From Spirochaetales bacterium (GTDB taxonomy: Bacteria > Spirochaetota > Spirochaetia > Treponematales > UBA12059), in assembly GCA_016928955.1 (NCBI GenBank), contig JAFGJV010000054.1:1-60554 (forward strand): 60,554 bases of DNA, in the 5' to 3' direction. This document shows, piece by piece, positions 1-60,554 of this stretch (the first letter of the stretch is position 1; the number at the start of each line of letters is the position of its first letter). The notes below the pieces were generated by a model. That model was not told the DNA's origin. It saw only the letters and a list, made by a program, of their open reading frames with translations, and ran no database searches. A program made the translations under genes and the position numbers.

Positions 1-84
1 CCGTTGGCTTCGAGTGAGAAATCAGCACCGAAAAGCGGAAAGTTGAAATCGGTGAAAAGCGGAAAATCTAAATCGGTGTTGACA
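1..84. mobile_element. Terminal region of an IS21-family-like insertion sequence (rest lies upstream of the window)
   Basis: Reverse complement starts TGTCAACACCGATTT. Two tandem 24-bp repeats AAAAGCGGAAAnntnAAATCGGTG (31-54, 55-78) lie just inside the terminal ...TTGACA, the layout typical of IS21-family ends. No transposase in the window. Confidence 0.65.
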
Positions 85-208
85 GATGACTTGAAAAGAG
101 ACGCGTAGACTACAGAAAAAGAATACTAATAGACTGTTAGCTATGCTGTCAGAAAGACATACCGCTTTCTAGTGAACAGCAGATATTGAAAGTAAAAAGT
201 CAATCAAA

Positions 209-835
209 TCAGGATTTTTCTTTAGGGAAAAAATTCTCAATAATTGCAGAAAACAGACTCTCACCAGTTAGGTCAAAGACTCCTACCCCATCGATGCTAA
301 TCGTTGCATGCAAAGACAGTTTTGCTATTTCGGAGAATACACCATCTGGGCTTTGCCCAGAGGAAACAAGTTTAATTGCATCCAGTTGAAGCTTATCAAA
401 GTACGTTTTTGTTTTATCAGAAACATATGCGTCATTAACGTAGATTGTGCAGTTGCTAAATTCATCTATAGTCTCACCCTGAGAATAGTACATGGCTATT
501 TTTAGTAGGTCTTGTGGAACAAATAGAATATATAGATTGGTAAAATTATTCTTACTCCAAAGTTCTGCTCGGATGATGCTCTTTCCTTGGCAGAATTTTA
601 TGGTATTTGAATCTTTAGATTTCTTCAGTATATCAATACAGTTTTCTATCAAGGTTCTTTTGAAACCGTTGTTGATCAAACTGTTCGAACATAGTTCATA
701 GCTCTGATTCCATGTACGATCCTTCAATTCCGCTATTTTTACATTGTACTGCTTTTTCAGCCTGTCTAAGAAGTCAGGTGAGAGGGGTTGATAGTTCACA
801 AATTTCTCCTTCAGTATTTTACAATTATAGTCCAA
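209..835 (-). CDS. Hypothetical protein (208 aa, TTG start uncertain)
   Basis: Long ORF in AT-rich DNA; no recognisable motif. Confidence 0.6.
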   Translation of the reverse strand: MDYNCKILKEKFVNYQPLSPDFLDRLKKQYNVKIAELKDRTWNQSYELCSNSLINNGFKRTLIENCIDILKKSKDSNTIKFCQGKSIIRAELWSKNNFTNLYILFVPQDLLKIAMYYSQGETIDEFSNCTIYVNDAYVSDKTKTYFDKLQLDAIKLVSSGQSPDGVFSEIAKLSLHATISIDGVGVFDLTGESLFSAIIENFFPKEKS

Positions 836-860
836 TAGACTGTATTAGCAAGAGTCTAAA

Positions 861-963
861 TGTCAGCAATGCTTACCTTTCTGACGCTTTGTTTTAATGT
901 GTCAGAAAATATATTTGATTCATTTCTGACACTATGTTATTATTAGACAAGGTTTCTGACACT
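861..963. promoter_or_regulatory. res-like multi-subsite resolvase binding region
   Basis: TGTCAG..CTGAC dyad at 861-885; perfect 10-bp inverted repeat GTGTCAGAAA (899-908)/TTTCTGACAC (923-932); third half-site TTTCTGACACT (953-963); directly upstream of the resolvase. Confidence 0.75.
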
Positions 964-981
964 TGGGGAGGAAGATTAAGA

Positions 982-1554
982 ATGGCAAGACTGGGCTATG
1001 TGCGAGTCTCCACTACTTCTCAATCGACGGATCGGCAGGACGATGCCATGAAGGCTTTGGGAGTGGATAGGCTCTTTGTTGAAAAGCTGAGTGGCAAGAA
1101 TGCCAACCGCCCTGAACTCAAGAAGATGTTGGACTATGTCCGAGAAGGGGATACTGTCGTTGTTTCAGACATTAGTCGCCTTGCTCGCTCTACCCGAGAC
1201 CTACTTTCCATTATTGACCACCTAAACCAGAAGCAGGTGGGGTTTGTGTCCCTCAAGGAGTCTATAGATACCACCAGCCCTCAAGGTCGCTTCATCCTTA
1301 CCCTTTTTGGAGCTTTGGCAGAGTTGGAACGTGAAAACATTCTCTCAAGGCAGAAGGAAGGCATAGAATCAGCCAAGGCGAGGGGTAAAAAGCTAGGGCG
1401 ACCGGCTAAAGAATTTCCCAAAAACTGGGAAGCGATCTATACTAAGTGGAAAGATGGGCAGATCAGCCCTACTGATGCGGCTAAGGAACTGAAGCTAAAA
1501 CGACCTACTTTTTATCTGATGGTGAAGAGGTGGGAGCGAATTGCTGTAATCTGA
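982..1554 (+). CDS. Serine recombinase, resolvase/invertase family
   Basis: GYVRVST catalytic Ser motif, RLARS, LFGALAELERE, GRP linker and C-terminal HTH; GGAGG RBS before ATG 982. Confidence 0.95.
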   Translation: MARLGYVRVSTTSQSTDRQDDAMKALGVDRLFVEKLSGKNANRPELKKMLDYVREGDTVVVSDISRLARSTRDLLSIIDHLNQKQVGFVSLKESIDTTSPQGRFILTLFGALAELERENILSRQKEGIESAKARGKKLGRPAKEFPKNWEAIYTKWKDGQISPTDAAKELKLKRPTFYLMVKRWERIAVI

Positions 1555-1577
1555 AAACTTCTGTAAAAGGACTCAAA

Positions 1578-3920
1578 ATGCATGACGTATCTCCTAAAGG
1601 ATTTTATGCTTATCCTTCATACCCTGCTCACCTTGATGAGACCATCAATGAGGCGATAAAAAAAATTGCAAAAAGAGGTGTTATCATTGAACCATGGAGA
1701 GCAGTTTCGCCTACGGGGCAGGTGGTTATTCAGAAAATATTAGAAAGAATTGATAAGGCAGATTTCTTCTGCTGTGATATTACGGGCTTAAATCCGAATG
1801 TAATGTTTGAGCTTGGATATGCTATATCTAAAGGGAAGAGAATTTGGATCACTATAAACACTCAAAATAAAAAGAACTTAGATTTGGTAAAAGAATTTGA
1901 TTGGTTGTCCTCAATTGGCTATTTAGGTTATGTAAATGATGATGAAATTGTCACTGCGTTTCTAGCCGAAGCTCCTCATCACGACCTTCATCACAATATT
2001 CTCGATGACCTGAAAGGGCTGATGGAAGAGTTGATGCAAGGTGAAAAAGTGCATGAAATTGTTTACTATAAATCCATAGTTGATAATACTTCATCAAGAA
2101 AGCTTACGAAATTCTTGGAATCTTTGAAACGAAAGATGGTTATTGTTGACATATTTGAAGATAGCTATCAGCCATTGAGCAATGCAATCCTCAATGTTCT
2201 GCGAGCTAAAATATGTATCTGTCATCTTTCAAATGATGAATCAGGTGACAAACTTCTAGCAAATGCAAAATATTCCGCTTTTGCTGGAATGGCACATGGC
2301 TTTGCTGTAAAAACATTACTTGTAGCACAAGAGCCATTTTCATCTCCATTCGATTACAAAGATATGTTAATTCGGTTTGATACTGCGGCAAATTTAGAAA
2401 AGAATGTTAAAAACTGGTTGTATCCAATTCTTGCAATTGGTACAGTGACTTCAAAACAGCCGATAGCTCGCAAAGATACTTCCCTTACTTTGATACGATT
2501 CGTGCTTGGTGATGGTCAAGCAGAACATGAAGAAGATGAGCTGGATAATTATTTTATAGAAACAAGTAGTTATCATATGGCATTAAGTTCAAACATAGGC
2601 GTTTTTGTTGGTAGAAAGGGTGCAGGTAAAACCGCTAATCTCTATCAGATACGAAACAAGTTGCTAAGTGAAAAAAGTAATCTAGTTGTACTTATTAAAC
2701 CAGTCTCATTTAAGCTTGAAACGTATGTAAAAGTTGTAACTGAGTTCTTCCCTGATTTAGATATACAGTCGGAGTTAACAGAACGGATTTGGGAGTTTAT
2801 AACTTATACGGCAATCGCATTTGAGCTATATCAAGATTTAACATTACGAAATAAAAAAATGGAATATACGCATGATGAACATGAATTTATGAAGTTTGTT
2901 AATGATAATAATGATATGATTACAGCAGATTTTGGAGAGAAACTTGACTTCATCTATGATCATGCAAAGAAACTTAAAGAAGCCGAAAGTCCCCCCAAAA
3001 AAATACTGCAAGAGATATTTCAGCTGTATCTGACTTCATTAAGAAATATGCTTAGAGGTTTGTTGAAGCAAAAAGGCAAGATTGCAATACTTGTTGATAA
3101 TTTGGATAAGGCTTGGGATTTTGGTAAAAATATAAATCTTCAATGTAAAATAATTTATGGACTAATAGGTTTTCATAATACTCTGATAAAAAATCTAGAT
3201 CATGGAAAAGCTTCTCTCAAACTATTAATATTTCTTAGAGAAGATATTTTCGATTATGTTTTAGAGAACGCAAGAGAGCCAGATAAGATTAAACTTAATA
3301 CTCATACAATTGAATGGGATGATAAAGATTTGCTGATGAGAGTTGTAGTCGAAAGATTTATTGCTTGCGACGACAATCTTGATGAAGATTCTGTTTGGAA
3401 TACTCTATTCTGTGAGGCGATAGATGGTGTAGACACCAAGACATATTTATACTCACATATAATTCCTCGACCAAGAGATTTAATATATTTGGTTCAGGCA
3501 TCAATAAATGAAAGTATTAATCACCAGCATGAGATAATAGAAGCTGGTGATATACAACTGGCACTTAGAAAATACTATGAGTTTATTGTTGCTAATACTA
3601 TAACAGAGTATAAGTTGTTTTGTCCAAGAATAAAAGAATTGTTGCATAGCTTCTATGCGTCTCCTGAGTATTTTGGAATTAAGCATATTGCACAAAGAGT
3701 TAAAAAGTACGCAAATTCTAAGGAGGAAGAAGAAAAATACACGAAAATGTTATTCTCTGTCTCTCTATTGGGATTAAGGGAAGGGGATTCAATCAAGTTT
3801 GCTTTTAGACATACGGATGTGGAGTTGTTATATAACCAGTATTCATTTTATTCGAAGAAAATCCTTCCACAAAAGATTCAGTTCTCACTACATCCTGCGT
3901 TTGCAATTGGCTTGAGATGA
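1578..3920 (+). CDS. NDT/TIR-like effector domain(s) fused to a P-loop ATPase (resembles Sll1717-family ATPases); putative defence protein
   Basis: N-terminal DITGLNPNVMFELGYAISKGK (nucleoside 2-deoxyribosyltransferase/TIR-like), Walker A GRKGAGKT, Walker B ILVDNLD, FLREDIF and PRPRDLI motifs; AAGGA RBS before ATG 1578. Confidence 0.75.
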   Translation: MHDVSPKGFYAYPSYPAHLDETINEAIKKIAKRGVIIEPWRAVSPTGQVVIQKILERIDKADFFCCDITGLNPNVMFELGYAISKGKRIWITINTQNKKNLDLVKEFDWLSSIGYLGYVNDDEIVTAFLAEAPHHDLHHNILDDLKGLMEELMQGEKVHEIVYYKSIVDNTSSRKLTKFLESLKRKMVIVDIFEDSYQPLSNAILNVLRAKICICHLSNDESGDKLLANAKYSAFAGMAHGFAVKTLLVAQEPFSSPFDYKDMLIRFDTAANLEKNVKNWLYPILAIGTVTSKQPIARKDTSLTLIRFVLGDGQAEHEEDELDNYFIETSSYHMALSSNIGVFVGRKGAGKTANLYQIRNKLLSEKSNLVVLIKPVSFKLETYVKVVTEFFPDLDIQSELTERIWEFITYTAIAFELYQDLTLRNKKMEYTHDEHEFMKFVNDNNDMITADFGEKLDFIYDHAKKLKEAESPPKKILQEIFQLYLTSLRNMLRGLLKQKGKIAILVDNLDKAWDFGKNINLQCKIIYGLIGFHNTLIKNLDHGKASLKLLIFLREDIFDYVLENAREPDKIKLNTHTIEWDDKDLLMRVVVERFIACDDNLDEDSVWNTLFCEAIDGVDTKTYLYSHIIPRPRDLIYLVQASINESINHQHEIIEAGDIQLALRKYYEFIVANTITEYKLFCPRIKELLHSFYASPEYFGIKHIAQRVKKYANSKEEEEKYTKMLFSVSLLGLREGDSIKFAFRHTDVELLYNQYSFYSKKILPQKIQFSLHPAFAIGLR

Positions 3921-3962
3921 TTTCCTGTTATTGGATAGCTCAAGAGGGGGCATCGTAGATTT

Positions 3963-3988
3963 AAAAGGGCGGGTTTGTGCCCGCCTTC
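3963..3988 (-). terminator. Intrinsic terminator between convergent genes
   Basis: GGCGGG/CCCGCC stem (3968-3985) followed by a T-tract on the minus strand. Confidence 0.6.
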
Positions 3989-3991
3989 TGC

Positions 3992-4303
3992 CTACTTCTT
4001 GCCCCGCTTCTTCGTAGGGGTCTCAAATGATGGTTCGGCGTTCAGCATTGAGAGGTAGTTCGGTTTTACCTCGACCTTTGCCTTCGCCGGTCTTCCTCGC
4101 TTCTTAGGTTCGCCGGTTGCAGAAGCCTTCTTGGCGACTGGCTTCTTAGCGGCAGGAGTAGGGGTAGTAGAAGAAACCTTAGAGGCTTCGGCGGCTACAA
4201 GAGCGGAGAGGTCGGCAATCTCTTGGGCAAGTTTCTCGGATTTAACTTTGAGGGCTTCGAGTTTCTTGGAGATGGGAAGAAGAGGATTGGCTGGCTTGGG
4301 CAT
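3992..4303 (-). CDS. Small basic histone-like protein (coiled coil + AT-hook)
   Basis: K/A/P-rich, N-terminal heptad helix, KKRGRPAK AT-hook-like motif; GAGG RBS. Confidence 0.7.
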   Translation of the reverse strand: MPKPANPLLPISKKLEALKVKSEKLAQEIADLSALVAAEASKVSSTTPTPAAKKPVAKKASATGEPKKRGRPAKAKVEVKPNYLSMLNAEPSFETPTKKRGKK

Positions 4304-4386
4304 AAATAAACCTCGACGATTAGGATGATACGAGTATGTAACACCTTGATTTGTGATGCAAGCCGATTTTCGAAAAGGAGGCTGTC

Positions 4387-4767
4387 ATGTATCGAAGGCT
4401 TATATCAGTAAAGGAAGCGGCGGAACTATTAAACCTTTCTAAAAGTACCATATATAAGATGGTTAAAGAGAGGCGACTTGAGTTTAGGAAATTAGGCAGT
4501 AGAGTGCTTTTTGACCCCGAAGCTCTTGGAATCCAAGAAAAGTCAGATGAAAAAGTGAATGACTTTGATCCAAAAAAACAAAAACCAGAGATAAAGCCCA
4601 AATTCGAGACCATCCCTGAAGACCTAATCCCAGAGCTTGAAAGGGCATTCAAGTTTGTACCTGCTTTCAGAGAGGTCGGTTTTAAGGTAGTATTTCATGA
4701 AGGTCAGCCTGTAAGGATTGAAACTATGACTTCGGTTTCAAGGCAGGTGAAGTCTAAAGTGCGGTAA
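4387..4767 (+). CDS. Excisionase-like HTH (HTH_17/MerR-like) DNA-binding protein with C-terminal extension
   Basis: LISVKEAAELLNLSKSTIYKMVKE..RKLGSRVLF pattern; AAGGAGG RBS. Confidence 0.85.
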   Translation: MYRRLISVKEAAELLNLSKSTIYKMVKERRLEFRKLGSRVLFDPEALGIQEKSDEKVNDFDPKKQKPEIKPKFETIPEDLIPELERAFKFVPAFREVGFKVVFHEGQPVRIETMTSVSRQVKSKVR

Positions 4768-5001
4768 GCTGAATGATGAAGAGGTCTTGATTATATCATT
4801 TACCTTTCAGCACACTCACTACTACCTGCTCCTGACCACTGATGGGAAGAGCTTATTAGCATTGCTTGTACTGTTTGATGACTCTACATTTATTCTGAAA
4901 ATTGACCAAAAATATCAAATATTAAACTATACTAATTACATACTGGGTAGAATAAAATATTGGGAGTAACTTATTAACTTACTGTCAGAGGGGAATCGCT
5001 T

Positions 5002-5418
5002 ATGAAATCTTATACAAAGGAACTATGGTTCGAAACACAAGAAAGATATGAATTTATAAATATAACTGATCAGTTAGCCACCATATTGAATGAGTCCATG
5101 ATTCAAGAGGGCATTCTGTTATGCAATGCCATGCACATTACTTCATCAGTTTTTATAAATGATGATGAGAAGGGGCTTCATAAGGATTTTCTTGATTGGC
5201 TTGAAAAAATCGCTCCACATGAACCAGTATCAAGTTATAGACATAATGTTGGTGAAGATAATGCTGATGCTCACATCAAGCGGCAGATATTTGGGAGAGA
5301 AGTCGTTATTGCCATAACTAAAGGACAAATGCACTTTGGTCCTTGGGAACAGGTGTTTTATGGTGAGTTCGATGGTCGTCGTCGAAAGAGAATCTTGGTA
5401 AAAATTGTAGGAGAATAG
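5002..5418 (+). CDS. yjbQ: YjbQ/UPF0047 family protein (secondary thiamine-phosphate synthase), complete island-borne copy
   Basis: [39 protein letters not shown] motifs; AT-rich codons; GAGGGG RBS. Confidence 0.92.
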
Positions 5419-5492
5419 GTTGAAGACTATCCAAAACCATGCTAAGTATATATACTATAAAGTAATAAAGATTATGTATGATATTGTTCAAA

Positions 5493-5782
5493 CCATGCAC
5501 ATCACGGCCAGCGTGTTCATCAACGACGCCGAGTCGGGACTGCACGCGGATTTTGCGCAGTGGCTGGAACGCATGGCGCCCCACGAGCCTAAGTCCGCGT
5601 ACCGGCATAACGTGGGAGAGGACAACGCGGACGCCCATATCAAGCGGCAGATTTTTGGCCGGGAGACCGTGGTGGCCATTACCGACGGACGGCTACACTT
5701 TGGGCCATGGGAGCGGATTTTTTACGGAGAGTTCGACGGCCGGCGCCGGAAGCGTGTCCTGGTCAAGATACTCGGCGACTAG
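5493..5782 (+). pseudogene. yjbQ: 3' part of the host yjbQ, separated from its 5' part by the island
   Basis: GC-rich frame starting at CCATGCACAT (MHIT...), 75/95 residues identical to the upstream copy by manual count; lacks the first ~43 residues. Confidence 0.88.
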
Positions 5783-5823
5783 CGGGGCATCCCCGGCTGA
5801 GGATGTCCCGCTCGCCGCCACGC

Positions 5824-7059
5824 TCAGATAACGAAGTTGCCAGCGCGGAAAACGGGCGTCACGGCGCCGGACGCGTCCACCCCGTCTATACTGAGGTCCG
5901 GGCTGCCGACCATAAAGTCCACGTGTACCAGGGAGTCGTTGGCTCCGGCCGCCGCCAGCTCTTCCTTGCTCATGTCCGGGCCGCCTTTGACGCAGGTGGG
6001 GTAGGCCTTGCCCAGGGCAAAGTGGCAGGATGCGTTCTCGTCGAACAGGGTGTTGTAAAACAAGATGCGCTGGTTGCTGATGGGCGAATCGTGTGGTACC
6101 AGGGCCACCTCTCCGAGTCGCCTGGCCCCGCCGTCGGTTTCCATCAGTTCCTTGAGCACGGACAAGCCTTCCTCGGCGCCGTAGTCAACCACCAGGCCGT
6201 CCTTGAACTGGAACCAGAATTTGTTAATCAGGTTGCCGTTGTGGCTCAGAGGCATGGAGCTGACCACCTTGCCGTTGGCCCCGGCAGAGTGCGGCATGGT
6301 AAAGACTTCTTCTGTGGGCATGTTGGCCACGAACACGTATCCGTTCGGGTGCGGGTCGCCGCCGCCGAACCACAGGTGGTCCTTGGGCAGTTTCACACTG
6401 AGCTCCGTGCCCAAAGCGTTGCTGTAGCGCAGTTCAGAGAACTGTTTTGTGTTGAGGAAGTCCAGACGTTTGTTCAAGGCTGCCTGGTGGTCGCGCCACG
6501 CATGTACGGGGTCGTCTTCCGTAACGCGCACCGCCGAGAAGATCGAGCTCCACAGCAGGGCCATGGCATCCGCATCCGGCTTGCCGGGAAACACCTTGCG
6601 CGCCCAGGCGATTGACGGCACGGAGCCAACGCACCAGGAATTCTGGTTGCTCATCTGGCGATTGCGGAAATACTCAAGAGCCGAACTGCGCGCCTTGACC
6701 TGGCGGCTCATGCGCTTAGGGTCCGCGCCCTTCATGATCTCTGGGTCGCTGGCGACTATGGACAGGAAGGCTGCGCCGTCCTTGGAGTAGCCGTTGAAAA
6801 AAGCCTTGCCCCATTCGGGGAACTCGTCAAACACGGCGTCGTCTGCCATGTCCAAAGTCAGGCGCGACACACGTTCGTCTATCCAGCGCATGACCACTTC
6901 TCTGGCACCCGCCTTGTATGCCTCCTCCACCAAACGGTGCGCGAACTCGGCGCACTCCACAGGGCAGGCAAGCACCAAAGTCTGGCCCTTCTGTACATTG
7001 ACGCCGACGCGCACCAGCAGTTCGGCGTACAGTCGCTCGTTCTCGCTCTGGCTTCTCAT
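5824..7059 (-). CDS. Aminopeptidase, M29 family (AmpS/PepS-like)
   Basis: ANMPTEEVFT, GEVALV, LFDENASCHFALG, SLVHVDFM motifs. Confidence 0.93.
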   Translation of the reverse strand: MRSQSENERLYAELLVRVGVNVQKGQTLVLACPVECAEFAHRLVEEAYKAGAREVVMRWIDERVSRLTLDMADDAVFDEFPEWGKAFFNGYSKDGAAFLSIVASDPEIMKGADPKRMSRQVKARSSALEYFRNRQMSNQNSWCVGSVPSIAWARKVFPGKPDADAMALLWSSIFSAVRVTEDDPVHAWRDHQAALNKRLDFLNTKQFSELRYSNALGTELSVKLPKDHLWFGGGDPHPNGYVFVANMPTEEVFTMPHSAGANGKVVSSMPLSHNGNLINKFWFQFKDGLVVDYGAEEGLSVLKELMETDGGARRLGEVALVPHDSPISNQRILFYNTLFDENASCHFALGKAYPTCVKGGPDMSKEELAAAGANDSLVHVDFMVGSPDLSIDGVDASGAVTPVFRAGNFVI

Positions 7060-7186
7060 GCAATCCTCCCTTTATGCGCGCCGCACAGGCGCCGTGCAAG
7101 AATACCACGGAGGCTCTCTTGCCGTCCACGCGCGATTGTGACGATGAGGCCGTGTAGGCTGCGCCCGGCGTGCCTGCGCCAAGGCA

Positions 7187-8470
7187 CTACCGACTTTTTT
7201 CCGCGCTTCCTTGGCTGGCCCCGGAGGACGTTCTGCGCTCGGCTGCGGACAGGCCCAGGACGCCAACACTGGCCAGGAAAGCGACGGCGCCGACTATCAG
7301 CCAGGTTGCCGGTATGCCGAAGGAATCCACCGTCAGTCCCGACACGGGCGTGGCAAGGGCCCAGCCCAGGCCCCATATAAACGGCAGAACGGCGTTGAAC
7401 CTGGCCCGATGCGACAGCGGCGTGTGATTGGCCACGTACACTTCGGAATTCGTGGCGTTGAGTATCTCGCCCAAGGTCCACAGGAACGTGGACAGATAGA
7501 ACATCCAGGGCGTGCGGGCGAACGCCAGCATGCCAAAGCCCACCGCGAACAAAAACCCGGACAGCGCGGTGTTGACCAGCGGTCCAAAGCGGCGGAACAG
7601 GGCAACGGCCGGCACGTTCAGGACAACCACCAGGGCCGCGTTCGTGGTCATGAGCAGGCCGTACAGCACGTCTCCAGAAGAGCCGAACAAACCGGCCGTC
7701 TGCAGGGGCAACAGGAAACGGTGCTGGGCGTACGCAAAGCTGAGCCAGGTGCTGATGGCCACGTAGGCCAGGAGGAGCGGACGCGACAGGAGGGCCTTGA
7801 TGACGCCACCGCGCTCAGCCCGTTCAGACGATGTGCTTTCATAGCTGGCGGCTATCTGGGCCTGGCTTGGCTTCGTTTCCGGAACAAGGACAAGCACGAG
7901 CACCGAGGCAAGCCCGGCCGCCAGGGCATTGCCCCAGAAAAGCCACTGCGGAGCAACGTTAAAGAGGAAACCGGCTATTAGAGGTCCGGCGGCAAAGCCA
8001 AGGTTGTGTCCCAGATAGAGCAGTGAGTACGCGGTTTGCCTGTTCTCCGGCGTCGTCAGATCCATGTTCATGGCTGCCCTGGCCGGGTCCGTGATGCCGT
8101 CGAAGAGGAGCGACACGACGATGAAGGGAATGATAGCCGGCGAAGCTGGCATGAAGCCGCAGGGTATAAGGGCTCCTACGGAAATGATCTGGGTGGCCAG
8201 CATGACGGTTTTCCTGCCAAAGCGGTCAGCCAGCTTGCCGCCTATGAGTCCGCCCGGCAGATAGGCCAACGACAACAGCATGATGACAGCGCCCGCCTCC
8301 GACGCGGACATGCCGAGGTTTTTGGTCAGGATGCGCGTCATGAAAGGAAAGACGAATATGCCAACGCCGTTGACCAACGTGGCCATGAAGATGATGTATA
8401 TGCCGCGCGGGAGCTCCAGGTAGGGCCGGAGGGCTCGCGCAAGGCGATTGTCGGTCGGTGGCTTCATCAT
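7187..8470 (-). CDS. MFS transporter
   Basis: GGKLADRFGRK motif A and multiple TM helices. Start set at ATG 8470 (GGAG RBS), not the 9049 of the ORF track. Confidence 0.9.
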   Translation of the reverse strand: MMKPPTDNRLARALRPYLELPRGIYIIFMATLVNGVGIFVFPFMTRILTKNLGMSASEAGAVIMLLSLAYLPGGLIGGKLADRFGRKTVMLATQIISVGALIPCGFMPASPAIIPFIVVSLLFDGITDPARAAMNMDLTTPENRQTAYSLLYLGHNLGFAAGPLIAGFLFNVAPQWLFWGNALAAGLASVLVLVLVPETKPSQAQIAASYESTSSERAERGGVIKALLSRPLLLAYVAISTWLSFAYAQHRFLLPLQTAGLFGSSGDVLYGLLMTTNAALVVVLNVPAVALFRRFGPLVNTALSGFLFAVGFGMLAFARTPWMFYLSTFLWTLGEILNATNSEVYVANHTPLSHRARFNAVLPFIWGLGWALATPVSGLTVDSFGIPATWLIVGAVAFLASVGVLGLSAAERRTSSGASQGSAEKSR

Positions 8471-8621
8471 GCTGCTCCGGGCACAGGCTAGCATAACGGC
8501 CGCGTGCGGCATAGGAGTCCGGGGAATACTTGTCGTTTGTAAGGAAAAAGTACCACGCATCGCCCGCCAGGTGATACTTCGTTGCCTTGCGGGCCACCGG
8601 CATTGGACGTACACTGGACCT

Positions 8622-9770
8622 ATGGTTACAGGCCGGCGGAACGCCGAAAGTGCAACAGGGGAGGGCGGACGCTCGGACCTTCCGTGGGATAGGTGGTTCA
8701 GGCTGAGCCCAACCCCCATGTGGGTGGAGGATTTCAGTCCGCTCAAGCGGCTTATGGACGGCCTCATAGCGCAAGGTGTGGCAGACGCGGCGGCCTGGCT
8801 CAAAGACAATCCGGACGCCGCCTTGGGCCTGGCCCGGGACATACGCGTGCGTGACGTCAACCAGGCCGCCGTAGACATCCTGGAGGCCGATAGCCGGGAC
8901 CAGCTGATCGGCGATCTGACAGGCGGCTTTGACGACGAGTCGTACGGGCCCTTTCTGGATGAACTGGCCCGCATAGCCGGTGGCGAGCGTCGCTTCAGCA
9001 TCGACATAAGCGCCCGTTCGTTCAAGGGCCGGAAAAAGCTCCTCCGCATGCAGTGGACAGCCGCCCCCGGTCACGAGGAAGACCTGTCCACGGTCGTGCT
9101 CAGCGCCGTCGACCTCACCGACCTGGTGGAGGCCGAACAGCGCCTGCGCGTAGCCCTTACGGACAAGGAATTCCTCTTGCGCGAGATCCAGCACAGGGTC
9201 AGGAACACCCTGAGCCTGATAGAATCGCTCATCGGTCTCCAGGCCGAACGCTCGCCGGCAGCCGCGGAAGCGCTGAACGCCTCGGCGCGCCGGGTCGAGA
9301 TGCTGGAGCTCGTCCATGATTCGCTCTACCGAGAAGGCGATCCTTCCAAAGCCAAGCTGCGGGATTGCGTGGAAGGCGCGGTACGGCAAGTGGCTCACCG
9401 GGAACGAGCCGGGACAGAGGTACTCCTGGACCTGTCCTGCGACGAAGCCGACCTGGCCGTGGAACACGCTCCGTCAGTGGCCTTGATCGTGGGCGAGCTT
9501 GCGTCCAACGCCCTGCGTCACGGGGGGGTGGACGGACGGCGGCCCCAGGTAGGCATACGGGCCAGAATGGACCCCGACGGTAGGCTTGAGTTGACCGTTG
9601 CGGACAATGGCCGCGGTTTTGACCCCGCAGATGAGCAGGGCGGGAGCCTGGGGCTCAAGCTGGTCCGAGCCCTTGTGGAACAACTCGGCGGCACCATGGA
9701 TATCCACGCCTCCAACAGCGGCACCACGGTCAGCATGTCGCTTGGCCTCAACAGTGGCACAAAGCTTTGA
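8622..9770 (+). CDS. PAS-like sensor histidine kinase (HisKA_2/HWE type)
   Basis: LREIQHRVRNTL H-box, ELASNALRHG N-box, DNGRGF, GSLGLKLV. Confidence 0.88.
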   Translation: MVTGRRNAESATGEGGRSDLPWDRWFRLSPTPMWVEDFSPLKRLMDGLIAQGVADAAAWLKDNPDAALGLARDIRVRDVNQAAVDILEADSRDQLIGDLTGGFDDESYGPFLDELARIAGGERRFSIDISARSFKGRKKLLRMQWTAAPGHEEDLSTVVLSAVDLTDLVEAEQRLRVALTDKEFLLREIQHRVRNTLSLIESLIGLQAERSPAAAEALNASARRVEMLELVHDSLYREGDPSKAKLRDCVEGAVRQVAHRERAGTEVLLDLSCDEADLAVEHAPSVALIVGELASNALRHGGVDGRRPQVGIRARMDPDGRLELTVADNGRGFDPADEQGGSLGLKLVRALVEQLGGTMDIHASNSGTTVSMSLGLNSGTKL

Positions 9771-9904
9771 CGCGCCAAGAGGTGTGGGGTTCCGCGCCCC
9801 AACAGGCTTTGTAAAGCGGTATACCACGGCGACTGTCCAGACGACATCAAAGCTTCGACACACCGGGGTAAGCGGTCAAAGGTATCTATAAAAAACCATT
9901 TATG

Positions 9905-10043
9905 AAGGCTCTTTTAAAAGTCGGACGAGTTTTGAAAGAACTACATATTGAGACGTGATGTGCGTAGCGGTTGCGATGTATGCAAACAACCGCGAGCAAT
10001 CGCAAAGCCAATTTCAGAAGTAACAGACTTTTGAAATTGGCTC
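9905..10043. mobile_element. Degenerate MITE-like palindromic element
   Basis: Imperfect 18-bp terminal inverted repeats (AAGGCTCTTTTAAAAGTC / GACTTTTGAAATTGGCTC), TATG on both flanks, internal hairpins including a 16-bp stem (10006-10021/10027-10042). Confidence 0.55.
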
Positions 10044-10073
10044 TATGGTAAGGAAAAGGCCATAAAAAAGTAC

Positions 10074-10111
10074 CGAAACCGGTTGCGTAACCCGAAAAAC
10101 TGTCGTATTCT
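10074..10111 (+). promoter_or_regulatory. LacI-type operator overlapping the sigma70 promoter of the GH1 gene
   Basis: CGAAACCGGTTGC (10074-10086) overlaps TTGCGT-N17-TATTCT; the same motif occurs twice before the ABC operon. Confidence 0.75.
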
Positions 10112-10278
10112 TCTCTTGTCCGAGCGGAACGAGCGATCCGTGGACCATCCGGAGGCCCCGCGCGTGGGGCATCCTCCCTCCGGGGAAGCCACGGATCGTG
10201 CTCGGCGCCTTCCTTGACTCAAGCACCCACATTTGGCGTGGCGTGGCTCGATGGCTTCCGGACGGACAAGGAGTATGC

Positions 10279-11604
10279 ATGGCACGTTTGGTTTTTCCCC
10301 CGGACTTTCTGTGGGGCAGCGCCACAGCCGCCTATCAGGTGGAAGGCGCGACCCGCGAGGACGGCCGGGGTGAGAGTATATGGGACGTTTTCTCCCGGCG
10401 GCCGGGGAGGGTGCATGCCGGGGAGAACGGCGACATAGCGGCCGACCAGTACCACCGGTACCCTGAGGACATAGAGCTGATGCGCGGGCTCGGGGCGGGG
10501 GCGTATCGCTTTTCCCTGGCCTGGCCGCGGGTGTATCCCGAGGGGAGGGGCAAGCTCAACCCCAAAGGTTTTGATTACTACCAACGCCTGGTGGACGCTC
10601 TCCTTGGCTCAGGCATCAAGCCTGTGGTGACGCTGTACCACTGGGATCTCCCCCAGGCTCTGGAAGAAAAGGGCGGCTGGACCGCGCGTGACACGGCGTA
10701 TGCCTTCGCGGATTACGCGTCGGCATGCTACACGGCTCTTGGAGACAGGGTGCGCGACTGGATTACCATCAACGAACCCTGGTGCTCGGCGTACCTCGGC
10801 TATGGACGCGGCGTGCACGCGCCGGGCCACCGTTCCGAGTCCATGGCCGCCAGCGCTGCCCACCACCTGAACCTAGCCCACGGCCTTGCCCTTGCGGCAT
10901 ACCGGGCGACGGGACAGGGCGGTTCGGTGGGCATAGCCCTGAACCTGTCCACGCCCCGCCCGGCTACGGCCAAGCCGGAAGACGCCGCGGCGGTGGAACG
11001 GCTTGTGGACAGGGACAGCCGCATGTTCACCGGGCCTCTGTTCGGCCACGGTTACCCTGAGGCCTATCTCAAGAAGGAAGGCCTTGCCCTGCCCGTGGAA
11101 CCGGGTGACATGGAGCTCATAGCGGCCCCCATGGATTTCCTAGGACTGAATTACTATTCCGAGCCGGCGGCGGTGGACGATCCGAGCGCGCCGCTCGGGG
11201 CAACGCACGCGCCGTCGGGCTATCCGGAGACCGGCATGGGATGGCCAATCGTGCCTCAGGGACTCCTGCGACAGCTCCGTTGGGCGACCCGAGAGTCCGG
11301 GGGCATACCGCTGTACATAACGGAGAACGGCGCGGCCTTCGAGGACAGGGTCCAGGGCGAGCGTGTCCACGACGAGGGACGCGTGGCATACCTGCGGGAC
11401 CATTTGGCCGTATGCTCGGAGGCCGTGCATGAAGGCTTGCCCCTCAAAGGCTATTTCCTGTGGTCGTTCATAGACAATTTTGAGTGGGCCTGGGGATATA
11501 GCCAGCGCTTTGGCATCGTGCACTGCGATTTCACAACCCTGGAGCGCAAGCCCAAGGACAGTTACTACTTTTACCGTGACGTCATAGCCGGCACGGCCGA
11601 ATGA
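10279..11604 (+). CDS. bglA: GH1 beta-glucosidase
   Basis: FLWGSATAAYQVEG, TLYHWDLP, TINEP and YITENG catalytic motifs; AAGGAG RBS. Confidence 0.95.
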   Translation: MARLVFPPDFLWGSATAAYQVEGATREDGRGESIWDVFSRRPGRVHAGENGDIAADQYHRYPEDIELMRGLGAGAYRFSLAWPRVYPEGRGKLNPKGFDYYQRLVDALLGSGIKPVVTLYHWDLPQALEEKGGWTARDTAYAFADYASACYTALGDRVRDWITINEPWCSAYLGYGRGVHAPGHRSESMAASAAHHLNLAHGLALAAYRATGQGGSVGIALNLSTPRPATAKPEDAAAVERLVDRDSRMFTGPLFGHGYPEAYLKKEGLALPVEPGDMELIAAPMDFLGLNYYSEPAAVDDPSAPLGATHAPSGYPETGMGWPIVPQGLLRQLRWATRESGGIPLYITENGAAFEDRVQGERVHDEGRVAYLRDHLAVCSEAVHEGLPLKGYFLWSFIDNFEWAWGYSQRFGIVHCDFTTLERKPKDSYYFYRDVIAGTAE

Positions 11605-11611
11605 ACACCGG

Positions 11612-11644
11612 CCATCACGGGCTGCCCAGAGCCGCCCGTGATGG
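11612..11644. terminator. GC-rich hairpin after GH1 gene
   Basis: CCATCACGGGC / GCCCGTGATGG inverted repeat; no clear T-tract. Confidence 0.45.
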
Positions 11645-11684
11645 ATCCGGTCGCCGGGCCGCGCCGGCTATAGGAAGCTCTAAA

Positions 11685-11790
11685 GGGGCCTCTAAAAACT
11701 TCAGTTTTTTTGAGGGCTACCTTAGAAACCCTGCGTTTTCTGCCGAAAACGCAGGGAACCTCTACTAACCAAGGGGTTATTAGAGGTTCC
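11685..11790. mobile_element. 106-bp MITE-like element of three tandem hairpins
   Basis: TIRs GGGGCCTCTAAAAAC / GTTATTAGAGGTTCC (12/15 match), TAAA direct repeat on both flanks (11681-84, 11791-94). Confidence 0.7.
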
Positions 11791-11820
11791 TAAAGTAAAG
11801 ACTGAAGATTTAAAAGGCTC

Positions 11821-12840
11821 CTAGAGCGAGGCCGCGCTGTCTCGCGCGATGAGTTGTGTCGCCACCCTCGGTACGCTTTCCGGCCGTATATCTTCCCCGG
11901 ACAGGATTCTCAGCATGAGTTCGGCGGCCTCCGTGCCCAGGCGAACGCGGTCCTGCCGTATAGTGGTCAGCGACGGGGTCAGGTACGCCGATACCTCGTA
12001 GTCGTCAAAACCGACAAAGGATATGTCGCCGGGTACAGACAGGCCGCGATCTCGGGCGGCGGCCATGGCCCCATAGGCTATGGTGTCGCAGGCCGCGAAC
12101 ACGGCGCTGGGGCTGGCGCCAGAATCCAGGAGGGCGTTCATGGCCTGTCGGCCCGCCTCTGCGTGCCAGTACGCGCATTCCACGGTCAGTTCTGGCTCAG
12201 CCTTGATGCCGCGGGCTGACAGTTCGTCCAGATAGCCAGAGCGACGCTCGAGGCCGGCCGGCGATTTTTCCGTGATGGGGCCGGAGAGGTGGGCGATGCG
12301 ACGGTGCCCCATATCGCAGAGGGCGGCAACGGCAGTCCTCGCTCCCTGGTAATTCTCCGATACAACGCGCGGCACGCCGGGGAAAGGATCGTTGGCGGAC
12401 ACGCAGGGCAGGTCCCCCGCCACCAGTTCGTCCATGCCCGTGTCGCCCAGGGACGTATTCACGATGTACACGCCGTCTATGTGGCGCATGCGGGCGTGAT
12501 CGAGGTAGTTGAGCTTACGCGGACCGAGTTGCCTGGACAGGAATATAAGCTCGTAGCCGGCCACCTCTATGCGCGACTTGAAGGCGTCTATGATACCGGC
12601 GAACAGGGGATGCTCCATGCCCCGGAGCATGTACAGGTCGTCGTATATGATGCCTATGAGGTAGCTTTTTTTTGTGGACAGGGCCTTGGCCATGGCGTTG
12701 GGCGTGTAGCCCATGCGCTTGGCCGCGTCCACGATGCGCTCGCGCGTGCGCTCGCTCACCTCGGGCGAGCCGTTGAGCGCCTTGGACACCGTGGGCGCGG
12801 AGTAGCCAGTTTCCTTGGCGATGTCGTAAATCGTCGTCAT
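11821..12840 (-). CDS. LacI family transcriptional regulator
   Basis: TTIYDIAKETGYSAPTVSKALN HTH; DISFVGFDD, PSLTTIRQ. Confidence 0.95.
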   Translation of the reverse strand: MTTIYDIAKETGYSAPTVSKALNGSPEVSERTRERIVDAAKRMGYTPNAMAKALSTKKSYLIGIIYDDLYMLRGMEHPLFAGIIDAFKSRIEVAGYELIFLSRQLGPRKLNYLDHARMRHIDGVYIVNTSLGDTGMDELVAGDLPCVSANDPFPGVPRVVSENYQGARTAVAALCDMGHRRIAHLSGPITEKSPAGLERRSGYLDELSARGIKAEPELTVECAYWHAEAGRQAMNALLDSGASPSAVFAACDTIAYGAMAAARDRGLSVPGDISFVGFDDYEVSAYLTPSLTTIRQDRVRLGTEAAELMLRILSGEDIRPESVPRVATQLIARDSAASL

Positions 12841-13682
12841 TCCTTGACGCCGCCTATCGTGATGCCAGCTATGATGTGCCGCGACATGAACGCGTAGAAC
12901 ACCAGGATAGGAACGATGGACACCGCTATGCCCAGGTATATTCCGCCGTACTCCGTGCGGTATATGTCGGTGCGCAGGAGCTGGACGAGCATGGGCAGGG
13001 TGTACTTGTCCTTGTCCGATAGCAGTATATATGGGGTGATGAAATTATTCCATGATCCTACAAAGCTGAAGATTGCCATGGTGGCCATGGCGGGAGCTAT
13101 CACCGGCGTCACGATGGTGTTGAATATCCTGAATTCGCTGGCCCCGTCCATACGGGCTGCTTCCACCAGCTCCAGGGATAGGACCGACTTCAGGTACTGC
13201 CTGATGAACAGGACGGTGGCCGGGGAGGCCATGGCCGGCAGGATCAGCGGCACAAAGCTGTCAAGGAGTTTGAGCTGGGCCATCATGCGGTAGAAGCCTA
13301 TCAGGCCGAGCTGGGGCGGCACCATGATGACCACCAAGATGACGCTCCAGAGAACCTTCTTGCCGCGGAACTGGAAGACGTGCAGGCCATACGCGGTCAT
13401 GGCCGAGAAGTACACGGCCACGGCCGTGGTAGCCAGGGCTATGAAGGCCGAATTGAAAAAGCCCCTGGTGATGTTGAAGCCCCGGTTGGTCAGGGCCTTC
13501 CAGTTGTGGGCAATCTGGTTGCCGGGCAGCAGCGACAGGCCCTGCTGGATGGCTTCCGTGGAGCGCGTGGCGTTGATGAGCATGAGGTAGATGGGCACCA
13601 CGGCGAGCATGGCAAAAAACGTGAATACGGCGTACACGGCTGTGCGGGACAGGCCGAGCCCCAGTCGGTGGCGGCTGATCAT
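12837..13682 (-). CDS. Carbohydrate ABC transporter permease (MalG-like)
   Basis: EAARMDGA EAA loop, SWNNF; ATGA coupling with neighbours. Confidence 0.93.
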   Translation of the reverse strand: MISRHRLGLGLSRTAVYAVFTFFAMLAVVPIYLMLINATRSTEAIQQGLSLLPGNQIAHNWKALTNRGFNITRGFFNSAFIALATTAVAVYFSAMTAYGLHVFQFRGKKVLWSVILVVIMVPPQLGLIGFYRMMAQLKLLDSFVPLILPAMASPATVLFIRQYLKSVLSLELVEAARMDGASEFRIFNTIVTPVIAPAMATMAIFSFVGSWNNFITPYILLSDKDKYTLPMLVQLLRTDIYRTEYGGIYLGIAVSIVPILVFYAFMSRHIIAGITIGGVKE

Positions 13683-14671
13683 CGAGCCCTCCCTTCCTCG
13701 TGAACGGCGTTCCTGCGGAGCCACGCGGCGCTCGGGCCGAACTTGCCGGGCCGGAGCTGGCTCGGGTGGTGCCTGTCGCGCATCACGGCGTACATGAGGA
13801 TGGCGGCCGTGGACGTGAGGAGGAAGAGGCCAGTGGATATGGCGGATGCGTACGCGTAGTTGTTCGAGCCCGTGAAGGCGTGGTTGTACAGGTACACGGC
13901 CGTTGTCAGGATGGATCCGTCCGGGTCGCCCCTGCGGTTGGTGATCAGGTACGGTATGTCGAACATCTGCATGCCGCCTATCATGCTGGTGACAAGGATG
14001 TACAGCATGACCGGTTTCAGCATGGGCAGGGTAACGTGGCGGAACATCTGCCTGGCGTTGGCTCCGTCTATGACCGCCGATTCATAGAGAGCCACGGGTA
14101 TGCCGGCTATGCCGGCTGATATCATGATGAGCGTGTGGCCGTACCACATCCAGAACTGGATAAAGGCCACAATCAGCCTCGTGAAGGTCGAATCCCGGAA
14201 AAAGTTGAACGCCACGTCCCTCATGCCAGCCTGGACCAGGGCCTGGTTGATGGGACCATTGGGGTAATAAAACAGCGTTGCGTACAGGACCGCTATACTC
14301 GCGGCGGTCAGCAGGTTGGGAAGATAGAAGATGGCCTTGAACAGGCCCTGGGCCTTGAGCCGGAGCCGCACGTCCGAGCACCAGACGGCGAACAGGAGGG
14401 CCAGGCCGAGCTGGGGGATAAAACTGATGCCCCATATCAACCAGGTGTTCGAAAAGGCCTTCCAGAAATACGCGTCGGAAACAAGGTGGACGAAATTCTC
14501 CAGGCCGACGAATTTGAAATTCCTGGACATGCCGCGGAAGTCGGTTAGTCCCAGGGCAAAGGTGTATATGATGGGGTAGAGCTGAAGGGCCAAGAAGGCG
14601 ACGACGAAGGGTAGTACGAACAGGTAGCCTTGTCGTTCCAGCCTGGCCCGGGTACCGAGCGCGTTCCGCAT
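13679..14671 (-). CDS. Carbohydrate ABC transporter permease (MalF-like)
   Basis: FVGLENF, LYESAVIDGA, HVTLPML. Confidence 0.93.
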   Translation of the reverse strand: MRNALGTRARLERQGYLFVLPFVVAFLALQLYPIIYTFALGLTDFRGMSRNFKFVGLENFVHLVSDAYFWKAFSNTWLIWGISFIPQLGLALLFAVWCSDVRLRLKAQGLFKAIFYLPNLLTAASIAVLYATLFYYPNGPINQALVQAGMRDVAFNFFRDSTFTRLIVAFIQFWMWYGHTLIMISAGIAGIPVALYESAVIDGANARQMFRHVTLPMLKPVMLYILVTSMIGGMQMFDIPYLITNRRGDPDGSILTTAVYLYNHAFTGSNNYAYASAISTGLFLLTSTAAILMYAVMRDRHHPSQLRPGKFGPSAAWLRRNAVHEEGRAR

Positions 14672-14806
14672 GGGGTGTTCTCCTCAGGGCTCTAGCGGCC
14701 AAGGCGGGATACCCGCCCAAAACCGCCAGCCGGAGCCCTGCGAAGGCGTCCGGCCGGCGGGTACCGCCTTGATCAGCATCCGGGAGACAGAGCTCCCGGT
14801 GCCGGC

Positions 14807-16117
14807 TTATTGGACCGAGAGTTCGGTGAACTGGCTGGCAACGGCAGCCTTGAAGTCGGCAAGAGCCTCGTCCAGGGGTTTTTCCCCGTTCACATACGCG
14901 TTCATCTGTTCCTGGAACAACACTTCGATCTCCTGGTCGTAACCGGTGAGCACCTTGGCTGATATGTTGCGGGCCATGTCCGCAAAAGCAGCGTAGTGGT
15001 TCTGACCGGACAGGAAGGGCTCAACATAGCTGTCCTTGATCTTGTTGACCACGGCCATGTTGGATACCAGGTCGCCGGTTTCCTTGGCCCAGGGTTCCAG
15101 GAAATCCGGGTCCGTGGTCAGGAACCGTATCAGGTCCAGGGCCAGATCCTTCTGCTTGGTGTCGGCAAAGGCACCGAGCCATGTACCGCCCCAGAAATAG
15201 GGCATGGGGCCCTGTATCATGGCCCAGTCGCCCGAGGTATCGGAACTGCCGTCCGCCGCTTTGGCGTTGGCCTTGAGGACGTAATGGAGGCCCCAGGTGG
15301 GCAGGAAGTAGCCGAATACCTCCACGGGGGCGCCGCTTTCGTCGGTCAGGGTGCCTTTCATGCCGGCAAACCAGCCCTCTCCCCACTGTGCCTGGCGGCC
15401 TTCGTAGTCGTTGTCATGGAACAGCTTGCCCTGTTCCATCATTTTGACCATCAGGGGATCGATGCCGAATACGCTGTCCTTTACCCAGGGCACGGTTCTG
15501 CCGGACTTGTATACCTGGAACAGGTCTCCGACTGACGACACGATCACGGCTCTGCCGCCGGATTTCTGCTTCAGTTCCTCAGCCACGTCAAGGAATTTGT
15601 CAAAGTCGGACAGCATGGCCTGCACGGCCACGGGGTCGTCGGTGCCCAGGTACTTTTTGGCCATGGAGCGGCGGTAGAAGTACGCGCCGGGCGTGGCCTG
15701 CCAGGACAGGCCCATTAGCTTGCCCCGTGAGTCCAGGGCGGCGTCCTTGGTGTACTGGACCGTATCCTTGGCCGCTGACGCGATGGGGGCCAGATCCAGC
15801 ATGAATCCTGTGTCAACGTACCCTTTAATGTACGCCGCTTCCAGGGCAAAGACGTCCGGCGCACCCTGGCCGCTCTGGAGAACCGGCTTCAGTTTGGACT
15901 GGTACACGTCATTCGGCACCATGACAAACTCGATCTCGACATCCGGGTTCAGCGCCTTGTACTTGTCCAGCATGCCGCCCAATTCGTCGCTGAATGACCA
16001 CACCACCAGTTTTTTGGGACCGGTGTCCTTGGGAGCGCACGCGCTCAAAACCACCAGGGCGGCGACCGTCAAAGCGAGCGCCGCGGCGAATATTCGCCAC
16101 GTTCCACGTTTCCGCAT
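14807..16117 (-). CDS. Sugar ABC transporter substrate-binding lipoprotein
   Basis: Lipobox LSAC, APDVF, WGGTWL; first gene of operon. Confidence 0.92.
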   Translation of the reverse strand: MRKRGTWRIFAAALALTVAALVVLSACAPKDTGPKKLVVWSFSDELGGMLDKYKALNPDVEIEFVMVPNDVYQSKLKPVLQSGQGAPDVFALEAAYIKGYVDTGFMLDLAPIASAAKDTVQYTKDAALDSRGKLMGLSWQATPGAYFYRRSMAKKYLGTDDPVAVQAMLSDFDKFLDVAEELKQKSGGRAVIVSSVGDLFQVYKSGRTVPWVKDSVFGIDPLMVKMMEQGKLFHDNDYEGRQAQWGEGWFAGMKGTLTDESGAPVEVFGYFLPTWGLHYVLKANAKAADGSSDTSGDWAMIQGPMPYFWGGTWLGAFADTKQKDLALDLIRFLTTDPDFLEPWAKETGDLVSNMAVVNKIKDSYVEPFLSGQNHYAAFADMARNISAKVLTGYDQEIEVLFQEQMNAYVNGEKPLDEALADFKAAVASQFTELSVQ

Positions 16118-16209
16118 ACCATGAGCCTCCTATACCGTGCTACTTGTCGCGTCCGTGTCGCCATCCCCTGCGCCGGAGCATGGCTGCGTGGCTTGTCCTC
16201 GCAAGCTCA

Positions 16210-16245
16210 CGAAACCGGTTGCATTATACACCGAAACCGGTTGCA
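16210..16245 (-). promoter_or_regulatory. Tandem LacI-type operators flanking a TATAAT -10 box
   Basis: CGAAACCGGTTGCA at 16210-16223 and 16232-16245; ATTATA (TATAAT on minus) at 16223-16228. Confidence 0.8.
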
Positions 16246-16259
16246 GTCCAGTAAAAAAA

Positions 16260-16922
16260 TCAATTTTCTTGCTCTTTTCTGTCTCCTGCCCTAAAACACG
16301 CTCCATCCTTTCCATTATCGAGCCAGAGGCGCAGCCCGAGAGAGCCCAGGAAGCTTTCCTGGCAACGCAGGCTGAAAAAGCCTACATGGCTTATGTCTTG
16401 GCGATACCACCACGCGGAAAAGGCCCGGGCGTCAGCTGGCGGTCGGCCGGTCCTGATAAAGAGAAACCCGCCCGGCGCAAGGCGGGAAGCAGCGAGACGC
16501 AACGCGTCGCCCGGCCAGTGCATATGCTCGGCAACCTCGTGGAGCACGATGGCGTCCCACGTGGCGTCTGTCCAGGCGCAATCGGGATGGAAAAAAGGAT
16601 CCCATGACGATACGTTGAAGTCCCGTTCGGTCAAGAGAGCCGACAGGGCCGGCTCGGGGCCGCACCCGTAGTCCAGGACGCGCGCCCCCGGAGCCAGCGC
16701 TGGCATGATCAGCTCGTCAACAAAGCCGGTAAGCCAGGAGCGGTATCCGGGGTCGGCAGGGTCGTTTCTGTGAAGCAGATAGCGCTTTCGCTCGTCGTCG
16801 CCCGTAGGCAGATGGCTCTGGGCAAGCTGCAGGTATCCGCACTCGCTGCACGACTCGTATCTTGAGAGCGGAGCGCTTGGCCCAAGAGCGTCGGTGGGCG
16901 ACCCGCATAGCCTGCACGTCAT
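16260..16922 (-). CDS. Class I SAM-dependent methyltransferase with N-terminal zinc ribbon
   Basis: CRLC..CSEC, VLDYGCG, EVAEH, WWYRQDISHV. Confidence 0.88.
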   Translation of the reverse strand: MTCRLCGSPTDALGPSAPLSRYESCSECGYLQLAQSHLPTGDDERKRYLLHRNDPADPGYRSWLTGFVDELIMPALAPGARVLDYGCGPEPALSALLTERDFNVSSWDPFFHPDCAWTDATWDAIVLHEVAEHMHWPGDALRLAASRLAPGGFLFIRTGRPPADARAFSAWWYRQDISHVGFFSLRCQESFLGSLGLRLWLDNGKDGACFRAGDRKEQEN

Positions 16923-17014
16923 GCGTACAGTGTAGCGTTGGCGCGCCCGAAGGGCCAGCAGCATAGCGGGGCCTTGTAACCGGCGGCTGCCCCGGATCGC
17001 ACTGCCTTCCGTCC

Positions 17015-17043
17015 TTGACTAAGGTTACGTGCCTGTGTAGCTT
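17015..17043 (+). promoter_or_regulatory. sigma70 promoter of the ECF operon
   Basis: TTGACT-N17-TAGCTT with TG extension. Confidence 0.55.
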
Positions 17044-17129
17044 GTGCTTGAACGCTTGGATCCCCCAAGGGCAGGCCGATGGCTATACGCTCATCCGCCG
17101 CCCGTCATGGACCGAGACGCGAGGTGATC

Positions 17130-18899
17130 ATGTCCACATCGCTCGGCACACCCGAGCCGGCCGTCCGGCACGCCCTCATAGATATCCACTCCCTGTCATA
17201 CCGCTATCCGTCCAGGTCCGAGCTCGTGTTGGACGACGTATCGTTTTCCCTGGCACCCAGAGAGTATGTTGCCCTGGTGGGCGCGAACGGCTCTGGCAAA
17301 AGCACGCTTGCCCGTTGCGTGTGCGGACTTCTAGAGCCGCCTCCGGGATCCGTGAACGTTGGGGGCCTGGATCCATCCAAGCGAGCGGACGCGTTCGAGA
17401 TCAGGAAAAGGCTGTCCCTGGTATTTCAGTCGCCGCTGGACCAGATTGTGGCGTCCGTGGTCGAGGAGGATGTGGCTTTCGGGCTGGAGAACCTGGGCGT
17501 GCCCAAGTCGGATATGGACACGCGGGTTGAAGCCGCCCTCAGGGCTGTGGATTTATGGTCGGTCCGCAAACGGCCCACGCGCTTTTTAAGCGCCGGACAG
17601 CAGCAACGCCTGGCCCTGGCGGGCGCCATGGTCATGGAGCCAAAGGCGATCATTTTTGACGAAGCCACCGCCATGATAGACCCCGCCGGCAGGGAGTCCA
17701 TACTGGACCACATGGACATACTGGCCGAGGGCGGCACGGCCATACTCCACATCACCCACGATATGGGCGAGGCGGCCAGGGCGGACCGCGTTCTGGTGCT
17801 GTCCGGGGGGCGACTCGTGTACGACGGCCGGCCCCAGGCCTTGTTCGAGCGTGAGGATGTATCCGCCTGGGCTTTGGCGGAACCTCCGTCCATGGCCACC
17901 GCGCGGGCCCTCGGCATGAAAGCCGTGGCCGGTGAGAGCGCGCGAGATTTCGGGCGACGGCTGGCCGGGTTGTCCGTCCTGCGGCCCTCCAAGGAAGCGG
18001 CGCATGGAGCGCCCCCTACGGAAACGGCGGAGGGGAATTCCCTGGCCTGGTCGGCCACCACGGCGGGTTTTTCCTATCTAAAAGGTACGGATCAGGAAAC
18101 CAAGGCCTTGGAGGGCGTGGATCTGGCGCTCTCTGGCGGACGTTCGCTTGCCCTGGTCGGCGGCACCGGCTCGGGGAAATCCACCCTGCTGCAGCTCCTG
18201 TCCGCCCTGGCCGAACCATCTGAAGGCAGGGTGCTGGTCTTCGGGCAGGATACCCAGGATCCTAAAACAGACGTTCGGAAACTGCGCATGCGCTCGCCGC
18301 TTGCCGTACAGCGCCCGGAAACTGCCATATTCGAACTGTACGCCGCCGACGAGGTATCCTTTGGCCCGCGCAACGCCGGCCTGGAAGGCAAGGCCCTGGT
18401 CGAAAGGGTTCGTTCGGCCATGGACACGGTAGGCCTGCCCTACGCCCAGTTCAGGGACCGGCAGTGCAGGGCCCTGTCCGGCGGGCAGAAGCGTCGCCTG
18501 GCCCTGGCGTCCATTCTAGCCATGGAGCCTGATGGCCTCGTGCTGGACGAACCGACATCGGCCCTGGATCCCCTGTCCAGGCAGGCCCTGATGGACGTGA
18601 TTTGGTCTCGGGTGGAAGCCGGCCGAGCCCTCGTATTTTCCACGCACTCAATGGAAGAAGCCGCCCGGGCGGACCTGGTCGCCGTCATGCGCGGTGGCCG
18701 GCTCGTGGCCCTGGGCCCGCCGTCCAGCGTCTTTGGCCCCGCCTGGAGAGAGGATTGGGGCATAGGGCTCCCCTTCGCGGCCGAGCTGAGCCGCTCGGCT
18801 CGCCAGGAGGGCCTGGACCTTCCCGACGGTATTATTGACCTTGCAGGCTTGGCCGCCGCCTGCGGAGCCTTGGCCAGCGTGGGCAGGGAAGCGCCATGA
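17130..18899 (+). CDS. ECF transporter ATPase, fused A1-A2 domains
   Basis: Two Walker A (GANGSGKS, GGTGSGKS) and two signature motifs (LSAGQ, LSGGQ); GAGGTGA RBS. Confidence 0.93.
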   Translation: MSTSLGTPEPAVRHALIDIHSLSYRYPSRSELVLDDVSFSLAPREYVALVGANGSGKSTLARCVCGLLEPPPGSVNVGGLDPSKRADAFEIRKRLSLVFQSPLDQIVASVVEEDVAFGLENLGVPKSDMDTRVEAALRAVDLWSVRKRPTRFLSAGQQQRLALAGAMVMEPKAIIFDEATAMIDPAGRESILDHMDILAEGGTAILHITHDMGEAARADRVLVLSGGRLVYDGRPQALFEREDVSAWALAEPPSMATARALGMKAVAGESARDFGRRLAGLSVLRPSKEAAHGAPPTETAEGNSLAWSATTAGFSYLKGTDQETKALEGVDLALSGGRSLALVGGTGSGKSTLLQLLSALAEPSEGRVLVFGQDTQDPKTDVRKLRMRSPLAVQRPETAIFELYAADEVSFGPRNAGLEGKALVERVRSAMDTVGLPYAQFRDRQCRALSGGQKRRLALASILAMEPDGLVLDEPTSALDPLSRQALMDVIWSRVEAGRALVFSTHSMEEAARADLVAVMRGGRLVALGPPSSVFGPAWREDWGIGLPFAAELSRSARQEGLDLPDGIIDLAGLAAACGALASVGREAP

Positions 18900-19732
18900 A
18901 GAACCTGGAATTTTTCCGGAGGGTATCCATAGGCCAATATCTGGACGCGGACAGTCCCGTGCACAGGCTTACCCCGGCCACCAAGTATCTCTGGCTGTTC
19001 GCGCTCATCCTCCCCGCCAGCATGGCCAGATCGTCGTTGGCCATTATTCTCGTGGCCGCGGCCTGCCTGGCGGCGGCCAAACTTGCCCGTGTGCACCTGC
19101 GCTACCTGCTGCGAGGTTTTGGGCCGGTTCTGCCGCTTGTGCTCCTTACGGCCGTCCTGCAGTTCGTTTTCGGCTGGAGGGACGACGGGAGCCTGGTGCT
19201 TGCGGACCTGGGCCCGATCAGCGTGACCATGAGGGAGGTTCTGTCCGTCCTGGGCATGGCGGCACGATTCCTGGCCATCATGATGGCGCTGGGCTTGTTC
19301 ACGGCCACTACCACAGAAGGGGATTCGGCCAGGGGTATTGAGGACCTGATGCAACCCCTTGCCAGGCTTGGCATCCCGGCCCACGGCCTGGCCCTGGCCG
19401 TTGCCGTGGCTTTCCGCTTCATCCCGATCGTTGCCGGCGAGCTGGAGGCCGTGGTCAAGGCCCAAGCCGCCCGGGGCGCGGATTTTGGCGCGGGTAGGGG
19501 CGGTATCGTGCGCAAGGTCAGGGCGTATCTCCCTCTGGTCGTTCCCGTAACGGTCCGCGCCCTCGAGCGGGCTGAGGCTTTGGCCGAAGCCATGGACGCG
19601 CGCTGTTACCGTTCCAAAGGCAGGACGCGCTTTGTCGTGACCGTGGGTGGGCGGGGAGAAGCCCTGCTACGGCTCTCGGCCATCGTTTTTGGGGCGGGCG
19701 TCATGGTCCTGTCCGGTATGCTCTCCTGGTGA
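18896..19732 (+). CDS. ecfT: ECF transmembrane component T
   Basis: SPVHRL, RFIP, AQAARG, AMDARCY. Confidence 0.92.
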   Translation: MKNLEFFRRVSIGQYLDADSPVHRLTPATKYLWLFALILPASMARSSLAIILVAAACLAAAKLARVHLRYLLRGFGPVLPLVLLTAVLQFVFGWRDDGSLVLADLGPISVTMREVLSVLGMAARFLAIMMALGLFTATTTEGDSARGIEDLMQPLARLGIPAHGLALAVAVAFRFIPIVAGELEAVVKAQAARGADFGAGRGGIVRKVRAYLPLVVPVTVRALERAEALAEAMDARCYRSKGRTRFVVTVGGRGEALLRLSAIVFGAGVMVLSGMLSW

Positions 19733-19852
19733 CAGGGGGCTGGTGTTTCGGCGCTACATGCCGCTTATGGTTGGCCGCGCTGGCCATGCCAAAGGGGCAA
19801 TATATAACGGGCGACTCGACCCGAGCGGGCGGGTACGCTCAAGGAGGTTTGT

Positions 19853-20458
19853 ATGGAAGGTTCGTCAGTTCGGAAGCTGGTTACGGCTGGTGCCCTTGGC
19901 GCCGTGTCGGTGGTCATGGCCGTCACGCCCCTGGGTTTTCTCCCCTGGTTCGGGGGCGCATCGCTGACCATCATGCACATACCGGTGATCATAGCCGCCG
20001 TGCTAGAAGGCCCCCTGGCAGGCACCATCGTCGGCCTTATTTTTGGCGTGTCCAGCCTCATGAAGGCGGGCATAGCGCCCACATCGGCTTTTGATCCCCT
20101 GTTCACCAATCCCCTGGTATCCGTGTTGCCCAGGCTGTTTATCGGGGTGGCGGCCTGGGCTGTGTTCAGGCTGTTCCGCGGCAAGTTTACGCCGCTGGCT
20201 TCTGGGGTGGCGGGTGCCGTTGGCGGATTCACCAACACGGTGCTGGTGCTCGGCATGCTCGGCATAGCCGAGGGTCCCAGGCTGGCCAGTGTCACGGGGC
20301 TGGAGTCCGGAGGCATCGTGCCCTTCCTGGCGGGCATTGCCGTCAGCAATGGCCTGATCGAGGCTGCTGCTGCGGCCGTGCTGACAGCGGCCGTGGTCAC
20401 GGCATGGAAGGGAATAGCCGGCGGAGGCAAGGCCCGCCTGGCCGACGAGGATAAATAA
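19853..20458 (+). CDS. panT: ECF S component, PanT-like (pantothenate)
   Basis: TPLGF, TIMHIPVIIAAVLEGP, SVLPR, TNTVLVL; adjacent to coaX. Confidence 0.78.
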   Translation: MEGSSVRKLVTAGALGAVSVVMAVTPLGFLPWFGGASLTIMHIPVIIAAVLEGPLAGTIVGLIFGVSSLMKAGIAPTSAFDPLFTNPLVSVLPRLFIGVAAWAVFRLFRGKFTPLASGVAGAVGGFTNTVLVLGMLGIAEGPRLASVTGLESGGIVPFLAGIAVSNGLIEAAAAAVLTAAVVTAWKGIAGGGKARLADEDK

Positions 20459-20459
20459 C

Positions 20460-21218
20460 ATGCTTCTGGCCCTGGATGCCCGCAACGGGTCACTCACGGT
20501 TGGGTTCCGCCATGGCAATGCCTGGTTGCCTCTGACGCGTCTTGGCGTGAACAGGACGGAAGACGAATACGCCTTCCTGTTGAATGCCGCCCTGGACAAG
20601 GCCGGACCGGGCTTGCGACCAGACCGGGCCTGGCTGTCCAGCGTGGTGCCCGGCCTTACGCCCGTGCTCAAGGAAGCCGTGCGGCTGGCCTTCGGGCTGG
20701 ATGTGACCGTGGTGGGCCCGGGAGTCAAAACCGGGGTCAAGATACGTGTGGACCAGCCGGCCGAGCTGGGGAGCGACCTTGTGTGCCAGGCGGCGGCCGG
20801 GTACGCGCTGGCGGGCGGCGCTTGCCTGGTCGTCGACTTTGGCGCTGCCCTTACCATGGCAGCCGTCAATGGCAAGGGTGAATTCATGGGCGCCGCCATA
20901 GCGCCGGGACTGGAGACGGCCGCCACGGCGCTCAGGCGAACGGCCGCCCAGTTGCCGGAGGTGAGGCTGGAGGCAAGCGACAAGGCCATAGGAAGAAATA
21001 CGCCTGACGCCGTCCGTTCAGGACTCATACTAGGGTATACCGGCCTGGTCGAACGCCTGGCCGAGCGCATGCGCTCAGAGCTGGGCGAGGACGCCGCGCT
21101 CATAGGCTCGGGCGACAAACTTGGCCGGCTGGTGCTTGACGGCCTCCCGGCTCTGGCCTTTGTACCCGACCTGGCGCTGGATGGCCTGGCCCTTATAGCC
21201 GAACGCAACACGCCATGA
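20460..21218 (+). CDS. coaX: Type III pantothenate kinase
   Basis: SSVVP, ELGSD, VVDFG, IAPGL, IGRNT motifs (some degenerate). Confidence 0.85.
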   Translation: MLLALDARNGSLTVGFRHGNAWLPLTRLGVNRTEDEYAFLLNAALDKAGPGLRPDRAWLSSVVPGLTPVLKEAVRLAFGLDVTVVGPGVKTGVKIRVDQPAELGSDLVCQAAAGYALAGGACLVVDFGAALTMAAVNGKGEFMGAAIAPGLETAATALRRTAAQLPEVRLEASDKAIGRNTPDAVRSGLILGYTGLVERLAERMRSELGEDAALIGSGDKLGRLVLDGLPALAFVPDLALDGLALIAERNTP

Positions 21219-21279
21219 CGCGAGGCAGGTCCCAGGGACGAGCCGGGGCGCGGTTTCAGAATGCGCAGAGGAAATCCCG

Positions 21280-21309
21280 TTGACACAGGCGGGGCCTTTC
21301 TTGTATAAA
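21280..21309 (+). promoter_or_regulatory. sigma70 promoter of tRNA-Met
   Basis: TTGACA-N18-TATAAA. Confidence 0.6.
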
Positions 21310-21326
21310 GACCGCGCACAGGCAAC

Positions 21327-21399
21327 GGCGGCGTAGCTCAGCTGGCAGAGCAAGCGGCTCATATCCGCTGTGTCGAGGGTCCGAGTCCCCCCGCCGCCA
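21327..21399 (+). tRNA. tRNA with CAT anticodon, probably elongator tRNA-Met; CCA not encoded
   Basis: Cloverleaf: GGCGGCG/CGCCGCC acceptor, GCTC/GAGC D stem, AGCGG-CTCATAT-CCGCT anticodon arm; atypical T arm. Confidence 0.9.
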
Positions 21400-21410
21400 T
21401 GTCGTCGCCA

Positions 21411-21441
21411 CGGCCGCCTTAACAGGGCGGCCGTTTTGTTT
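21411..21441 (+). terminator. Intrinsic terminator after tRNA
   Basis: CGGCCGCC..GGCGGCCG stem followed by TTTTGTTT. Confidence 0.75.
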
Positions 21442-21497
21442 GACCGCGGGAGCGGCGGTCCCGCACGAGAGGCGGCCTTAGGGCGATAGGAGCGAGC

Positions 21498-21749
21498 GTG
21501 AGTTCGACTGCGTGGCGAGACGAGGCCTTCCGGACATCGTACGACGATACCCTGGCCAGCCTCACTAAGCGGAGGAACAGCGAGCCGGACTTTTCGGTTG
21601 ACAGCCTCCGTGGTATACTCAAGCACCTGTACGAGCAAGACGGAAACGACCAGTTTGGCCGAGGTGAGCTTCAGGATCTGATCCTGCGCGGCATCATCGA
21701 GGCGCACGAGGACTTTTTGGCAGGCTGGGAAGCCGAGCGTCGCCAGTAA
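21498..21749 (+). CDS. Small hypothetical protein
   Basis: 83-aa ORF with AGGAG RBS and host-like codon use. Confidence 0.7.
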   Translation: MSSTAWRDEAFRTSYDDTLASLTKRRNSEPDFSVDSLRGILKHLYEQDGNDQFGRGELQDLILRGIIEAHEDFLAGWEAERRQ

Positions 21750-21835
21750 GAAGGCCCGAACGGCACATGCCGCGTTCCTCGGGGCGCGGGTATACAGTAG
21801 GCTGGCGGCCATACGGCGGCCGGCAGGAGCGATCC

Positions 21836-22960
21836 ATGGCATTGGAAATTCGCGAGCTCGCGTCACCGCGCGAACTTAAGGCGTTTGTCAACTTTCCCTT
21901 CACGCTGTACAAGGGCAATCCCAACTGGGTGCCCGCCCTGGTGCTGGACGACCTGTCAACGCTGAACCTCCGCAAGAACCCCGCGGGGGAGTTTTGCCAG
22001 TCCGCCTACTGGATGGCCTACCGCGACGGCAAGCCCGTGGGCCGCATCGCCGGCATCGTGAACCAGGCGTATATCCGGAAATGGGGCAACAAGTACGCCC
22101 GTTTTGGCTGGTTTGACGTGGACGACGACTTCGAGGCCGCGCAGGCCCTGGTTGCCGCCTTTGAGGATTGGGCCAGGCGCAGGGGCCTGGAAGCTGTCCA
22201 CGGCCCCCTTGGTTTTACCGACCTGGACAGGGAAGGCCTCCTGGTTGAGGGATTCGACGAGAAAGGCACCCTGGCGACCAACTACAACCATGCCTACTAC
22301 GGGCCCTTTCTCGAGCGCCTAGGCTATGCCAAGGACGTTGACTGGATAGAATTCCAGGTCAAAGTGCCGGAGGCCATACCCGATAAGGTGCTCAGGGTAA
22401 ACGACCTGATAGCCAAGCGCACGGGCGTGCGGCTGTTTACCTGGAAGAGAAATTCCGAGCTGGTCCGAAAATACGGCGCCCAGCTGTTCGAGCTCATCGA
22501 TGAGGCATACGCGGGCCTGTACGGCACGACGCCCCTGACCAGGCGCCAGGTAGAGGTGTACATCAAGCAGTACCTGGGCTTTGTGGACACCCGCTTCACC
22601 AAGATCATGATCGACGAGCACGACAAGCTCGTCGGGTTTGGCATAGCCATGCCCAGCCTGTCCGACGCCCTGATCAAGTCTCGCGGGCGCTTATTCCCCC
22701 TGGGCTGGTGGCACCTTCTGTCAGCGCTGAAAAAGCCATCCGTCATAGACATGTATCTGGTGGCCGTGCGGCCCGAATACCAGTCGCGCGGGGTCATAGC
22801 CATACTGATGACCGACCTGAACAAGAGCGCCATGGAAGAAGGCGTCCTGTACGCCGAGACCAATCCTGAGCTTGAGTCGAATTTTGCCGTCCAACAACTC
22901 TGGAAGGATTACGAGCGGCGCCAGCACAAACGGCGCAGGGTGTACCTCAAAAAACTGTAG
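21836..22960 (+). CDS. GNAT-fold N-acetyltransferase-like protein
   Basis: PVGRIAG, GWFD, GPLGFTD..EGLLVEGF, AVRPEYQSRG; AGGAG RBS. Confidence 0.8.
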   Translation: MALEIRELASPRELKAFVNFPFTLYKGNPNWVPALVLDDLSTLNLRKNPAGEFCQSAYWMAYRDGKPVGRIAGIVNQAYIRKWGNKYARFGWFDVDDDFEAAQALVAAFEDWARRRGLEAVHGPLGFTDLDREGLLVEGFDEKGTLATNYNHAYYGPFLERLGYAKDVDWIEFQVKVPEAIPDKVLRVNDLIAKRTGVRLFTWKRNSELVRKYGAQLFELIDEAYAGLYGTTPLTRRQVEVYIKQYLGFVDTRFTKIMIDEHDKLVGFGIAMPSLSDALIKSRGRLFPLGWWHLLSALKKPSVIDMYLVAVRPEYQSRGVIAILMTDLNKSAMEEGVLYAETNPELESNFAVQQLWKDYERRQHKRRRVYLKKL

Positions 22961-23013
22961 TCGCCTTTTGTCCCGCGCCCTGAACGGGGCGCGGCAGGCG
23001 GTATCCGCGCGGG

Positions 23014-24108
23014 TCACGCGTCCTTTATGTCGTTGTATATACGCTCAAAATCCTCGTGCATTTCCTTGAACAGGTCCACCAGTTCGGGATCAAAGTGGGT
23101 GCCGCCGTCGGCCGTGATGAGCAGGGTAGCCCGCTTGTGGTCAAAGGTTTCCTTGTAGCTCCGCCTCATGCGCAGGGCGTCGTAAACGTCTGCCAGGGCG
23201 ACGATGCGCGCGGGCAGGGGAATCATGTCGCCCACCAGCCTGTACGGGTATCCGGTGCCGTTCCACCATTCGTGGTGGGACTGGGCAATCTGCTTGGCCA
23301 TGGGATTGGGATAGCTGGACAGGATGAAGGCGCCGTTTATGGTGTGTTCTTTCATGATGGACCACTCGAATTCGTTCAAAGGGCCCTGCTTGTTCAGGAT
23401 GTCGTCCGGTGTGCCTATCTTGCCGACGTCGTGCATGGCAGCCAGAAAGCCAATATTGTCCACAAAGTCCACGTCCACTTCCGGCCAGCGTGCGTCGCCG
23501 TACATAGCGCTGGCAAGGAGATGGCTGTAGCGGTTGACGCGCTCTATGTGCCGTCCCGTGTCCCTGTCCTTGAGCTTGGACGCTTCCAAGAGGCTAGAGA
23601 ACATGGTGCGGAGAAAGCGCTTGTTCTCGTCGGTCACGTCGTCAAAGAGCACGACCCAGGCCAGGGGAGAGCCGTCCCCGTCGTCCGGTATGAAGGGCAG
23701 TATCTGGACGCGCGTGCGCATGGTGCCCGCGTACTTGGCGCGATGCTCAAGATAGTCGCTCCAGGTATAGCCGTGCGACGGATCCTTGATGGCCCTGCAC
23801 AGGGCGGCCGCTTGCCCGGGGCTGATGCAGCGCTTGAACGTGTCCAGGAAGGACGAATGGTCGGGGTATTCGAAGGAGCGCACCACGGTGCGGAACGGAT
23901 CGTTACGGTATATGAACGACAGGGACGCGTCCAGGAGGGCCATGGGCGAAGGTATTCCTTCATAGGATTTAAGGAGGCCTCGAACGCAGCCAAAGGACAG
24001 GAGAGGGGAGGCCGAGGGAGCCTTGTTCGTCTCGTCCTCAAGCTCCTGGAGCTCGGCCAGCTCTTCCACGTCGGCCACCTCTATCAGGGGGTGAAGGTCC
24101 TTATCCAC
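23014..24108 (-). CDS. PAS-like + HD-GYP phosphodiesterase
   Basis: MHDVGKIG, HHEWWNGTGYP, ADVYDAL. Confidence 0.92.
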   Translation of the reverse strand: MDKDLHPLIEVADVEELAELQELEDETNKAPSASPLLSFGCVRGLLKSYEGIPSPMALLDASLSFIYRNDPFRTVVRSFEYPDHSSFLDTFKRCISPGQAAALCRAIKDPSHGYTWSDYLEHRAKYAGTMRTRVQILPFIPDDGDGSPLAWVVLFDDVTDENKRFLRTMFSSLLEASKLKDRDTGRHIERVNRYSHLLASAMYGDARWPEVDVDFVDNIGFLAAMHDVGKIGTPDDILNKQGPLNEFEWSIMKEHTINGAFILSSYPNPMAKQIAQSHHEWWNGTGYPYRLVGDMIPLPARIVALADVYDALRMRRSYKETFDHKRATLLITADGGTHFDPELVDLFKEMHEDFERIYNDIKDA

Positions 24109-24850
24109 GGGCCGCCTCCGCCGCTTCCTCGGCGTCGCTCGCGCGCAGGTACGCCGGCGCGGCGTCGGACGCCGCGGGGCCGTGGGCGGTAAATTCCGTG
24201 ACAGCCAGGTCCAGCATGGCGACAGCGGGGGAACGGCGCGATCTCTCGGCCAGCCTGAATCCCGTCCGCTCGGCCAAGATACCCTCCAGCATGTCGGCGT
24301 CCGGACCTGCGAAAAGCACCTCGGGATAGCCGCTTACGGCGGCCAGTATGGCGTCAGCTCCCGCGTCTCGCGGACCCTCGACCAGGCGTCCCGCCTGATA
24401 GACTGCCCAGAAGTACCGCGAGCGCTTGGCGTCGATCACGGGCACGACCACCGGGGACACTCCCGCCCACTCGGAAGCCATGGCGTCAAGGGTGGGCACA
24501 AGGACAAAGGGTTTTCCAGTGCCGTACGCCAGGCCTTTTATGGTCGAAAGGCCTATGCGGAGGCCCGTGAACGATCCGGGCCCTTTCGAACACGCAAAGA
24601 GGTCTATGTCGGCCAGGGCAAGGCCGCATTCGTCCAGGCAGAAGTCCACCGCCCCCATGAGGCGCTCGGCGTGGCGGTAACCGGCGTCTATGGCCACGGA
24701 CGCAAAGCCTGCGCCGGGCGCCGGATCGTGTCCGGTGCTATCGCGATACGGGTGTTTGGGGGCCAGGGGCGACGATTCGGGCGTACCCCTGTTCCTACCG
24801 GCGGCCACGGCGAGGATGTCTGTTGAGCAATCCACGGCAAGCACATTCAC
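24101..24850 (-). CDS. tsaB: tRNA t6A biosynthesis protein TsaB
   Basis: LAVDCST, HAERL, GPGSFTGLRIG, IDAKR. Confidence 0.93.
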   Translation of the reverse strand: MNVLAVDCSTDILAVAAGRNRGTPESSPLAPKHPYRDSTGHDPAPGAGFASVAIDAGYRHAERLMGAVDFCLDECGLALADIDLFACSKGPGSFTGLRIGLSTIKGLAYGTGKPFVLVPTLDAMASEWAGVSPVVVPVIDAKRSRYFWAVYQAGRLVEGPRDAGADAILAAVSGYPEVLFAGPDADMLEGILAERTGFRLAERSRRSPAVAMLDLAVTEFTAHGPAASDAAPAYLRASDAEEAAEAARG

Positions 24851-25284
24851 CGCAACAACTCCTCAAGCCCGCCGGACACGCGGACACGGCGGGTGTCGTC
24901 CGTTAGGACATCCAGTTCCACGACCGTTGCGTCAGGGGGAAGGATGCCTTCCACCCGTTCGCTCCACTCTATGGCGCATACGCCCCTGCCGTAGAGATAG
25001 CGCCGAGCGTCCAGAAAGTCGAATTCGTCGGGGCCGCCCAGCCGGTAACAGTCTATATGATACAAAGGGAGGCGGCCTCCGTCGTACTCGTTGACCAGGG
25101 TGTAGGTCGGGCTGGTCACCTGATCTGATATCCCTAGGCCACGGGCCAAACCCCTTGAGAGGACTGTCTTGCCCGCGCCCAAACCACCGCGGAAAGCCAA
25201 GACGGTTCCGGGCACTGCGACAGTTCCCAGCCGTTCTCCCAAAGCCTCGGTATCGCCCACGCTCGGGCACTCGAACTCGATCAG
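24847..25284 (-). CDS. tsaE: tRNA t6A biosynthesis ATPase TsaE (probable CTG start at 25284; GTG 25260 alternative)
   Basis: GGLGAGKT, VTSPTYTL, HIDCYRL, IEW. Confidence 0.92.
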   Translation of the reverse strand: MIEFECPSVGDTEALGERLGTVAVPGTVLAFRGGLGAGKTVLSRGLARGLGISDQVTSPTYTLVNEYDGGRLPLYHIDCYRLGGPDEFDFLDARRYLYGRGVCAIEWSERVEGILPPDATVVELDVLTDDTRRVRVSGGLEELLR

Positions 25285-25541
25285 GGCAAGCTCCCCCTGG
25301 AGTGCAAATCCAGAATCAGATGCTTCAGCTTTGAAACCACAGGCAGGACGGGGTAATCCAAATCCTCGGTCAGGGCAACACGGATATCCACGCCTCCCAG
25401 AGGTTTGTGCTCGAGCGTGAATTCCACGGGCGAGCTCACCGTCTGTTGGAGATATTCCAGTACCACATCCGCCGTGAACTCGCGCCGGTAGTACAGGTGA
25501 GTGTCCTTGCGTTTGATGTTGACCAGCTCGAGTACTTTCAC
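25281..25541 (-). CDS. Hypothetical protein
   Basis: 86-aa ORF coupled to tsaE, preceded by TTGACC-N18-TAGAAT. Confidence 0.75.
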   Translation of the reverse strand: MKVLELVNIKRKDTHLYYRREFTADVVLEYLQQTVSSPVEFTLEHKPLGGVDIRVALTEDLDYPVLPVVSKLKHLILDLHSRGSLP

Positions 25542-25667
25542 GGCCTCAATTCTATTGTCCGGAGGCTACCGCGGTCAAGGCAAGGGCGGTGAAGATTGCC
25601 GCCCGGTCTGGCAAAACAGGCGATTAGGCTCCCAGGAGGAGCTGGTAGAAACCAAGGGAAACCCTTG

Positions 25668-26753
25668 CTACTCAAAACCGTATACGTATGAAAGTATCTC
25701 GTTGACCGTTTTCCGGGGGATTTTGACGAATTTCAGGTGCAAAGACGTGCCGGAACGAAGGCGACTGGCCCTGACCACGCTGGCGTACGCCCAGCGTGTG
25801 CCAGCGCCGAGGTCGAATTCTATTTTTACGAATTCACCCACGTTCGCTGGGCTCATGGTCTGCATGGACAGGCCGCCGGCGGATACGTCCGTGATGATGG
25901 ACGGCACGGCGGCTTTTTCCACCTGCACGCTTTTGACAACTTTGCCCCTGTCCCTGGCGGCGTGCACATGCACCAGGTAGAACCGGCCGGACAGCCTGGC
26001 TTCCCTGCGCTGGTGCCTTCTGGACGGCAACTGCTTGACCGAGTCGTTATGGGACAGCGCCAGTAGCTGGCGGCCGTCTAGGTTCACAAGACCGCCTGAG
26101 CGGGTATGGAAGTTGTAACCCACATGGTTACCCGCGTAGAAAAAGACCGTCAGTTTGGAGCCCCGAGGGAATCTGATGGGAACCCCAAAGGCGTCCAGGG
26201 CAGGCTCCACATAGAGCGCGCGCGGTTCGTTGAAGACGATCAGGGACGCGTAATGGGCTTCCTTGTTGGTAACCAGGGAAATAGGCGTCCTGGCTTTCAG
26301 CTGGCGGCTGGACCGTATGGCCGCTCCCGAGTTGATGCGGAGCGACAGGGCTTCCCGGATGGCAAACAGCCGACCCTTCAGATCCTCGGCGCTTTCTTCT
26401 GTTTCAGCGTGGCGGTCTATGTAGCGGAAGGTAGCCTTGATGAAGGAGTCCAGCTGTTGCCGGGTGCCGAACACCGATTGTGGGTTCTGGACTCCTAGTT
26501 TCCTGGCATAATGCTCTAGAAAGTCTGCCTCGGCGTCAGAAAAACCGACATCCAGGGCTTTTCTCCTGAAGGTTCCTGAGCGGAAGCCAGGCACCCGTGA
26601 TGATATGGTTCCGGAGGACAATTTTTTGATCAAGCTGTACACCAGGGCCACAGCCACCAGCGCTCCGAGCACAATGAGGAAAATCCGGCTATCTTCCGGG
26701 TTGGATTGCTTCCAGTATGTCTGCGCCAGCAGGGCAGGCCAGACGGGCATCAC
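25668..26753 (-). CDS. Membrane-anchored PilZ-domain protein (flagellar-brake-like)
   Basis: N-terminal TM helix; RRHQR and DVSAGG PilZ motifs. Confidence 0.85.
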   Translation of the reverse strand: MMPVWPALLAQTYWKQSNPEDSRIFLIVLGALVAVALVYSLIKKLSSGTISSRVPGFRSGTFRRKALDVGFSDAEADFLEHYARKLGVQNPQSVFGTRQQLDSFIKATFRYIDRHAETEESAEDLKGRLFAIREALSLRINSGAAIRSSRQLKARTPISLVTNKEAHYASLIVFNEPRALYVEPALDAFGVPIRFPRGSKLTVFFYAGNHVGYNFHTRSGGLVNLDGRQLLALSHNDSVKQLPSRRHQRREARLSGRFYLVHVHAARDRGKVVKSVQVEKAAVPSIITDVSAGGLSMQTMSPANVGEFVKIEFDLGAGTRWAYASVVRASRLRSGTSLHLKFVKIPRKTVNEILSYVYGFE

Positions 26754-27595
26754 GGCAGCACCCCATCGAGGGCCGCAAACAGGGATTCCAGCCTCGGGAG
26801 TATCTCGTATTCAGCCAGGTCGCCTATGAGCACCCCGTCCTTTGCCTCGAACGCTCCCGCCAGCTCGCGGAGTATTTTGTTAAAGCCGTCAAAGAAGTCA
26901 GCCAGAGCCGCGTCCCCCACCTTGAGGGCTGCCACTTCTGGCGAAAGCCGCATGACATCGGGAAGGACGCGCACGATCTTGTTAATGAGTTCCACCGTCA
27001 GCATCATGGTGCGTATGGCTTCCGGATCCTTGCCGGTCTGCATCCGCACGGGCACCTCGGCCAGGTCCGGAGCCAAACCCGTAAAAAGGCGGGAAGCGCT
27101 GCGAAGGGAACCGAGCGGATCTTCCACCTCAGACAGGCGCTCTCCGAAGAACGACATGAGCTTGCCAGCGCTTCCGGACGCATCGGCAAGGCCCGAGTCC
27201 AGTTCCGTACCGAACGCGTCTAAAAACGACAGCTCTTCGGCCGAGTGGAGGCCGGAGAACGACGTTCGGTAGGTGGACCATGCCTGGCGGAGGGCGGGCA
27301 GGGCTTCAGGGCCTGCCTTTGACGCGGAGTCCAGCAGGGCAAGCAGGGTGCGGAGGGCCTCCGTCCGGAATGCAGACACGCTTTCCGCGCGTACATCCAG
27401 TGTGCCGGGGCCGTCAGCGGGCGTGTGGGCCAGTTCCGACAGCCTGTCCGCGTCCAATTCCGCCCCGTTCAGGCTGAGCGCGGTTATGATAAGCCCCGCG
27501 GCCTCGAGCCGTTCATCCACAACGCCAAGAATCTCAGCCAGGTTGGCCGCGCCTTCCGCCATGGATGTGGGTTTTCCGTTTACTGTGATGTCCAT
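26750..27595 (-). CDS. Hypothetical protein downstream of fliD
   Basis: 281-aa ORF, AGGAG RBS, C-terminal DGVLIGDLAEYEI motif. Confidence 0.8.
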   Translation of the reverse strand: MDITVNGKPTSMAEGAANLAEILGVVDERLEAAGLIITALSLNGAELDADRLSELAHTPADGPGTLDVRAESVSAFRTEALRTLLALLDSASKAGPEALPALRQAWSTYRTSFSGLHSAEELSFLDAFGTELDSGLADASGSAGKLMSFFGERLSEVEDPLGSLRSASRLFTGLAPDLAEVPVRMQTGKDPEAIRTMMLTVELINKIVRVLPDVMRLSPEVAALKVGDAALADFFDGFNKILRELAGAFEAKDGVLIGDLAEYEILPRLESLFAALDGVLP

Positions 27596-27655
27596 ACATT
27601 CTCCTGGCGTCCCGTAGATGCCACACGCGCGGCCACCCGGGTTTCGCGGTCGTAG

Positions 27656-29650
27656 TTAGTCGCCCTGATTCATGAAATTCTGCCAGGCGCTCGAGCTACT
27701 TTCCATCTGCTCAAGCGCACCCTCCATCATACCGTACTTGCGGCGGTATTCTTCTTCCTTTGCTGCCAGCTGTTTGTCCAAGCTGGCAATCTCGGAGTTT
27801 ATGGAGCTGATCTGGCTGTCAAAGGTCGACGTTTTGAGAGCTATGATGCCGCCGGTTTCCACATAGCCCTTGGTGAGCGTGTCCAGCTTGAGGGCCACGC
27901 CAGAGTCTATGAGCAGGTCGCCATCGGTGTCGAAGCCGAACGTGTCTTTGCTCCGGAGGAAGAAATCCTTGAGGGCGCGATCCAGCTTGTCTTCGTCGAT
28001 GTCCAGATAGCCTCGGAGCCTGGACGCGTCATAGCCGCCTCCCGACGTGGCGTTGGTGCTGATGCCCATGGCGGACAGAAGCGACGCTCCATCCCGGGTC
28101 GCGTAGGGATCCATCATGATGCGCTGGAGATTCGACCGTATGGACGACAGGGTCATGTCGCCCTGCATGAGCCCGAGGCGTTCGGAGTAGGTTTCCCTCT
28201 CGTCGTCGGACAGGTACTCCAGCTCGTCCAGGATAGTCTGGTCGGCCCGGGACAGGATGTTGATCTCGGCCATGAGCCGGTTGTACTTGCCCACCAGGTC
28301 TATGACGGAATCCTTCACGGCCTCGCGGTCGGGCTCTATGGTGAGGTCCACGGGTTCCTTGGACGGGCGTTTGACGTCCAGCGTCACCCCGGGTATGAGG
28401 TCGTCTATGGAGTTGTCCGGGCGGGTAACCTGTATGCCGTCCATTTTTATGACGGCGTCCTGGGCGGTGGACACGGGATTCTTGGGGGAAAAGCCGGATA
28501 CCTCGTTCGGATCGTACACGCGGATCGACGTTATCCGGACGTCCCGGTGGGTGTTCTGGTTTCGCACGCCAAGGCCGGCCACCGTGTCCGAGTATGCGGA
28601 CAGGGGTACCGTTATGGTCTTGTATCCCCCGCCAGCTTCCAGGGCCGGCAGGGCGTAGGAGCGGCCCGAACCGTCTATGAGGTACAGGACCCGTCCGTTG
28701 TCAACGCGGGGCGGCTGAACGGGAGGAGCCCATTCGGGCAGCTCGGCGTCCGACGGGAGGCTGTTTATGTGGATGCCTTCATAGTCGATGCCGCCTATGC
28801 CAGGTATGGCGGGGCCTGGCGGGGGGCCGCTTAGGCCTTCATCGGGCCGCTCAGCCAGCTCGACGACGATTTCCATAACCAGGCCAGAGCTGGGTAGGGC
28901 GGAGGGGAGCCGGGACGCGGCCTCGCCCCCGGGGCTGACCGTGAGGACCTTGCCATCGGTGCGGGCCTTTGCCGCGTCCAGTGGCTGTTCGAAACGGGAC
29001 AGGGGGCTCAAGGCCAGTTCCTGCCTGGATGACCGGCTGGGTTCTATGAGACCGGCCGAAAGCCCCAGGCTTTCAGCAGCATCCGTAAAGGTCAGGCGGT
29101 TGTCCTTGCCGGTTTTCATGGATTCTATGACGAGGACCCGGGCATCGGGGCTGACGTTGACCACCTGGGCCCGGACCAGCTCGGGATTCTTCTTGTTCAG
29201 GGCGGCTACGAAGTCATCCAGCGTGCCGCCGGAGAAGGATAGCTTGACCGACCCGTCGCCGACGCCGAACACGTAGGTGCCAGCGGGAACTGTGTAGTCC
29301 TTGCCCAGCTGGTCGGACATGAAACGGTCGGCCGCGGCCGCCTGGAGCACCTCGATGGAATGGGTCGCCTCCACGGCTTCCCTGGTCGCCGTGGCCTCAA
29401 GCACGGACGGATTGGCCGACGTGGCCACGCGCTCGTTGAAAGGGGTCTGGAAGGAGAACAGCACCCGCGCGCTCTCCCGCAACGACGACAGCTTGCGGCT
29501 GAATTCCAGCCACACGGTCTTTTGGAGCTTGACTTCCTCAAGGCGCTCGGCCGCGCGATCCCTGGGGATGCGCTCGACCTTCATGAGCCCCTCGATGAGC
29601 GTCTGAGTGTCGTATTTGCTTGTTACCCCCGGGATGGTGACGTCCGACAT
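27656..29650 (-). CDS. fliD: Flagellar filament cap protein
   Basis: IPGV..KYDT..LIE N-terminus, AQDAVIKMDGI..R..N.IDDLIPGVTL, coiled C-terminus. Confidence 0.95.
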   Translation of the reverse strand: MSDVTIPGVTSKYDTQTLIEGLMKVERIPRDRAAERLEEVKLQKTVWLEFSRKLSSLRESARVLFSFQTPFNERVATSANPSVLEATATREAVEATHSIEVLQAAAADRFMSDQLGKDYTVPAGTYVFGVGDGSVKLSFSGGTLDDFVAALNKKNPELVRAQVVNVSPDARVLVIESMKTGKDNRLTFTDAAESLGLSAGLIEPSRSSRQELALSPLSRFEQPLDAAKARTDGKVLTVSPGGEAASRLPSALPSSGLVMEIVVELAERPDEGLSGPPPGPAIPGIGGIDYEGIHINSLPSDAELPEWAPPVQPPRVDNGRVLYLIDGSGRSYALPALEAGGGYKTITVPLSAYSDTVAGLGVRNQNTHRDVRITSIRVYDPNEVSGFSPKNPVSTAQDAVIKMDGIQVTRPDNSIDDLIPGVTLDVKRPSKEPVDLTIEPDREAVKDSVIDLVGKYNRLMAEINILSRADQTILDELEYLSDDERETYSERLGLMQGDMTLSSIRSNLQRIMMDPYATRDGASLLSAMGISTNATSGGGYDASRLRGYLDIDEDKLDRALKDFFLRSKDTFGFDTDGDLLIDSGVALKLDTLTKGYVETGGIIALKTSTFDSQISSINSEIASLDKQLAAKEEEYRRKYGMMEGALEQMESSSSAWQNFMNQGD

Positions 29651-29722
29651 TGGGCTACGCTCGCTCCTTCCGGCCAGGATGGCAGCGGAGACCGGCCCTG
29701 GCCGTCCTGCACGCTCCGCGTG

Positions 29723-30061
29723 CTAGGCCCGCTCGTCGAACAGGATGCCCATCACCTCTCGGATGCGCTCGTGCACGTGCTGGACCTCGGCGGGCGGGAT
29801 CTCCCGTATAACCTTATCGGTTGCGTTGTCTATGACCTTGACGACAACCTGGCCGAGTTTCTCGTTCAGGCGGAAGGACAGCCGGCGGTTGAAGGTAGCG
29901 CTGATATCGGTCAGCTTGGCAAGCATCTCCTCGATATCGGGGGCGCTTTCTTTCCTGTCCGGCGCTTCAGCTGCGGCCTGAACAGCCTGTTCCACTGCCC
30001 GTGGCTTCTGAACGGTGAGTATGGCTTGCGCCGGGGTCACGGCGCTGATTTCGAGGGACAT
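29723..30061 (-). CDS. flaG: Flagellar protein FlaG
   Basis: VVKVID..TDKVIREIPP..GILFDE; AAGGAGG RBS before ATG 30061. Confidence 0.92.
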   Translation of the reverse strand: MSLEISAVTPAQAILTVQKPRAVEQAVQAAAEAPDRKESAPDIEEMLAKLTDISATFNRRLSFRLNEKLGQVVVKVIDNATDKVIREIPPAEVQHVHERIREVMGILFDERA

Positions 30062-30193
30062 ACGCTCCTCCTTGAAAAAGAGGCACAAGGAGGGGGGCGC
30101 GATCCCCTCCTGCACCTGCCTGCGTCCACGTCCGGGAAAGACGACGTCCAGGAAGCTCTCCTTTACGTGAACGCGTGAACGGTTTTTACAGCA

Positions 30194-31045
30194 TTACCCC
30201 AACAGCTGCATGACCGACTGGGTCCTGGTGTTGGCCTGGGCGAGCATGGCTCCACCGGCCTGAGACAGGATGGTGTTCTTTACGTAGTTCACCATCTCGT
30301 TGGCCATGTCGGTGTCGCGGATGCGGCTCTCTGCGGCCTGCAGGTTCTCAGCGGCAATGGCGACGCCCTTGGCGGCCATCTCAAAGCGGTTCTGGTAGGC
30401 GCCAAGGTCGGCGCGCTGCTGTGAAACCGTCCGGAGGGCGGCGTCCAGCATGCCGATGGCCCTATTGGCGGCCTCGGGATCCTCGATGGAGATGGTCTCC
30501 TCAGTACCCTGGATCTTCTCAAGACCAAGGGCCTGGGCGGTCATGGTGCCGATGTAAATGCGCTCGTTCTGGTCCATGTTGGCGCCGACCTGCAGCTGCA
30601 TGACCTGGGTGCCGCCGTTCCTTGAGAAACGGCCGGTGAGCAGGTTCATGCCATTGAACTGCGCGTGGCTGGCGATGCGGTTGATCTCGTCGACCAGCTG
30701 GGAAACCTCAACCTGGATCTGCATGCGGTCCTCGGCGGTGTAAATGCCGTTGGCGGACTGCACGGACAGCTCGCGGAGCCTGTGCAGGATATCCTGCGAC
30801 TCCTGGAGGTACCCTTCGGTGGTCTGGATGAAGGACACGCCGTTTTCGATGTTCTTGGTGGCCTGGTTCAGGCCGCGGATCTGGCTGCGGAGCTTTTCCG
30901 AAACGGCCAGGCCGGAAGCGTCGTCGCCGGCGCGGTTGATGCGCATGCCGGAACTCAGCTTCTCCATGTTCTTGTTGAGCTCGGACTGGGTGACGCCCAG
31001 GGACCTCGATGCGTACATCGCGCTCATGTTGTGGTTGATGATCAT
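30194..31045 (-). CDS. flaB: Periplasmic flagellar core flagellin
   Basis: [34 protein letters not shown]. Confidence 0.97.
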
Positions 31046-31421
31046 ATGACCCTCCTTGCGGACTCACGTCGCGGCAATCCGTGCCGCGCGTCCCGCGCGC
31101 ATGGCTTATGTCCGGGGCCGGGATTCGATAGGTTCGCGCCCTCTCCCGTCCGTTCATGCCCCGTGCGGCGGGGAATCAGCTCCAGGGCTTTGGCGTCCGC
31201 GCCTGTGGCGTCCGCTTAAGCGACCAAGGGCTGCCTCCCCGTCGGCATGCGCATGAGGGTGTTTGTCAAAGATCAGGCGGGCCGGCACGGAACCTGCAAA
31301 GGCCCCGCCGGCAACCCGCATTCAGAAACCCCGATGGCGTTCACTCGTGAACCGCCGGGGAAGGAAGCCTGGAAGGCCGCTTTTATGGCGACCCTCCAGG
31401 ACCAACCTTAACTATATCCCC

Positions 31422-32282
31422 TTACTGGAGCAGCTGCAAGACCGCGGCCGTCTTCTGGTTGGCCTGGGCCAGCATGGCGTTGGACGCCTGCATGAGGATC
31501 TGGTTCTTGGAGTACTCGACCATCTCGTGGGCCATGTCCGCGTCGCGGATGCGGCTCTCGGCGGCCTGCATGTTCTCCGCGCCGATGTCGATGCCCTTGA
31601 TGGCGTGTTCGAGGCGGTTCTGGTAGGCGCCAAGGTCGGCGCGCTGCTTGGAAACCTTCTTCAGGGCTGCGTCCAGGACACCGATGGACCTGTTGGCGCC
31701 GTCGGGGGAGGACAGGGACAGGATTTCGTCGCTCGAAACCTGCTTGACGCCCAGACCCTTGGCGGTCATGGTGCCGATGAACACCTGCTCGCGCTGGTCC
31801 ATGTTGGCGCCGATGTGGAACCACATCGAGCCGGTCACGATGTTCTCGCCGTCGGCGCGGGCAAAGCGGCCGGTCAGGAGGTTCATGCCGTTGAACTGGG
31901 CATGGCTGGCTATGCGGTCGATTTCGTCGATCAGCTGGGACACCTCGACCTGGATCTGCATGCGGTCCTCGGCGGAATAGATGCCGTTGGACGCCTGGAC
32001 GGACAGCTCGCGGAGTCTCTGGATGATGTCCTGGGTTTCCTGGAGATAGCCTTCAGTCGTCTGGATGAACGATATGCCGTTCAGGCCGTTCTTGGACGCC
32101 TGGTTGAGGCCGCGGATCTGGCTGCGGAGCTTTTCCGACACGGCCAGGCCGGACGCGTCGTCCCCGGCGCGGTTGATGCGCATGCCGGAGCTGAGCTTTT
32201 CCATGTTCTTGTCAACGTTCAGGTTGTTGATCCCGAGCTGGCGGTTGGCGTACATGGCGCTGAGATTGTGGTTGATGATCAT
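31422..32282 (-). CDS. flaB: Periplasmic flagellar core flagellin (paralogue)
   Basis: Same flagellin motifs; [11 protein letters not shown]. Confidence 0.97.
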
Positions 32283-32506
32283 GACTTCCTCCTTGAGTCG
32301 GTACGGGAAGCATCCGTGCTTCCCTTATCATCCCGATGTCGGCTGTGTTACCCTACGGACGGCCCTCCCTTCCGCCCATCCGCGTCCGGCTATCCTCCAA
32401 CGGAGGCGTTAAGCCGGCTCGCATGGCGGCCGATCATCGTGGGGAGGAGCGCTCCGGGTGTGTCCGGCCATCCTGGCCGCCCCGGTGTGGGCTCTCCCCG
32501 TTCCTT

Positions 32507-32534
32507 ATATCGGCAGGGCTACCGGAAAACTTGA
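32507..32534 (-). promoter_or_regulatory. sigma28 (FliA) promoter of flaB
   Basis: Minus strand TCAA-N16-GCCGATAT. Confidence 0.8.
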
Positions 32535-32672
32535 GCGGAAATCGAAAAAAAACCACCCCGGCAAGCGGGCCCCCAAAATCCTACCCGGAGCTAGCGTTGC
32601 CGGCCGGCATACCGACCCTCAGGCGCGAGCGGCCGTCCTTGCCAGAATCCGCCAACGATATATACTGCAAGC

Positions 32673-33602
32673 ATGAAAGCACAGGAATTCTCATATATCT
32701 CGGACGACGGCAAGAGCATACACGTGCGGCGCTGGACCCCGTCGGGCAAGCCTTTGGCCCTGATCCTGGCAGCGCACGGCATGGCTGAGCACGGAGGGCG
32801 CTACGCTGCCTTTGCCGAGGCCATGACAGGCCGCGGCTACGAAGTGTGGGCCCCCGACCACCGCGGACACGGTAAAACGGCGGCTGAAGGCGAGTTGGGA
32901 TGGCTGGCCGAGAAAGACGGTTTCCGGAGGGTGGTGGACGACCTTCACGGCCTGGCCGAACGCATGCGCTCGGACGTTCCCGGCGTTCCCTTGTTCCTGC
33001 TCGGCCATTCCTGGGGATCCATGTTGTCCCAGGGCTTCGTCGGCCTGTACGGCAAGCTCTTGTCGGGCTGTATCCTGTCGTCAACCACGGCCGACGGAGG
33101 CCCGGTGGCGGCCGTGGGCAAGCTGATCGTCGCCCTCGGAGGCCGGATGCGCGGGTGGAAAACGCCGTCTCCCCTGGCCGACACCATGAGCTTTGGCGCG
33201 TACAACAAGCCCTTCAAGCCAACGCGGACAAAATTCGACTGGCTGTCCCGAGACAACGCCGAGGTTGACGCATACGTGGCGGACCCCTTCTGCGGTTTTG
33301 TGTGCACCTGGGGGTATTTCCGTGACATCCTGTCCGGCATGAGCTGGATGTCGTCCCGGGACGTGAGAAACGGCATTCCCAAGGACCTGCCGATTCTGTT
33401 GGCTTCCGGCACGGACGACCCCCTGGGAGGCACCAGCGGCGGACTCCAGCGCCTGATCGACGCGTACAAGGCGCAGGGCCTTACATCGGTGGACGTGTCG
33501 CTCTACAAGGGCGGACGGCACGAACTGCTCCATGAGACCAACAGGGCGGAGGTCACAGGCGATATCGGGGACTGGATAGCCCGGCACCTGCCGGCCAGGT
33601 AA
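32673..33602 (+). CDS. Alpha/beta hydrolase (lysophospholipase-like)
   Basis: HGMAEH, DHRGHG, GHSWG nucleophile elbow, RHELLHE. Confidence 0.92.
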   Translation: MKAQEFSYISDDGKSIHVRRWTPSGKPLALILAAHGMAEHGGRYAAFAEAMTGRGYEVWAPDHRGHGKTAAEGELGWLAEKDGFRRVVDDLHGLAERMRSDVPGVPLFLLGHSWGSMLSQGFVGLYGKLLSGCILSSTTADGGPVAAVGKLIVALGGRMRGWKTPSPLADTMSFGAYNKPFKPTRTKFDWLSRDNAEVDAYVADPFCGFVCTWGYFRDILSGMSWMSSRDVRNGIPKDLPILLASGTDDPLGGTSGGLQRLIDAYKAQGLTSVDVSLYKGGRHELLHETNRAEVTGDIGDWIARHLPAR

Positions 33603-33763
33603 GAAGCCCGGGGAGAGTCCGGCCGGACCTTCCCCGGCGCATCTTGCCTCCCGGGCCCGGCAAGGAGTATAGTGTACCAGCCTGGGCGGGCGAGGCCTCC
33701 GCAGGCGCCCGCCGGACGTTATCCACGCGGTTCGGGCTTTCAAAACCAAGGCCAGAGGACATC

Positions 33764-35059
33764 TTGCTTATACGCTACCATACGGGCCCCGACGGCAAAC
33801 CGGTAAAAAAAGCCGTCGTGTACACCAGAAACGAGCATGGCATACAGCCGCGGTCCGTCGACCAGGACGCGGTCCGTATCGTGGAACGCCTCAGGCAGAA
33901 CGGCCACGACGCGTACATAGTCGGCGGGGCCGTGCGCGACCTTTTGGTCGGCAGGGTGCCAAAAGACTACGACATCGTCACGGACGCCGAACCGAGCCGG
34001 ATCAAGCGGCTGTTTTACCGTTCGAGGATCATAGGCAAGCGTTTCCGCCTGGTGCACGTGTACGTGGGCCAGCGCATATACGAGGTGTCAACCTTCCGTT
34101 CCATCAGCAACGGCACCGTGGGCAACACCTACGGCACGATCGACGAGGATGCCCGCCGCAGGGACTTCAGCATGAACGCCCTGTACTTTGACCCGACCGA
34201 GGGCATCATTGTCGATTACGTCAACGGACTGAAGGACATCAAGGCTCGCAGGGTAATGCCCGTCATACCCCTGGCCAGCATTTTCTCCGAAGATCCGGTG
34301 CGCATGATACGCGCGGTCAAATACGCCTGCGCCACAGGTTTTTCCATACCCCTCCTGACCCGTATGGCCATACGCCGGAACGCGGCCGCCTTGGCGTCGG
34401 CATCGGTGTCCCGCCTGGGAGAGGAAGCCATCAAGATACTCGGTTCCGGCCATGCCGGAGCCATTATAGACATGCTCCACGCCTACAAGCTCCTGGCTTA
34501 CATCCTGCCTGAGGTGGGAACGGCGCTCGCGGACAAGGGCGCAGAGGCGGACAAGCTACGGGAGGCACTCAGGTCATTAGACGACCACGTGCGTTCGGCC
34601 GGCGACAAAACCTTGGGAACGCTCTTGTCCTTCCTGGTCAAGTTGCCCGTGGACAAGGCGGCGGCTTTGCCGGCGCCTGACGTTCAGACAGCGGCCCGCA
34701 ACGCCATGGACGCGGCCCGCGCTTTCCTCTCGCCACTCACCCTGCCGAGGGTCGAACTGGAGGCCGCCGTGGCGTCCGTCTTTGTGGCCCCGGAATTTCC
34801 CGCCCGCGTCAGGAAGGCGCGCAAGCGCAAGCGACGAAAGCCGGGTTCGCGCACGGACGCGCAGGATGCCGCCGCTCCGGACGGGGAAGCCGCAGAGGCG
34901 GCTGAGTCAGGTACGGACGGGCGCGCTACCGACCAGGGAGGCAACGGGCCGGACCGTCAAACAGGCACGTCTGCGTCGGCGCGCCGCAGGAAGCGCAGGC
35001 GCAAGGCAGCAGCCAAGCGTTCGGACGGAGCCCAGGACGGCTCCGCCCCCGGACAGTGA
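33764..35059 (+). CDS. pcnB: Poly(A) polymerase
   Basis: VGGAVRDLL..PKDYD, IIGKRFRLVHV signature, RRDFSMNAL, EDPVRMIRA; TTG start with GAGG RBS. Confidence 0.9.
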   Translation: MLIRYHTGPDGKPVKKAVVYTRNEHGIQPRSVDQDAVRIVERLRQNGHDAYIVGGAVRDLLVGRVPKDYDIVTDAEPSRIKRLFYRSRIIGKRFRLVHVYVGQRIYEVSTFRSISNGTVGNTYGTIDEDARRRDFSMNALYFDPTEGIIVDYVNGLKDIKARRVMPVIPLASIFSEDPVRMIRAVKYACATGFSIPLLTRMAIRRNAAALASASVSRLGEEAIKILGSGHAGAIIDMLHAYKLLAYILPEVGTALADKGAEADKLREALRSLDDHVRSAGDKTLGTLLSFLVKLPVDKAAALPAPDVQTAARNAMDAARAFLSPLTLPRVELEAAVASVFVAPEFPARVRKARKRKRRKPGSRTDAQDAAAPDGEAAEAAESGTDGRATDQGGNGPDRQTGTSASARRRKRRRKAAAKRSDGAQDGSAPGQ

Positions 35060-35104
35060 TCCGTCCCGCTTGACACTCAAGAAGCATTTTCGGATGATGC
35101 CAAC

Positions 35105-35809
35105 GTGAACGTCGAACGCCTGAACGGACTATCCCTTGAAGCTCTCTACGCCTTGGCCGAGAAAATGGGCCTGGATCTGCCCGCTGGGCTGGAACGGGTG
35201 TTCGTGGTCGAGGCCGTGCTGGAGGCCTTTGACGAGGATAATGAGGAGCGCCGCGCGTCCGGGGACGCGGCCATCCATATCGAGGAAAAGAAATTCTCCG
35301 GCTCGGAACTGGACGAGATCGACGCGTCGCTGGACGCGGCTCCGTGCATCGTTGGCAGGTACAACGAGACGGTCATCCATTGCGTGCCCCGGGACCATGA
35401 GTGGGCCTTTGCGTTCTGGGACGTGAGGGACGACGAGCAGGACCTGCTCAAGGCCGAGGGCGGTTTTTCAGGCTTTTTCCTCCGCGTGGTCAAAAACCCG
35501 TCCCATGACGGCAAAGGGTCGTCAGGCTTTGACATACCGGTCGAGGACGACGACAACCACTGGTACATCCACCTTCCCGAGCAGGATACCGTGTACAGGC
35601 TGGATCTGTGCGCGCGCTTTGGCGCCAAATTCCGGCCTATAGCCCATTCGCACGCTTTCAGGACACCCCGCTCGGTGCTCACTACCGCCGACGATGGCCT
35701 AGAGCCCAAGCAGGCAGCGCTGGCTGGCTTGTCAGGCATAGACCATCTCATGATCCAGAACCTTCCCGATCGTCATCCCTCCCGCATACTCGGCGGCTTT
35801 GACGACTAG
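35105..35809 (+). CDS. DUF4912-like protein
   Basis: YNET.I...PRD..WAFAFWD, WYI motif; precedes GH57. Confidence 0.75.
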   Translation: MNVERLNGLSLEALYALAEKMGLDLPAGLERVFVVEAVLEAFDEDNEERRASGDAAIHIEEKKFSGSELDEIDASLDAAPCIVGRYNETVIHCVPRDHEWAFAFWDVRDDEQDLLKAEGGFSGFFLRVVKNPSHDGKGSSGFDIPVEDDDNHWYIHLPEQDTVYRLDLCARFGAKFRPIAHSHAFRTPRSVLTTADDGLEPKQAALAGLSGIDHLMIQNLPDRHPSRILGGFDD

Positions 35810-35824
35810 GGCGGAGGCATACTC

Positions 35825-37411
35825 GTGCAAACCGGAACCATTGCCCTGGTCTTGAACGCCCATCTCCCTTTTGTCAGGCAGCCGGATTATCCTCGCTTCC
35901 TGGAGGAGCGCTGGCTGTTCGAGTCCCTGTCAGAAACCTATCTCCCCCTGTTGCGCCTGTTCGCGCGCCTTGAGGCCGAGCACATACCCTGGAAGCTGAC
36001 CATGGCCATATCGCCCACGCTCCAGGCCATGCTGTCCGACAAGCTCCTGCGCGAGCGCTACTCGTCATGGCTTGAAACCCAGCTCGAGCTCGCCGAGCGC
36101 GAGCTGGCCAGGGTAGGCTCCGACCCGGTGCAGGGACCCCTTGCCCGCATGTACCACGACCTCTACCGCCAGAACCTGGAGGATTTCAACGTCCTGCACG
36201 GCGGCAACATACTGGGCGCCATAGATTTCTACTTCAAGAAGGGCCGGCTGGATCTCCTGACCAGCGGCGCAACGCAGGCCTTCCTGCCCATTTACCGCTG
36301 TTTCCCCGAGGCGGTGGCCGCCCAGGTGGAGGCATCCGTCGTTTCGTACCGCGCAACCTTCGGGCGCTCGCCGTCCGGATTCTGGATGCCCCAGCTGGGC
36401 TGGTACCCCGGCGTGGAGTCCATACTGGCGGCATACGGATTGTCCTACAGCGTGGTGTCCACGCGGGGCGCCATGCTGGGCAAGCCCACGCCCAAGGCGG
36501 GATCCTACGCCCCCGTTGCCTGCCCGAACGGTTTCACCGCCTTTGTTCGCGACGTTGCCGCCACCGAGGCCGTATGGTCGGAGACTGAGGGGTATCCGGC
36601 AGATCCAGCGTACAGGGATTTTTACCGCGACATAGGTTTTGACCTGCCTTTGGACTACGTGGGTCCATACGTCGAGCAGGGACAGATACGGACCTTCACG
36701 GGTTTCAAATACTGGGCCGTGACGGGCCCGGGCGACGACAAAAAACCTTACGACCCTGAGCTGGCTTCGGCCAAGGCCGTGGAGCACGCGGAAAACTTCC
36801 TGTACAACAGGGCACGGCAGGCGCGCAAGGCTGCCGCCCTCATGGACAGGCCACCCCTCATGGTGGCGCCCTACGACGCCGAACTGTTCGGCCATTGGTG
36901 GTTCGAGGGCATACAGTGGCTCGAGGCCCTGTTCCGCAAGGCACAGGGCACCTCGGAGCTGGCGTTCACCACGCTGGCCGAGTACAAGAAAAACTGGCCA
37001 GACAATCAGGAGTCCTTGCCGGAGTTCTCAAGCTGGGGCGACGGCGGCTACGCGGGGATATGGCTGGAAAAGGCCAACGACTGGGTATACCGGCACACCT
37101 TCAAGATGATAGAGCGCATGATAGAGCTCGCCGAGCGCTTTCCCAACGAAAGCGGCCTCAGGGAGCGGGTGCTCAACCAGGCCGCCCGCGAGGTGCTGCT
37201 CTCCCAGGCGGCGGACTGGCCCTTCCTCTTGCGTTCGGGCAAGTCAGGCTCGTTCGCGCGCAAGCAGATAGAGGACGCGGTGACCAATTTCAACCGCATC
37301 TACGAAATGCTGTGCGCCAACACTGTTGGTACCGAGTGGCTGACCCGGCTCGAGAAACGCAACAACATCTTCCCGTCCATCAACTACCGCATATTCAGGC
37401 GCAAGCGCTAG
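35825..37411 (+). CDS. GH57 family protein (branching-enzyme type)
   Basis: LNAHLPFV, ETYLPLL, PYDAELFGHWWFEG, SSWG, QAAREVLL.Q.ADWPF. Confidence 0.92.
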   Translation: MQTGTIALVLNAHLPFVRQPDYPRFLEERWLFESLSETYLPLLRLFARLEAEHIPWKLTMAISPTLQAMLSDKLLRERYSSWLETQLELAERELARVGSDPVQGPLARMYHDLYRQNLEDFNVLHGGNILGAIDFYFKKGRLDLLTSGATQAFLPIYRCFPEAVAAQVEASVVSYRATFGRSPSGFWMPQLGWYPGVESILAAYGLSYSVVSTRGAMLGKPTPKAGSYAPVACPNGFTAFVRDVAATEAVWSETEGYPADPAYRDFYRDIGFDLPLDYVGPYVEQGQIRTFTGFKYWAVTGPGDDKKPYDPELASAKAVEHAENFLYNRARQARKAAALMDRPPLMVAPYDAELFGHWWFEGIQWLEALFRKAQGTSELAFTTLAEYKKNWPDNQESLPEFSSWGDGGYAGIWLEKANDWVYRHTFKMIERMIELAERFPNESGLRERVLNQAAREVLLSQAADWPFLLRSGKSGSFARKQIEDAVTNFNRIYEMLCANTVGTEWLTRLEKRNNIFPSINYRIFRRKR

Positions 37412-37414
37412 GGC

Positions 37415-38161
37415 ATGGCCAGGGCACGGTTCCGTATCCAGTCCATGGAACGAGTCACGCCCTTGGCCGCGCGCCTCAGGCTTGCGCCGGAGGACGGCAA
37501 GCTCCCGGAAGCCTTCCGGCGCAGGAAACCCGGCCACGCTTGCGCGTTCAGCTTTGGCGTACCCGGCTTCCCGCCCTGGTCGGGGCCCTTCATTCCCGTA
37601 AACGCCCCGTCCGATGCCGGCCTGGACATCATCGTGCCAGCCGTTGACCAGTGGACGCTAGCCCTGGTCGACGCATGCGAGCGCTTTCCGGGCCCAGACG
37701 CGAACCGGCCGTGGACGGCGGACGTGAAAGGTCCCGCGGGCGGATTCGTGGTCGCTCGCGGCACCGGCCCCATCGTCATGATAGCCTGCGGTTCTGACGC
37801 GTCGCCCTTCCTGGCCGTGGCATCGGACATGGCGCGTACGGGCGACAGGCGCAGGGCCGTTTTCCTGTGGTCGGCCCGCACCCGGGATGACCTTGCCGGG
37901 CTGGACGCGCTGACCGCCGCAGGAAAGCCAGCGGTACTCACCATACCCATACTGTCAGGCGATCCTCTGTGGACGGGCAGGCGGGGGGCCGTGGACGAAG
38001 CAGCGCTGAGGGAACTCGCAGCGCCGGAACTGGCGGACGCAGGCACCGGATTCTGGCTGTCGGCTCCGGCTGAGGAACTGCGCAGACTGTCGCGTGTCCT
38101 GCGCCAGCTGGGAGTCGGGATGGGGCGCGTCCATGCCCGCCGCGTGCCGGGCAGGGACTGA
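37415..38161 (+). CDS. FNR-like FAD/NAD-binding domain protein (divergent)
   Basis: VKGPAGGF, MIACGSDASPFLA, FLWSART, WTGRRG. Confidence 0.65.
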   Translation: MARARFRIQSMERVTPLAARLRLAPEDGKLPEAFRRRKPGHACAFSFGVPGFPPWSGPFIPVNAPSDAGLDIIVPAVDQWTLALVDACERFPGPDANRPWTADVKGPAGGFVVARGTGPIVMIACGSDASPFLAVASDMARTGDRRRAVFLWSARTRDDLAGLDALTAAGKPAVLTIPILSGDPLWTGRRGAVDEAALRELAAPELADAGTGFWLSAPAEELRRLSRVLRQLGVGMGRVHARRVPGRD

Positions 38162-38166
38162 AGGCC

Positions 38167-38631
38167 ATGACGACCAACGCCATACGCATGGTGAAGGCGC
38201 TCGGCCTGAGCGCGCGTGTGCTCGAGTACGAGGTGGACGACAGCGACCTTTCGGCGGGGCACGTGGCCGCGGCCCTTGGCCTGGACCCGGACCGCGTATT
38301 CAAGACCCTGGTGGCTGTGGGCGACAAAACAGGACCTTTTATGTGCGTCATACCGGGTTCCTTGGAGCTCAACCTCAAGAAAGCAGCATCTGCGTCCGGC
38401 AACAAGTCGGTGGCCATGCTGCCGCTGAGGGAACTTGAGCCCCTGACCGGTTACGTCCGGGGCGGCTGCTCGCCGGTGGGCGCCAAAAAGCGCCTGCCCG
38501 TGTATCTGGACGAGACTGCGGCCCTCTGGGATGACATAGCGGTGAGCGCGGGGATCAGGGGTGCCCAGATGGTCCTTGCTCCGGGAGACCTGATTACGGC
38601 ATCCGGCGGGAGCTACGCCGACCTGACCTGA
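38167..38631 (+). CDS. ybaK: Cys-tRNA(Pro) deacylase
   Basis: TNAIR, VFKTLV, TGYVRGGCSPVG, SAG.RG. Confidence 0.93.
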   Translation: MTTNAIRMVKALGLSARVLEYEVDDSDLSAGHVAAALGLDPDRVFKTLVAVGDKTGPFMCVIPGSLELNLKKAASASGNKSVAMLPLRELEPLTGYVRGGCSPVGAKKRLPVYLDETAALWDDIAVSAGIRGAQMVLAPGDLITASGGSYADLT

Positions 38632-38896
38632 CGGCGGAACCGAAGAGCCCGATCCGGGCCCTGGGCCACTCGCGACGTGCCCGCGGCAAGCCCATCCTGT
38701 GCGGCTGGTTTTAGGGGCTGTCGTTTTTTTAACACACGACTAGCAATTTCAATATAATCTTTTCATGGTTGGCGGGCATACTGCCGCAAGTTCGCAGGCG
38801 CGTACTCAAACGCGTAAGCTTCTAATCAGGGAGGCGCGCCGGATAGCCCGGACCTGGGCGCCCGCGCGGACGGCCTACTGGCGGAAGGATGGACGC

Positions 38897-39955
38897 TTGA
38901 AGCTTGCGGAGTTTCTGAAAACCATGCATGAGCTTATGGATGGCGCGCGGCGGGAGACGCTGGGTTCAGGCGACCGCATCGTGTTCGTAAGCGATCTGCA
39001 CCTAGGTGACCGTTCGGGCAGCGACGACTTCAGGCGAAACGAAGACCTGGTGCTCGGGGCGCTGTCGTCGCATTACCGCGAACGGAACTACCGCCTTGTG
39101 CTCAACGGAGACATAGAGGAGCTGCATAAATTCCGCCTCAGCGCCGTTCGGTCGGCGTACAGCCATCTGTTCGACCTGTTCAGGGACTTTGCCGCGGGCC
39201 CCGGCCTGGTCAAAATAGTGGGCAACCATAATTTGCCCCTGCTTCTTCTGCCTGAAGACGAGTTTCCCCGCGACCACGCGCTCAGGCTTGACTGGAACGC
39301 CAACACCATACTGGCTTTTCACGGGCACCAGTCCCACAAGCTGTTCACCAAATACAACTACATCTCGAATTTTATCGTACGGTATCTAGCCAATCCCCTG
39401 CATCTCCATAACGTGGACATACCCATGACCAGCGCCAGGCGGTTCCGCGCCGAGAAAAGGATTTACCGGGCGTCCAAACAGCTTGGCATCGTAAGCATAG
39501 CCGGGCACACGCACCGGCCGCTCTTTGAGTCGTACAGCAAGTACGATACCCTCAGGTGGAACATAGAGACCATGCTCAGGCGCTATACGCTGGCCGACGA
39601 GACGGGCAAGAGCGAGCTGAGCCAGCTCATATCGATATACGCCGACGAATTCAGGCGCCTTGGCAAACGGGACAGGACACGGAAGGTGTCACGGAGCCTG
39701 TACGAGCGAGAGGAGCTGCTGTACCCCTGCATGTTCAACTCGGGGTGCCTGACCGGACGGGGCGGGTTTACCGCCATAGAGATAGCCGACGGGACCATAG
39801 CCCTGGTGTACTGGGCCAGGGACGGCGCGGCCAGGAACTATGTGGAAAAGGAGGCGCAGCTCAAGGAGCGCGCCTCCGGTACTCCGTGGATAAAGTACAC
39901 CATAGCCAGCGATTCCCTGGACTACGTGTTTGCCAGGATACAGCTGCTCGGCTGA
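38897..39955 (+). CDS. Calcineurin-like metallophosphoesterase (start uncertain)
   Basis: SDLHLG, NGD, GNH, FHGH, GHTH. Confidence 0.85.
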   Translation: MKLAEFLKTMHELMDGARRETLGSGDRIVFVSDLHLGDRSGSDDFRRNEDLVLGALSSHYRERNYRLVLNGDIEELHKFRLSAVRSAYSHLFDLFRDFAAGPGLVKIVGNHNLPLLLLPEDEFPRDHALRLDWNANTILAFHGHQSHKLFTKYNYISNFIVRYLANPLHLHNVDIPMTSARRFRAEKRIYRASKQLGIVSIAGHTHRPLFESYSKYDTLRWNIETMLRRYTLADETGKSELSQLISIYADEFRRLGKRDRTRKVSRSLYEREELLYPCMFNSGCLTGRGGFTAIEIADGTIALVYWARDGAARNYVEKEAQLKERASGTPWIKYTIASDSLDYVFARIQLLG

Positions 39956-39962
39956 CTGATCC

Positions 39963-41312
39963 CTACAAGCCGAGCCCGCCAAGAGCGTCGTGGATAAGCT
40001 CGCTGACCGTGGGGTGGGGGAACACGACGGCGTCCATATCCCCGACGCCGGCTCCCTGGGCAATGGCATACTGCAGGCCCCATATCAGCTCGCTGGCGTA
40101 GGGCGCCACCACGGTGGCTCCGAGCAGGCGGCCGGTTTTGGCGTCGGCCAAGAGCTTGCACATGCCGTGGGCCCCCATGCCGTTTTCCGCCAGAAAGCGG
40201 CCATTGGCGCGGGCGGGCAGGGAGCTTTTTGCGTACTCCACCCCGGCAGCCTTGAGCTCGGCCTCGGTGGCTCCAACACCGGCGGCTTCCGGTTCGCCGT
40301 ACACCACCCAGGGTAGGGCCTTCCAGGGCACGGACGCGGTTTTGCCCGCTATGGCGTCTGCCACGGCGCGGCCCATGGCGCTGGCCGAGTGGGCAAGGAG
40401 CGAGCGGCCGGTCACGTCGCCTATGGCCCACACGCCGGGCACGTTGGTGCGACACTGGTCGTCCACGATTATGCCCTTGGGCCCGAACTGCACACCGGCC
40501 GCTTCCAGCCCAAGGCCAGACACCAACGGTTTGCGGCCGGCTGCCGCGAGGATAAGGTCGCCCGTGACCGACCCGTTGTCGTCGCCCTTGGTATAGCTGA
40601 CCACGCCGCCCTCTATGCCGGTCACCCTGGCGCCCGTGTGGATGGTCACGCCCTTGAGCGAGCGGCGGAACACGCCCACCGCCTCTGCGTCCATGAAAGG
40701 AAGGATCTCGCCCATCATCTCAAGCACCGTGACACCCACGCCCAGGGCCGAGAAATAGGTGGCGAATTCTATGCCCACTACCCCGGCGCCTATGATGACC
40801 AGGGAACCGGGCAGTTCCTTGAGGTTCAAAAGCTCGGCGCTGGTAAGCACGGATGGATTGCCGGCCAGGCCCGGTATGGGCGGCAGGGCGGGTTCCGAAC
40901 CGGACGCCACTATGATGTGCCTGCCTTCCAGCATTTGTCCGCTTTCCTGAACGCGGATGGATGAGGCCGACGCCAGTTCTCCGGTGCCCTGGATTACGTC
41001 GACCTTGTGTTTCTTCATGAGAAAGTCCACGTTGGCCACCAGGCGTTTGACCGTCTGGTTTTTCCACTCCATGGCGGCGGCCAGGTCATAGCGGGCCCCA
41101 TCCACGCGGATGCCCATGGCCTCCGATTCAAGTGCGTGGCGGTAGCGTTTGGCTCCAGCCAGGAGGCTTTTGGTCGGTATGCAGCCCCGGTTCAGGCAGG
41201 TGCCACCCAGGGCGTCCTTCTCGACCAGGGCCACGCTGAGACCAAGCGATCCGGCCCTCTCGGCCGCCACATAGCCTCCGGGACCTCCGCCCAGAATGAC
41301 GATGTCGTACAC
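39963..41312 (-). CDS. lpdA: Dihydrolipoyl dehydrogenase
   Basis: GGGPGGY, GGTCLNRGCIPTK, HPTVSE. Confidence 0.95.
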   Translation of the reverse strand: MYDIVILGGGPGGYVAAERAGSLGLSVALVEKDALGGTCLNRGCIPTKSLLAGAKRYRHALESEAMGIRVDGARYDLAAAMEWKNQTVKRLVANVDFLMKKHKVDVIQGTGELASASSIRVQESGQMLEGRHIIVASGSEPALPPIPGLAGNPSVLTSAELLNLKELPGSLVIIGAGVVGIEFATYFSALGVGVTVLEMMGEILPFMDAEAVGVFRRSLKGVTIHTGARVTGIEGGVVSYTKGDDNGSVTGDLILAAAGRKPLVSGLGLEAAGVQFGPKGIIVDDQCRTNVPGVWAIGDVTGRSLLAHSASAMGRAVADAIAGKTASVPWKALPWVVYGEPEAAGVGATEAELKAAGVEYAKSSLPARANGRFLAENGMGAHGMCKLLADAKTGRLLGATVVAPYASELIWGLQYAIAQGAGVGDMDAVVFPHPTVSELIHDALGGLGL

Positions 41313-41455
41313 GGTATCCCCCTTTTTTTAGCGAGTACCCACCCGCCACCGGCATAGTGGACAATAGTCGTCCCCCGCGTCAACCGTGGGCGACGCGGCC
41401 ATCGGGCGACGCGGCCTTTACGGGTCCTCCCCCCGGATGCTAGACTGGCCGCACC

Positions 41456-44400
41456 ATGTCCTTTGTCCACATCCACACGCACAGCGACTTTTCGCTCCTT
41501 GACGGCGCCGCCTCCATTCCGAGCCTGGTCGGCAAGGCCAAAGCCCTGGGCATGCCCGGCTTGGCTATTACCGACCACGGCAACATGTTCGGCGCCCTGA
41601 AATTCTACAAAGAGTGCCGGAAAGTCGGTATCAATCCCATAGTCGGGAGCGAATTCTACGTTGCGGGGGCGTCCAGGAGGGAAAAAACCGGCACCGAGGG
41701 CGGAAACAAGTACTACCACCTGGTCCTGGTCGCCAAGAACGAGGAAGGGTACCGCAACCTGGTGCAGTTGTCGTCGTTGTCGTATACCGAGGGCTTCTAT
41801 TACAAGCCGCGCATAGACTGGGAACTCATGGAGAGCTACCACGAGGGGCTGATATGCTCCACGGCGTGCATAGCCGGCGAGGTGCCCCAGTATCTGCTTC
41901 TGGGGCGCAACGACGAGGCAGAGCGCGTGGCCGCCCGGTACCGCGATCTGTTTGGGGCGGAAAACTACTATCTGGAGCTTCAGGACCACGGCATGGACGA
42001 GGAACGCCGCGTCAACAGGGAGCTCGTACCCATGGCCAAGCGGCTGGGCGTGGGCATCATTGCCACCAACGACGTGCACTATCTGGAAAAATCCGACGCG
42101 GCGGCCCACGACGCCCTCCTGTGCGTGGGCACCAACCGCAAGGTGTCGGACGTGTCGCGCATGCGCTTTCCCTCTCCCGAGTTTTACCTCAAAAGCCCCG
42201 ACGAGATGGCCAGCCTGTTCCGCGAGCTGCCGGATGCCCTGTCCAACACCCTCCGTATCAACGAAATGGTCAACCTGACCATACCCCTGCCAGGGCCGCT
42301 CCTTCCCAAATTCGATATACCCCAGAGCTTCTGCTCGGACGACGATGAGAAAGCTGCCCCGGAGGTGGAGCGCGTACGGGCCTTCCTGGGCGCCATGAGC
42401 GACGACGATATATGCAAACCCAATCCCAAGTACGGTAAGGTAGCGGCGGGGGAGCTGGCACCCGGCATTAGGAAGACCCTGGAGCGAAGGCTTTCAGACC
42501 CGGTGACCCGGTATTTCATATTCAGCGCCAACCGCGGGCTTGAGAAGCGCTATCCGAACCTGAGCGACGACATACAAAAGCGCCTGGACTACGAATTGTC
42601 CACCATCATCCTGATGGACTTTGTGGGCTACTTCCTGATCGTGGCCGACTTCATCAACTGGGCCAAGGATAGGGATATACCCGTTGGCCCGGGGCGCGGC
42701 TCCGGCGCCGGTTCCATCGTCGCCTATTCTCTGCGCATCACGGACATAGAGCCCCTGCGCTTCAACCTGCTGTTCGAGCGCTTCCTCAACCCGGAGCGCG
42801 TGTCCATGCCGGACTTTGACGTGGACTTCTGCTACGAGCGGCGGGGCGAGGTGATCGACTATGTGACCAAGAAGTACGGTGAGGACCGCGTTGGCCAGAT
42901 CATCACCTTTGGCACGCTCAAGGCCAAGGCCGTGATCAAGGACGTGGCGAGGGCCCTGGACATATCGATAGACGAGTCCAACATGATCACCAAGCTGGTG
43001 CCGGACGACCCCAAGATGACCCTGGCCCTGGCCTTTGAGCAGGAACCCAAGCTGGCCGAGCTCGCTGAAAATCCCCGCTACCAGGAACTGTTCGAGATGG
43101 CCCGCAAGCTGGAAAACAAGAACAGGCACACCAGCTTTCACGCGGCAGGCATAGTCATAGGCAAGTCCAAGCTGTCGGACTTTGTTCCCCTGTTCAAGGA
43201 CCCCAAGACGGGTATCGTGGCCACGCAGTTCACCATGGACCAGCTTGAGGAATGCGGCCTTGTAAAGATGGATTTTCTGGGTCTCAAGACCCTGACCCTG
43301 ATCAAGAACACCCTGTCCTTGATGCGCAAGCGCGGCGTGGACATAGACATCGGCTCCATACCGGAGGACGACGCCAAGACCTACGCCATGCTGGGAGAGG
43401 GCCGCTCGACCAGCGTGTTCCAGTTCGAGTCTGACGGCATGCAGGGCATCCTCAGGCAGGCCAAGCCGTCGCGCATAGAAGACCTCATAGCCCTGAACGC
43501 TTTGTACCGGCCCGGGCCCATGGACAACATACCCCAGTTCGTGGACTGCAAGTTCGGCCGCAAGCCCATCACCTATCCCCATGCGTCGCTCAAGCCCATC
43601 CTGGAGGAGACCTACGGCGTGATCGTCTACCAGGAACAGGTGATGCAGGCCACGCAGATCCTGGGAGGGTACACGCTCGGAGGCGCAGACATCCTACGCC
43701 GCGCCATGGGCAAGAAGAAGATCGAGGAGATGGCAAAACAGCGCGCCCTGTTCAACGCGGGCTGCGCTCGCATCCACGGCATAGACGAGCGCCAGGGCAA
43801 CGATATCTTTGACCTCCTGGAAAAATTCGCCGGGTATGGTTTCAACAAAAGCCACGCGGCGGCCTACGCCGTGCTGGCCTACCACACGGCCTGGCTCAAG
43901 GCGAACTACCCGGCCGAATTCATGGCCGCCAACCTGACCAACGAAATCAACGACACGGACAAGCTTACCCAATACATAGCCGAGGCCCGGTCCATGGGCA
44001 TAGAGGTGAGCGCCCCTGACATCAACCGTTCTGAGAGCAGGTTCACGGTGGCCGACGGCCGGATAGTGTACGGGCTCATAGGCATCAAGGGCGTGGGCGA
44101 GGGCGTGGCCATGGACATCCTGGCCGAACGCCAGAAGGGCGGCCCGTTCAAGGATTTTATAGACTTCCTGGAGCGGACGGGCGTCCAGTCAGCCAACAAG
44201 CGCGTCATAGAAACCCTGGTGCGCGCCGGCTGTTTCGACTCCCTGGGCGGACGGAGGGCTGAACTGGTCCTGAACCTGGAGCGCGCCTACGACTACGCAG
44301 CCAAAAAGGCCGAGGCGGGCGAGTACGGACAGGCCAGCCTGTTCGAGGGCGCGAGCGACGAGGAATTCCCGCCGTTCCGCTTCGAGCCGGCCGACGAGTG

Positions 44401-45031
44401 GCCGCGGGCGGAGCTCCTGCGCCAGGAGAAACAGCTTCTGGGCTTCTATTTCTCCGGCCACCCCCTGGACGAATTCAAGGACGTCTACGAGCGCTGCTGC
44501 GATGTGGATTTTGCCCATCCCGAGCGCTCGAGCCCGGACCGCCAGTACACCCTGGTCGGCCAGCTTACGGAATTCCGGGAAATTCTCACGCGCAGGGGCA
44601 AGAAGATGGCCTTTGGCAAGGTGGAGAGCTACCAGGGATCCATAGAAATAGTCGTGTTCGCCGACACGCTGGAGCGCAATCCCGGCCGCTTTGAGCCGGA
44701 CGCCATCGTATTCCTGCGCGGCAAGGTGGACACGGACCGGGAGAACCCCAGCTTCAAGGTGGAGGAATTCGCCCTGCCAGGCGACCTACGGGAAAAAAGC
44801 TACCGAGAGGTCCATATAGCCCTCCACGCCGTGCGGCGCGAGGACGACCTTGCCTGCCTGAGAGACATACTCTTTGCCTCAAGCGGCCAGTGCGCCGTGG
44901 TGTTCCACGTTCCTGAGAACGGTGGAAACGTGCCGGTCAAGGCCCATGCCCAGATATCCTGCGCGCCCAGGGATGATATCCTTGAGCGCATACGGGAAAC
45001 GCCCGTGGTGGCGGACCTGTGGCTGTCGTGA
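41456..45031 (+). CDS. dnaE: DNA polymerase III alpha subunit
   Basis: PHP (HSDFSLLDG, TDHGN), GPGRGSGAGS, MPDFDVDF, KMDFLGL, GYGFNKSH. Confidence 0.98.
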   Translation: MSFVHIHTHSDFSLLDGAASIPSLVGKAKALGMPGLAITDHGNMFGALKFYKECRKVGINPIVGSEFYVAGASRREKTGTEGGNKYYHLVLVAKNEEGYRNLVQLSSLSYTEGFYYKPRIDWELMESYHEGLICSTACIAGEVPQYLLLGRNDEAERVAARYRDLFGAENYYLELQDHGMDEERRVNRELVPMAKRLGVGIIATNDVHYLEKSDAAAHDALLCVGTNRKVSDVSRMRFPSPEFYLKSPDEMASLFRELPDALSNTLRINEMVNLTIPLPGPLLPKFDIPQSFCSDDDEKAAPEVERVRAFLGAMSDDDICKPNPKYGKVAAGELAPGIRKTLERRLSDPVTRYFIFSANRGLEKRYPNLSDDIQKRLDYELSTIILMDFVGYFLIVADFINWAKDRDIPVGPGRGSGAGSIVAYSLRITDIEPLRFNLLFERFLNPERVSMPDFDVDFCYERRGEVIDYVTKKYGEDRVGQIITFGTLKAKAVIKDVARALDISIDESNMITKLVPDDPKMTLALAFEQEPKLAELAENPRYQELFEMARKLENKNRHTSFHAAGIVIGKSKLSDFVPLFKDPKTGIVATQFTMDQLEECGLVKMDFLGLKTLTLIKNTLSLMRKRGVDIDIGSIPEDDAKTYAMLGEGRSTSVFQFESDGMQGILRQAKPSRIEDLIALNALYRPGPMDNIPQFVDCKFGRKPITYPHASLKPILEETYGVIVYQEQVMQATQILGGYTLGGADILRRAMGKKKIEEMAKQRALFNAGCARIHGIDERQGNDIFDLLEKFAGYGFNKSHAAAYAVLAYHTAWLKANYPAEFMAANLTNEINDTDKLTQYIAEARSMGIEVSAPDINRSESRFTVADGRIVYGLIGIKGVGEGVAMDILAERQKGGPFKDFIDFLERTGVQSANKRVIETLVRAGCFDSLGGRRAELVLNLERAYDYAAKKAEAGEYGQASLFEGASDEEFPPFRFEPADEWPRAELLRQEKQLLGFYFSGHPLDEFKDVYERCCDVDFAHPERSSPDRQYTLVGQLTEFREILTRRGKKMAFGKVESYQGSIEIVVFADTLERNPGRFEPDAIVFLRGKVDTDRENPSFKVEEFALPGDLREKSYREVHIALHAVRREDDLACLRDILFASSGQCAVVFHVPENGGNVPVKAHAQISCAPRDDILERIRETPVVADLWLS

Positions 45032-45080
45032 CGGAGGGACGCGGGGAAAGGGCGAGCGCGTTCGGCGCGTTACCGGCCGG

Positions 45081-45776
45081 TCAGCTGCGCGACGCTATCC
45101 ACGGGCAGAGCTCGGCGTAGGTGCTGAAGGCGAAATCGGCCGTGCTCACCGCACGCTTGCGGGCTTGCCTGGCTATCAGGGCGGTCATCATTCCGGCGGC
45201 CTTGGCTCCCCGCACGTCATACGCCTCGGAATTGCCCACGTAGAGCACTTCGTCATTGCGGACGCCCAGGCGCTCGGCCAGAAGGTCAAAGGGCGCGCGG
45301 TCGGGTTTCACCAGGCCCGTTTCCTCGCTGGTCATGGCCACGTCAAAGTGGGATGACAGTCCCATCAGTTCCAGTTTGCGTTCGCAGGGGAAATCGGACA
45401 GGGCTCCGAGCTTGAAACCCCGGGACCTGAGTTCCTCAAGGCAGGCCTTGGCCCCGGGAAAGAGCCGTATGCGGTCAAAGGGCTCAAAGGCCTGGTGGTA
45501 GAAAAATCGCTTGATGGCGTCGCGCGTGGCTTCCTCGTCGGCTCCCAGGCGCCTGGCCACCAGACCGGCCTGAAGGCGGTGAAATTCGTCTATGGACCCG
45601 GGCGGGCTGTTCTGGAAGGGCAGTCCCGGGTTGAGCAGCCTGAGCTCCCGACGCACGGCGTTGAAGGCCCGCAGGAGCTTGAAGGACACGATGGCCCTGG
45701 GCAGCATGCGAAGGAACAGGGCTGATGAAGGGTAGAGCGTGCCGTCTATGTCGAAACCAACCGCGCGTATGGCCAT
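45081..45776 (-). CDS. HAD family hydrolase
   Basis: FDIDGTL, KPD, YVGNS..YDV.GA. Confidence 0.9.
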   Translation of the reverse strand: MAIRAVGFDIDGTLYPSSALFLRMLPRAIVSFKLLRAFNAVRRELRLLNPGLPFQNSPPGSIDEFHRLQAGLVARRLGADEEATRDAIKRFFYHQAFEPFDRIRLFPGAKACLEELRSRGFKLGALSDFPCERKLELMGLSSHFDVAMTSEETGLVKPDRAPFDLLAERLGVRNDEVLYVGNSEAYDVRGAKAAGMMTALIARQARKRAVSTADFAFSTYAELCPWIASRS

Positions 45777-45791
45777 GGCTGGTTTATAACG

Positions 45792-45825
45792 GAAAGCGCC
45801 CCGCCTGTCCAGCTAGGCGGGGCGC
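45792..45825 (-). terminator. Terminator after the nrdJ 3'-end duplicate
   Basis: 11-bp stem GCGCCCCGCCT (45796-45806)/AGGCGGGGCGC (45815-45825), then TTTCC on the minus strand. Confidence 0.7.
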
Positions 45826-45838
45826 CCAGGATTTTTAG

Positions 45839-46015
45839 CTACAACCGGTGGTACTCCCACAGGTCTCTCGTCGGCCCTGCTGGCCGACGGTTCGGTTCCG
45901 CTTGAGCGGAACCAAGCCGGGATTGAACCTGAAATGCGAGACCACAAGCCAGCGTACAGCCGCCTTTTCCAATCAACTACAACCGGTGGTACTCCCACAG
46001 GTCTCGCATTTCAGG
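45839..46015. repeat. 138-bp insertion duplicating the nrdJ 3' end, with an internal inverted copy of the target
   Basis: 29-bp perfect direct repeat at 45839-45867 and 45977-46005; 16-bp perfect inverted repeat at 45928-45943 and 46000-46015. Confidence 0.9.
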
Positions 46016-49000
46016 CAGGTTCCGTTGCGCACCAGGGTCAGGTGGCCGCATATCGGGCAGGGGTCGCCCTCGTAGCCCTTCATGCGTGCGCTACGCACCT
46101 CGTCGCGGGCTGTTTGGGCCGTCTGGGCGGGGGCGCGCTTGGCTGCCGCGGCCGCCTGGTCCTCGGCGTGCCGTTCCGCGGCCATGCGCGCCTTGCCGTT
46201 CTGCGTGGCCGTGGCTATGAGGTCCTCCGGTTTGACCTGGCCAAGGTCATACCGGTCCTGGTAGCTGATGGCCAGGTCCCTGAACACGTAGTCCAGGACG
46301 CTGGTGGCCATCTTGATGTACTCATGGCCGCGGACCATGCCGTTGGGCTCGAAGCGGCTGAACGTGAACGCGTCGACATACTCCTCAAGCGGGACGCCGT
46401 ACTGCAGGCCAAGGGACACGGCTATGGCAAACGAGTTGAGCAGGCTCCTGAAGGCCGCCCCCTCCTTGTGCATATCCAGGAAAATTTCCCCGATGCGGCC
46501 GTCGTCGTATTCTCCGGTGCGGATGAAGACGGAATGGCCGCCGATCTTCGCCTTTTGGGTGTAGCCCATCCTGCGGTTGGGCAGGGGACGCCGTACGCTG
46601 GTAGGCGCCTTGTCCGACGGTTGGGGGGTAGGCTGGGATTCAGCCTGCACGGCCAGAATGCTCTCAGCCAGCGCGTCGTCCATGGCCGCGATGGAACTCA
46701 GGGGCTGGGACAGCTTGGATCCGTCGCGGTACAGGGCTATGGACTTGAGCATGCTCTGCCATGCCAGCATGTACGCGCCCTTGACGTCTTCCACCGTGGC
46801 CGAGTTGGGCATGTTGATGGTTTTCGAGATTGCCCCGGACACAAAGGGCTGGGTGGCGGCCATCATGGCTATGTGCGCTTTCCACTGGATGGAGCGGGTG
46901 GCGTTGCGGCCTGAGGGCGTGGCCGTGTCGAACACCGCGTAATGGGCCTTCTTGAGGTGCGGCGCGCCTTCTATGCCCATGGTGCCGCATGCCCAGCCCT
47001 CGGCCGCCGCGATATCCTGGATGGAGAAGCCAAGAAAGCGGAGTATGTCAAAGCCTGGCTCGGAGCGCACGGCCGCCGTCGCGCCCACGGCGTCGCAGGC
47101 TTCAGCGCCCAGGGTAAAGGGATTGAAGGCCGAATCCAGGCTCATGGCGTTGCGAACGGCCGCGTCCGCCTTGAGAATGGCCTCCTCGGGCAGGCCCTTC
47201 TCGCGCAGGGCTGCCAGCGGCACCCCGGGCGCCCCTTCCAGGGTCCCCGTGCCAACCATGTACGTGCGGATGTCTTCTATCGCCTCGTCGGAATATCCCA
47301 GGGCGCGCAGGGCAGGCAGCACCGAATTGTTGACAATCTTGAAATAGCCGCCGCCGGCCAGCTTCTTGAATTTGACCAGGGCAAAATCGGGCTCTATGCC
47401 GGTAGTGTCGCAGTCCATGAGCAGGCCTATGGTGCCCGTGGGCGCTATGGCCGTGGTCTGGGCGTTGCGGTAGCCGTGTTTTTCTCCCAGGGCGACAGCC
47501 TGGTCCCAGGCGTCGCGGGCGGCGGCCGCCAGCTCGGCCGGGGCTTTGCCGTCGGCTAGTCCCTGGGGTTTGACCGACAGCCCCTCGTACTCCGACTGGT
47601 CGGCGTTCCAGGCGGCCTTCCTGTGATTGCGCATGACCCGCAGCATGGACTCGGCGTTGGGACCGTAGGCGGGAAAGACGCCAAAGGCCTGGGCCATGCG
47701 CGCCGACTGGGCATAGGCCTCGCCGGTGGTGATGGCCGTCAGGGCGGCGGCCGTGGCGCGTCCCTCGTCAGAGTCGTAGGGCAGGCCCATGAGCATGAGG
47801 AGGGTGCCCAGGTTCGCGTAGCCCAAGCCCAGGGTGCGGTAGTCGTAGCTCTTGCGCGCTATCTCCTTGGACGGGAACTGGGCCATGACCACGGATACCT
47901 CAAGCACCGTGGTCCACACGCGTATGGCGTGGCGGTATGCGCTGTCGTCAAAACGCCGCGAGGCTTCGTCATAGAAGGTGGCAAGGTTGAGCGACGCCAG
48001 GTTGCACGCGGTGTCGTCCAGGAACATGTACTCCGAGCAGGGATTTGAGCCCCGGATCTCGCCGCCTGCCGGGCAGGTGTGCCAGTCGTTCACGGTGGTG
48101 TGGAACTGGAGGCCGGGGTCGGCGCATTGCCAGGCCGCGCGGGCTATCTTGTCCCACACGGCGCGGGCCTTGACCGTTTTCATGGTCTTGCCGCCCCGCC
48201 TCATGGTCAGGTGCCAGTCTTTGTTCTTGACCACGGCTTCCATAAAGGTGTCGGCCACTCGCACCGAGTTGTTGGACGCCTGCCCGGCCACGGTGGCGTA
48301 CGCTTCGCCCTCCCAGTTGGTGTCGAACACGGCGCCGTCCACGTCGGGTTCGCCCTCGGCCGCCCTCCTGAGGGTCTGGTATACGTAGGAACCCGGCACG
48401 CCAGCGTCCAGGGCCTGCTTGGCCGCCCGCTGCAAGGCCGGGTTCTTGTCGAACGAAAGCCTGTCCCCGGCCGGCACCGACGCGTCGGCGGCGGCGTCCC
48501 TGACCGCCACCGTGAAACGCCGTATGGCCTGGGACCCGGCGACCATGCTGGCTACCTTGTGCTCTTCCCCCGTTTTCCAGTCTATGAAGGTCTCTATGTC
48601 CGGGTGGTCCGCGTCCAGGATCACCATCTTTGCGGCACGGCGGGTGGTTCCGCCAGACTTGATGGCGGCGGCGGAGCGGTCGGCTATCTTGAGAAAGGAC
48701 AGAAGGCCGCTGGAAAATCCTCCGCCGGACAGGGGCTCGTTGAGGGCGCGGATCTTGGAAAAGTTGGAGCCGGTGCCCGAGCCGTACTTGAACAGGCGGG
48801 CCTCGCGCTCCACCAGGTCCATGATGCCGCCGTCGTTCACCAGGTCGTCCTGTACATCCAGGATGAAACAGGCGTGGGGCTGGGGGCGCTCGTAGGCGCT
48901 GGTGGACGCTACCACCGTGTCGGTCTCGGGATCGACGTAATAGTGGCCCTGGGCCGGCCCTTCCAGGCCATACACGGCGTGGAGCCCGGTGTTGAACCAC

Positions 49001-49437
49001 TGGGGGCTGTTGGGGGCCGCCATCTGGTGGGCGAGCATGTAGCAAAGCTCGTCGTAAAAAGCCTTCTCGTCGGCCTCAGTTTCGAAGTACCCGGCTTTTT
49101 TGCCCCACAGGAGCCAGGTGTAGGCCAGGCGGTGGAACACCTGGCGCGCGTCGTGCTCGCTCCCCTGCTTGGGAGACGGGCCGGCCATTGCCTGCTGTTT
49201 TTCCGGTACCCAGGCGCGCCACGCGTCGGCCTTGTCGTCGGGGACGCCTGCCTTGCGGAAGTACTTCTGGGCCATGATGTCAGTGGCTATCTGGCTCCAG
49301 GTGGACGGAACCACGACGCCGTCCATGCGGAAAGCCACGCGACCATCGGTGTTGCGTATTTCCGACACCCGTTTTTCCCAGGTGATGCCTTCATAGGGGC
49401 CTTTGCCGGCCTTGGTGAAACGACGTTCTATCTTCAT
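45973..49437 (-). CDS. nrdJ: Class II (adenosylcobalamin-dependent) ribonucleotide reductase
   Basis: [46 protein letters not shown]-terminal CxxC..CxxC..GCS. Confidence 0.96.
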
Positions 49438-49478
49438 GCTCGCCTCCAGGCTAAAATATTCTCGTAGGAAGGCGAAGT

Positions 49479-49525
49479 ATACTACATGTTGTGGTCTATG
49501 GAAAGACCTCTACAACTAAAAGTGG
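49479..49525. promoter_or_regulatory. NrdR boxes upstream of nrdJ
   Basis: ATACTACATGTTGTGG (49479-49494) fits acaCwAtATaTwGtgt; a weaker box lies 31 bp away (49510-49525). Confidence 0.7.
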
Positions 49526-49584
49526 GATAAAAGAAGCGCCTAGGGCTAAGACAAAGCGGCGCCACGGCCGATACTATGGAGGAT

Positions 49585-51114
49585 ATGGCTACCATCGTCA
49601 TCGTCAACGCCACCCATTGTACCAGGCACGCTTTTGTGCCCTTCGCGGGGTCGGACAGCGCCTTCCGGCGCGTGCTGGCCTTTGCCCGGACGCTCGCGTC
49701 TCCTAACGCGGTCCATGTGGTGGCCCTGAAGGGCTTTTCGGAGGCCGTGCCGGACGCCGGCCTGAGCCTGGTCGATACGGGCGACATGCGCGCGGTGCTC
49801 ATGGCGGCGCTCGCTGCCTGCCCTGACCCGGACCAGCTTCACGAACTGGTGTACGTGCATGGCGACGCTCCCTTCCTGGACGCCGAGCTTAGCGCCACCC
49901 TGTTGGACACCCACAGGCGCTACCGGGCGGAATACACCTACGCTGACGGCTATCCGGCCGGCTTTGCCCCGGAAATCCTGTCGAGCAGGGCTCTTCCCAA
50001 CCTGGTGGAACTGGCGTCAAGGAACGACATAGCGGCGGAACGAGACGGCTTGTTTGCCCTGATCCAGAAGGACATCAACTCATACGACATAGAGACAGTC
50101 CTGTCGCCGGTCGATCTCCGCTCCTACCGTTTTTCTCCCGTATGCGACACCAGGCGTAACATGGATGCAGCCCTGGCTTTGGCCGCACTTGGACCGGTCA
50201 GCGCTGCCGGCGTGGTGCGCGAGCTGCCTGAGCGCCCGGAGTTGCTACGCACCCTGCCAGCCTTCCTGTGGGTCCAGGTTACGGAAGGCTGTCCGCAAGC
50301 CTGTTCCTACTGCCCCTATCCTTTGATGGTGGGCGACCCCCGTGGGCGGAACGGCTTCATGCCGCTTGAGCGCTTCGAGAGCATCATGGCCCAGGCGGAG
50401 GATCTGTGCGACGACCTGGTGGTCGACCTGTCCCTGTGGGGCGAGCCGGCCCTGCACCCTGACTTTGCCGGCCTTGCCTCGGCGGTGCTGGCTAGAAAGC
50501 GCTTTACCCTGATCGTGGAGACGTCCGGCCTTGGCTGGGCGCCCGGGTTGCCCGAGTCCGTGGCCAGGGCTGGCAGGGAGCGCGTTCACTGGATCGTGTC
50601 ATTGGATGACGACGACGATGCCGGCTATCGGGCGCTACGGGGCGAGGGGCGGGACGAAGCCGCTGCTTTTGTCCAGCGGATGGCCGCGTCCTGGCCCAAG
50701 CAGACCCACGTCCAGGCCGTGCGCATGGCCGATACCGAAGAGAGGCTGGAACCGTTTTACAGGCACTGGAAGGGCGTGCTGGACGGTGTGATCATCCAGA
50801 AATACGATAGTTTTGCCGCTTGTCTTCCAAAGCGCTCGGTAGCCGACCTTGAGCCGCTTGAGCGCATACCCTGCCGCCACCTTGCCCGCGACCTGGCCGT
50901 ACTGCTGGACGGATCGGTTCCGCCGTGCAAGCACGCCCTGGCGCGGCAGGCGGACGGCAAGCTGGCCTATGCCGCCACCATGGGCAACGCGTTCGCGCCG
51001 GGCGGGCTCAAGGCCGCCTGGGACGCCATGGGCGCCTGGTACGCCGACCACGCGGCGGGTAGACTGCCTCCACCCTGCGAGCACTGCGATGAATACCATA
51101 CCGTTAACGCTTGA
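49585..51114 (+). CDS. Spiro-SPASM protein (nucleotidyltransferase-like N-terminus + radical SAM + SPASM); ATG 49576 alternative
   Basis: GDAPFLD, YTYADGYP.G, CPQACSYC, GEPALHP, RIPCRHL, C-terminal CEHC. Confidence 0.88.
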   Translation: MATIVIVNATHCTRHAFVPFAGSDSAFRRVLAFARTLASPNAVHVVALKGFSEAVPDAGLSLVDTGDMRAVLMAALAACPDPDQLHELVYVHGDAPFLDAELSATLLDTHRRYRAEYTYADGYPAGFAPEILSSRALPNLVELASRNDIAAERDGLFALIQKDINSYDIETVLSPVDLRSYRFSPVCDTRRNMDAALALAALGPVSAAGVVRELPERPELLRTLPAFLWVQVTEGCPQACSYCPYPLMVGDPRGRNGFMPLERFESIMAQAEDLCDDLVVDLSLWGEPALHPDFAGLASAVLARKRFTLIVETSGLGWAPGLPESVARAGRERVHWIVSLDDDDDAGYRALRGEGRDEAAAFVQRMAASWPKQTHVQAVRMADTEERLEPFYRHWKGVLDGVIIQKYDSFAACLPKRSVADLEPLERIPCRHLARDLAVLLDGSVPPCKHALARQADGKLAYAATMGNAFAPGGLKAAWDAMGAWYADHAAGRLPPPCEHCDEYHTVNA

Positions 51115-52042
51115 CGACCGGAAAACCAGCTACGCGGTGGTCGGGGGGCGGGGCTGTCCTGGCAACTTCCCCGTGTCCGTGGTCATCCTGAACCGAGGTC
51201 CGCGTATATACCGGGCCGCCTTGGTACAGGACATCCTGGATGCGGGCTTCGACTCGCTGATATCCGTGGAAACGGGGCGGCCGTCTCCAGAGCTGGAAGG
51301 GGTGGCGACGCGCTTTCCCCAGTTGCGTTTTATACTCCTGCGCGACGACGTGTCTGTAGGCGAGCAGATTAACATAGCCATGCGGGAAGCATGCTCGCCG
51401 TACGTCTTTGTGATCTGGAACGACATGCGCCTGGCGTCCAGTGCCCTGTCCGCCCGATTTTTTGATAGAGTGGCCGAACTGGACGCGGCCTGCCTGGTGC
51501 CCCAGCTCAGCTCGGCGGACGGAAGCGTCGTGCCATCCGTCATGCATCCGGCCCTGGCTGGCCAGGCTCTCAGGTGCGTGCCCCTGCCGCCGGCCAAGGA
51601 CGGGGAGGGGAGCCTCTTCCCCTACGACTATTGCGGCATATACTCGCGGGAGCGTTTTGTGCTGTCCGGCGGCTTTGACTGGACCATAAGCCAAGCGTAC
51701 TGGCAGCTCATGGATTTCGGTATGAGGCTGTGGCTGTGGGGCGAGCGGGTATCCCACGCCCAAGCCTTGAAAATCCGCTACCAGGGCAGCCCTCCGGACA
51801 CCGACCTGACGCCGGACGCGTCGTATGCCCGCTTCTGGCTCAAAAACCTGGCTCCCCGGCACCGTGGCGACTCGGCCTACCTGCCTGGCAGGCGCTTTTT
51901 CCGCTTTCTCCTGAGTTCCCGCCTGGGTCCCGTGGAGGCCAGGAACGAGTTCCTGGCGGCCAGGACCTGGGTAAAGGCAAACGAATACAGGTTCAAGCAG
52001 GACGCCGCGCGCCTTGTGAACCTGTGGGATCCCCTCCCATGA
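51089..52042 (+). CDS. Glycosyltransferase family 2-like protein
   Basis: VSVVILNR, N.A...A..PYVFVIWND, GGFD, DFGMRLW. Confidence 0.7.
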   Translation: MNTIPLTLDDRKTSYAVVGGRGCPGNFPVSVVILNRGPRIYRAALVQDILDAGFDSLISVETGRPSPELEGVATRFPQLRFILLRDDVSVGEQINIAMREACSPYVFVIWNDMRLASSALSARFFDRVAELDAACLVPQLSSADGSVVPSVMHPALAGQALRCVPLPPAKDGEGSLFPYDYCGIYSRERFVLSGGFDWTISQAYWQLMDFGMRLWLWGERVSHAQALKIRYQGSPPDTDLTPDASYARFWLKNLAPRHRGDSAYLPGRRFFRFLLSSRLGPVEARNEFLAARTWVKANEYRFKQDAARLVNLWDPLP

Positions 52043-52722
52043 ACCCCGCCAAACGTATCGTCCTCATCGTACAGATGCGCCTGGATTCCACGCGACTGCC
52101 GGGCAAGGCCCTCTTACCCCTGGCCGGTGGATGCATGGCCCAGGCTGTCATGCGGCGGCTCTCAAGCGTGCGAGCCGATCGGCGGGTGCTTGCCACGGAC
52201 GCCGACGGGGCGGCCGCCCTTGGTGCCATGGCGGCCAGCCAGGGGTTTGCCGTTTTTGAGGGACCCAAGGACGATGTGCTCAGGCGCTTTGCCCTGGCCG
52301 CATCCAGGCACGAAGCCGCGTACGTCGTCAGGGCCACCGGCGACAATCCCCTGGTGTCCTACGAGCTGGCCAACGCGCTTGTGGAGCACGGCATGCAAAC
52401 GGGTGCCGATTACGCGGGATACACGGGCATGCCCACGGGCATGGGCGTGGAATTCATCCGGGCGGAAGCCCTGCTCACGGCGGACGAGGAGGCTGACAGC
52501 GCCTATGACCGCGAGCATGTATGCCCGTACCTGTACACCCATCCCGAGCGCTTTAGCGTGTTCCGGCCGCCCTGCCCCGATGCATGGCGCCTGCCGGCAG
52601 CCAGCGTGACCGTGGACACGGCCTTGGACTACCAGCGCGTCACCCGAATCTTCGAGGAACTTGGCCGGGATCCGTCAGACGCGCGGCTCATGGACTGGCT
52701 CAGGGCGGAGGCAGGGTCGTGA
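52039..52722 (+). CDS. spsF: SpsF-like cytidylyltransferase
   Basis: QMRLDSTRLPGKAL, DDVLRRF, VRATGDNP, REHVCPY, TVDT..DY. Confidence 0.88.
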   Translation: MNPAKRIVLIVQMRLDSTRLPGKALLPLAGGCMAQAVMRRLSSVRADRRVLATDADGAAALGAMAASQGFAVFEGPKDDVLRRFALAASRHEAAYVVRATGDNPLVSYELANALVEHGMQTGADYAGYTGMPTGMGVEFIRAEALLTADEEADSAYDREHVCPYLYTHPERFSVFRPPCPDAWRLPAASVTVDTALDYQRVTRIFEELGRDPSDARLMDWLRAEAGS

Positions 52723-54506
52723 AATCCATACTGCTGGTACCCTCGGTGCGGCGCGGCAACGGTTCGGGCCATTTGGTACGCTGTTTTTCCCTGGCCAAGG
52801 CCCTGGGCAGGGGTGCTGCCGTTTTTCTCTCCGAAAACCCGCGGGCGGACGAACGCGGCTCAGCCGAGCTTCAGCTTGCCTACCATAACGATTTTGAGGC
52901 GATCCGCGTGATTACCGCCCTGCGCGACGAGCGTTGGGACCTGATCGTCCTGGACCGATTTACCAGCACGTATGACGAGTACCTGTTCTGGTCCACCTAC
53001 GGCCCCGTGGCGGCTATAGACGAGGGGGGTGGGGCCAGGGCATACGCGGAATACCTGATCGACGCTCTTCCCCACCTGCCGTCAGGAACCACGGGCTGGG
53101 ACGGGGCTAACGTGTCGTCCCTGGGCTTTCTTGCCCTACCGGAAGCCAGAAGGACGGCTCCCGGGCGCATTTCGTCGGTGCTCGTATCCTTTGGCGGCGA
53201 GGATCCCGCCGGCCTCACTGAAGCGTTTCTGGCCGCCGCCGTGGACTCAGGCCGCCTGAGTCCGGGGAGCGTCACGGTTGTGTGCGGCGCACTGGCCCAA
53301 CAATCAGGCGCGCGCCGGGACGGCATCACCTACCTGGGACCCATCCAGGATCTCAGGGAAAAGCTTTCGAGCTACGACCTGGTGGTTACCCAGTTTGGCC
53401 TGACGGCCTTCGAGGCCGCCTGGGCGGGTTGTGCCGTCCTCCTGCTCAATCCAAGCGCCCTGCACCAGCGCCTGTCCGCGGCGGCCGGTTTTGTCAGCCT
53501 GGGCGTCCGGAAGCCGTCTTTTGCGCGCTTGGACGCGGCTCTGGGCGACGCGCGGGCCCTGGCCCAAGCCAGCGCCGCTGCCGCCCCGCCTGAGCGTCTG
53601 GATCTGGCCGCGCGCCTTGCGTCGCTCGAACCCAGGCACCACGGGCCGTGCCCAGCCTGCGGGAGCCGGACGCTTAGGGCCGTGTACCGCGACCAAGACC
53701 GCAGTTACCGGCGCTGTGCCGACTGCGGCCTTGTGTCCATGGCGTATTTTGGCCCGCGCAGGAACCCCTATGACAACTCGGCGTACTTTTTTGAGGATTA
53801 CAAAAAGCAGTACGGCCGCACCTACCTGGAAGACCTGCCGTCCATACGGGCTTTGGCGGCCCGTCGATTGGATGTCATGGAACGCTATCTGCCGGCTGGC
53901 CGTGATGGCGCCGTGGTTCTGGACGTAGGCTGCGCATACGGCGCCTTCCTTATGGAAGCCCATGCCAGGGGCTGGCATCCCGTGGGCACGGACCTGTCCA
54001 CGGACGCCGTTGCCTATGTCCGCGACACGCTGCGACTGCCGGCCTTTGTGTCCGATTTTTCAGGCGAACAAGCTACCGGGCTGTATCCGGACACGCTGGA
54101 CGCCTTGACCCTCTGGTACGTGATAGAGCATTTTGACGACCTGGGCAGGGTGCTCGCTCGGGCGCGAGGACTGCTCAGGCCAGGCGGGGTGCTTGCCCTG
54201 TCCACGCCGTCGGCGGCCGGCGTGTCGGCGCGGCTCCGCCCCGAGTCGTTCTGGTCGTCGTCGCCGGCAGACCACTTTACCGTGTGGGATCCACGGACAA
54301 CGGCCGGATTACTCAGGCGCTGGGGCTTCAAAATGGTCGCCGTACGGATAACCGGACATCACCCGGAACGTTTCCCCGGCGTGCCGAACAAGCCGCGCTC
54401 GCTCCGCTACCGGCTGGCCATGGCCGCGTCCAGGCTGTTCGGCCTGGGCGACACCTTTGAGTGCTACGCACTGCGCGTCGACGACGGGCACAAGGACGGG
54501 ACATGA
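52719..54506 (+). CDS. SpsG/PseG-like GT-B domain fused to zinc ribbon + class I methyltransferase
   Basis: GSGHLVRC, SFGGEDP, FGLTAFEA; CPAC..CADC; VLDVGCAYG, WYVIEH. Confidence 0.82.
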   Translation: MKSILLVPSVRRGNGSGHLVRCFSLAKALGRGAAVFLSENPRADERGSAELQLAYHNDFEAIRVITALRDERWDLIVLDRFTSTYDEYLFWSTYGPVAAIDEGGGARAYAEYLIDALPHLPSGTTGWDGANVSSLGFLALPEARRTAPGRISSVLVSFGGEDPAGLTEAFLAAAVDSGRLSPGSVTVVCGALAQQSGARRDGITYLGPIQDLREKLSSYDLVVTQFGLTAFEAAWAGCAVLLLNPSALHQRLSAAAGFVSLGVRKPSFARLDAALGDARALAQASAAAAPPERLDLAARLASLEPRHHGPCPACGSRTLRAVYRDQDRSYRRCADCGLVSMAYFGPRRNPYDNSAYFFEDYKKQYGRTYLEDLPSIRALAARRLDVMERYLPAGRDGAVVLDVGCAYGAFLMEAHARGWHPVGTDLSTDAVAYVRDTLRLPAFVSDFSGEQATGLYPDTLDALTLWYVIEHFDDLGRVLARARGLLRPGGVLALSTPSAAGVSARLRPESFWSSSPADHFTVWDPRTTAGLLRRWGFKMVAVRITGHHPERFPGVPNKPRSLRYRLAMAASRLFGLGDTFECYALRVDDGHKDGT

Positions 54507-56086
54507 CATCGATATTCATTCTGGGAGCCGGCGTAATGCAGGGGCCGGCCATACAGGCGGCCAGGAACAAAGGCTACCACGTTGCCGTGGCAGATGGCGA
54601 CCCGAACGCGATCCATGCCCGGGACGCCGACGTTTTTTTCAACGTTGACCTCAAGGACAGGGAAGGGCTGGCAGCCGCTGCCGCAAGCGTGCCGAACCTG
54701 CGCGGTGTGTTTACCGCAGGAACGGACTTTTCAGCGTCCGTGGCCTGGGTGGCCGAGCGGCTGGGCCTGCCAAGCATATCGTATGAAACGGCCCTAGACG
54801 CGTCGGACAAGGCCCGGATGCGGGCCAGGCTGGAAGCAGCCGGCGTACCGGTGCCAGGCCACGCCGTGGGCTCCAAGGGCGACGATCCCGAGATCCTGGC
54901 AACCGGCTCCTCCGGAAGAACGCTGTCGTACCCCGTGGTCGTCAAACCCGTGGACAATATGGGAGCCCGCGGCTGTAGGCTTGCCCGGGACAGGCACGAG
55001 CTGGCGCATGCATGGACGGACGCCCTGGCGCACTCGCGCTCGGGCAGGGCCATTGTGGAAGAATACCTGGACGGCCCGGAATTCAGCGTGGACGCATTGG
55101 TCCATGGCGGCAACATCGTTATCCGGGGTCTGGCAGACAGGCATGTGTATTTTGCGCCGTACTTTGTCGAGCTGGGACACACCATGCCCAGCGCCTACGG
55201 AGCTGACGTACAGGCGGAGGTCCTGGCCGTTTTCCAGGCGGCCGTACGCGCCCTTGGCATTACCACGGGGGCGGCCAAAGGCGATATCAAGTACACCCGC
55301 AGGGGTGCCTTCGTGGGTGAGATAGCCGCCCGGCTGTCCGGCGGCTTCATGTCCGGCTGGACCTATCCCTACGCAAGCGGCGTTGACCCGGCGGCTGAGG
55401 CCATAGACCTGGCCTGCGGCGTGACGCCGGCCTTCCAGAGCTCGACGCGGGACTGGGTGTCGGCCGAGCGCGCCTGGATATCCATACCGGGCACCGTGGC
55501 CGAGGTACGGATGCTGGACGCGGCCAGGCGCCTTCCCTACGTCAAGGACGTGTTCCCACGGCTGTCCCGCGGTGACCGTGCCGTGTTTCCCTCAAACAAC
55601 GTCCAGAAAGCCGGCAATGTCATCAGCCAGGCTCCGGATCGCGCCAGCGCCGAACAGGCGGCCGAGCGCGGGGCCAGAGCCGTGCTGATACGCCTGGAAC
55701 CTGGTGACCCGGACACCCTGGCCTTTTTGGACGGAGCCATGGACATACGCTCAGATTCCGGCCAGCTGTGGCCGCCTCCGGCCTACCAGCCATCGGCCAT
55801 GGCGCTGGCCTCAGCGGACAAGCTTCCGGATCTGGTGAGGAATGGCGGGGAGGGGACCACCGTGTCGATCGCGCCGCTCCGTGGGCTGGACGGCGACACG
55901 TCAACGGACTGGCTCGGCCGTACCCTGCCGGAAACTCTGGACGCCGTCAGGGAGCTGACCGGGGCCAGGGTGGGCGACCATGGCGATCTGGTGCTCGGTC
56001 GTAGATTCTGGAAAGCCTTGTTCCGGGGCGGCTACCAGGCCGGGGCCTGGGTGGTGGATAGCGCTCGGCGGGGAGGGGATCGATGA
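54503..56086 (+). CDS. ATP-grasp domain protein
   Basis: ILGAG, DKARMR, VVKPVDNMGARG, EEYLDGPEFSVD, EIAARLSG. Confidence 0.9.
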   Translation: MTSIFILGAGVMQGPAIQAARNKGYHVAVADGDPNAIHARDADVFFNVDLKDREGLAAAAASVPNLRGVFTAGTDFSASVAWVAERLGLPSISYETALDASDKARMRARLEAAGVPVPGHAVGSKGDDPEILATGSSGRTLSYPVVVKPVDNMGARGCRLARDRHELAHAWTDALAHSRSGRAIVEEYLDGPEFSVDALVHGGNIVIRGLADRHVYFAPYFVELGHTMPSAYGADVQAEVLAVFQAAVRALGITTGAAKGDIKYTRRGAFVGEIAARLSGGFMSGWTYPYASGVDPAAEAIDLACGVTPAFQSSTRDWVSAERAWISIPGTVAEVRMLDAARRLPYVKDVFPRLSRGDRAVFPSNNVQKAGNVISQAPDRASAEQAAERGARAVLIRLEPGDPDTLAFLDGAMDIRSDSGQLWPPPAYQPSAMALASADKLPDLVRNGGEGTTVSIAPLRGLDGDTSTDWLGRTLPETLDAVRELTGARVGDHGDLVLGRRFWKALFRGGYQAGAWVVDSARRGGDR

Positions 56087-57123
56087 TTTCTCGCCTTCTG
56101 GCCATACTTCTGGCCGTGGCGGCCGGTTGGGGCTCCGCCTTTGCCGGAGCCCAGGGCGGGTCCGTTGACCTGGCTGTCAAGGCAACTGAATGGAAGGCGA
56201 GCTTTGCCTTCGATCCGGTCACGGGCACGGGGCATGTGCTCAGGGGCCAGGATCTGGTACGCTTCCGAGTGGGCACCGGAGCGTTGATGATGGGCAACGG
56301 CGCCCTGGTGGCCAGCGATGCTCCGGAGTGGACTGGTTCGAGCGTGAAGGTAAGCCCCGCCGTCGTGGAAGCGATCCAGGCCTGGTTCGATACAATCGAC
56401 GAGGAGCGGGCTTCCCGTTTTTCGGTGGCCGCCATCCTGATTGACCCTGGCCACGGCGGCCGGGATCCTGGGGCAATAGGCGAGCACGGATCGGGTGGGG
56501 CCCGCCTGCGGATAGCCGAGAAGGACATCGTGCTCAGCGTGGCAACGGATCTGTACGCCAGGCTGAAAGCCAGGTGGCCGGACAAGACCATCATGATTAC
56601 CCGCGCGGGCGACAGCTACCCGAGCCTGGACGAACGCGTCGCCATGGCCAACCAAGTGGATCTGGCCCTGAACCAGGCCATCATATACATATCGATACAC
56701 GCAAACGCGTCGTTCAACAAAAAAGCGTCCGGCTACGAGGTGTGGTACCTGAATCCGGAATACCGGCGCACCGTGGTCGACCAGAAAAAGGCCGGGGACG
56801 TGGACGAGGACGTACTGCCCATCCTGAACGCCATGCTCGAGGAAGAGTACACCACAGAAAGCGTGTTCCTGGCAAAATCCATCCTGGAAGGCCTTGGCCT
56901 GGCCGTTGGGACGGACACGGCAAGCAGGGGCATGCGGGCAGAGGAGTGGTTCGTGGTAAGGAACGCCAAGATGCCATCCGTGCTGGTGGAGCTCGGATTC
57001 GTGACGAACGAGAAGGAAGCCCGCCTGTTGGCCGACCCTGGCTACTTGCGGAAGCTCGCGGACGGCATCTATAATGGAATAACGTCGTTCGTCGATTATT
57101 TTGAGACTCGGAAAGGTCCGTAA
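56083..57123 (+). CDS. N-acetylmuramoyl-L-alanine amidase (Amidase_3)
   Basis: Signal peptide; IDPGHGG.DPGA, EK, ISIHAN, PSVLVELGFVTN. Confidence 0.93.
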   Translation: MISRLLAILLAVAAGWGSAFAGAQGGSVDLAVKATEWKASFAFDPVTGTGHVLRGQDLVRFRVGTGALMMGNGALVASDAPEWTGSSVKVSPAVVEAIQAWFDTIDEERASRFSVAAILIDPGHGGRDPGAIGEHGSGGARLRIAEKDIVLSVATDLYARLKARWPDKTIMITRAGDSYPSLDERVAMANQVDLALNQAIIYISIHANASFNKKASGYEVWYLNPEYRRTVVDQKKAGDVDEDVLPILNAMLEEEYTTESVFLAKSILEGLGLAVGTDTASRGMRAEEWFVVRNAKMPSVLVELGFVTNEKEARLLADPGYLRKLADGIYNGITSFVDYFETRKGP

Positions 57124-57129
57124 GCCATC

Positions 57130-57708
57130 GTGAAGCACAGCGCATCCGACCTGTTCTCAGCGTGCAGGAAGTACCTGGACGCATTCCTTTTGCCCAAAAT
57201 CCTGTGGCCGTCCCTTCTGGCCGTTCTGCTTGCCATTGCCCTGGTCACCGTACTGGCCGGCGGGCTGGGCAGGCCAGCCACCCTGTGGTTCCCCAAGGCC
57301 CGGGGTCAGGGGGTGGGGGCCGAACTCCGCTACCTGCCCGTTCGGGGCGATGTGGAACTGGGCGTGCGAGACCTGGTGGACGAACTGGTGCTCGGCCCCA
57401 TGGACGAGGACCACGCTCCCCTCTGCGAGCCGGGAAGCGACGTATCGGCCGTGTTGGCCCGGGGCAAGACCCTGTATGTTGACCTGTCGTCTGACGTGCT
57501 GTTCGGCAGGAAGGCGTCCACGGGAATATGGTCCGAGGGCCAGGCCGAACCAGCCCTTATCCTCGAGCTTGTCCGCAAGACCGTCTCATGGAACTACCCC
57601 GGCAGGAAGCTGGTATTGACCATAGGAGGCAAGGAAGCGCTGACGCGGACCGCCGAGCCTGAAAAAACCGCGCCTGATACCGGTGCGAAAATAGAACAAA
57701 ATAATTGA
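57130..57708 (+). CDS. GerMN-like membrane-anchored protein
   Basis: TM helix, E.RY.P, VDELVLGP, LYVDLS; follows amidase. Confidence 0.65.
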   Translation: MKHSASDLFSACRKYLDAFLLPKILWPSLLAVLLAIALVTVLAGGLGRPATLWFPKARGQGVGAELRYLPVRGDVELGVRDLVDELVLGPMDEDHAPLCEPGSDVSAVLARGKTLYVDLSSDVLFGRKASTGIWSEGQAEPALILELVRKTVSWNYPGRKLVLTIGGKEALTRTAEPEKTAPDTGAKIEQNN

Positions 57709-57732
57709 CAAAGGGTTTGGCGCGACTATAAT
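57705..57732 (+). promoter_or_regulatory. Consensus sigma70 promoter of flaA
   Basis: TTGACA-N16-TATAAT. Confidence 0.85.
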
Positions 57733-57910
57733 AAATTTCGCGTAGCCAGGTTCTAGAGCGCGTGACGCTTATGTCCTGGATTCGCGTCCGTCCGGGCGCC
57801 TCGGGAGGGTACCGGAACGGCCGTTTTGAATAGCACAGTGCCGGAGCCGCTAGCGGTTCCGCACCCTGACAGGGAAAAAACGAACGCGCACTTAGGAAAG
57901 GAGCACGTGA

Positions 57911-58999
57911 ATGAGAAGGCCGATTTTCGTGATCGCCGTGGCCCTGATGATTCTGGGCGCCGTCTCCGCATTCGCAGACGAAGCCGTCGTCATCGATTTC
58001 TCTCTCCTGACGGCGGACATCATCGACGATCCGATGAACCCCGGAACCATGACGCAGAACCGGGCTACCATGATGGATTTCTCCACCGTGGCCGGTGCCA
58101 GCTATACCCCGGAGCAGAAGAAGCAGATGGCCATATCGCTGGCCATCGTCAACTGGGATGTCGTGCTCGCCTCATCGTCGCGCACCAACGACAACCAGTC
58201 GCTCTCCTACACCAAGGAAGCCACGGTTGACGCCGAGGCCAAAAAGTATGCCGGCCAGACCGTCATGGGCATCCGCGTCCGCTTCCCCCTGGAACCTTTC
58301 AATTCCTGGGCGCGGATAGAGCCGCCGTTCGAGGTCCCCGCCTTTGAGCCCGCGGCCACCGTGGGTGACGACGGCGTGATCACCGAGGACCCCACCAAGG
58401 CGTCGCTCAGCGCTAACAACACCAGGCTGAGCCGCTTCGAGGGCAGCTACAACGCCGAGTCCAAGGTCACCACCGCGTTCGGCGTGGTCAAGAACGTGGG
58501 CGTTGTCAAATCGGTGGCCGTCAACGTGAAGGGACTTAATTTCCCGCACGGCATGTCGGTGATCTTCAAGGACAACGACGGCAACGAGAAGGTCATGTTC
58601 CTTGGCTACCTGAACTTTGACGGCTGGCGCGAGCTGCGCTGGGACAACCCCCAGTACATCACCGACGTCCGCAACCGCGAGCTCAGGATTTTCCCCCTGT
58701 ATCCCAAGTCCACCCCCTATGTGAAGCTGGCCGGCTTCCTCGTGACCCGCGACGCGGCGCATGAGGGCGGAGACTTCATCGCGTACATCAAGGACGTCAA
58801 GATCCTATACGACAAGGCCGTGCTCGAGCCCGTCAAGGACATTGACGACGAGGCAGTGTGGGGCATCGTTGGCCAGAAGGAAGAGGAGCGCAAGCGTCTT
58901 GAGAGCCTCCGCTTCGGCGCCAACCAGGTCCTGCGCTACATCGAGCGCATGAAGCAGGAGCAGAAGACCGAGTTCACCGGTACGGAAGCTACCGAGTAA
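57911..58999 (+). CDS. flaA: Flagellar filament outer layer (sheath) protein
   Basis: Signal peptide, VIDFS.L, NWDVVLASSS, GIRVRFP, KNVGVVKS, LNFDGW..L.W.NP.Y. Confidence 0.95.
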   Translation: MRRPIFVIAVALMILGAVSAFADEAVVIDFSLLTADIIDDPMNPGTMTQNRATMMDFSTVAGASYTPEQKKQMAISLAIVNWDVVLASSSRTNDNQSLSYTKEATVDAEAKKYAGQTVMGIRVRFPLEPFNSWARIEPPFEVPAFEPAATVGDDGVITEDPTKASLSANNTRLSRFEGSYNAESKVTTAFGVVKNVGVVKSVAVNVKGLNFPHGMSVIFKDNDGNEKVMFLGYLNFDGWRELRWDNPQYITDVRNRELRIFPLYPKSTPYVKLAGFLVTRDAAHEGGDFIAYIKDVKILYDKAVLEPVKDIDDEAVWGIVGQKEEERKRLESLRFGANQVLRYIERMKQEQKTEFTGTEATE

Positions 59000-59020
59000 C
59001 GGTCCGACTCTCGTAAAACA

Positions 59021-59051
59021 AGCCGCCCGGCCTAGTCCGGGCGGCTTTTTA
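59021..59051 (+). terminator. Intrinsic terminator after flaA
   Basis: AGCCGCCCGG/CCGGGCGGCT stem + TTTT. Confidence 0.85.
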
Positions 59052-59090
59052 TCGCTTGCGCCACCGGGCTTTTCAGCGTATCCTGAGCCC

Positions 59091-60335
59091 ATGGAGTCAG
59101 CGGAGACCATCCCGAGCCGGTCCGAGCTCGAAGCCGCCTACAGGGCATCCTATGTCGGCATCGAGCGGATCCTCGGGCAAATGCTGTCGCGCATCAAGGC
59201 GCTGGTAGAGGCAGTCGGACTCTTTCCCGCGTACAAGCACCGGGTAAAATCCTTCAATAGCTATTTTTCAAAACGGGTCAAATTCATGCGCGACGCAAAG
59301 GCCCAGGGTCGGGATCCTCTGCCCATCACGGACGTGCTTGCGGTCCGCATTATATGCCCGTTCATAGGCGACCTGGCGCGCGTCGAGGAAGCGCTCCTAG
59401 ACGGCTTTACGGTTACCGAGGTGGAGCGAAAAGGGGCTGAAACATCCTTCAAGGAGTTCGGCTACCAGTCCACACATCTGCTGCTAAAAATACCAGAGGA
59501 ACTTATCGGGAGTACCGGCTTTCTCAATCCGCCTGTATGCGAGGTGCAAATCAGGACCATATTGCAGGACGCCTGGGCGGAGGTGGAACACGAGCTGGTA
59601 TACAAAGCGGATTTCACGCCCTTTGACGACCCCATGCGTCGCAAGCTGGCAGCCCTGAACGCAACGCTGACGCTGTCCGACATGCTGTTCCAGGAAATCC
59701 GCGACTACCAGCACCAGCTGAACAACGAGCTTGCCAAACGACGCGTCGCCTTCTTCAAAAAGGTTGAGGACGCAATAGACGGGGACCTGTACGCGGGGCT
59801 CAAGGCCAAGGCGAGGGAGGGCGACGACCGGCGCGCCGACTCCGGTTGGCTTGGCCCGTGGAAATCCCAGGACGACCTTTTGCTTGAGGCGCTGAATGCG
59901 CACAACCGCTCAGACTATGTCCGCGCCATAGACATTTACTCGCACATACTGGCCATGAACCCCAAGGCGGAGATCCGCGCCATCATCCACAAGCACCGCG
60001 GTATGGCCTATTTCGCTGAAAGCCGTTACGACGAGGCTGCGGAAGATTTTTCCGATACCCTGACGCTGGACGCGGCGTGCTACAAGGCGGCATATTACCG
60101 CGGGGTCGTATCCAGCGTCCGCCAGAACTACGCGGCTGCGATAGATGATTTCAACGCGGCCCTGGCCATACATCCCTACCACTTCTACTCGACATACCGG
60201 AGAGCCCAGGCCTTCTACCACATTGGAGACTATCCAAAAGCCCTTGCAGACTGCGAGGTGGCGCTGGAACTCGAGCCGGACAACGAAAACGTAAAAATGC
60301 TCAAAACCATGATACTTGCCCAGCTCAAGATGTAA
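59091..60335 (+). CDS. RelA/SpoT-like (p)ppGpp synthetase domain + TPR repeats
   Basis: RVKS...K, D..AVRII, GYQSTH, EVQIRT, WAEVEH; C-terminal TPRs. Confidence 0.88.
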   Translation: MESAETIPSRSELEAAYRASYVGIERILGQMLSRIKALVEAVGLFPAYKHRVKSFNSYFSKRVKFMRDAKAQGRDPLPITDVLAVRIICPFIGDLARVEEALLDGFTVTEVERKGAETSFKEFGYQSTHLLLKIPEELIGSTGFLNPPVCEVQIRTILQDAWAEVEHELVYKADFTPFDDPMRRKLAALNATLTLSDMLFQEIRDYQHQLNNELAKRRVAFFKKVEDAIDGDLYAGLKAKAREGDDRRADSGWLGPWKSQDDLLLEALNAHNRSDYVRAIDIYSHILAMNPKAEIRAIIHKHRGMAYFAESRYDEAAEDFSDTLTLDAACYKAAYYRGVVSSVRQNYAAAIDDFNAALAIHPYHFYSTYRRAQAFYHIGDYPKALADCEVALELEPDNENVKMLKTMILAQLKM

Positions 60336-60355
60336 CGTCCGCAGACAGGTCCGTA

Positions 60356-60385
60356 TTGACACCCCCTGCCGTTTTCTGGTAATTT
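60356..60385 (+). promoter_or_regulatory. sigma70 promoter of tRNA-Glu
   Basis: TTGACA-N18-TAATTT with TGn extension. Confidence 0.6.
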
Positions 60386-60399
60386 CTCACGCGTTGTCT

Positions 60400-60528
<129 letters not shown>

Positions 60529-60554
60529 GTGAGCGGCTGGAGTGAGAGAACACG

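Follow-up and report, generated by a model that had tools for sequence, protein, structure and literature searches.

A small, very probably mobile cassette replaces the 3′ end of nrdJ in a spirochaete and carries an antisense copy of its own target

Introduction

Integrative elements such as e14 at icd, and the CIMEs, bring with them a replacement 3′ end for the tRNA, tmRNA or protein gene that they occupy, and such replacement ends are typical of integrative elements mobilised by tyrosine recombinases. Fungal mitochondrial endonuclease elements bring a foreign but functional C-terminus to a gene, and the Allomyces elements are GC-rich double hairpins; we know of no antisense arm in either. 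In IS110, target choice is encoded by the element and programmable, through a bridge RNA with split loops.

Target choice by DNA pairing is described for the IS200/IS605 elements, IS608 and ISDra2 among them, in PMC5934647 and PMC6006769, together with subterminal hairpins and an asymmetry between strands; the unit reported here is alike in hairpins and strand asymmetry and, if its arm is a guide, in target choice. IS608 chooses its targets via a tetranucleotide guide 5′ of a hairpin, and longer pairing has been engineered (PMC5934647). The REP, BIME and REPIN sequences and their RAYT proteins offer a second likeness, in GC-rich hairpins, dispersal, tandem amplification and a proposed single-stranded DNA circle (PMC3333891 and PMC6006769). 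TnpA-REP cleaves and recombines single-stranded BIMEs and is proposed to amplify them (PMC3333891), and REPs carry a GTAG-type foot (PMC6006769).

The locus studied here lies in a contig of a Spirochaetales bacterium (JAFGJV010000054.1, assembly GCA_016928955.1), of which the whole stretch of 60,554 nucleotides, called the window below, was analysed. A sequence-only reading of the window had proposed that nrdJ ends in a 138-bp, non-autonomous, site-specific element that rebuilds the 3′ end of the gene and carries an antisense copy of its own target. The present analysis follows up that proposal by comparison with relatives, with other genes and with the described systems.

Architecture of the unit at nrdJ

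The unit is formed by the end of nrdJ, which is neighboured by a spiro-SPASM gene in the window, and by the sequence immediately behind it. Its features, in the sense of the gene, are as follows.

45973..49437, minus strand: nrdJ, the target gene, an adenosylcobalamin-dependent ribonucleotide reductase of 1154 aa, above the NCBIfam PRK07562 and TIGR02504 cut-offs
46006..46015, minus strand: the 10 nt of nrdJ 5′ of the junction, not duplicated, complementary to the 3′ part of the arm; the junction was placed by cross-locus comparison
45973..46005, minus strand: in-gene replacement tail, the last 10 codons and the stop codon; 5′ end of the 138-bp unit
45944..45972, minus strand: variable spacer, here 29 nt as read from the sequence, differing in length among relatives
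45928..45943, minus strand: antisense arm, the putative guide, exact reverse complement of 46000-46015 (10 nt upstream and 6 nt of tail)
45916..45927, minus strand: linker that sets the 20-21 nt register from arm to hairpin 1
45892..45915, minus strand: core hairpin 1, from fold and cross-locus alignment
45869..45889, minus strand: core hairpin 2, from fold and cross-locus alignment; the unit ends 1 nt beyond, at 45868
45835..45867, minus strand: displaced original nrdJ tail, 33 nt with its stop codon
45796..45825, no strand assigned: native GC-rich hairpin behind the displaced tail, with arms 45796-45806 and 45815-45825; putative terminator

This layout rests on an exact direct repeat of 29 nt (45839-45867 and 45977-46005, with a spacing of 138) and an exact inverted repeat of 16 nt (45928-45943 and 46000-46015), with two hairpins between the repeats. 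The two nrdJ tails, 33 nt each with their stop codons, differ at 2 positions, both synonymous. Direct repeat, inverted repeat, spacer and hairpins were all described correctly from the sequence alone. The terminator proposed in the same description holds as far as a hairpin is present behind the second tail, but its role is putative, as a consensus scan called no terminator there (0 found). Across loci the units measure 113-180 bp, and in the alignment of loci the core runs from the linker through hairpin 1 and hairpin 2 to the displaced tail, which follows after 0-2 nt.

The unit is genuine and not an assembly artefact. An independent metagenome contig (L140) holds the same nrdJ unit with strain differences, 19 sequencing runs contain half or more of the words of the stretch, and in the 4 runs examined, which come from 4 studies, the unit is covered every time; this rules out the assembly error to which the sequence-only reading had allowed that the pattern might reduce. 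The nrdJ 3′ region folds with z = -6.7, none of 200 shuffles folding as well. Exact inverted repeats of at least 16 nt with a loop of 20-84 nt number 11 in the host genome and 0 in each of 5 shuffles, and tRNA or tmRNA elements with a similar layout account for 6 of these 11.

Replacement of the gene end and displacement of the old tail

A protein search of 61 genomes gave 30 nrdJ loci, 28 of them in relatives with a readable gene end. An antisense arm stands behind nrdJ in 19 of these 28, accompanied by a displaced tail in 11, and one locus (L006) is a syntenic empty site, with a downstream gene that is common to several carriers. Pattern scans gave 26 loci in a collection of species genomes (24 spirochaete and 2 labelled 'bacterium'), 9 of which duplicate earlier loci, and 20 further loci in metagenomes, about half of them repeats of others; the nrdJ loci are kin, so that all locus counts overstate independence. 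The sequence-only reading had said that a lack of any empty site or analogous element would point to a one-off template-switch duplication; empty sites exist, and analogous units are found at other genes.

The relation between the two tails is informative. Comparison of in-gene with displaced tails in 25 pairs, themselves non-independent through kinship, gives 108 synonymous codon differences and 8 non-synonymous ones; of single changes made at random, 22% are expected to be synonymous. The non-synonymous changes are located in the displaced copies. Within a pair the differences number at most 11 nt and almost all of them are synonymous; some Ser codons have switched between AGY and TCN. Because the differences are so overwhelmingly synonymous, both tails were formerly coding, and a plain target-site duplication would not give two once-coding, diverged tails. 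Moreover, among 31 loci that had been selected because their arm matches well, the Glu codon of the in-gene tail is matched by the locus's own arm in 30, so that tail and arm travel together and the crossover lies at the 5′ edge of the tail. The unit leaves nrdJ with a complete C-terminus, encoded synonymously, and moves the former tail further downstream. That the first copy is the replacement and the second the displaced original, as first read from the window, is borne out by empty syntenic sites, by decaying displaced tails and by a displaced tail at deoC that is cut at a newer junction.

Some loci carry several units. Mixed arrays of the orders A-B-A (L053) and 1-2-2-1 (L065) occur, and the order of units is swapped between the relatives L025 and L141, which fits repeated insertion at a site regenerated by each insertion. 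Together with the empty sites, these arrays and the change of order point to units having inserted repeatedly at the 5′ edge of the tail, and we consider it very probable that the unit is a mobile replacement cassette. In contigs of the four runs, out of 20 that contain the stretch, no excised or empty allele was found, as no join skips the unit. One 31-nt junction record in run X2 fits a circle, a tandem or an L140-type allele equally well. In run X6 the contig depth is 7 in the interior, 9 in the repeat and 2.8-2.9 in the flanks, which hints at a tandem dimer, although contig depth is no copy number.

A shared scaffold with other targets

The scaffold is defined by twelve cores picked by hand; compensatory changes occur in 13 of its 20 hairpin pairs, and pairing holds in 91.6% of cells, the structure having been derived from those same 12 sequences. 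Complete cassettes with gene-specific arm and tail occur at tdh, at a thiolase gene, at deoC (2 genomes) and at ychF (2 genomes). At nrdJ, the distance between hairpin 1 and the junction-pairing base of the arm is 20-21 nt in 26 of 46 units and 17-21 nt in 36 of 46. The same register, 20-22 nt, is kept in 6 of 6 units at the four other genes, where it was anchored by hand, while tail and arm lie between 38 and 70 nt apart. From gene to gene the dinucleotide at the junction changes; no fixed motif therefore sets the site.

At tdh the arm-type cassette is present in 1 of 23 parsed loci (30 retrieved), and L254 is a syntenic empty tdh site. The displaced tdh tail has three amino-acid changes and is followed by sequence resembling the empty allele of L254. 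At deoC an arm-less unit inserts at a junction of its own: it is in-gene in L096, where the tail of the other unit is cut at this junction, and the order of units in L178 is the reverse of that in L096. At galE a tail is duplicated without an arm. The empty sites and the displaced tail cut at the newer junction support the view, taken before any comparison, of a non-autonomous and site-specific element.

Three further tdh loci differ from this pattern. In L267 and L272 a duplicated tail starts near the same junction, and the insert holds a sense copy of the upstream target; L271 starts likewise and then reaches the contig end. The sense-copy inserts of L267 and L272 may form a second cassette class aimed at the other strand. 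At ychF in L088, the C-terminal codons within the gene have an unusually high T content and have lost their match to the arm remnant downstream, possibly a target escape through synonymous change.

Agreement between arm and target, and a proposed mechanism

By a loose criterion built on invariant bases, the arm is present in 40 of 46 nrdJ loci. At variable upstream positions outside the duplicated part, arm and host agree in 101 of 120 comparisons over 40 loci, against a mean of 69 and a maximum of 89 of 120 in 20,000 permutations; two misaligned rows count against the match in this test, and 17 loci were chosen by a pattern that fixes one position. Gene-specific arms and tails on a shared scaffold, the fixed register between arm and hairpin, and arrays of mixed units are all observed. 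Against a strict guide role stand the arm-less deoC unit and the galE duplication, the dispersed cores that have neither arm nor tail, and the mismatch in L157 (below). Mobility is well supported and guidance likely, the arm being in our judgement probably what sets the insertion site.

The following mechanism is proposed. The unit would be cut at the start of its tail and just after hairpin 2, and circularised. The 5′ half of the arm would hold the unit's own tail start and the 3′ half would capture the 10 upstream bases of the target, the arm probably pairing across the insertion site as single-stranded DNA. Binding of the hairpins and strand exchange would be the task of an enzyme provided in trans, most probably one of the HUH/Y1 type. 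As insertion at the 5′ edge of the nrdJ tail would rebuild a perfect target, units could accumulate, be recopied to the front and be trimmed, and the 10 upstream bases would probably be overwritten or perfected against the newest arm. We hold about evenly for and against the full reading, in which the 138-bp unit is a non-autonomous, likely single-stranded DNA element guided by its own arm.

One may instead suppose retro-insertion: processing of the nrdJ transcript would leave ends at the foot of the arm stem and behind hairpin 2, and a reverse transcriptase acting in trans would copy the product into the gene, which would co-convert the 10 upstream bases and randomise wobble positions. Several observations lie in this direction. 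Synonymous divergence among congeners is already raised in the three codons covered by the arm, from 0.23 upstream to 0.53 (0.54 in the tail) in genus g6 and from 0.17 to 0.42 (0.61 in the tail) in genus g11, but the g10 pair shows no such upstream rise. The proximal arm is a perfect fit to the host in 7 mixed arrays, in which a distal arm differs from the host, usually in the direction of the other synonymous allele at Leu and Lys codons; in L157 this is reversed, the gene-proximal arm mismatching the host at 4 of 10 upstream bases and the distal arm fitting, and in L025 and L141 both arms fit poorly. Divergence in the arm-covered codons and the fits within arrays together imply that the upstream bases turn over with the cassette, via co-conversion or via later perfection of the stem. 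Base composition at fourfold sites of the tails is close to random (A.28, C.32, G.24, T.15, with C at.76 upstream), but tails without a clear cassette are equally random, and randomised wobble positions were for this reason rejected as a mark of the cassette. One RNA run covers the unit, but only as contigs that may contain DNA, and the host genome holds no match to a reverse transcriptase. Retro-insertion is on this evidence unlikely.

The hairpin loops bear on the same choice. G..A-closed loops prevail on the gene-sense strand, with 23 GNA triloops against 6 on the reverse complement and 12 GNRA loops against 1, and neither UNCG nor UUCG loops, whose absence speaks against an RNA intermediate, occur in the core hairpins. 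Loops of terminators, a noisy control, gave 0 GNA triloops in 14, and neither strand is clearly favoured by folding energy. In DNA the GNA triloop is a particularly stable form, so that their presence in the gene sense leans mildly towards single-stranded DNA. Whether single-stranded DNA with HUH chemistry operates rather than RNA with a reverse transcriptase is for us an evenly poised question.

Dispersed cores

A core model (R1) matches the host genome only at nrdJ and tdh, both in its training set. Among 42 genomes of the family it matches in 10, with 11-32 copies in 8 genomes of the genera g9 and g11, and 88 of about 150 core matches were inspected as loci. Of 72 dispersed cores found by a regular expression, which did not flag the thiolase and ychF cassettes, 65 have neither arm nor tail. 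A second core subtype is found almost only at nrdJ.

Such dispersal invites the view that a REP-like double hairpin spreads by itself and sometimes captures a gene tail, the arm being no guide but a quasi-palindrome maintained by template switching, a process known to correct quasi-palindromes. It is in keeping with this view that most copies in the two genera are free of arm or tail, that the core sits in frame within the mnmE coding sequence of four g11 genomes (L159, L167, L194 and L210), that arm-less tail duplications exist, and that only the proximal arm tends to match the host. What the view cannot account for is the same 20-22 nt register with junction-spanning arms at five unrelated genes, and outside the two dispersal genera the core is found almost only at nrdJ. 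We therefore rate it as improbable, a shade below retro-insertion.

At four other loci (L081, L104, L107 and L108) cores lie within a conserved leader-like stretch, which may resemble a T-box, and three of the four adjoin seryl- or phenylalanyl-tRNA ligase genes.

Distribution

The element belongs to a family found within one spirochaete family. Across the phylum the nrdJ pattern, which is tied to this particular nrdJ ending, occurs in 2 of 301 genomes, both from the host's family. It has 0 matches in viral contigs, and of 16 matches to the core pattern there, none showed both hairpins and the cassette layout on inspection; blastn against phage and plasmid sequences gave nothing meaningful.

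So narrow a range, a strong fold on the mRNA strand, and the 8 of 28 relatives that keep an arm with no detectable displaced tail would all suit a host-selected, vertically inherited 3′-UTR structure, which would fold over the last codons to stabilise or regulate the mRNA and leave the tail copies as by-products. Synonymous foreign tails, mixed arrays of swapped order, empty sites and the presence of the tdh cassette in 1 of 23 loci would go unexplained, however, and we regard this possibility as very improbable.

Search for a mobilising enzyme

The guided cassette would need an enzyme in trans. The host genome gave no match to Y1, IS110 or DUF3800, and a Y2 search matched nothing, its control also matching nowhere; the host assembly consists of 59 contigs, for which reason mobile genes may be missing from it. 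Y1 genes are present in 30 of the 42 family genomes. At 35 Y1 and integrase loci there was a single modest core match (E 0.004) and no core-like flanks, and the 135 ORF pieces beside cores (44 and 91) include no transposase, integrase or reverse transcriptase family. RAYT-like Y1 genes were rejected as partners, since they are not flanked by the core at 30 Y1 loci of relatives; many of them (L112-L137) are solitary, up to 6 per genome, and have no REP-like flanks. DUF3800 was likewise rejected: the host lacks it, it occurs in 4 of 42 genomes, and neither a tRNA nor a direct repeat stands at any of its 4 loci. The published DUF3800 motifs are unrelated to the cassette. Behind each of three DUF3800 genes (L070-L072) lies one and the same conserved sequence of about 70 nt.

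The host does have 5 tyrosine recombinase genes, and its replacement 3′ ends recall the elements that such enzymes mobilise, but a shrunken integrative element of this kind, with attL and attR and now moved in trans as a mini-circle, is highly improbable, because no nrdJ locus holds a longer or integrase-bearing version such as the sequence-only reading had suggested looking for, or a further tail copy within up to 4 kb downstream, integrase loci are free of the core, junctions across genes share no core sequence, and retargeting by an antisense arm is no feature of such elements.

Comparison with described systems

The guided single-stranded DNA reading places the cassette near to the IS200/IS605 elements, from which it nevertheless departs. 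Their guide is a tetranucleotide at the hairpin foot (PMC5934647 and PMC6006769), whereas the cassette's arm, with its 13-17 nt, bridges the junction and stops about 10 nt short of hairpin 1; no tetranucleotide guide stands directly 5′ of the hairpin foot, the junction-pairing base being 20-21 nt away. Both hairpins lie at one end, a replacement tail is present, and there is no tnpA. Nor did a cognate TnpA gene with these hairpins at its ends come to light: the host gave no Y1 match, and 30 Y1 loci of relatives are free of core-like ends save for one modest match.

Unlike REP or BIME sequences, the cassette inserts site-specifically into coding 3′ ends with target-specific arms, and its arm is far longer and farther from the hairpin than the guides of either IS200/IS605 or REP. 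Many dispersed hairpin repeats, as expected of REPs, are seen in g9 and g11 (8 genomes, 11-32 matches), but the host has only 2. A GTAG or GGAG foot is absent from the core alignments, and no RAYT gene flanked by the repeats was found. The cassette may work like IS608 or TnpA-REP, yet it fails their defining tests.

With 3′-end-replacing integrative elements the cassette shares an incoming tail that restores the gene, a displaced old tail (replacement end and displaced original are both in place) and tandem arrays; it differs in its size of 113-180 bp, in having no integrase between att copies and no longer parent at the site, and in being re-aimed by a change of arm and tail. Compared with IS110, it has one contiguous arm and no recombinase, and the host has no IS110 gene; compared with the fungal mitochondrial endonuclease and Allomyces elements, it has no endonuclease ORF. 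A MITE was rejected because the inverted repeat is internal and pairs with the target, and the tails differ by up to 11 nt with nearly all differences synonymous; a diversity-generating retroelement was rejected because the host has no reverse transcriptase and the differences between repeats are synonymous. Rfam 15, including the DUF3800 motifs, gave no match at the gathering score and only chance matches below threshold on the cores. Strict multi-term searches of the open-access literature found no published description of the cassette. A family of tiny tail-replacing cassettes re-aimed gene by gene is apparently undescribed, a judgement on which the consensus diagrams of 224 motifs (PMC5737381) and the REP tables (PMC6006769) may bear.

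If the arm is the guide, the cassette would be a natural long-guide insertion system that works without RNA and without any protein specific to the target, and programmable insertion might then draw on its enzyme as a tool. Tentatively, and with rather less assurance than for the single unit, we picture a natural programmable, protein-less cassette with a fixed two-hairpin scaffold, an exchangeable cis guide of 13-17 nt and a replacement tail, which would land harmlessly in the 3′ ends of conserved genes, rewrite about ten upstream bases, shuttle tails between species and be mobilised by a possibly widespread DNA-guided integrase. How small hairpin repeats spread and choose their sites thereby becomes a testable question, and the search for the enzyme can start from five target genes, known empty sites, a constant geometry and a set of listed genomes. 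A further consequence concerns core genes, nrdJ among them: their final codons are replaced repeatedly, and inferences from codon usage or phylogeny at gene ends can be led astray as a result.

Units at tRNA and tmRNA ends

The sequence-only reading had mentioned small palindromic elements of this layout at tRNA 3′ ends. In the host, at least 9 tRNA or tmRNA ends (contigs C5, C10, C24, C27, C39, C40, C41, C42 and C46; loci L031-L040) do carry units of about 180 nt, in the order T-loop tail, often a terminator-like hairpin, antisense arm, hairpins and displaced tail. The layout is thus the same, but the scaffold is a different one, larger and AGGA-rich, which the R1 model does not match, and no paper describing these units was found. 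A unit of the tRNA/tmRNA-end type also lies in the window, at 60399-60554. Elsewhere in the host, contig C26 (16500-18100) contains imperfect, AT-richer repeats in an array, some of them inverted, that have no relation to the cassette.
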